DNA of 64,000 nt from Asterias rubens (taxonomy: Eukaryota), in assembly GCF_902459465.1 (NCBI RefSeq), contig NC_047083.1, forward strand, positions 6,200,001 to 6,264,000, written 5' to 3'. Below the pieces are notes generated by a model that did not search any database, was not told the origin of the DNA, and was given only the letters and a program-made list of their open reading frames with translations. The translations under genes and the position numbers were made by a program. Every line of letters begins with the position of its first letter. The first letter of the stretch is position 1. Positions 1-64,000 of the stretch are shown piece by piece.

Positions 1-339
1 TCCTTCTTGTCACATGATCTATAATATAAACCTGAAACAAGGATGTTTCCCTGATGTAATTCATGATGAATACAACATTTCTTATACAAACATTGATAGC
101 AGTTTGCTATACGTGCAACCTACCCATAACAAACTAATTTTCTGCAATAAGTTACACCATTACTCAAGTTTTATAATGAGTAGAGAGGTTTGAAAAGAAT
201 AACACTAAGTAACAATTAAGGAAAAACCTGAGAAGCCACAGGTATAACTGCAACTTGGGAAAAATTGCAGGAGTTTTCAGGATAGTATACGTGTACCTTT
301 TGAATGGTAAAGGACTATATTGAGTTGCTAATATTAAAT

Positions 340-600
340 TTGCATGGGGGGTAAAGAATATTAATTTTGGTTTACCTTTACATCAATGTGTTTAAGCACT
401 GTATACTCAGTACTTTCTTAAGTCCTTTATCTCGGGTGGGATTCGAACCAACAACCCTTGCAATTCTAGAGCATTGTATTACCAACTCTTGCCGTAATAG
501 AGCAGAGTCTTACATGTACCCCTAAGTCTAGTTGGTAAGACATTGCTCTACAATTGCAAGGGTCATGGGTTCTATATCCCAAATGCCTGGGATTTTTTTT
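340..600. repeat. dispersed repeat with two inverted tRNA-like segments
   Basis: 437-487 (tgggattcgaacc...cttgcaattctagagc...accaact) is the reverse complement of 530-581. The same family recurs at about 60950-61250. Confidence 0.65.
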
Positions 601-601
601 T

Positions 602-885
602 CATGGCAGCCTCTCTAGGTCTCTTCCAGCCAGGAGATGGTGCTAGGCCTCCCCTGGAGTTAATGGCGATGCTTAGAGCTTTTTCAGCTCGGATGTTGTC
701 AACTAGGGGAGCGACATGACTGAAGAAGGCAGAGCGGCAGCGTTGAATTAGCTGGTTGATGGGGGGCAGACATGTTCTTTGGGTGACCTCGTTGTTGACG
801 AGGTGGAACCACTGGATGCCGAGAATTGATCATTGACACCTCATGTGGAACGATTCTAGTCGATTGAGGTCAGATTTGAGGAAGG
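602..885 (-). mobile_element. RTE-clade LINE ORF2 C-terminal fragment (decayed)
   Basis: The minus strand reads FLKSDLNRLESFHMRCQ*SILGIQW...NEVTQRTCLPPINQLIQRCRSAFFSHVA...GWKRPR. This matches the RLxxFHxRC..ILGIxW / FGHVxR / WKRPRG pattern of RTE elements, with one in-frame stop. Confidence 0.75.
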
Positions 886-996
886 ACTAAACCCTCACAC
901 ACAGTGGTGTAAGGGTAAACTAAAATTAATACGTCTATATAATGATATTAACATTGTGCTAGTTTGATAATAGCTGAATGGAGTGACTCAACTAAC

Positions 997-1061
997 CTGC
1001 TAGAAGCTTATCTTCATCTTCCTCAAGACGCTTCTTCTCACTTGGTGTAAGGGAATCATAT
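997..1061 (-). CDS. MADD: MADD exon (last confidently placed in this window; gene continues leftward)
   Basis: (R)YDSLTPSEKKRLEEDEDKLLA(G) matches MADD RYxSL...RKRLEDDEDRLLA; ttcgtttcag acceptor, GTTAGT donor, phase 2 to 1. Confidence 0.88.
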
Positions 1062-1269
1062 CTGAAACGAATTACAAACATCTTTTAACACACTGATCAC
1101 AATTTCTTTCAAAGTTGAATTAAATCCATCAAACAAAGCTGTAAACTATTTCACTCAGCTATATTGTGATAATTGTTTACCTGTTCATATCATTGCACAT
1201 ACCAACAATGACCAATAGCAAGCAAGTGATTTCCTCCTCAATCAAGACATTAAACAAGTGACTGTAACA

Positions 1270-1515
1270 AATGGGTTTTAGTCCCAGTCATGACACTTGT
1301 GTCCTTAAGCAAGACACTTAACCATTGCTTGGTCCTTCGGATGGGACATAAAGCCATACATATACATGTAGGTCTCATGTGTTGTGTAACGCATGTCAAA
1401 GAACCCAGTGCGCTTATCGAAAAGAGAAGGGGTTCGCACCATTGTTACTGGCTGTGGCTGCTGTATGCGCCATGCACCTTGTAAACCCTTTTAAGGTGCT
1501 AAATAATTGGGTCTC
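1270..1515 (+). mobile_element. SINE with CORE-like central domain
   Basis: gacacttgtgtccttaagcaagacacttaaccattgctt...ggatgggac; related reverse-strand copies at about 24880-25085 and 56290-56545. Confidence 0.6.
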
Positions 1516-2989
1516 ACAATTCATCACTGCAATTACCTATCTTTCTGAAAGTTTGTATATATTCAGCATCTTACAGCACCGATTGAAAATAACTAGACGC
1601 CGTGCGCTAAATTTAGCGTGATAGAAATGCCTTGGTGCGATAGACTGTTGCGCCGCCTAACGCGTGGGTTTTATCGCGCCAGACAACAAAATGCATAAAC
1701 AGCCGTCGGCAATTAGTCGCACGTAGGCGGTACTCTTTCGCGACAATCTCCACGCGACAATCTCCACGCGAAAAATGCTGGACCATTTTTCTTGCATGGT
1801 TGCGTGAATGCTTGAGATGTGATTCATTGTTGTTCCCAGCTGAAAGCAACCACAGTTTACAGCCTATTACAGCTTTATTTGGAAGGAAAAAGCCGGTTTG
1901 ATTTGAAGAACTATTTACTGAAAAGAAGTTTGAAACTCTTGCGGCGTCACAAAGGAATTGTTGCTTATAGACAGCCCATTCCAAATGAACCAATGCACGA
2001 AAGTTCTATACAGTCACTTTTGTATAAACCTACCGCCTAAAAATAACCCAATAGGCAAGACTACGTCTTTATTTGGAAGGAGACAGCCGGTTTTATTGGA
2101 TGAGCTAGTTTCAGAAACAAGTATAAAAAGCTAGCGGCATCACATAGGAAGTGTAGGTGTCCTCTTTTGCCACTGTCCCCAGTGGATTAAATTCCCATCA
2201 ATGGGAAAGTCGGATCCCCCAAAAACCACACTTTTTAAGCAAAGCTTCTTAAATGTTTTACCAGCGGCATCTCAAAGGAACCGTTGAACAATGGAGCTGT
2301 CACTCATCTTATTGAAGGGTGTGCATTTTTTTGGTCGGGATAAATTTATAGTGGGGGGTTTGGCCCTGTGAGTTTTTTCAATTATGTGCTATAAAAAGGA
2401 AACATAAACTTGCTTTAACATAGTTCTTCAAAAGTAGGATGTCGTCTTACAGAAATAATTTATGATTACAAAGTCGACAGCCTGATAGAAGGATATTGCC
2501 TCCTTGATACGCTTTATCTTCTTGCTCTGATGCTGCAAAACGTATACGTAAGATGACATCATGAGACCAATTATGTCGGGATAAAAAACTCCTTGAAGTA
2601 GAATGTCATTTTCCAGATGCTGTTCAAATTAAATTCATGTTTAGTAAGATTGGACTCATATAATCTAGTCAAGGTAGTCGAACCAGTACAAAACTTTTAT
2701 AACATCAACATAATTAGAATTTAAGTAGGATTTTAAACTTGTGCATGGTGGAAAAACGATATAGAAAGGTTTGCGGTAACACCATGTGATGAGTTTGAGG
2801 TGGTTCTGAAAAGAACCGTTGGTTTTCAACTTTGAATTTAAATGTAACTCTTGTTACCATAAGTAAAACAAAAAATCATCAAACAAATGCCAATAAAAAA
2901 ATTATGAAAAGTAACTAAATTCAGGAAAAAACCCATTGTTCTAGAGAGGCAGGCAAAAATGTTCAACCACGTGATTCTTTCAACAGCAA

Positions 2990-5900
2990 GGTAAATAACA
3001 ACCCGTACACACGTATAGAAATAGGTGGAGTAAAACCTTGGCTGTCAAATTGAAAAGAAAGCAAGTTGACGGTCGGTCACTACTCCTTAAAGTGGCCGTG
3101 CTCATGCACCATCCTCTGACCATGGCAACACTGTTGGTAAGAAACTTTCCAATGCTTATGGGCCTTGCCGCGGGAATTATTTCAGCAAGCAAGCGCGTAA
3201 CCCCAAAGGACAGAATTCAGAACCACAGAATCAATCAAATACGTCGTTTATCTTTTCGGAATGTGCAGATTTACTTGAAGGCTTAACAATCAAGAAATTC
3301 CAACTGCAGCGGCATCACACAGGAATAAGTTTTCTTTGAAGACTAAGCTTTTTCAAGACGTTCTTTGGGGATTAATTTTTAGAAAAATTGAAAAGTTAAT
3401 GGAGAACAATTTCCTAAAAGGCCCTAATTCAAATATCAAAATAATCCCAATTCCCATAGGTCTTAGCATTTAAACGACAAATTATTGAAACGAAAGTTCT
3501 ATTTAAGTTATGTCATTTGAATACAATACCGAAACAGTGTTCGAAACGCTAAGACTGGCGTAGACTATTAAACTCTCAACTCTTATTATTTGCGGAATAA
3601 ATTCAATTGCCATGATTAAAGATTAAATTTTAATTAAATAATTAATTTAACTTTCGAACGAGTTTCATTGAAGGTTTCCTGGTTCATCAATAAAAACAAT
3701 TCTGAAAAATACTTATGTTTGAATTATCATTGTTTTAGAGCTTACGGATACGGAGGAGCATGGAAAAAACCTCACAAATTCGGCCTTAGGCATGAGGCAT
3801 GGACAATATGTTGAATAAAAAACCCCAGATATGTCCTCGGATTATTTAATAATTATTTATGCTACACGAAAATCAGTTTTGGGTTAAAAAGTTGAAGCTG
3901 CTAAGAAGAAAAAAAACACCATCAAATTTGTTCCAGCCTGCAATATTCTTGAAAAATTATGGTAGAATGATCATTTAAAACACAAAGGTAATTTTAACAA
4001 TACAACCTCATGCGTCACATCAAATTTTTCGCAGCAACGGAATCACTAAGGTAAGTTAAACAATATCTGAGTTCCACATACACGTTAAGCCAGGGTAAAA
4101 ACTAACCTGTCAAATTGTTTTCGATCCGCACATACTTGAACAAAACAGTATGCAATGAAACGAAAGCCAGTCGGTAAGAGACTATTGCAGAGTGGCCGTG
4201 CTCTTGTAGGCACTGACCACTGACCATGACAGCACTGTTGCTAGGCGGCGTAAGAACCTTTATAAAGCTTTTGGGCCTTGCCGCGGCAATTATTTCATAA
4301 AGAAAGCGGTAGGCCCCAAATGACAGAAGTCCGATCAACAGAATCAACCAATTACGTCTTTATTTTGACGGAATCGGCAGATTTGTTTGAAGGCTAACAA
4401 TGAAGAAATGCTGAACTCCAGCGGCATCACAAAGGAATCGTGTTTCTCTGAAGATGGACCTTGTTACCCACCCCCAGGTTTGAACGCGGTGAACATCAGA
4501 AAAAGTGTCAATCACTTGGGAAACATATAGAGGGGACTTTTTTAAGACCTACCAACCATTCTTTGGGGATTAATTTCGGGGGAAACTGGCAAGTTAATGG
4601 AGAATAATTTCCTGAAAGGCCCTAATTCAATTATCAAAATAATCTCAATTCCTATATAGCTCTTAGCATTTAGGAGAAAAATTATTGAAACGAAAGTTCG
4701 ATTGAAGTTATGTCAGTTGAAGACAATACCGAAACAATGTTCGAAACGCTCAGACTGGTGGAGACTATTAATCTCTCAACTCTTTTTACTGTTTGTGGAA
4801 TAAATTATTGTCTCTGCTTTTTTCAATGGCCCTGATTAAAGAAGATATTTATATTAAAGGGTTTACTTGTTTCTCAATCGAGTTTCATTGAAGGTTCCCT
4901 GGTTCATAAATTAATCAAAATAATCCCAGTTCAAATATAGCTCGTAGCATTTAAAATAAAAATTATTGAAAGGAAAGTTTGATTTAAGTTATGTCAATTG
5001 TACACAATGAAACAGTGTTCGCAACGCTCAGACTTGCTTAATCTCTCAACTCTTCTTATTATTTGTGGCATAAAACCGCTCTGCTTTTTTTCAATGACCC
5101 TGATTAAAGATGACATTTTAATCTAATAATTTATTTAACTTTCGAACGAGTTTCATTGGAGGTTTCCTGGAAGTTATCAATAAAAACAATTTGGAGGAAC
5201 GTCCACTGTTTTGCGGAAAAATACTAATGTTTGGATTCTTTTTGTAGAGCATATGGATAAGGAGGAGCTGGGAAAAAACATCACATATTCAGCTTTAGAC
5301 ACGAGGCATTCACAACATGTTGAATAAGAAACATATTTCCTCGGATTGTTTTATAATTGTTTATACTGTATCAAAAATAACTTTTGGGTTTAAAAGTTGA
5401 AACTGCCAAGAGGCGGAAAAAACACAATCACAAATTGCAACCTGCGCTATTCTTGAAAAGTTATGTAGATTGATCAGTTACAATACAAAGGTTTTTGTAA
5501 CAATACAATCGCATGCGTCACAGCAAAATGTAAGCGGCAACGCTCCGATCCGTAGCAGCACTGTTGCTGGAATCGGTTAATACAAAAATACCGAACATAG
5601 TGTGCAGGGTAAAACCGTTACCTGCCAAATTGTTTTCGAGCCGCACATTTGAACAAAATAGTAATGCATTAAAAAAAACAGTCAGTCAGAGACTCTTGCA
5701 GAGTGGCCGTGCTCTTGTAGGCACCTTCCTCTGACCATGGCAACACTGTTGCTAGGTGGCGTAAGAACCTTTCCAAAGCTTATTGACCTTGCCGCGGCAA
5801 TTATTTCATAGAGAAAGCGGCGTAGGCCCCAAAATGACACAAGTCCGATCCACAGCGTCAACAAACTACGTCTTTATTTTGACGGAATCGGCAGATTTAT

Positions 5901-6150
5901 CTGAAGGCTTTACAATAAAGAAACTCCAAACTAGAGCAACATCACAAAGGAATCGTGTTTCTTTGATGATGAACCTCGTTACCCCCCCCCCACACTTTGA
6001 ACGCGGTTCAAAGTGTCAATCACTTCAGGAAAATCTACCATCGCGGACATTAATAGACAGAAATATTTTTAAGGGGTAAAAATATACATGTGGATCTACT
6101 TCGGGGAAACCAGACCAGGTAACAGAGATTAGTTTCCTAAAAGGCACTTT
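2990..6150 (+). repeat. diverged tandem modules of about 1.06 and 1.5 kb (third copy truncated) inside the TIR element
   Basis: Shared blocks recur, e.g. gtggccgtgctc (about 3092, 4193, 5703), ccttgccgcgg and tttcctaaaaggc. An internal duplication lies at about 4630-4790 versus 4915-5050. Confidence 0.85.
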
Positions 6151-9100
6151 TTAATAAGTTATAAAAAGTCCGATCGACAACAGTTTCTAAAGAAAACGTA
6201 ATATTTATTGTAATAGCTGTATACATGTAAGCAACTTAGGATAGGATGTGTAACGTATTCTGTGCCGTTCATGAGAAATATGAACAGGTTATGATCAAGC
6301 CTTTGACTTGAAATAAACGCAACTTATAATAAACGCAACGGACAATACACATATTACATGACCCGGCCGAGTTCTATAACCTTAAGCTAAGCAAAACAAA
6401 AACTGCGCTTACAGGGTGCTTCGCCTAGCGTCTATAATAGCGTATTTTCACGAATTGGTTTTAGCATAGCTCTAAGGTTTATAGCAACAGTGTTTTGCTT
6501 GTGTGCTTGCGTTCTCCAAGTTTTTACTAGGCATTATTTGCCTACATAAAACGAGGACCAAAAGTGGACAACCCTTTTCTCGAAATCTGATAGAGTTAAC
6601 AGAAATGGGGCGCTTGTACAAAAGGCGGAGAATGGTGATGCAAGTTTTGCCGGCGGTAAGCAGAGCCATAAAATTTGGCATGGACTCTGCGTTGAGGAGT
6701 TCACCCACACAAGACCAAATTCCTTATTAAAACGGAAAATACTGGGTATGAAATAAACTCAAGAAGCCTGTACTAAGAAACATTGGTTGAATCTAAGCAA
6801 GATCTGAGATGATTATTATTTTTTTATTTATTATTATAAGCATCAGTTTCTGCTGAACAGCGATTAATTAATTAATTTCGATAGAGTTGAACGCAACAAC
6901 AATAGAAAACACATAGTTACGGGAGCAGTAAATGTTTAATTGCGTCAAAAAAGGTCATGACATAACATTGTGGTTTGAGAATTGTCGGACTTGGCTACGA
7001 TCCAGTGATAATTTTGTAATGTATCTGTTTTTATTAATAGTACAGAACCTTATTCCCCCCACGCGATAATTCCCAATTGATCTTAATGATAAGCATTAGC
7101 GCTAAATTAATGGATTACACGCGCTAAATTAATTATTCCACATGAGATGGAAGAGCGAGTTGCGGGCGATTTTTATTACTCACCGCCACTAACCCCCCCC
7201 CCAGTAATGTGTAGGCAATACGAACTGTTTGCAGTCAAACTATGTACCCTTGGCTTACACTTTGGGGTTCTACATACACCGATCTATACTGGTGCACCCC
7301 CCCCCCCCCCCCCGGCAAAAACATAAATAACTGAGGTGTGTATCTTATACGAAAGTTAAAGTCGCCGGTGATGATGATTTCCGATGGATGAAGCAGATAT
7401 TCCAAAATCAAAGGAATCTGCTGTTTTATGTGTAGGCTTATAAAATAAAGAAACTCCAAACCACAGCGGCATCACAGAGGTTGTTGTGACTGGTGCCCAC
7501 TAAATTCTAACTCAGCAAAGAATGTGTCAAGCATTAGTTTCTTGATGAAAAAAGGCGTTTTGATTCAACACTAGCTGGCAGATTCGAATACGCCGTCATT
7601 ATTTACTGCACAGACCTTTACTGCACAGACTGCATACGAACATTGTGCACACGTATTATCCACACATTATACACACACAACTAGATTTCATTATCGATTT
7701 TTTTGAAATGAAAATAACCCTATACATTGTGTGTGTAGGAAAACATCCATTTTGTTATGTTAGATCAGTAGCACTTTTTTACTGCGCTACGTACGTGCAA
7801 ACTGTTGTACAATCTAGACGTAGATTCTCAAAACACAATCTCGTATGAGTGGAAATCAGAATGCTTTAGGGACGGACATCAATGGACACACCTATACATT
7901 TTCAAATATTTTATTGAAATTTGAAGTAACTATTCTCATATAAATTATTAACAATGAACAGCAACGGTTTGCATGAATTGTCAAAAATTTCAACTTGTTA
8001 ATACACTCTGAAAAAGGAAGCAAACTCGTCAAAAGTATGTGGTAAGGGGTTTGTTTGAGACGTATAGGTGAGGGACCCTCACTTTATACATCCCATCCGA
8101 GGGAGAAAATAAAATCGTCCTTAATCATGTTCAACATTTTATATACATAATAGGATGTTTGTATTACCATTTCACGTTCAAAACTTATAGGTATTTTATG
8201 TTCCTTTTGCCAATCCCTCGCGCTTTCATGACGTGCTTTCAATTTCAGCGATTTGTGGCTAATGGCTCGGTATGGTGTGGTTTTTAAATGTTTTAAATGT
8301 GCAACTATAATCTAATAATGGAAGCTAGTTATTCTTCTTCAAAGAGGGTTCAAATTCATAATATAATAATCACAGAAATATGCTAAGCACAGAAAAACAA
8401 TTGCTTAGCAGACACAGTGTACCAGCCAAAATTCCATAAAATTGACATCGTTGCAACTTGTGCCCACTCATTTTTTGCTTTTATACAGCAAAGAATTTAG
8501 CTAAGCAGTGTTTTCTCGCCTAACAGCTTTACTTAATTGTGTCCGTTTTTTTAATTATACATATATACCTTTTGAACGATAGATGGGTACATTATGGGGT
8601 GCTGGCTTGGTTGTTTGTATGGGTTTTAAAAATGTATATATTAATGTTTTTGCCTATTTTCATAGTACTTTTGCCCGAGTTGCTCAACAGTAACTGCTCG
8701 TTGGTTTAATAATTTAAAACAATGTTTTGATGTTGCTATTTTGATTGAATTTTTGTTTTTGTAGATTCGAGTAAAAAGCAAAAAACCCTTGAATTTTTCT
8801 TGAGTATAGCACGAGAAATCGTTGTAATAAGAGTCTAAAAGTTGTTGCCCATCAGCCGTGTCAATTTTTTTCTTTCTTTTGGTAAGCGCTTTGCCTATTC
8901 GCCTGCAATGCGAAATTTGTGTAGGTTTATAGATCGGGCCATGGAAATTAAAATACACACAGTGATCCCCCACATAGAGAGAGCTACACTGAGGATTTAA
9001 CTTTAAACAGAGCGTTTGCGTATGACACGCTGGCTGTGGTTTGTTACAATGTATTACTTCACCTGGCAGATTCTGTTTTAAAACTTGACAGTCTTTTAAA

Positions 9101-9329
9101 CATGCGCGTATTATATTATCCACACAGTACAGTCAGCTTTCATTATCGATTATTTTGCTCTCCTCTTTGTTTAGAGAGCAAACTAATTCTACGAGCAGTG
9201 TGCATATCCGCATAGTGTATACGTTTGGTATATGACTTTTAAAAACGGCAATACTAAACTTACGTTGTAATGGTAGCAGGAACCTTTGTCGGAGACTAAA
9301 TCAAAAATACGACTTTGATTTTTTTTTAC

Positions 9330-11140
9330 TTGTTAATATTTACGGTCAAGCTTTAATCCACGGAACTGAAGAGGGAGAGTTACGGATGTACGATCGCTAG
9401 CCTGGGTAATTTTTAAACCAAATTTGAAACGATCTTTGGATAGTTTTAGTCCTTCAGTAACCAAAGACAAAACAGGAGCGTCAAATATATCCATTTTGAC
9501 CAAAATAAACAGCAATGGTTAAAAAAAAAAAAAATCACATTGATTGTCATAATTAATCTATTGAAAGGGTTGTATTGGGTACGATCGCTACAGTAATGTT
9601 ATCATCCTCAAACGGATATCATTATAAATTTAATATACATGGGAGATTCACATTAATCCGTTTGGCTTTACTTAAATAAAAATGAGGTCAACATCATCAA
9701 AAGTTCAACCCTTATTCGTATATTATCCATAGCTGAAAATTTGTATTTTGGTAAACAGGGGGTGTGGATATAAGAAAACAAAATCGACTTCAATTATTCA
9801 TAATGTTAAGATAACTTGACCAAAAGTGTAAATTATTATTATTCGTCGCCGGGCGGGCGGACACGAAAAATATGGATTGCGATTTGTTTCAATATTATTT
9901 TAGTGTGGTTTTAAAACCAAAGACGGCACCAGAACAAAATTATGTTAAATAAATCTTTAATGAAAAAATATCGCCCGAGGTTAATTATAATACACTTAAC
10001 TTTAAAGACTTACTTTGAACAAAATCAATTTACGGTCAGATGTTGATCCACGCGGTTCCGAAGAGGGAGACATACGGTCGCTAGAGTATTTTCAGAATCA
10101 AATTGACAACGATCTTTGGATAGTTTTCTAGTCCTTCATTAACCAAAGACATGAACGCAAAAAATTCCTTTGTGATACGTACATTTTTATCAATAAACGG
10201 CGATGGTTATTAAAAACAAGTATCTTTAAAACCGACTCAAAAACAAATTGTTAATATGATTGTCATGTGTATTAATCTACCGTACCGAAGAGGAAGGGTT
10301 GGGTACGACACTCTAGAGTAATTTTATCATCCACAAACGTAGCCGTATTTTACTTCTTCAATACACTTTATGGGAGATTCACAGCAATCCGTTTGCCTTC
10401 ACCTAAATATGAGGTAAACGTATATCCATACCTTAAAATTGTTTACGTTGCCGGGAGGGGGGGGGGGGGGGGGGAGCGGGTGTGATGAAACAAAATTGAA
10501 TTAAATTATATATTATTGTAAACTAAAAATGTTGTATGTTCGCCACCGGGCGAACACAACTACAATTTGTGTGGATTTTGATTGGTTTTTTTTCCAAGAA
10601 AAAAACAACGCCGCGATCCGCAATAAAATTAACCAACTAATAAAAATGTCCTGATGCTTGAAAAACGTCACCGCAAAGTCACTTACAGTTGCCCATTTGA
10701 ATATGTATACGCTTGCCTGTGCCGAACTAAATGTTAATATTTTAACAGTTTAATAGTTGGGCAATAACTTGTGATGGCGTTCCGCTTTTTGTTGGCATTA
10801 ATATTATTACTCAAAAATAACAAGTTGGACACAGATCAGATTTTCAGTAACAAAAGACAAACAACATTTCAAGCGTCAAATAATTTCCTTTGTGAAAAGT
10901 ACATTTTGTTATGCTCAAAATAAACATCCATTGTTAATTAAAAACAGGTACTTTTAAAACCGACTCTTAAACAAATTGTTAATATTGATAATATTGATAA
11001 TATTGATAATATTGATAATATTGATAACATTGATAATATTGTATTAATATTGTATTAGTCTACCGTACTAATCTACCGTACCGAAGAGGAAGGGTTGGGT
11101 ACCATCACTAAAGTAGTTTTATCGTCAACAAACGTAGTCT
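9330..11140. repeat. about 700-bp diverged tandem modules (about 2.5 copies) inside the TIR element
   Basis: tacggtca at 9341/10031; gatctttggatagtttt at 9431/10111; gggagattcac at 9641/10373; ccgaagaggaagggttgggtac at 10285/11081. A (aatattgat)n microsatellite sits at about 10981-11040. Confidence 0.85.
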
Positions 11141-11499
11141 AAGTCATTACTGGAGGCGATACCTATACACAAATCAAGACTGGTCATATTGCAAAACACA
11201 ATTTTCCAATTGGCTGTTAAATTTCCAATGTCATTTCAACTGGCATTAATTTGGCCAGGGGACCACCGAACCCAAAGAAAACCACAGAGACACCGCGCAA
11301 CCCAGCGGCTTGTCTTTTGAGGGAAAAAAAATGTATAACAAACTGGGGGGGGGGGGGGTTAAGATAAGACATGATTGGATCTCGATAAGAGTGTCAATCA
11401 TACTCACAGAAAATACGGACGCAAACTTCTTAACAGTTGAACCGTGGCTGAAATTGCCCAGGCGTATATCACGTCATCACACCTCAATCGAATGAATTC

Positions 11500-12490
11500 C
11501 GATCACATACACAACTAGTTGCCGACACCGACTGGCATTTAATTTTACAACAAATAATACTACAGCCAGGATACACCTGCCTGGAGTATATGTTTTTTTT
11601 ATATAATGACAATCGTGGCGCTCCATGCGTGGGCCACGTCGTTGGTGGTCTTGGACCAAAGAAAATGGGGACCCAGACTTCTAAAAGGTTTAAGAACATT
11701 GTCTGGACTTTAACCAACTGGACACAACTCAAGCAAAATAATGCAAACTTCCAATCACAGACACAAGTTGCCGAAACCTAATCACAGACACAAGATGCCG
11801 ACACCTAATCACAGACCCAAGATGCCGACGTTACAAAGTAATCAACTATGTACATGTACATGTATGGCGCCGGTAAATCAGGCATAATCAAAGAACGTAC
11901 ATTCTCGGGAAATCACGCAAAATGTCGGTAGGGTACTGCCAGTTTAGCGCATGGCGCTCCACGCGTGGGCTTCGCGCAGATGGTATTTGACCAAAGAAAA
12001 TATGGCGACGACGCAGACTTCTCAAAGGTGAACCAAGTTGAACATTGTCTTGGCTTATAACCAATCACAACTCAAGCAATACCAACTTCCAATCACAGAC
12101 ACAAGTTGCCGACACCTAATCACAGACACAAGATGCCGACACCTAATTACAGACACAAGATGCCGTCAGCGACTGGCATTTAATTTCACAACAATGAAAA
12201 TACACATTGAGTCTATTTTTTTCATAATCAGACCGCCAAATTCATTTTAAAAGACCATTATTTAAACACCCAAAATAATCAACTACACATGTATGGCGCC
12301 GGTGAATCACGCAACATCAAAGCATCCTTCAATCTCAGTAATAACGGTGAATTACACTCCAGCAAAGCAACCTTCATTATGGGGATAATCATGGGAATTG
12401 AGCGACATCAAAGCACTATTCATTCTCTCGTAATCACGCAAAATGTCGCGTGGGTGTTGCAAGTTTAGCGCGTGGCACTCCACGCGTGAG
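11500..12490. repeat. duplicated right subterminal modules with a 27-bp triplet
   Basis: ggcgctcca(c/t)gcgtgg...gaccaaagaaaa...aatcacagacacaag(t/a)tgccgacacct x3 occurs at about 11615-11830 and again at about 11950-12167. Confidence 0.85.
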
Positions 12491-12680
12491 TCACGCGTTA
12501 ATATACCGACGGCTATTTGACTTTTTTTCAAGACATGTTATCGCGCCAACCTCCACGCCCGTTTGCGCGTGGGATTTATCGCACGGCGTCTAGTTATTTT
12601 CAATCGGTACTGTAAGTACCTTGTTTGGTAGATACGTGCCCTATATAAGACTTTGATATTATTATTCTTATTATTGTTAC

Positions 12681-12801
12681 CTATGAATCATCTCAGCTGG
12701 CCCTTGGTCCATACCAACTGCATCTCTCTCAGCGGCTACAGCATCAAGAAAAGCATCCTCCCAGAACTGAACCTCATCCCAAATTGGAGATCTGTCCTTA
12801 G
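12681..12801 (-). CDS. MADD: MADD exon (C-terminal conserved region)
   Basis: (A)[39 protein letters not shown](R) matches [33 protein letters not shown]; phase 1 to 2. Confidence 0.95.
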
Positions 12802-13643
12802 CTAAAAAGAAGACAACAAATATTGCCTGTTAACATTTGTTTCACTACCAATCATGGATAACACACTATACATTTGATTAATTAAAGGAACATTACAGAA
12901 TTTTTTTTACTAACAAAACGGTTGCTGGCAGTGCAAGCACTTTATGTAATCCATCATATATATAAACTGACAAACCTGTAGAAGTTCAAGATCGATCAGC
13001 CATCTGGGTCACGAATGTACATCGATGCCAAACCAACAGGGAATACAACGCTCACTGAGCAATATATTCCAAACGCGATTATTTACTTCTCATCAAATAT
13101 GACCATTCAGACAGAAATATTTCAATGGATGTTTTCTTCTATCATCATCGTTAGGCCGTGTAAGTTTTATGTAAATCTGTGATTTTCACGATTTTTGTTT
13201 CTTACCAATTCTGTAACGTTCCTTTAAACCTGATGGATGTTTTGATGTAAAAAAAAAAAAAAAAATATAAACATAAATTTTAAAATTATCTTCACTTTAT
13301 TGTTCAAATGCTTAGAGCTTGGATAGAAGATTATCCAATAGAATTTGAAATGTTGATATCATGCACACTTGCATCTAGACTGCATCAAGTTTTGCAACTT
13401 CCGGCTCAAAATATGCCAAAGCTAGCATGTGATAATGTGTAATATCACAAAAACACAACTCCATCAATCATCTAGGCACTTCTAACCAAAAATACAAATT
13501 CTGAAGAATCAAAAACATAAATCTTTGCGAATCAAAAAGCTTGTTCTTCGTACAATAATCCTATAAGAAGAAAAGAACCTAAGAATTGGTTGTAGAAAAT
13601 GCGATAGAGAGTCAAGGTTTGTTAAAATTGTGCATACATGTAC

Positions 13644-13800
13644 CAATTAGTGCTTCAAACACATAGTGTCGCAAGATGAGTTCTGAGGTATCTGTATCGG
13701 TAGCAATCATGTTTCCTCCATGGTAACGGAAGCCAGCACTCACACAGCTTTTACAACTCCATGTGATGGGAGATCGTCGCCTTCCACCAATGGATGATAG
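13644..13800 (-). CDS. MADD: MADD exon
   Basis: LSSIGGRRRSP...SAGFRYHGGNMIATDTDTSELILRHYVFEALI(G), similar to MADD RxYLYEGLLG; phase 0 to 1. Confidence 0.85.
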
Positions 13801-14027
13801 CTACAAACAAAACAAGTTACTTCACTTTACTTTCAGAGAATTAACTTACTTGCAGACTAGTCTCAAACTGAACAGCCAGTTCATTTCGTGAAAATAAATA
13901 TGTCCTTTACACATGGCTAGTCATCAATATTATATGACACATTTAACTCTAAAAAAGAGTGGCAAAGAATGGCAAAGGTCGTGGGTTCGATTCACACCTA
14001 CGGTGTAGTAACATGCCTGTGGATTCT

Positions 14028-14348
14028 TTAAAGGATTTGGGTACTTTTTGTAACACAAAACACAATGTCCACAGATTTGCATCAAACTTACACCATTTGA
14101 AGATAATGATAGTAGAAAGCGTACCTTGAAATATTAGTTGCTGAGGTGATGCATTTTTTGAGAAATGAGTAAAACAATGTCATGAAAATACGTTTTAGAT
14201 GCTAAAATAATTTCTCGTCTCATGATCACTGAGCAAGTAATATTTTGAGGGAAGCTTTCAACCATCATTATCCTCAAACTGTGTAAGTTTAGTGTAAATC
14301 TGTGGACATTGTGTTTTTTGTCCTACAAAAGTTACATACACCCTTTAA
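14028..14348. mobile_element. MITE with TTAA TSD (Kolobok-like)
   Basis: TTAA|AGGATTTGGGTACTTTTTGTA ... TACAAAAGTTACATACACCCT|TTAA inverted ends. Confidence 0.7.
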
Positions 14349-15009
14349 CAGAACTCAGGAAAAGAACCAAATTTACACACTTTGGGTGAAACCAAATAAA
14401 AAATTCTTAATCTCTGTTGCAAATTTAACATCTATTAAACTCTATAATAATCTCTATTCACAATGTTATGAGATTACATGTTTTGCATCTTTCATTGAAC
14501 AAGTCTCAAAGATAATTTATGCTATTAGTATTATAACACCCCTAACAAGAATTATGCATTTTAATTGGTTTAGAGCACATCACATGATGTGTTTATTGAC
14601 TAGAAAGCTTTGTTACACACTAAACATCCAGCAATCAATGTACTATACCCATAGTAACCAGTGAACTAGACCCATAGCAACAGCAGATTTCTATAGATCT
14701 AGGCACAACATATGTTTGGGGTGTTATAAAACAATAGATGGATTGCAGACAGCGTCATGGACTGCCATATTTGATGATAAACAATGGGAAAGTGCATGTG
14801 TGTACGTACTCAGCACAACTCTCAGCCAATGACGCATGTGCAATCAATCTATTAATGACTGCTTATTGACTGCTTTTACCCGTGCTGTGGTTTAAACTAT
14901 GACTCCCTCGGTGTTCTGTGGAACATTCTTTTTTTCCCTAGGTTTCACCACAGGATTACTAGGAGAGTTGTCTTTTTAAACTAGCACTTAAAGCAGTCAA
15001 TATTTGTTT

Positions 15010-15456
15010 CACAAGGTTTCACAAGACTGCAGATACAGATCACATATGATAACCGTATCCGTTCACATCAGCCGCGTGTTGGATTTTGTTACGCAAAATA
15101 TAGGTATGTGTCACTTGATGAGAGAGCTCGCATTCATCACAAGTGTTTTTTTGACACATGACCGATATAGACCTTGTGTTTTACACCTTGTATTTTTCAT
15201 CGTTTTGCTTGCAAATTACTAACAATTGTCTATCTATATTGAGCATGTGAAAGCAATTCCCTGGGAAATGTTTTTGATCTGGGACAAAAAGACAACTAAA
15301 AGTCTGCAAAACAGTATTCGTTTTTCTACAACGCGTATCAGCTCCTGCTAACGTGTGTGCAAAATAGGATAGTGGCGGATACGCGTCACGTAAACACACA
15401 AAGTGTCAACGAATAGGTATCTGTATGTGTATCCGTAGACTTGCGAAACCTCTCTA
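15010..15456. mobile_element. degenerate MITE
   Basis: aggtttcacaagactgcagatacagat at 15014 versus reverse complement aggtttcgcaagtctacggatacacat ending at about 15451. Confidence 0.55.
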
Positions 15457-15522
15457 ATGTATTAGGTACTACAAGGGGCTCAGAGATAATTTGACAAGAT
15501 GAAGTGTGAGTAATTTACTTAC

Positions 15523-15971
15523 CCCATTAAGTTCTACTTCACTGTCTGACATTACAGATCTTATTGACTGATGTGTAATACGTGACCGGCGCAGACGTCC
15601 TTCACCACATGTTGAACTGCTATCACTCTCATTGCCAAGCGTGTCTGTGCTGTTGTAACTTACTAACGTGCTGGCTTCAGATACCTCAGAATCAAGACTG
15701 CAGATCTTTTCAGAGAACTTCTCTCGACGTACAATGATTTCTTTAGGCTGTATGGAGTTGCTGATATCTGTGTGGGACTCAATAGTGTCTTTTCTGGCTT
15801 GAAACGTAATCCCTTCATCATTAACATTCCCAGTGTTGTTATTTTCAATGTCGTTAACTGACTGTTTATATATATCTTGTTGTATTGCATCAGTGTCATT
15901 CTCCAGTTGATCTGTACCATCACTATTACTTCCTGGCTGTGTTGTCATTTCCAAATTGGAACCTATTGCAC
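15523..15971 (-). CDS. MADD: MADD exon
   Basis: 449-nt open frame containing DSEVSEASTLVSYNSTDTLGNESDSSSTCGEG and MSDSEVELNG, matching the MADD SQDSEVST..SNSSGETLG.DSD and LSDSEIE motifs; phase 1 to 0. Confidence 0.85.
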
Positions 15972-17014
15972 CTGAGTTCAACATTTTATATAACATGGGA
16001 AAGTTAGTCAAAATGCAATCTGAGAGCCTTCCTTATAAATCTTGATACAAAAACAAAATCATTCAATATTTAGAAAATTTGTCTGAAATTTGGCCGCGTG
16101 TGAAAAAATGTCCCTTACATGTATTACTAAATCGTATTGTGATTTCTTGCAAATGATATGTATCTTTATTTGAAAATGTACCATACCCCAAAACATTGAT
16201 TAATCAAATCTTAATCATACTTGTTCTTATTTTACATATGTAAATTTTCACATAATATTTAATTAAAATTGTCCGTAATAAATGACAGACTATGAGATAA
16301 TAAAGTGCTTACTAATGTAAGGGGTCTTTCACAATTATCATCATTTTCACAAGCGTACAAGTGCACACTTTGTCCATATCCCCTCCCTCCCCTAAAGTGT
16401 ACGAAGAAAACTGGGGCGTTTTCCACATTGTTCTACAAACCCTATAGATTTATTATGAGCACGGTTATAAGAAATATATAAAGAATGACACGTATTAAAC
16501 AGACACCATAGTTTGTTGCATAGAAGACGCAGCTTATCCTACTTTTAAAAGGTAAAACAGATACACACAAAACCAGCGTCAAAGGCCCATGAAGGTATAA
16601 AATGTACAGCAGGCATTCACCCCTGCCCTCTCGGCCTACAGTTTGAATGCTTGTGAACATGTTAATAATTGGGATGAATGACCCCTGATTCCATACAATT
16701 TTTAATGATGCCATGCCATACCTGAGTTGTCTACAAAATAAAACAAAGACAAATTTTACGATGTGCAACCAAATGTTTAAGCAGAAGAAAAAAATTCCAA
16801 CAAACCTCAATGGACAGCAAGAATAACCAAGCAATGGTTTATTATTGAAGAGCACAAAATGGAAGAACATCAAGTGACCGGTAGAGTAGAAGAGAAATGA
16901 AATAGTTTTAGCAGAAAGGCAATTAATACAAATCACAACAATAGAACAATAGCCAAACTATTAATGTGCAAGAGGCATTCTTTGAAGGTGCATAGAGATT
17001 ACTAATAGTCTTAC

Positions 17015-17152
17015 CTGTAACAGCTACTCCTGCCGCTATACTGACTGCTCCATGTACTCCAGCACCAGTACTTCCACCAACACTTACTTCAGACATATCA
17101 ATCAACTCATAAGCACTGTCATTACGATTCCCTTCCATCATTGGAGAGTTTA
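17015..17152 (-). CDS. MADD: probable MADD exon
   Basis: (V)NSPMMEGNRNDSAYELIDMSEVSVGGSTGAGVHGAVSIAAGVAVT(G); tttttttag acceptor, GTAAG donor, phase 1/1. Confidence 0.7.
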
Positions 17153-17466
17153 CTAAAAAAAACAATTTCACACCAACACACTCATTATATCAATGAATAT
17201 TCATAGGGAAACCCTCATGTCTGATTTGTAATGCATATTCATTGAAAATGAATGTGACCAGTACATGTAGTTCATACATTACATAGCTTGAATAGTGCAC
17301 CTGGCCTAAGATTGGATTGTCAGTTTCACTCCAGATGCAGTATCTAAATGATTAATCTTCTATTCATAAATACCTCAAGACAGTTTCGCTATTCCTATTG
17401 GTGGAGAGTGCGTCACGTGGGGTAGTTATAAGAAAACCACGGTTTTCATGGCACAATTAGCATTTT

Positions 17467-18117
17467 TTGGTCATCACATCGGTTCATGAAGTCCAGGACT
17501 ACTCAACCAGATCCCGTAATAACCTGTTTCTTCCTTTCACCCGCACCCTGTACTCTAGCAACACCCTTCGATTCACTTGTCCATGTCTTTGGAATGCTAT
17601 CTCTTGCAGTTTAAGAACAATGCCGTCCGTGGGTCGATTTAAGATCTCTTACAAAAGAGTCCTCCTCTCTCACTATGTAACATAGCTTTTCTCTCCACTT
17701 ATCTATTTTCTTTTGTCGTCTTCAGTAAGCCTGGTCTAACATTCTTTGTGTTTTTGCATTTGTCGTCAGCATTTTGTATTGTCATTGCGTAATTGTCGTG
17801 CCCTTGTTTCATCTTCGATGTTTATTTGTTTGTTTGTTTGTTTGTTTGTTTGTGTGTTTTCTTGTCTGTAGAAAGGCTATTGTCTACAAGCCACGGCTTA
17901 TCTAACAGCCTCATGCTCTCGCTCCTGTCTTGTACATAGTTAATTCCTAGTTTGTTAATTTATTATTTGCTTTTAGATTATATTGTTTTTCTGTAAAATT
18001 TAATACACTTTAGATTTGTTAAACTTCTACGTACTGTTTAATTCTCACTTTTTTTTTTCCAACGAGAGTATGGAATAAACGTTTATTGAATTGAATTGAA
18101 TTGAATTGAATTGAATT
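17467..18117 (+). mobile_element. 5'-truncated CR1/L2-group LINE 3' end
   Basis: Terminal ORF2 peptide HEVQDYSTRSRNNLFLPFTRT...CLWNAIS...FKISYKRVLL*, followed by a 3' UTR, AATAAA and a (TTGAA)n tail at about 18087-18117. Confidence 0.75.
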
Positions 18118-18240
18118 ATGAATATAGTAGAACAACATTGGAAAACAGATAAGTTTTCAGTTTATTCAGAGTTTCCTATATTACGCTGTGTCTATTTTGT
18201 ACATGAATGAAATGGGACGACACTTGGTTCAGGTGAATGT

Positions 18241-19785
18241 TGTGAATGTGTGTTGGCACATGGCAACGTGGAGTGGTGCACTGTTGTGAATGTGTGTTGG
18301 CACATGGCAAAGTGGATTGGTGCACTGTAGTGAATGTGTGTTGGCACATGGCAAAGTGGAGTGGTGCACTATAGTGAATGTGTGTTGGCACATGGCAAAG
18401 GGGAGTGGTGCACTGTTGTGAATGTGTGTTGGCACATGGCAAAGTGGAGTGGTGCACTGTTGTGAATGTGTGTTGGCACATGGCAAAGTGGAGTGGTGCA
18501 CTGTTGTGAATGTGTGTTGGCACATGGCAAAGTGGAGTGGTGCACTGTTGTGAATGTGTGTTGGCACATGGCAAAGGGGAGTGGTGCACTGTTGTGAATG
18601 TGTGTTGGCACATGGCAAAGTGGAGTGGTGCACTGTTGTGAATGTGTGTTGGCACATGGCAAAGTGGAGTGGTGCACTGTTGTGAATGTGTGTTGGCACA
18701 TGGCAAAGTGGAGTGGTGCACTGTAGTGAATGTGTGTTGGTACATGGCAAAGTGGAGTGGTGCACTGTAGTGAATGTGTGTTGGCACATGGCAAAGTGGA
18801 GTGGTGCACTGTAGTGAATGTGTGTTGGCACATGGCAAAGGGGAGTGGTGCACTGTAGTGAATGTGTGTTGGCACATGGCAAAGGGGAGTGGTGCACTGT
18901 AGTGAATTTGTGTTGGCACATGGCAAAGTGGAGTGGTGCACTGTAGTGAATGTGTGTTGGCACATGGCAAAGGGGAGTGGTGCACTGTAGTGAATGTGTG
19001 TTGGCACATGGCAAAGGGGAGTGGTGCACTATAGTGAATGTGTGTTGGCACATGGCAAAGTGGAGTGGTGCACTGTAGTGAAAGTGTGTTGGCACATGGC
19101 AAAGGGGAGTGGTGCACTATAGTGAATGTGTGTTGGCACATGGCAAAGTGGAGTGGTGCACTGTAGTGAATGTGTGTTGGCACATGGCAAAGGGGAGTGG
19201 TGCACTGTAGTGAATGTGTGTTGGCACATGGCAAAGTGGAGTGGTGCACTGTAGTGAATGTGTGTTGGCACATGGCAAAGTGGAGTGGTGCACTGTAGTG
19301 AAAGTGTGTTGGCACATGGCAAAGGGGAGTGGTGCACTGTAGTGAATGTGTGTTGGCACATGGCAAAGTGGAGTGGTGCACTGTAGTGAATGTGTGTTGG
19401 CACATGGCAAAGTGGAGTGGTGCACTGTAGTGAATGTGTGTTGGCACATGGCAAAGGGGAGTGGTGCACTGTAGTGATTGTGTGTTGGCACATGGCAAAG
19501 GGGAGTGGTGCACTATAGTGAATGTGTGTTGGCACATGGCAAAGGGGAGTGGTGCACTGTTGTGAATGTGTGTTGGCACATGGCAAAGGGGAGTGGTGCA
19601 CTATAGTGAATGTGTGTTGGCACATGGCAAAGTGGAGTGGTGCACTGTAGTGAATGTGTGTTGGCACATGGCAAAGTGGAGTGGTGCACTGTTGTGAATG
19701 TGTGTTGGCACATGGCAAAGTGGAGTGGTGCACTGTTGTGAATGTGTGTTGGCACATGGCAAAGTGGAGTGGTGCACTGTAGTGA
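18241..19785. repeat. 44-bp minisatellite, about 35 copies
   Basis: Unit gtgaatgtgtgttggcacatggcaaag(t/g)ggagtggtgcact(g/a)t(a/t). Confidence 0.97.
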
Positions 19786-19801
19786 TGCATTAATGACATA
19801 C

Positions 19802-19867
19802 CTCTTATGGCTCCTTCCTCTGTGCTAGTGCTACTGCTGCTCACAACAGATCCACGTTTCTCCCAAC
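19802..19867 (-). CDS. MADD: probable MADD exon
   Basis: (G)WEKRGSVVSSSSTSTEEGAIR(G); 66 nt, TAG acceptor, GTATGT donor, phase 1/1 consistent with its neighbours. Confidence 0.65.
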
Positions 19868-20014
19868 CTATAGAGTCAAATAAGCATCAATTGATCATTA
19901 CACCTTGTGCCTTATTACTTCATCAAATATATTCTCAATATTATTAGCTGTTTTTGTGTTTTGCACCTTTGGAACCAGACAGCTATTGGAGCAATTTGAT
20001 TGTGTTGTGACCTA

Positions 20015-20244
20015 CTGGGCCCAATTTCATGGCTCTGCTTACCCTAAGCAAGGAATCGGCGCTTAGTTACAGAAGCAGGGAATTCTGTGCTTAGGCCAAA
20101 CGTATTTCACAATGGCTTTGCAAGGAATTTAGGCACTTTACGCTTACAGAGCTAGCGCAGACATTCTGTGCTTGCACGTAAGCGAAGAATGGTGATCTTA
20201 GGCACAGAATTTGGCTGTTAGCAGAGCCATGAAATTGGGCCCAG
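20015..20244. mobile_element. MITE (Harbinger-like ends)
   Basis: ctgggcccaatttcatggctctgct ... agcagagccatgaaattgggcccag perfect inverted ends. Relatives at 39364-39619, 38988-39151 and 27549-27706. Confidence 0.75.
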
Positions 20245-21127
20245 GTCTCAATGTAATGGCTCTGCTTACAGCACAATTCTGCCCTTACAGCATCTAAACT
20301 TGTGCGCTTTTACAGGGCACCATAAGCGCATGGTGGTTAGCACTGCCATGACATTAGGCCAAGGACATAAAGATGTAGACCTTTATCACAGTGTGGCCAT
20401 CTTGATTTTACTCCATTCAAACTCATTGCAACCAAACTGAGGCTGGATGAAATAATAGTCTGGCGCCATGTTTGCGCATTGAATGTTAGCATTTGTTACA
20501 GTGGAAACAGGGAACATGACCAAGGTGGTGATAGCGTGAAAAAGGTCTTTATTAAAATGATTTTAAAGGTATGTACGTAAGAAATTTCTTTAAAATGTCT
20601 GTTGTTTATGATTTCTCTAACAGTTTTAAGCAATGACAGGTGAGTAGTGAGTATTTTCCATTGAACTAGACTGGTTTAGGAAGGGAGGGAGGGTGTAATG
20701 TACAGAAACATGGCTTAACATCTAATTCAAATACAATGACTGGATTACATTCGTACATGTAAGGAAACTTGTGAAAATGTGGAGTTTCATCTTATTAAAT
20801 GACACACATTGCATTCAAATTGTCATGTGGGTACATAAATTAAGTTTCTTTTAAACTGGGAAAAAAAGTAGCTGCCTATTGTAGGTATTTAGTTGTCCAT
20901 GATTTGTACATTTTCAAAAAATTTTGAACATATTCATGTGTTACATTTTTGGGTGACTTTATTAAAATAGTTGCAACAATTGAATGAATTTGAGCAAAGA
21001 AGAACAAAGAGAGATGACCCATGGTAAGATAATCATAAACAAGAATAAAAAAACATGTACACACATTCATCATACATTTTATGCAATCCTTCATTCCTAA
21101 ACATTAAACTAAAAGTTGGTATGAAAA

Positions 21128-23782
21128 ATATGTACATCGCTAAACAGATCAATCCTAAACTGTGCATGTATTGCAGGTTTTAAGATGGTGTGGATAATAT
21201 GTACATCGCTAAACAAATCAATCCTAAACTGTGCATGTATTGCAGGTTTTAAGTTGGTGTGGATATGTACATCGCTAAACAAATCAATCCTAAACTGTGC
21301 GTGTATTGCAGGTTTTAAGTTGGTATGGATATGTACATCGCTAAACAAATCAATCCTAAACTGTGCATGTATTGCAGGTTTTAAGATGGTATGGATATGT
21401 ACATCGCTAAACAGATCAATCCTAAACTGTGCGTGTATTGCAGGTTTTGAGATGGTATGGATATGTACATCGCTAAACAGATCAATCCTAAACTGTGCGT
21501 GTATTGCAGGTTTTAAGATGGTATGGATATGTACATCGCTAAACAAATCAATCCTAAACTGTGCGTGTATTGCAGGTTTTAAGATGGTGTGGATAATATG
21601 TACATCGCTAAACAAATCAATCCTAAACTGTGCGTGTATTGCAGGTTTTAAGATGGTATGGATATGTACATCGCTAAACAAATCAATCCTAAACTGTGCG
21701 TGTATTGCAGGTTTTAAGATGGTATGGATATGTACATCGCTAAACAAATCAATCCTAAACTGTGCGTGTATTGCAGGTTTTAAGTTGGTATGGATATGTA
21801 CATCGCTAAACAAATCAATCCTAAACTGTGCGTGTATTGCAGGTTTTAAGATGGTATGGATATGTACATCGCTAAACAAATCAATCCTAAACTGTGCGTG
21901 TATTGCAGGTTTTAAGTTGGTATGGATATGTACATCGCTAAACAAATCAATCCTAAACTGTGCGTGTATTGCAGGTTTTAAGTTGGTATGGATATGTACA
22001 TCGCTAAACAAATCAATCCTAAACTGTGCATGTATTGCAGGTTTTAAGATGGTATGGATATGTACATCGCTAAACAAATCAATCCTAAACTGTGCATGTA
22101 TTGCAGGTTTTAAGTTGGTATGGATATGTACATCGCTAAACAAATCAATCCTAAACTGTGCGTGTATTGCAGGTTTTAAGTTGGTATGGATATGTACATC
22201 GCTAAACAAATCAATTCTAAACTGTGCATGTATTGCAGGTTTTAAGATGGTATGGATATGTACATCGCTAAACAAATCAATCCTAAACTGTGCATGTATT
22301 GCAGGTTTTAAGTTGGTATGGATATGTACATCGCTAAACAAATCAATCCTAAACTGTGCGTGTATTGCAGGTTTTAAGTTGGTATGGATATGTACATCGC
22401 TAAACAAATCAATCCTAAACTGTGCATGTATTGCAGGTTTTAAGTTGGTATGGATATGTACATCGCTAAACAAATCAATCCTAAACTGTGCATGTATTGC
22501 AGGTTTTAAGATGGTATGGATATGTACATCGCTAAACAAATCAATCCTAAACTGTGCGTGTATTGCAGGTTTTAAGATGGTATGGATATGTACATCGCTA
22601 AACAAATCAATCCTAAACTGTGCGTGTATTGCAGGTTTTAAGATGGTATGGATATGTACATCGCTAAACAAATCAATCCTAAACTGTGCATGTATTGCAG
22701 GTTTTAAGTTGGAGTGGATAATACGTACATCGCTAAACAAATCAATCCTAAACTGTGCGTGTATTGCAGGTTTTAAGTTGGTATGGATATGTACATCGCT
22801 AAACAAATCAATCCTAAACTGTGCGTGTATTGCAGGTTTTAAGTTGGTATGGATATGTACATCGCTAAACAAATCAATCCTAAACTGTGCGTGTATTGCA
22901 GGTTTTAAGTTGGTATGGATATGTACATCGCTAAACAAATCAATCCTAAACTGTGCGTGTATTGCAGGTTTTAAGTTGGAGTGGATAATATGTACATCGC
23001 TAAACAAATCAATCCTAAACTGTGCATGTATTGCAGGTTTTAAGTTGGTATGGATATGTACATCGCTAAACAAATCAATCCTAAACTGTGCATGTATTGC
23101 AGGTTTTAAGTTGGTATGGATATGTACATCGCTAAACAAATCAATCCTAAACTGTGCGTGTATTGCAGGTTTTAAGTTGGTATGGATATATACATCGCTA
23201 AACAAATCAATCCTAAACTGTGCATGTATTGCAGGTTTTAAGATGGTATGGATATGTACATCGCTAAACAAATCAATCCTAAACTGTGCGTGTATTGCAG
23301 GTTTTAAGATGGTATGGATATGTACATCGCTAAACAAATCAATCCTAAACTGTGCATGTATTGCAGGTTTTAAGTTGGTATGGATATGTACATCGCTAAA
23401 CAAATCAATCCTAAACTGTGCGTGTATTGCAGGTTTTAAGTTGGTATGGATATGTACATCGCTAAACAAATCAATCCTAAACTGTGCGTGTATTGCAGGT
23501 TTTAAGTTGGTATGGATATGTACATCGCTAAACAAATCAATCCTAAACTGTGCGTGTATTGCAGGTTTTAAGTTGGTATGGATATGTACATCGCTAAACA
23601 AATCAATCCTAAACTGTGCATGTATTGCAGGTTTTAAGTTGGTATGGATATGTACATCGCTAAACAAATCAATCCTAAACTGTGCATGTATTGCAGGTTT
23701 TAAGTTGGTATGGATATGTACATCGCTAAACAAATCAATCCTAAACTGTGCATGTATTGCAGGTTTTAAGATGGTATGGATA
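21128..23782. repeat. 66-bp minisatellite, about 40 copies
   Basis: Unit atatgtacatcgctaaacaaatcaatcctaaactgtgc(g/a)tgtattgcaggttttaag(t/a)tggtatgg; it generates the 874-aa and 885-aa pseudo-ORFs. Confidence 0.97.
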
Positions 23783-36209: not shown

Positions 36210-38904
36210 AGAAACATGTAGTTGGCTGCCGTTGGTAGTGTGCACGTCAGGTCACTCAATGTTTAGAAACATGTAGTTGGCTGCCATTGGTAGTGTGCGC
36301 GTCAGGTCACTCAATGTTTAGAAACATGTAGTTGGCTGCCGTTGGTAGTGTGCACGTCAGGTCACTCAATGTTTAGAAACATGAAGTTGGCTGCACTTGG
36401 TAGTGTGCGCGTCAGGTCACTCAATGTTTAGAAACATGTAGTTGGCTGCACTTGGTAGTGTGCGCGTCAGGTCACTCAATGTTTTGAAACATGTAGTTGG
36501 CTGCCGTTGGTAGTGTGCACGTCAGGTCACTCAATGTTTAGAAACATGTAGTTGGCTGCACTTGGTAGTGTGCGCGTCAGGTCACTCAATGTTTAGAAAC
36601 ATGTAGTTGGCTGCAGTTGGTAGTGTGCGCGTCAGGTCACTCAATGTTTAGAAACATGTATTTGGCTGCCGTTGGTAGTGTGCGCGTCAGGTCACTCAAT
36701 GTTTAGAAACATGTAGTTGGCTGCCGTTGGTAGTGTGCATGTCAGGTCACTCAATGTTTAGAAACATGTAGTTGGCTGCTGTTGGTAGTGTGCACGTCAG
36801 GTCACTCAATGTTTAGAAACATGTAGTTGGCTGCCGTTGGTAGTGTGCACGTCAGGTCACTCAATGTTCAGAAACATGTAGTTGGCTGCCGTTGGTAGTG
36901 TGTGCGTCAGGTCACTCAATGTTTAGAAACATGTAGTTGGCTGCCGTTGGTAGTGTGCACGTCAGGTCACTCAATGTTCAGAAACATGTAGTTGGCTGCC
37001 GTTGGTAGTGTGCGCGTCAGGTCACTCAATGTTTAGAAACATGTAGTTGGCTGCACTTGGTAGTGTGCACGTCAGGTCACTCAATGTTTAGAAACATGTA
37101 GTTGGTTGCCGTTGGTAGTGTGCAAGTCAGGTCACTCAATGTTTAGAAGCATGTAGTTGGCTGCCGTTGGTAGTGTGCGCGTCAGGTCACTCAATGTTTA
37201 GAAACATGTAGTTGGCTGCCGTTGGTAGTGTGCACGTCAGGTCACTCAATGTTTAGAAACATGTAGTTGGCTGCCGTTGGTAGTGTGCACGTCAGGTCAC
37301 TCAATGTTTAGAAACATGTAGTTGGCTGCCATTGGTAGTGTGCACGTCAGGTCACTCAATGTTTAGAAACATGTAGTTGGCTGCAGTTGGTAGTGTGCAC
37401 GTCAGGTCACTCAATGTTTAGAAACATGTAGTTGGCTGCAGTTAGTAGTGTGCGCATCAGGTCACTCAATGTTTAGAAACATGTAGTTGGCTGCCATTGG
37501 TAGTGTGCGCGTCAGGTCACTCAATGTTTAGAATTATGTAGTTGGCTGCCATTGGTAGTGTGCACGTCAGGTCACTCAATGTTCAGAAACATGTAGTTGG
37601 CTGCCGTTGGTAGTGTGCGCGTCAGGTCACTCAATGTTTAGAAACATGTAGTTGGCTGCCGTTGGTAGTGTGCACGTCAGGTCACTCAATGTTTAGAAAC
37701 ATGTAGTTGGCTGCCGTTGGTAGTGTGCACGTCAGGTCACTCAATGTTTAGAAACATGTAGTTGGCTGCCATTGGTAGTGTGCACGTCAGGTCACTCAAT
37801 GTTTAGAAGCATGTAGTTGGCTGCACTTGGTAGTGTGCGCATCAGGTCACTCAATGTTTAGAAACATGTAGTTGGCTGCCATTGGTAGTGTGCGCGTCAG
37901 GTCACTCAATGTTTAGAAACATGTAGATGGCTGCACTTTGTAGTGTGGACGTCAGGTCACTCAATGTTTTGAAACATGTAGTTGGCTGCCATTGGTAGTG
38001 TGCAAGTCAGGTCACTCAATGTTTAGAAACATGTAGTTGGCTGTAGTTGGTAGTGTGCACGTCAGGTCACTCAATGTTTAGAAGCATGTAGTTGGCTGCC
38101 GTTGGTAGTGTGCGCGTCAGGTCACTCAATGTTTAGAAACATGTAGTTGGCTGCAGTTGGTAGTGTGTACGTCAGGTCACTCAATGTTTAGAAGCATGCA
38201 GTTGGCTGCCGTTGGTAGTGTGCGCGTCAGGTCACTCAATGTTTAGAAACATGTAGTTGGCTGCCGTTGGTAGTGTGCACGTCAGGTCACTCAATGTTTA
38301 GAAACATGTAGTTGGCTGCCGTTGGTAGTGTGCACGTCAGGTCACTCAATGTTTAGAAACATGTAGTTGGCTGCCATTGGTAGTGTGCGCGTCAGGTCAC
38401 TCAATGTTTAGAAACATGTAGTTGGCTGCCGTTGGTAGTGTGCACGTCAGGTCACTCAATGTTTAGAAACATGTAGTTGGCTGCCGTTGGTAGTGTGCGC
38501 GTCAGGTCACTCAATGTTTAGAAACATGTAGTTGGCTGCCGTTGGTAGTGTGCACGTCAGGTCACTCAATGTTTAGAAACATGTAGTTGGCTGCCGTTGG
38601 TAGTGTGCGCGTCAGGTCACTCAATGTTTAGAAGCATGTAGTTGGCTGCACTTTGTAGTGTGCACGTCAGGTCACTCAATGTTTAGAAACATGTAGTTGG
38701 CTGCAGTTAGTAGTGTGCGCATCAGGTCACTCAATGTTTAGAAACATGTAGTTGGCTGCCATTGGTAGTGTGCGCGTCAGGTCACTCAATGTTTAGAATT
38801 ATGTAGTTGGCTGCCATTGGTAGTGTGCGCGTCAGGTCACTCAATGTTTAGAAACATGTAGTTGGCTGCACTTGGTAGTGTGCGCATCAGGTCACTCAAT
38901 GTTT
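36210..38904. repeat. 55-bp minisatellite, about 49 copies
   Basis: Unit agaaacatgtagttggctgc(cg/ca/ac/ag)ttggtagtgtgc(a/g)cgtcaggtcactcaatgttt. Confidence 0.97.
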
Positions 38905-39786
38905 GTAAAATCATGTTTGCTGATAATACTAAGCGTATTATAAACAAATACCAAGTCTGCTCCTACCTACTTTAATTACTCAAAGGTCTGGGGCCGATTT
39001 CACAAAGAATTCAGATTGATGTGAAATGTGTATCAATCTTAATTGTTTTAAAAGCAATGTGTGGTGTCACAATTTCAATCACTGACATTATTGACAAGCC
39101 ATCTTAAGATGACTATTACTTGACTTGGTGCTTTGTGAAATCGACCCCTGGCCTTTTATTGCACTTGTAAGTCAGTTGCCTGGAAGTATTCAAAGGTCGG
39201 GCCATTTGTAACACAGCGTATGGATATTACAAATTGAAGTAGTTTTTAGAGTGTTAATGATGCATGGCATGTTGTTTTCTCTTCTTGAAGTGTTTGCAGC
39301 AATGTTAAACACAATCAGTGAGTCACTAGCATTAACTAGCCAAAGCTTCAAATGGTATAAAGACCAGTGCCCAATTTCACAGAGCTTCTAAGCAAACAAA
39401 TATGCTTAGCATGAAATTTCTTCTTTGATAAAAACAGGATTACCAACCAAATTTCCAAGTGATTTTCAGGATAAGCAAACAACAACTGAATATTAGTAAC
39501 CATGGTAACAAGCAAAATGCAACAAGCGGAAATTTGGTTGGTAAACCTGTTTTTATCAAGGAAGAAATTTCATGCTAAGCAAATTTTCGTGCTTAGCAGC
39601 TCTATGAAATTGAGCCCAGGTTGTGCCAATTTCAACATCTTGGCACTATAGGCTATAATTTCCCAAAACACTTAAACACGCTTTTGTCTTGATTTTGAAA
39701 ACAGTAACATTGTATAACTGTGATGAATGCATGCTTATTATTCACATACCTGTGCCAAGGGATTATTGCTTAGTTTATTGGAGTGT

Positions 39787-40176
39787 TTAAAGACATTGGA
39801 CACTATCAATGGTAATTGTCAAAGACTAGTCTACTCACTTGCTGTATCTCATCATATGCATGAAATAACAAACCTGTGAAAATTTTAGCTCGATCGGTCA
39901 ACGAAGTTGCGAGAAAATGATGAAAGAAAAAAAAACACTTGTCACACGAAGTTGTGTGATTTCTGATGCTTGATTTCGGGACCTCAAATTCTAAATCTGA
40001 GGTCTCAAAATCAAATTCGTGGAAAATTACTTCTTTCTCGAAAACTACATCACTTCAGAGGGAGCCGTTTCTCACAATGTTTTATACTATCAACAGCTCC
40101 CCATTACTTGTAACGAAGTAAGGTTTTATGCTAACAATTATTTTGAGTAATTACCAATAGTGTCCACTGCTTTTAA
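39787..40176. mobile_element. Kolobok-like MITE (TTAA TSD)
   Basis: TTAA|AGACATTGGACACTAT ... ATAGTGTCCACTGCTT|TTAA. Confidence 0.8.
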
Positions 40177-40244
40177 GCGAGTTCACAGTTCTGTAAGAAT
40201 ACTGAATGCATCACATGGTAAGTCTACTACCACATTATGCCCTG

Positions 40245-40965
40245 AAAAGTCTCTCACTCAATGTGTATGGTCACTCCAACATTATTCTTCAGGCACGGTA
40301 TTGGTCCTTGGAAAGTCTCTCACTCAATGTGTATGGTCACTGCAACATTATTCTTCAGGCACGGTATTGGTCCCTGGAAAGTCTCTCGCTCAATGTGTAT
40401 GGTCACTCCAACATTATTCTTCAGGCATGGTATTGGTCCTTGGAAAGTCTCTCACTCAATGTGTATGGTCACTGCAACATTATTCTTCAGGCATGGTATT
40501 GGTCCTTGGAAAGTCTCTCACTCAATGTGTATGGTCACTGCAACATTATTCTTCAGGCACGGTATTTGTCCTTGGAAAGTCTCTCACTCAATGTGTATGG
40601 TCACTCCAACATTATTCTTCAGGCATGGTATTGGTCCTTGGAAAGTCTCTCACTCAATGTGTATGGTCACTCCAACATTATTCTTCAGGCACGGTATTGG
40701 TCCTTGGAAAGTCTCTCACTCAATGTGTATGGTCACTGCAACATTATTCTTCAGGCACGGTATTGGTCCTTGGAAAGTGTCTCACTCAATGTGTATGGTC
40801 ACTCCAACATCATTCTTCAGGCACGGTATTGGTCCCTGGAAAGTCTCTCACTCAATGTGTATGGTCACTGCAACATTATTCTTCAGGCACGGTATTGGTC
40901 CTTGGAAAGTCTCTCACTCAATGTGTATGGTCACTGCAACATTATTCTTCAGGCATGGTATTGGA
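40245..40965. repeat. 66-bp minisatellite, about 11 copies
   Basis: Unit gaaagtctctcactcaatgtgtatggtcact(g/c)caacattattcttcaggca(c/t)ggtattggtccttg. Confidence 0.96.
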
Positions 40966-41631
40966 ATATCTGATTGAGTACTAGGGCTGACCAAGTACAC
41001 TATGGTGTACGCTGTAATTGATACACTTTTTTAAAATCAGATTTTTCCAAAGGCAAACAAATCAGAAGTCGGACTCAAGTAGGAAGAATATCATACTTGA
41101 TTCTTTCAATTATGTAACCGTTGAAATCTAAATACAGATTAGTTAAAAAACAATCCATTGTCATATGCCATTAATTAGAACTAAAGTTTCAACATAAAGT
41201 TAACTGTTAAATGATATGTCCATGCAAATGACATAATATATGTTATTGCACATGATAATTGTGATTGAATGCAACCTCACATGCAGATAATACTTGCCCA
41301 GTGTAACACATCGCCATCATCACTGTGCCCCTACAGTACGCCATTAACATCACCAAACTTCAATTATGTACACAAAACACAAGTTTGAACTTTAGATGGA
41401 TTAACATCAAATTCGACTACAAATCGTTCATTAAAACATAGGATTGATCTGACAATAAAGGATACAAATACTATTGAGCATACTATTTAGCATGCTCCTT
41501 GTATGGATACAGTCAGACACAATCAGCTTTATGATCATTGCAACTTCAGTAGGAATGATGAAGCTACTGCATGCTGGAATCTTTGCTACACCCATGGGAT
41601 TTACTGTCAATGACTTTGCCGGCAGTAAGCC

Positions 41632-41818
41632 TAATAGACCGATCCATTAAGCTCCGCCCCATTGCGTATCGACCAATTACAACGCAACAAAGGTCTGACA
41701 CTAAGGTCCGACATGCGTGCGCCTATCTTGGCGCGCGTGGCAAAGTTGTTCAGAAAGGCATTGGAGAGCCCCACGTGTTCTTGCTCACGCGGGCAGAGCC
41801 TACTGGATCGGTCTATTA
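41632..41818. mobile_element. small MITE
   Basis: Perfect inverted ends taatagaccgatcca ... tggatcggtctatta. Confidence 0.75.
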
Positions 41819-42531
41819 GACAAAAGTCTCCAATAACAACTCTTTGTTTTTATTGATTGAAGACAAAATACACATGTACCCAATAGACACTTTACATTAC
41901 ATGATTTTCCCGCGAGTCAAAAAGGTAGACTTCAAACACCAGTAAGTAGTTGTAAAATAAACAATCTGCCCAGTTCACTTATAAAGCTGTGCCTTGAAGC
42001 TCAACTTGATTTTTCACCTTCTTTCTTGTAAATTCTAATGATTCTAATTTCTTTCATGAACAGATTATATGACTTGTGCAGTCCTTTAGGATGTGAACAA
42101 GAACATCTTCAACATGTACATGTAGATGTTGTGGTGACTTTTGTAGATTTTAAGGCAAATGTCAGTTGACAACCCATTTTCAGAAGTTAGTACTTGAAGC
42201 AGAGATCTTGCCATGCTCCATTGGCTCATTTAATGGCCGACTATTTAGCTGACAAAACTCTTTTCTCAAACAGGACTTTACACTGTTTTCTTGTTCCCGT
42301 AGCATTGTGCACACTTCAATCAGGGCTTTTGGATTTCCCTTGAAATAAAAACACTGTAACAATGTTCATAATAGCGAGAGTCAACTAGTTATTTATCTCT
42401 AGTTTCAACATTTATACGTACACTAGCACTACACAGACATTCTATGATGGTCATCTGCAATTTTGAACATGTAGAGAAAAGTCAGAATGGAGCATTTTGA
42501 AACTAAGAAATTGATTAGAGTTTAAACTTAC

Positions 42532-42865
42532 CTATTGGTTCCTTACTGGCTGTTGTATCGAGGGCAAGATCCATTATATTCTTCAATAACGATGGTTTTT
42601 TTCGTGTTGGTGTCGGTGGGGTGGATGAATCTGAGGAATCAGATCTGAATAATGCATTGACTTTCTCCAAGAATGTTGGTGAGGAATGGCCATCTTTGGT
42701 GCTACCTCTTCTAGGAGAATCTGGTTGTATAGGTGTTGATGAATCACTACTGATAGATGTTTTATATTTACTGTAGCTTGGCCTTTGGGTAGGAGTATCT
42801 GAATCATACTGAAGGCTGTCTACATCAGCATCACTGTCTCCTTCCAGGTCTACCCCTGGTTTACT
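42532..42865 (-). CDS. MADD: MADD exon (Ser/Asp/Pro-rich linker)
   Basis: SKPGVDLEGDSDADVDSLQYDSDTP...KKPSLLKNIMDLALDTTASKEPI(G); 334 nt open frame, ttttttgttgacag acceptor, GTAAGT donor, phase 0 to 1. Confidence 0.75.
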
Positions 42866-43139
42866 CTGTCAACAAAAAAGACACAACTTAATGCATGTTG
42901 TATCATTACCATCATCATACAAAGCCCATAAGGACAAACACAAGTCTTGCCTACCTAAAATTCAACTTCTATAACTGTGCAACATTTGCTCTGCAGTACT
43001 TACATTGTTCAAAACCAAGTGATCTTTTTACTCCTGACTCCACCACCTTGCCCCAGTAAGGGCTGATAACTACTGGTTATTCACTTCACTAGGATAGGGT
43101 CTAGACTCAATTAATTATAACCAAATGCTACATGAAAGC

Positions 43140-43361
43140 NNNNNNNNNNNNNNNNNNNNNNNNNNNNNNNNNNNNNNNNNNNNNNNNNNNNNNNNNNNNN
43201 NNNNNNNNNNNNNNNNNNNNNNNNNNNNNNNNNNNNNNNNNNNNNNNNNNNNNNNNNNNNNNNNNNNNNNNNNNNNNNNNNNNNNNNNNNNNNNNNNNNN
43301 NNNNNNNNNNNNNNNNNNNNNNNNNNNNNNNNNNNNNNNNNNNNNNNNNNNNNNNNNNNNN
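43140..43361. other. assembly gap (222 N)
   Basis: Run of N characters. Confidence 1.
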
Positions 43362-43687
43362 TATATAAATATTTATGTGTCTTGTTGTTCTTGTTTGTAT
43401 GTTATCAATTTAATTTCTATGTCTTACAACCCGTAGCTCATTTAATCTGTTATATAATAGCAGTATGTATTGGACACTTGTTGTATTGATGTATGTTGTT
43501 GCTGATAATTGTTGTTGAATAAACGAAGTAGTATAACTCCACATCAAGAGAAAAAAAAATACACAAACAAATAACAAACATAAACATATTAAAACTTACA
43601 AAAAAACAATAAACATATCCCAAACATATAATGATATGAAGTAAACAACAAATCTCAGGAAAAAACCAAAAACCAAAAACTAAACAC

Positions 43688-44073
43688 TTAGGCAGTGGAC
43701 ACTATTGGTAATTACTCAAAATAATTATTAGCATACAACCTTACTTGGCAAAGGGTAATGGGGAGAGGTTGGCAGTATAAAACATTGTGAGAAACATAAG
43801 AGAATTGGAGTGGAGTAGTTTTCGAGATAGAAGTTATTTTCCACAAATTCGATTTTGAGACCTCAAGTTTAGAGTTCGAGGTCTCAAAATCAACCATCTA
43901 AATGCACACAACTTTGTGTGACAAGGGTGTTTTTTTCTTTCATTATTATCTTGCAACTACGATGACCGATTGAGCTCAAATTTTCACAGGTTAGTTATTT
44001 CTTGCATATGTTGAGATACGCCAACTGTGAAGACTAGTCTTTGACAATTACCGATAGTGTCCACTGCCTTTAA
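43688..44073 (-). mobile_element. Kolobok-like MITE, inverted copy
   Basis: tta|ggcagtggacactattggtaatt ... aattaccgatagtgtccactgcct|ttaa; the interior is the reverse complement of 30146-30533. Confidence 0.8.
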
Positions 44074-45947
44074 ACGAGCAAACAAAACCCACAAACAATA
44101 GTATTGGTTCTTCACCCTACCAGAGAAGTTTCAATGAAACCTTTTTTTTTTTTCTTCTTTTTTAAGCTAACTGAACTTGACATGTACTTCACTCTCATTT
44201 ACTTCTCCTCCCTGACCATGCCTGCAACAACAACAAACAAATGCCCCTACACCCCAACAAAAAGCATAAAGTGAGTTTCTTATAAGTTTAAGTTCAACCC
44301 CTCAACAATTATCTAAATTAGTTCATTTAGTTAAATTTTCATTTAGTTTAAGTTCAATCATCTGAATTAGTTCAAAAAGCATAAAGTTGCATTGTGACTA
44401 AGTTTTACAGCATCATAAATTATTAATGGTGAAATAATGAAAAACAAGCTACAAACGGTTGTTGAAATTTAAGTACATGTGGCAATGTTTTACCGAGACC
44501 GTGTTTTTTTTATCCAGAAGGTGATTACCCAGATAGCGTTCACACTGAATTTTTTGGCTCATTTAAACTGATCTGATCAATTTAACCGGGAAGGCGTGGG
44601 TCGGTTTTGAACCTACCCCTTCAGATCGGGTAATCAGTCTAATTAGTCTTATTATATCTAGAGATTGATCTGTGCTATTCACTCTTCATTGTAGTTCAGG
44701 GAGCAGTTTCAGGTTGATTAACACTTTCAAATAAAAACCTACTGCAATTGGTTCTTAATGGACATCTATAATATGTTATCTTTGGGCCAATCAATAGACC
44801 TACTATTTCTAACGATATCAGTTTTATGCAGAAATTTTTACCTTTATGAATGTTTTACTCGGGAAGCTGAAGGACATGACATTTGGAACAAACCTGTCCC
44901 AGCATAAATGTACAAATATTTACACATGAAGCGAATGTAATAAACTAAAATATTAAATACACCATGTAAAAGCTTAATCAAAAGTTAGTACATGTACTGT
45001 ATGTACCAGAAAAATTATCTTATTTTTGTTTTACCTGATAAAAAAACATATAAAAGGTACAAAAGAATCAATATTGTATGTTTACGTGTAAGGACTGCTT
45101 TTACACACACAGATTCTATCTAGATTTTAAGGGATTCTCTACAATAGTAAGAAAACTCACCAATTTATTACCTACAAATCTACTGAAGCACTGAGCCACT
45201 TATGATGTAGCCTAAACTCTACATTGTCCCAGCAGGAAATAGAACCCTTAGTTTGCCACCTTTTCCTCTCACAAATTAGCGAGGAAGGAGTGAGTTGTTA
45301 AAGAAGGTAAATAGCAAATAAAAACTTTTTAACAAACAACTTTTTGACAAATTGACAGTTTGCATACAGGCAAGCCGGCATGGGTTTGAGTGCATGCATA
45401 CAAAGCAAGAAACCCTCATGTATGTATGTGCAAACGAAGTAACGGTTTCCATACAGGCAACCAGGGATGTGTGTGCTAACGAACTAACAGTTTACATACG
45501 GGCAACCCGGGGATGTGTGTGCAAACGAAGTAACAGTTTGCACACAAAAAAACAGCATGTTTGGGTATGATGAGGGCTTACGCATTAAAGGCAAATTGAC
45601 CCTCTGACACTTTTAGTTTTTATGAGGTGACAGTTTTGATACCGACCTTGCACAATGCCCGCTGTGTGTTTGTAAGTTTTCAAGAAGTACCTTTTCTGTG
45701 CTCAGGCCGTTTCACCGAAGGTTGTGCACACAAATAGATATATGGAGAGTACCGTATGTGCAATTGAATGCATATGATATAAGCGTACTTAAGCTTGTCG
45801 AATGCCAAATGCACTTAAGCCAAATGGTCTTAAAAAACATGAACTAGGGATGCGTTCTTCTGGCTGTAACCAATAACCGCTATGGTTATGGTCATTGGCC
45901 AGTGATTGACCAATGGCCAATTCAACCAAAAAGTTATTGGATACCAC

Positions 45948-47508
45948 TAACGTCCGTCGATATATCGAAAATACTCAAAAACTCGATATTTTTTTGACAT
46001 CGAAATCGCCGATGTCACTTTTATAATCATATCGTAATATCGGATTTTCGATATATATCGAAAATTTCGATGTTTTGAAAATATTTCGATGTTCCTAAAT
46101 GATATCGAAAATACCAAAAGAGTGTCCGATTATTTAAAAGAAATCTGTGTTTGAGTATTAGAAAAGCCGTCGTCGTTATGTAGTTTCATCATTTTGAGTT
46201 GCCCTATTAAATAAAATACGTTTTACAACCAAGTATGGCTGCATGTTCTTTGTGTTTTCGCCATCAGCCGCCGGCCCGCCGCAGAAGTTCACGACCCCGC
46301 GGCGAGCGCACGGTAAAACCTCAAAAGAAACCGCCGCTGCTGCCCTAGCCCATAGAGTATGCCTAGCCTATCGGCTGTTTAAGATGCAACTTCCCATTGT
46401 GCATGTGATCAAAATCAATGCGTCTTCATCACAGCATTATTGACTTTGCAAAAATACCCCGCAAAAACTTCCCCGAATCAACAAGACAAAACAAAACAAG
46501 GAAGAAAACAATCTTACGTTATACAGTAAAATAATCTTTCTATCAATCCAAGGTATCGTAATGGCGTCATTTTGGTCAAATAAAGCCTGCACGTTGTGTT
46601 GTTTTCGGTAAACAAGCTAACATTTCCGAGGAACTATATGCTTCGCAGACCACGCTGTCGGCGGCTATTGCGTGCGTACACCAGCGAAGACTATGCTGTT
46701 GTACGGTTTAAGCGTGCACACCAGCGTGTATGGTTATTGCAATTCGGGGGGAAAACCCGTTTGCCCAAGTATGCGCAGACACATGCAGTCTTTGGTCAAG
46801 GCGGTATCGCGTGATGCACTGCGTTATTTCGACAATAGAGGGCGTTCTAGCATTCAATGTTTCTTGCCTTTGTTATAGAATGCAAAGTAAAAAGACTACG
46901 AGCCTTTATTGGCGACTATGTGACTGCATGCTGCGTGCGTTGTATTGTGATCGCTGAGTGGTAGGTCTGTGTTTTGCGGGACTTTCTAGTGATTTTTTTT
47001 TCGATGATTATCTCAACCATTTTCAACCGTAAAGGTAGTCTGCGCGCCCGTCGGACAACTTGATTGACACTTCTATACGTCAATGCATCGGCAACTGACA
47101 CCTTAATGTCGGCGAGTCACGCAACTCACAAAGGCTCTGTGTCATTTTGAGACGGCCAATCATGGCCAATCACGAATCGAGAATTGTGGTGAGCGTTCAC
47201 CAATTGGCCAAGCCAGCGGTAGCGGCGATCATACTTTGTTGTAAAACCAGAAATAATCGGGGCGGGACTACGCAATCTGAAATTGTTTGGACAACAAACA
47301 AGTTCGGGGGATCAGACAAAAACAGGTTGAAATGTAACCCTGTTAAACTGTCAGTCTATGGTATATATATTTCTACCTCCATGAGTATACCAAGTGCTGT
47401 TTTTAGGCTTCCATCTTGCGCGCGGGAAATACTCGATATATCGAGTATACTCGATGTTAAATTTTCGATATATCGGTTATGGGAAAAAACCGATATCGAC
47501 GGACGTTA
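45948..47508. mobile_element. 1.56-kb non-autonomous hAT-like element with an 8-bp TSD
   Basis: TSD GATACCAC at 45940-45947 and 47509-47516; TIR TAACGTCCGTCGATA / TATCGACGGACGTTA; clustered subterminal (t)cgatat motifs at both ends. Confidence 0.85.
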
Positions 47509-47963
47509 GATACCACTGCAAAAATGCATTGTATGTCTTCTTTAGCAGTATAATACCAAGCAAACATATAATAGTCATGTGACACCTTTAGACCAAACTG
47601 TTTGGGGTATTATGAACAAGAATTTTAAACATTATAAGGTTGTTAAAATACAAAACTACTGTTACTCTTCATCCAGGTTTCTAAATGAGTACAAGTTGTT
47701 TCTATTTGATGTTTTGTAGGTTTAGTGTTTAGTTCTAACAACAAGCTAGGATTGTCAATACCTCATTAAGAAAAAGTTGACTCAACCACAGCTAAGTAAC
47801 AAACAGATTGAATACATAATATGTTTGGTAAAAACAAAACAAAATCAGTCTTAGACTTAAATTTAAATGTTTCTGGATTAGTTAAATTGAATACAGTTTT
47901 CTTTAAGATGAGATTATATGTCTAGATATATGTTACTGATGATAAACACAAACCAATGCATAC

Positions 47964-48005
47964 CCTCCATCCCGCTGTTAACTCTAGCTCTTCACCATCT
48001 GATGA
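47964..48005 (-). CDS. MADD: candidate 42-nt in-frame MADD mini-exon
   Basis: CTACAG|SSDGEELELTAGWR|GTATGC; symmetric phase 0/0. Supported only by splice signals and an open frame. Confidence 0.45.
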
Positions 48006-48524
48006 CTGTAGTAGCAGCATATCATGGGATACACAAAGTGGGATAACGTAGGAGGTAGGACAGGCATGATAGGAATCAGGTGGTAAAGGGGTATGACATA
48101 TTGAGACAAGCAGTATTAATATACATGTACCATTACATTCAATTCTTGTACAGTTTGTATAACGTAATATTCAGATTCAATCAGCGTGATATTAAAATAG
48201 TGTTCAGAATACGCTTCTCTTAATAGTCATGCATGATGACATAATTCTTACCCAAAATGAGGCTATATGTGCACGTTCACCACCACTTGTAGTGGCTGCG
48301 CCTTTAGCCTCGTTTTGGGCTAGAATTGTGGCGTACATGTACCATGTGTACTCATGCATAAAATAATATTAGGGGGTGTATAATAACAAATGTACATGGT
48401 ATCCTGTATTGAACTAAAACCTTAAAAATACTGAGAGATTGTCACGGCTGTTTTTTTGTTTCATTCCAATTAATAATTACTGTGATGATGGACGGATGCA
48501 ACTCTACATGCTAGTGTGGCTTAC

Positions 48525-48688
48525 CTCTGGTGATGTAGATGTGTCTTGACTACTAGATGAATCTGTTTCAGGGAATGAGTAAGCTGAATCACTCTGTGAC
48601 ATGTCTGTAGGGATCTGTAGTGTATCTGGTGGATGGTAGATAGCTGTCTCATCTACTTGACTCTTGGCTCCTGCATTCTCTTCATTAT
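48525..48688 (-). CDS. MADD: MADD exon (Ser-rich linker)
   Basis: (D)NEENAGAKSQVDETAIYHPPDTLQIP...DTSTSPE; phase 1 to 0, CAG acceptor, GTAAGC donor. Confidence 0.75.
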
Positions 48689-48981
48689 CTGTAGTCACAA
48701 TTACATTTTTGTGAAATTTGAACAAAATCAACCAAATTAAACAGAAGTTTTTCTCTCCCCCGTCCCTCGACCCCCCGCTCAATGTTGACTGTAATGCAGA
48801 AGACCGTGCAATCAGAATCATCATTGAAAGGGGGCAGGGGAGCCCAGCGAGATATGGCCGGGATTGTAGCATAAAGGGCTATTTGTTTCAGCGATCATGT
48901 AGAAACCAAAAAATTTATCTAATTTGTGAACATTGGATATAACTTGCCCCATCCATACACAACCTTGAAGATACTACATAC

Positions 48982-49171
48982 CTAATACATCTCCCTGGAT
49001 ATCACTATTCATCATATCAGTCACAAAGTCATTAAGAGATGAATAAGATGAGCTACTACTGCTTCCAGCATCAGACTCTTCACCACTTTCATCGGTAGGA
49101 TTAGATGAATCTGACCATGCCTCACTGCCACTACTCGATGGGATACCTAAAGTACAGTTCTCAAAAAACAC
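48982..49171 (-). CDS. MADD: MADD exon
   Basis: VFFENCTLG...SDSSNPTDESGEESDAGSSSSSSYSSLNDFVTDMMNSDIQGD matches the MADD SSSSYSSLxDFVxxMMxxDIxGD motif. The GTATGT donor (phase 1) was chosen because it fits the next exon. Confidence 0.88.
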
Positions 49172-60380: not shown

Positions 60381-62829
60381 CACTGCGCTTACTCAGGGTT
60401 TACTCTAAAAAGCATTGTTCCAAAGTATTTACTATTTAGCATCATTGTCAAAGCTGAAAGAAAAGAAAAAAAGGAGCAGTTTCGCAGTTTAAGAAAAGAG
60501 TACTAATCCTCACAAAAATGACATTTATCTTGTAACCTAGAAGAGCTTTTTCAAATGACAGTAAAGGCGATGTCATTAATATACAATGCACATCGCACAC
60601 GCTATCCACAATGTATTGCCTTGACCATAATATACTGGGGTCACACAAATCAACATGTTTTAAAGGCACATTATGCTTTTTGCACAATCTGACAGGGTTC
60701 TTTCCAAGTTGACGTATCGAGTGTAAGCGTGAATTAAGTGCCGATACACAGATATTTCAGCCATATGCAAAAATGTGTACATTCAAATAGTTTTTTGTTT
60801 TAAATGAAATTTTTTACTAATTTCACAAAAATCATTGTAAACCATAAGTCCAGATTACACACTTTTTTTTCTGGAGAAATCGTTTACCTTTGCAATTATT
60901 AATACATGTACTTGTATAGTAGATGTTAAATTTGCAACGGCGATAAAGAACAATTCATTTTGGTTTTAATCCCAAACATGTGTTAGCACTGTATACGTAC
61001 TCGATTCTTACTGAAACCAGACTTCTGTGAAAAAACACAGGCATATTACTCGCATGGGATTCAAACCCACAACCTTTGCAATTCTCGAGCAGTGTCATAC
61101 CAACTAGACCACGAAGATAGAGGCAGTTCGTAACCTTTTTTTTAGCAGCGGGTACTGCAAATTATTTACATGTACGTAGTCTTAAATTTGCATCAGGATA
61201 AAGAGTTTTCACTTTGGTTTTTACCCCTGTACACCAATGTTTGTTAGCACACAAAAAACATACATTGACAACAGTGTTTAGTCACAATTAGCACTTTGAT
61301 GATGATTTGAGAAAATATGAGTCCATCAGCACTCATTGAGTATAGCTAGCCATAAGCCATGCCTGATAATCTGCCATGGTATGCTGGAATCTAGGAATGG
61401 TCCGATTGTTAAAACACCTTCCATTGAGCCACAAGTATACAGCCTTTAACAACATAGCAAAGAATATTATAACATAGCAAAGGTTTCAGATTCAACAAAG
61501 GTTTCAGATTCAACAAACTGTACATAATAACCTCACAAAATCTGTGGATAATACGAGGCAAAATACACTACGTCTCTCTTTGTATGTGAAATCATAGAGG
61601 TGAAATGGAGCGAAGCACAATTAGGTGCTAGCCCACCTTGTTGAGATGTTTTCATGATGGCTCTATGGTTTAGTCTGATCATGGTCACCATTAGTGTAGA
61701 GCCATAATGGCCGAACAAGGTTCACAAGTGTAGCTCATAGGGTGTGCATGCCTGTGTACTTGACACATCAGGCATGTCCAGGTCAAGGTGTATGTCAGCC
61801 TTCATTGAAATCAAGTCAAAATGCAGTAAGTCCAGTTTAGCCAAAGACCCTGGACTTCCTACAGTAGGCCCCCTAATATGCATGGATTGGTTTGTACAAT
61901 AATGGAAGCAGTGTGCTGGCCTGCCACATGAAGGAGTTAAGAAACCATTTTGTTTTTTCTCACACAAGTAGACTAGATACATAATTTACATCAAACAATG
62001 TAAATCTGTCAGTAGTGTCTCATGTTGTCAAATAACCACTTAAAAAGGGTGTTTTTTGGCGTTTTCACCGGCGGACCTACATGCATCAGACCAATGCAAA
62101 TACCCATTTGTAGCCTGTGTGATTAGTGTCAGGTCATGTCATTCAAAATGCACAGTCTACTGTGTAAAATAAAAGCAATCCGACAGTCCATACAAACCTC
62201 TTGCCTTCCAGTACCAAAACGTGAATGAACCATTTATTTTACAGTTAATTTTAAAACATTAACGTGTCTGACAAGACGATAAACAATATGCCGGCGAAAT
62301 AGTGCTTCAGATGTTGGTTTATTTTGCCAGTATTCAGGATTTCATCAAATGAATTATTGTATTACATTCTGTACAAAAAAATCTACTCACTAGTTAATAG
62401 TCCATGGTTAGTCATTACATTATTTAGTAATAGCATGGCTACGTCTAGTCATTGGTTCAATCCACTCCATCCTTGGCCCCAGCACCTTGGATATAAAATT
62501 CTTTTGTGTTTTGGGGGGGTCAGGTTCCAAAAACCTATTTACCAATAATAGTACGATCAATTGCTATTTTCCCATGCGCATTTCCGAAAACTAGCAAGTT
62601 GCCAAGATCGTTGAGAAAGCTTTTAGCCCAAAACGTGTCATGTTTTTTTCAAAACAAATCCAGCTGTAGGGCTATCTCCAACTTCAGAGCATTAGATTTT
62701 GTTTTTAAAGAGGAAAAGAATTTTATATCAAAGGTGCTGGGGCCAACGCTACAGAGTGGATTGGGCCAATTTATGAGGCTAGGCTACATGTACCTGTATC
62801 CTACATTTCGGGCTGGGCTATTAACTAGT

Positions 62830-63300
62830 TATTATACACCCCTTAGAATTATTCTGCACTGTGATTGGTTTAAAACCTGTCACATGATATGTCATAGTTT
62901 TACTAGAAAGGCACACCAACGGTAATGTATTGTACTCTGTCTCATTAGCAACCAGGGTACTATCCCATTAGCAACCAGGGTACTATACCAAGATGTACAG
63001 TACCAAGATGATGATAGCGTACAGCGAGGAATGACACGCTATAAACCCAATCTGTCCATGTAGGCTATCAGACGTGCTTGTAAGCGAACATACAATAGTT
63101 TGTCACCATCTACTTGGATGATATATTAAACAAATAAAGAATGTTTTTCACTCGTGCAAAAGTGCAAATATTTTCAATTGTTGAAAGGTTGAATGTTCCA
63201 TTCAACCCGGCTCTGCCTCGTTGAATAGAACATTCCATCTTTCAACTCATGATCATTGTCATGAACATATTCGCACCATTGCACTCATAAACATTCATTA
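62830..63300. mobile_element. TIR-less repeat with a central palindrome
   Basis: Imperfect hairpin gttgaaag.ttgaatgttccattcaac ... gttgaatagaacattccatctttcaac at 63180-63246. Boundaries are approximate. Confidence 0.4.
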
Positions 63301-64000
63301 CATTATTTCCTGTGAACTATTATTAGATTAGTACTGTGACAACACGGATGGAATGCAAAGCCATAAATTATATAACAATAAGATTTGTGAGATTAGAGCT
63401 TTATTTGATTAAGATAAGTTAGTGGTATGCTAGACCCAGTATAAAATTACAGTAACTGGGCGCTGTACTCCTTTTTTCAACATTTATTATCGATCGTAGT
63501 CTAACTCTACTGTACGACCAAAAACAAAGGAGTTTATAAATAATAATACAGCACCCCAGTTAATACTGGGTCTAGTGGTATGGAAGATTGTTTAAAAAAA
63601 GCTTTAGTAACCAACAAACCAATGTCCATGTTGAATGTTCACTTCTAATTAATCTAGCTCTGATCTGATCGAACCTAAAATAAATTATTCCAAAACCATT
63701 TAAGTTCCTATTTCTAACGTCCTTGCTTGCTCCATTTTTATTATATTCTTCTCTACTGAATGAAAGTAAAAGTAAGCCCCAACATGGAGTGTTTAATTTT
63801 ATTTCATGCCTCCGTTTACAAAGTGATAAAAATGGCTATAACTATATTTGTTATTATTTTATCACGATCATGATGATGATTGTTCCATCTCCTCATCTAT
63901 CCATGAGGTAGTTTCTACCTCCATGATCTATCTGTGTCGGGTAAAAAATAAACTGGCACTTGATTAAAAATATTAAACATTACGATTTCGTTTTTCTTTT

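What the first reader, a model, noticed from the sequence alone, without database searches (positions are those of the whole stretch)
1574..12612. Giant (11,039 bp) TIR/TA-TSD element built from nested repeat modules, filling a MADD intron
Seen: 39-bp TIRs with 2 mismatches, TA on both flanks, and extra subterminal similarity (aacagccgtcggcaatt at about 1698 versus reverse complement aatagccgtcggtatatt at about 12500). No transposase-like ORF is present. The element occupies 11.0 kb of the 11.6-kb intron 1062-12680 and ends only 66 nt from the exon donor. Established: TA TSD plus 5'-CAG TIRs is typical of the Tc1/mariner (IS630) superfamily, whose members are usually only 1-3 kb. Inference: near-identical ends around deeply diverged internal modules suggest a recently mobile cassette with an old, internally amplified cargo rather than a simple deletion derivative. 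This is the best candidate for an undescribed system in the window.
Basis: partly seen in the sequence, partly recalled or inferred. Interest (0 to 1): 0.8.

Follow-up and report, generated by a model that had tools for sequence, protein, structure and literature searches.

The report
Giant non-autonomous Tc1-like DNA transposon
The 11-kb stretch is a real jumping gene of the ordinary Tc1/mariner type that has lost its own enzyme; it belongs to a family whose copies are all about 5-15 times longer than usual (6.7-22 kb) and whose one intact enzyme gene sits in a 22-kb relative on another chromosome.

Summary
Window 1574-12612 has 39-bp terminal inverted repeats with 2 mismatches and TA on both sides.

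- **Exact boundaries.** The element split a copy of a SINE. The two flanks joined with one TA match intact SINE copies, and the joined 33-mer occurs about 2,190 times in the genome.
- **A multi-copy family.** About 45 such ends exist, all next to TA with unrelated flanks. They form 13 convergent pairs of 6.7-22.2 kb and none of MITE size. The three copies aligned in full cover 63-81% of the window copy at about 92-94% identity.
- **No enzyme here.** The window copy has no transposase remnant and no Pfam domain.
- **A long form elsewhere.** A 22.2-kb copy on contig C1 shares the ends and carries an intact 372-aa DD34E transposase like Sleeping Beauty. Two decayed or partial long forms lie on C15.
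- **Clustering.** Copies group in patches of up to about 300 kb, which fits local hopping.

The mechanism is ordinary cut-and-paste, with the enzyme supplied in trans (inferred). What is unusual is the size, the non-coding modular interior, and a family-specific 18-nt motif (109 genomic copies). The element is nevertheless a transposase-deleted derivative, and it is not very young. I could not check whether Dfam or Repbase already list it.

The parts
1574..12612 (+). Whole non-autonomous element, 11,039 bp
   Evidence: Homology to other genomic copies starts and stops exactly at these bases. The flanks joined with one TA reconstitute an intact SINE.
1572..1573 (.). Left copy of the TA target-site duplication
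12613..12614 (.). Right copy of the TA target-site duplication
1574..1620 (+). Left terminal inverted repeat. The family consensus is 47 bp, beginning CAGTACCGATTGAAAATAACTAGACGCCGTGCGATAAAT. In the window copy 39 bp pair with the right end, and there are two private substitutions (positions 4 and 34).
12574..12612 (-). Right terminal inverted repeat. It belongs to the subfamily variant that reads ...AAATCCCACGCG after position 39.
1694..1712 (+). Inner inverted motif AAACAGCCGTCGGCAATT (IR/DR-like second site), left side
   Evidence: Conserved in 5 of 5 copies, paired with the right-side motif.
12496..12516 (-). Inner inverted motif AAATAGCCGTCGGTATATT, right side
1868..2290 (+). Left subterminal units that carry three copies of the family-specific motif AGCGGCATCACAAAGGAA (GCGGCATC... 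core at 1941, 2134, 2264)
3051..6025 (+). About 2.5-3 diverged direct copies (76-80% identity) of a 1.1-1.5 kb module, each ending in the bipartite motif (motif at 3309, 4421, 5936; another at 7466)
2777..2822 (-). Histone-3'-stem-loop-like hairpin inside the element
   Evidence: Rfam RF00032 scores 34.1 bits (gathering score 34). The same hit appears at the same relative place in 6 other copies, up to 37.7 bits.
11753..12165 (+). Two arrays (11753-11829 and 12091-12165) of a 27-bp repeat, AATCACAGACACAAGATGCCGACACCT, in the right subterminal region
1262..1573 (+). 5' part of the tRNA-derived SINE copy that was the insertion target
   Evidence: Alignment to intact SINE copies L073-L075.
12615..12672 (+). 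3' part and tail of the same SINE copy
12681..12802 (-). Host exon upstream of the intron (…DQGPAEMIH; MADD-like), with the GT donor at 12680-12679
997..1062 (-). Host exon downstream of the intron (YDSLTPSEKKRLEEDEDKLLA)

Best explanation
Window 1574-12612 is one copy of a low-copy family (about 25-30 loci) of very large Tc1-like (IS630-Tc1-mariner, DD34E) DNA transposons. It is a non-autonomous derivative. It keeps the 47-bp TIRs, the inner repeat and about 1 kb of each subterminal region of a roughly 22-kb long form, but has lost the segment that encodes the transposase. Its interior is non-coding, family-specific DNA made of old, diverged modules.

It moved by cut-and-paste into a TA inside a SINE in an intron of the MADD-like gene and duplicated the TA (shown). 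The enzyme was supplied in trans by a long-form element such as C1:27420724-27442904, which carries an intact DD34E transposase (inferred). The clustering of copies on chromosomes fits the local hopping known for Sleeping Beauty (inferred).
For: **Boundaries and target duplication.**
- All 34 distinct ends examined abut TA, with unrelated flanks.
- The window flanks joined with a single TA align without interruption to intact SINE copies.
- The joined 33-mer occurs 2,189 times in the genome, against 0 for the control. A loose end in run X7 at 12615 showed the same junction.

**Mobility as a whole unit.**
- Left-end and right-end sequences are different from each other, and each is multi-copy.
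- 45 ends give 13 convergent pairs of 6.7-22.2 kb.
- Copies on C2, C16 and C1 are collinear with the window copy at 90-97%, and the similarity stops at the TIRs.
- Interior probes hit only family loci, apart from one short piece of another repeat.

**Enzyme.**
- The 22.2-kb copy holds a 372-aa ORF with DDE_3 (E 1e-15) and weak HTH_Tnp_Tc3_2.
- The ORF aligns to the catalytic domain of Sleeping Beauty SB100X, PDB entry 5CR4 (E 6e-20), with D, D and E conserved and 34 residues between the second D and the E.
- It is 45-50% identical to ordinary Tc1-like proteins of 335-340 aa.
- No inverted repeat of its own brackets this gene.
- A second long form on C15 is collinear over more than 10 kb at about 94% and includes a decayed copy of the gene. 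A third, partial one exists.
- An independent metagenome contig has the same segment at 98.5% with the ORF intact.

**Clustering.** 25 locus pairs lie within 300 kb, against 0.7 expected. The flanks of clustered copies differ.

**Background.** Sleeping Beauty shows local hopping and size-sensitive transposition (PMC3952818).
Against: - No experiment or read-level evidence links this transposase to these TIRs.
- The genome holds only one intact copy of the gene.
- No polymorphic or orthologous empty site for this particular insertion was obtained. The empty sites are paralogous SINE copies.
- The long form is only 80-95% identical to the window copy. The actual source element may therefore have been a different, now lost, master copy.
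- Known Tc1-like enzymes lose efficiency with length (PMC3952818, PMC6431247), which makes repeated movement of 10-kb units somewhat unexpected.
Confidence: 0.85

Rival explanations
1. The transposase in the 22-kb copies is a passenger, either an unrelated Tc1-like gene or a nested element. The enzyme that moved this family would then be extinct, or encoded elsewhere with the same TIRs.
For: Only one intact gene exists, plus one decayed copy. The long forms differ 5-20% from the short forms. Binding was not tested.
Against: No separate TIRs lie around the gene. The gene sits in the same place in two long forms that are collinear over more than 10 kb. No other element with this TIR exists among 54 genomic matches. 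The nearest paralogue (58% identity, on C15 and C98) has no family TIR within 2.4 kb.
Confidence: 0.1
2. The 11 kb is a composite: two independent short TIR elements in inverted orientation enclosing ordinary intron DNA.
For: Only the outermost 39-47 bp are strictly inverted.
Against: The left and right subterminal regions are different sequences that always occur in the same relative order and orientation. The interior is shared by copies on other chromosomes. No short element with these ends exists. The flanks rejoin into one SINE.
Confidence: 0.01
3. The copies arose by segmental duplication or gene conversion, not by transposition.
For: Copies cluster within a few hundred kb on several chromosomes. 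One copy has a 3.2-kb internal tandem duplication at 99.9% identity.
Against: Similarity ends exactly at the TIRs, every copy has TA and different flanks, and copies lie on at least 15 contigs.
Confidence: 0.02

Closest known systems
Sleeping Beauty and other Tc1-like DD34E elements with IR/DR ends (PDB 5CR4; PMC5224488, PMC3952818)
   Same: TA target duplication and 5'-CAGT ends. A DD34E transposase alignable to the SB100X catalytic core with all three acidic residues. A second conserved inverted motif about 100-125 nt inside each end. Clustered insertions like Sleeping Beauty's local hopping.
   Different: Sleeping Beauty-type elements are about 1.6 kb, whereas this family is 6.7-22 kb. Here about 95% of the long form is non-coding. 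The ends carry different arrays of short direct repeats on the left and right. The inner motif is not an obvious repeat of the outer binding site.
Non-autonomous Tc1/mariner derivatives (MITEs such as Stowaway or MiHsmar1; from my own knowledge)
   Same: No transposase, keeps TIRs and the TA duplication, presumably moved in trans.
   Different: MITEs are under 0.8 kb and high-copy. This element is 11 kb, the family has about 25-30 loci, and no short form exists in the genome.
Giant eukaryotic DNA transposons reviewed in PMC6431247 (Polinton/Maverick, Teratorn, Starship and others)
   Same: Length above 10-20 kb, and it moves as a unit.
   Different: Those carry many protein genes and use other enzymes and other target duplications. 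This family has only one gene in the long form and none in the window copy. That review lists no Tc1/mariner example.
TIR elements with internal repeat arrays (for example Drosophila Tetris or foldback-type and bivalve pearl-type elements; recalled, not tested)
   Same: Terminal inverted repeats around internally repeated non-coding units.
   Different: Here the repeats are long (1.1-1.5 kb) and old (about 77% identity), not a homogeneous satellite. The ends are short Tc1-type TIRs, not long foldback arms.

Membership tests
IS630-Tc1-mariner superfamily (Tc1-like, DD34E) | TA target-site duplication | tested here: met
   All 34 distinct ends examined abut TA. One TA is present at the paralogous empty sites.
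IS630-Tc1-mariner superfamily (Tc1-like, DD34E) | Short terminal inverted repeats beginning 5'-CAGT | tested here: met
   The family has a 47-bp TIR beginning CAGTACCG. The window's left end reads CAGC through a private change.
IS630-Tc1-mariner superfamily (Tc1-like, DD34E) | Encodes a DDE transposase with 34 residues between the second D and the E, plus an N-terminal paired-like HTH | tested here: met
   Met for the long form only: DDE_3 at E 1e-15, weak HTH_32 and HTH_Tnp_Tc3_2 below Pfam cut-offs, and the D/D/E aligned to SB100X. The window copy has none, so it is a non-autonomous member.
IS630-Tc1-mariner superfamily (Tc1-like, DD34E) | The transposase lies within the same TIR pair as the shared ends | tested here: met
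   C1:27420724-27442904 has both ends, the family modules and the gene. A second collinear long form lies on C15.
IS630-Tc1-mariner superfamily (Tc1-like, DD34E) | The transposase binds and cuts these ends | not testable with these tools
   Needs a biochemical or cell-based assay.
MITE | Small size (under about 0.8 kb) and high copy number | tested here: not met
   The smallest convergent pair is 6.7 kb, and there are about 45 ends genome-wide.
piggyBac | TTAA duplication on both sides | tested here: not met
   The window target is CTTAAG, but only TA is duplicated and only TA is shared among copies.
Polinton/Maverick or other gene-rich giant elements | Protein-primed polymerase, integrase and capsid-like genes; 5-6 bp duplication | tested here: not met
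   The window copy has no ORF above 160 aa and no Pfam domain. The long form has only the transposase above 120 aa, apart from low-complexity repeat frames; the other frames of the long form were not scanned against Pfam.
Catalogued repeat family (Dfam/Repbase) | Match to a deposited consensus | not testable with these tools
   Neither library is available here. Literature searches found no description.

The most novel reading that the evidence does not exclude
This may be a Tc1-like lineage that is naturally adapted to move 10-22 kb units. In that reading, its family-specific internal repeat arrays act as accessory binding sites for the transposase or a host factor and help long ends find each other or avoid self-integration. 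The arrays are the 18-nt motif AGCGGCATCACAAAGGAA with its fixed-distance partner (109 copies, all but one of the 100 listed inside family loci, always in the element's orientation) and the 27-bp arrays on the right side. The enzyme would then be a natural large-cargo relative of Sleeping Beauty.
Probability: 0.15. Interest if true: 0.7.

Novelty: new variant of a known kind. Interest (0 to 1): 0.45.

Why it matters
Tc1/mariner elements are textbook small transposons of 1.3-2.4 kb. Their best-studied member, Sleeping Beauty, loses efficiency with length, partly through self-integration (PMC3952818, PMC6431247). In this family every paired copy is 6.7-22 kb, and no short derivative exists although short ones should out-compete long ones. 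That suggests either that the interior is needed in cis or that this enzyme tolerates length.

If transposition assays confirmed this, it would bear on what sets the size limit of cut-and-paste elements. It could also yield a large-cargo vector enzyme. For annotating this genome, the result explains an 11-kb intron expansion lying 68 nt from a splice donor of the MADD-like gene.

Tried and rejected
- **Read and contig evidence.** Contigs break at the TIR, so none bridges the junction in any run, not even the probable source sample. Presence or absence of this insertion in other individuals could not be decided. The loose end at 12615 came from paralogous SINE copies, not from an empty allele.
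- **Metagenome scans.** Scans for the intron-exon junction and for the TIR found nothing.
- **Hidden genes in the window copy.** tRNA scan: none. Rfam: only a histone-type hairpin. Pfam on ten ORFs: only a sub-threshold chance hit to phage GP46.
- **The 130-aa ORF at 1613-1993(-).** It stays open in four copies, but by eye most nucleotide changes between copies also change the amino acid; no dN/dS was computed. I treat it as a chance ORF in a GC-rich end.
- **The 58% paralogous transposase at C15:14244886 (identical on C98).** Checked as an alternative partner; it has no family TIR nearby.
- **One cluster per chromosome as a centromere signal.** Considered and dropped. C15 and C24 have several patches, several contigs have none, and the window copy sits alone in a gene.
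- **Fetching all full-length copies.** Only four short-form copies (the window's own plus three others) and three long-form stretches were aligned in full. The others are known from end and interior hits.
- **Species identity.** Not established. Marine metagenomes hold the sequence.
Full report

The repeat finder reports one strong inverted pair in window 1000-13200. Its arms are 1570-1612 and 12574-12616, 43 nt and 95% complementary. Reading the sequence gives ...CATCT-TA|CAGCACCGATTG... on the left and ...CAATCGGTACTG|TA-AGTACC... on the right. That is a 39-nt terminal inverted repeat with two mismatches and TA on each side. The extra four paired bases come from the palindromic target CTTAAG.

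No ORF exceeds 160 aa. Ten ORFs gave no credible Pfam domain. tblastn with the family's transposase finds nothing in the window.

The intron is 1063-12680 on the minus strand, and the element ends 68 nt from the donor. The host gene has uDENN and DENN exons at 55.3-58.3 kb. The exon beside the element resembles SBF2/Death_MADD clusters, which supports the MADD reading.

**2. Exact boundaries, from about two thousand paralogous empty sites**

Laying contigs of four runs on 10500-14500 showed a loose end at 12615 in run X7. Its letters match the window's left flank.

This happens because the element landed inside a high-copy repeat. A 33-mer made of the left flank, one TA (TG in most copies) and the right flank occurs 2,189 times in the genome, against 0 for the control.

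Three intact copies were fetched. The window's flanks joined with a single TA align with them without interruption. The repeat has a tRNA-like head and an ATT-rich tail, so it is a tRNA-derived SINE. The insertion is therefore exactly 1574-12612, and it duplicated TA.

**3. It is a family, and the whole 10 kb moves**

- The first 227 nt and the last 233 nt are different sequences, and each has about 20-25 good matches in the genome.
- The 19-nt tip occurs 30 times exactly and 54 times with up to 2 mismatches, against 7 for the control.
- All 34 distinct ends examined are preceded by TA, and their flanks are unrelated.
- Forty-five ends form 13 convergent pairs of 6,663 to 22,181 bp. None is of MITE size.
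- Three full copies were fetched (C2, C16, C1a). They are collinear with the window copy at 90-97%, and the similarity stops at the TIRs.
- Each of those copies covers 63-81% of the window copy. The rest reflects gain and loss of modules.
- C1a is 14.3 kb because a DIRS-like retroelement is nested in it.
- C2 has a 3.2-kb internal tandem duplication at 99.9% identity.
- Interior probes (window 7700-9400 and 3400-4900) hit only family loci, apart from about 170 nt of another repeat.

It is not met.

**4. Anatomy of the window copy**

- The ends have a 47-bp family TIR and an inner inverted motif at about 95-125 nt.
- The left subterminal 700 nt carry three units that end in AGCGGCATCACAAAGGAA.
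- Positions 3051-6025 hold about three copies of a 1.1-1.5 kb module. The copies are only 76-80% alike. Each ends in the same motif, preceded at a fixed distance by ACGTCTTTATTT..GGAA..GC.G.TTT.
- The right 900 nt carry two arrays of a 27-bp repeat and other short repeats.
- The 18-nt motif occurs 109 times in the genome with up to 1 mismatch, against 0 for the control. All but one of the 100 hits listed lie inside family loci and in the element's orientation.
- An Rfam histone 3' stem-loop hit at 2777-2822(-) scores 34.1 bits, just over the threshold. It recurs at the same place in six other copies, up to 37.7 bits. No histone ORF lies next to it.

**5. The enzyme**

A genome-wide DDE_3 search placed one hit with an open 375-aa frame inside the largest TIR pair, C1:27420724-27442904.

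- The ORF is 372 aa; the start is probably Met34, giving 339 aa. It has DDE_3 (E 1e-15) and weak Tc3-type HTH matches.
- It aligns to the Sleeping Beauty SB100X catalytic domain (5CR4, E 6e-20). WTDES, QDNDPKH and NPIENLW align with the Sleeping Beauty motifs, and 34 residues separate the second D from the E.
- Its relatives are ordinary Tc1-like proteins of 335-340 aa, at 45-50% identity.
- No inverted repeat of its own brackets the gene.

The 22.2-kb element shares the left 1.1 kb (about 95%), modules, and the right roughly 8 kb (80-90%) with the short forms. It has about 12 kb that they lack, including the gene, which lies on the element's minus strand.

A second long form at C15:14.39-14.41 Mb is collinear with it over more than 10 kb at about 94%. 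It carries a decayed copy of the gene with seven stops. A third, partial long form lies at C15:14.318 Mb. An ENA metagenome contig matches 4.9 kb of the long form at 98.5%, with the ORF intact and four amino-acid changes. One probable RNA run holds 54% of the sampled words of the gene.

The window copy is therefore a transposase-deleted derivative of this long form or of a relative of it.

**6. Distribution**

After collapsing paired ends there are 32 loci on 15 contigs. Twenty-five locus pairs lie within 300 kb, against 0.7 expected under uniformity. Examples are C10 11.89-12.21 Mb, C1 27.42-27.62 Mb and C15 14.29-14.41 Mb.

The flanks of clustered copies differ, so these are separate insertions. 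One end abuts the family's own 27-bp repeat, which indicates insertion into another copy or into itself.

This pattern matches the local hopping described for Sleeping Beauty (PMC3952818). A centromere-type explanation was considered and dropped, because some contigs have several patches, some have none, and the window copy is solitary inside a gene.

**7. Mechanism**

Shown:
- precise TA-duplicating insertion of a unit bounded by Tc1-type TIRs;
- many independent insertions of 7-22 kb units;
- a DD34E transposase physically inside long members of the same family.

Inferred:
- that this enzyme binds the 47-bp TIR (and perhaps the inner motif) and moves short forms in trans;
- that clustering reflects local hopping.

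Unknown: why no short derivatives exist and what the internal motif arrays do.

**8. Comparison and novelty**

By TA duplication, CAGT ends and a DD34E enzyme, this is a Tc1-like element, and the window copy is a non-autonomous member. It differs from every Tc1/mariner element I know in three ways:
- length (6.7-22 kb against 1.3-2.4 kb);
- about 95% non-coding content in the long form;
- distinct subterminal repeat arrays on the left and right.

A review of giant eukaryotic transposons names no Tc1/mariner case and notes that DNA transposition efficiency drops above about 6 kb (PMC6431247). Sleeping Beauty is size-sensitive, partly through autointegration (PMC3952818).

I rate it a new variant of a known kind and of moderate interest. 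I could not check Dfam or Repbase, so prior cataloguing remains possible.

**9. Age**

The nearest copies are 96-98% identical at the ends and 93-97% in the interior. The window's left TIR has two private substitutions, one of them in the terminal CAGT. The insertion is not very recent, and this copy may no longer be excisable (inference).

Noticed in passing
window 2777-2822 (-); also L002:462-508, L005:2722-2768, L007:463-509, L018:435-480, L003:460-505, L010:463-508: A hairpin matching Rfam's histone 3' UTR stem-loop (34-38 bits, gathering score 34) sits about 1.2 kb from the left end in at least seven copies. It is on the same strand as the long form's transposase gene. There is no histone ORF beside it, and it lies in a 182-bp segment that copy C1a lacks.
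   Followed up: partly
window 1941, 2134, 2264, 3309, 4421, 5936, 7466 (+): The family-specific 18-nt motif AGCGGCATCACAAAGGAA, with an upstream partner at a fixed distance, is much better conserved than the modules around it. It has 109 genomic copies, all but one of the 100 listed inside family loci. Another first-stage note (s1-178751) covers the same motif.
   Followed up: partly
window 1262-1573 and 12615-12672; intact copies L073-L075: A tRNA-derived SINE with at least about 2,200 genomic copies. The copy in this intron ends about 10 nt from the splice donor.
   Followed up: partly
L063:2869 to L064:~1340 (C1:27554998-27560840): A roughly 6-kb retroelement with reverse transcriptase, RNase H and a tyrosine-recombinase-like C-terminus (DIRS-like) is nested in the 14.3-kb copy. 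It has long open frames of 652, 492, 446 and 383 aa. This reading rests on the motifs alone; no family search was run on them.
   Followed up: no
L061/L062 (C2:6711198-6723620), element positions 3697-6937 and 6891-10133: A 3.2-kb internal tandem duplication at 99.9% identity within one copy.
   Followed up: no
G000:C15:14244886-14245902 (L076:2387-3400, -) and C98:1852-2868: A 58%-identical paralogous Tc1-like transposase with an open 427-aa frame, present twice in identical form. It has no family TIR or obvious TIR of its own within 2.4 kb. It could be another large element or a domesticated gene.
   Followed up: partly
window 18179-19886 and 21112-23802: Long tandem-repeat arrays in upstream introns of the MADD-like gene. 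They produce spurious open frames of up to 897 aa on the minus strand.
   Followed up: no
window ~43130-43400: A run of N (assembly gap or masked stretch); left untouched.
   Followed up: no
L012 (C10:12210762, -) and L028 (C15:5888525): The flanks next to these ends (tgtgtctgtgatTA, gtctgtgtagcaTA) look like the family's own 27-bp repeat. This suggests insertion into another copy or self-integration.
   Followed up: no
C1:27420724 and 27442904 flanks: The two flanks of the 22-kb long form are near-inverted copies of each other (GAGGAGAACG-TA ... TA-CGTATCCTCT). The target may have been palindromic, or another inverted repeat may lie outside.
   Followed up: no
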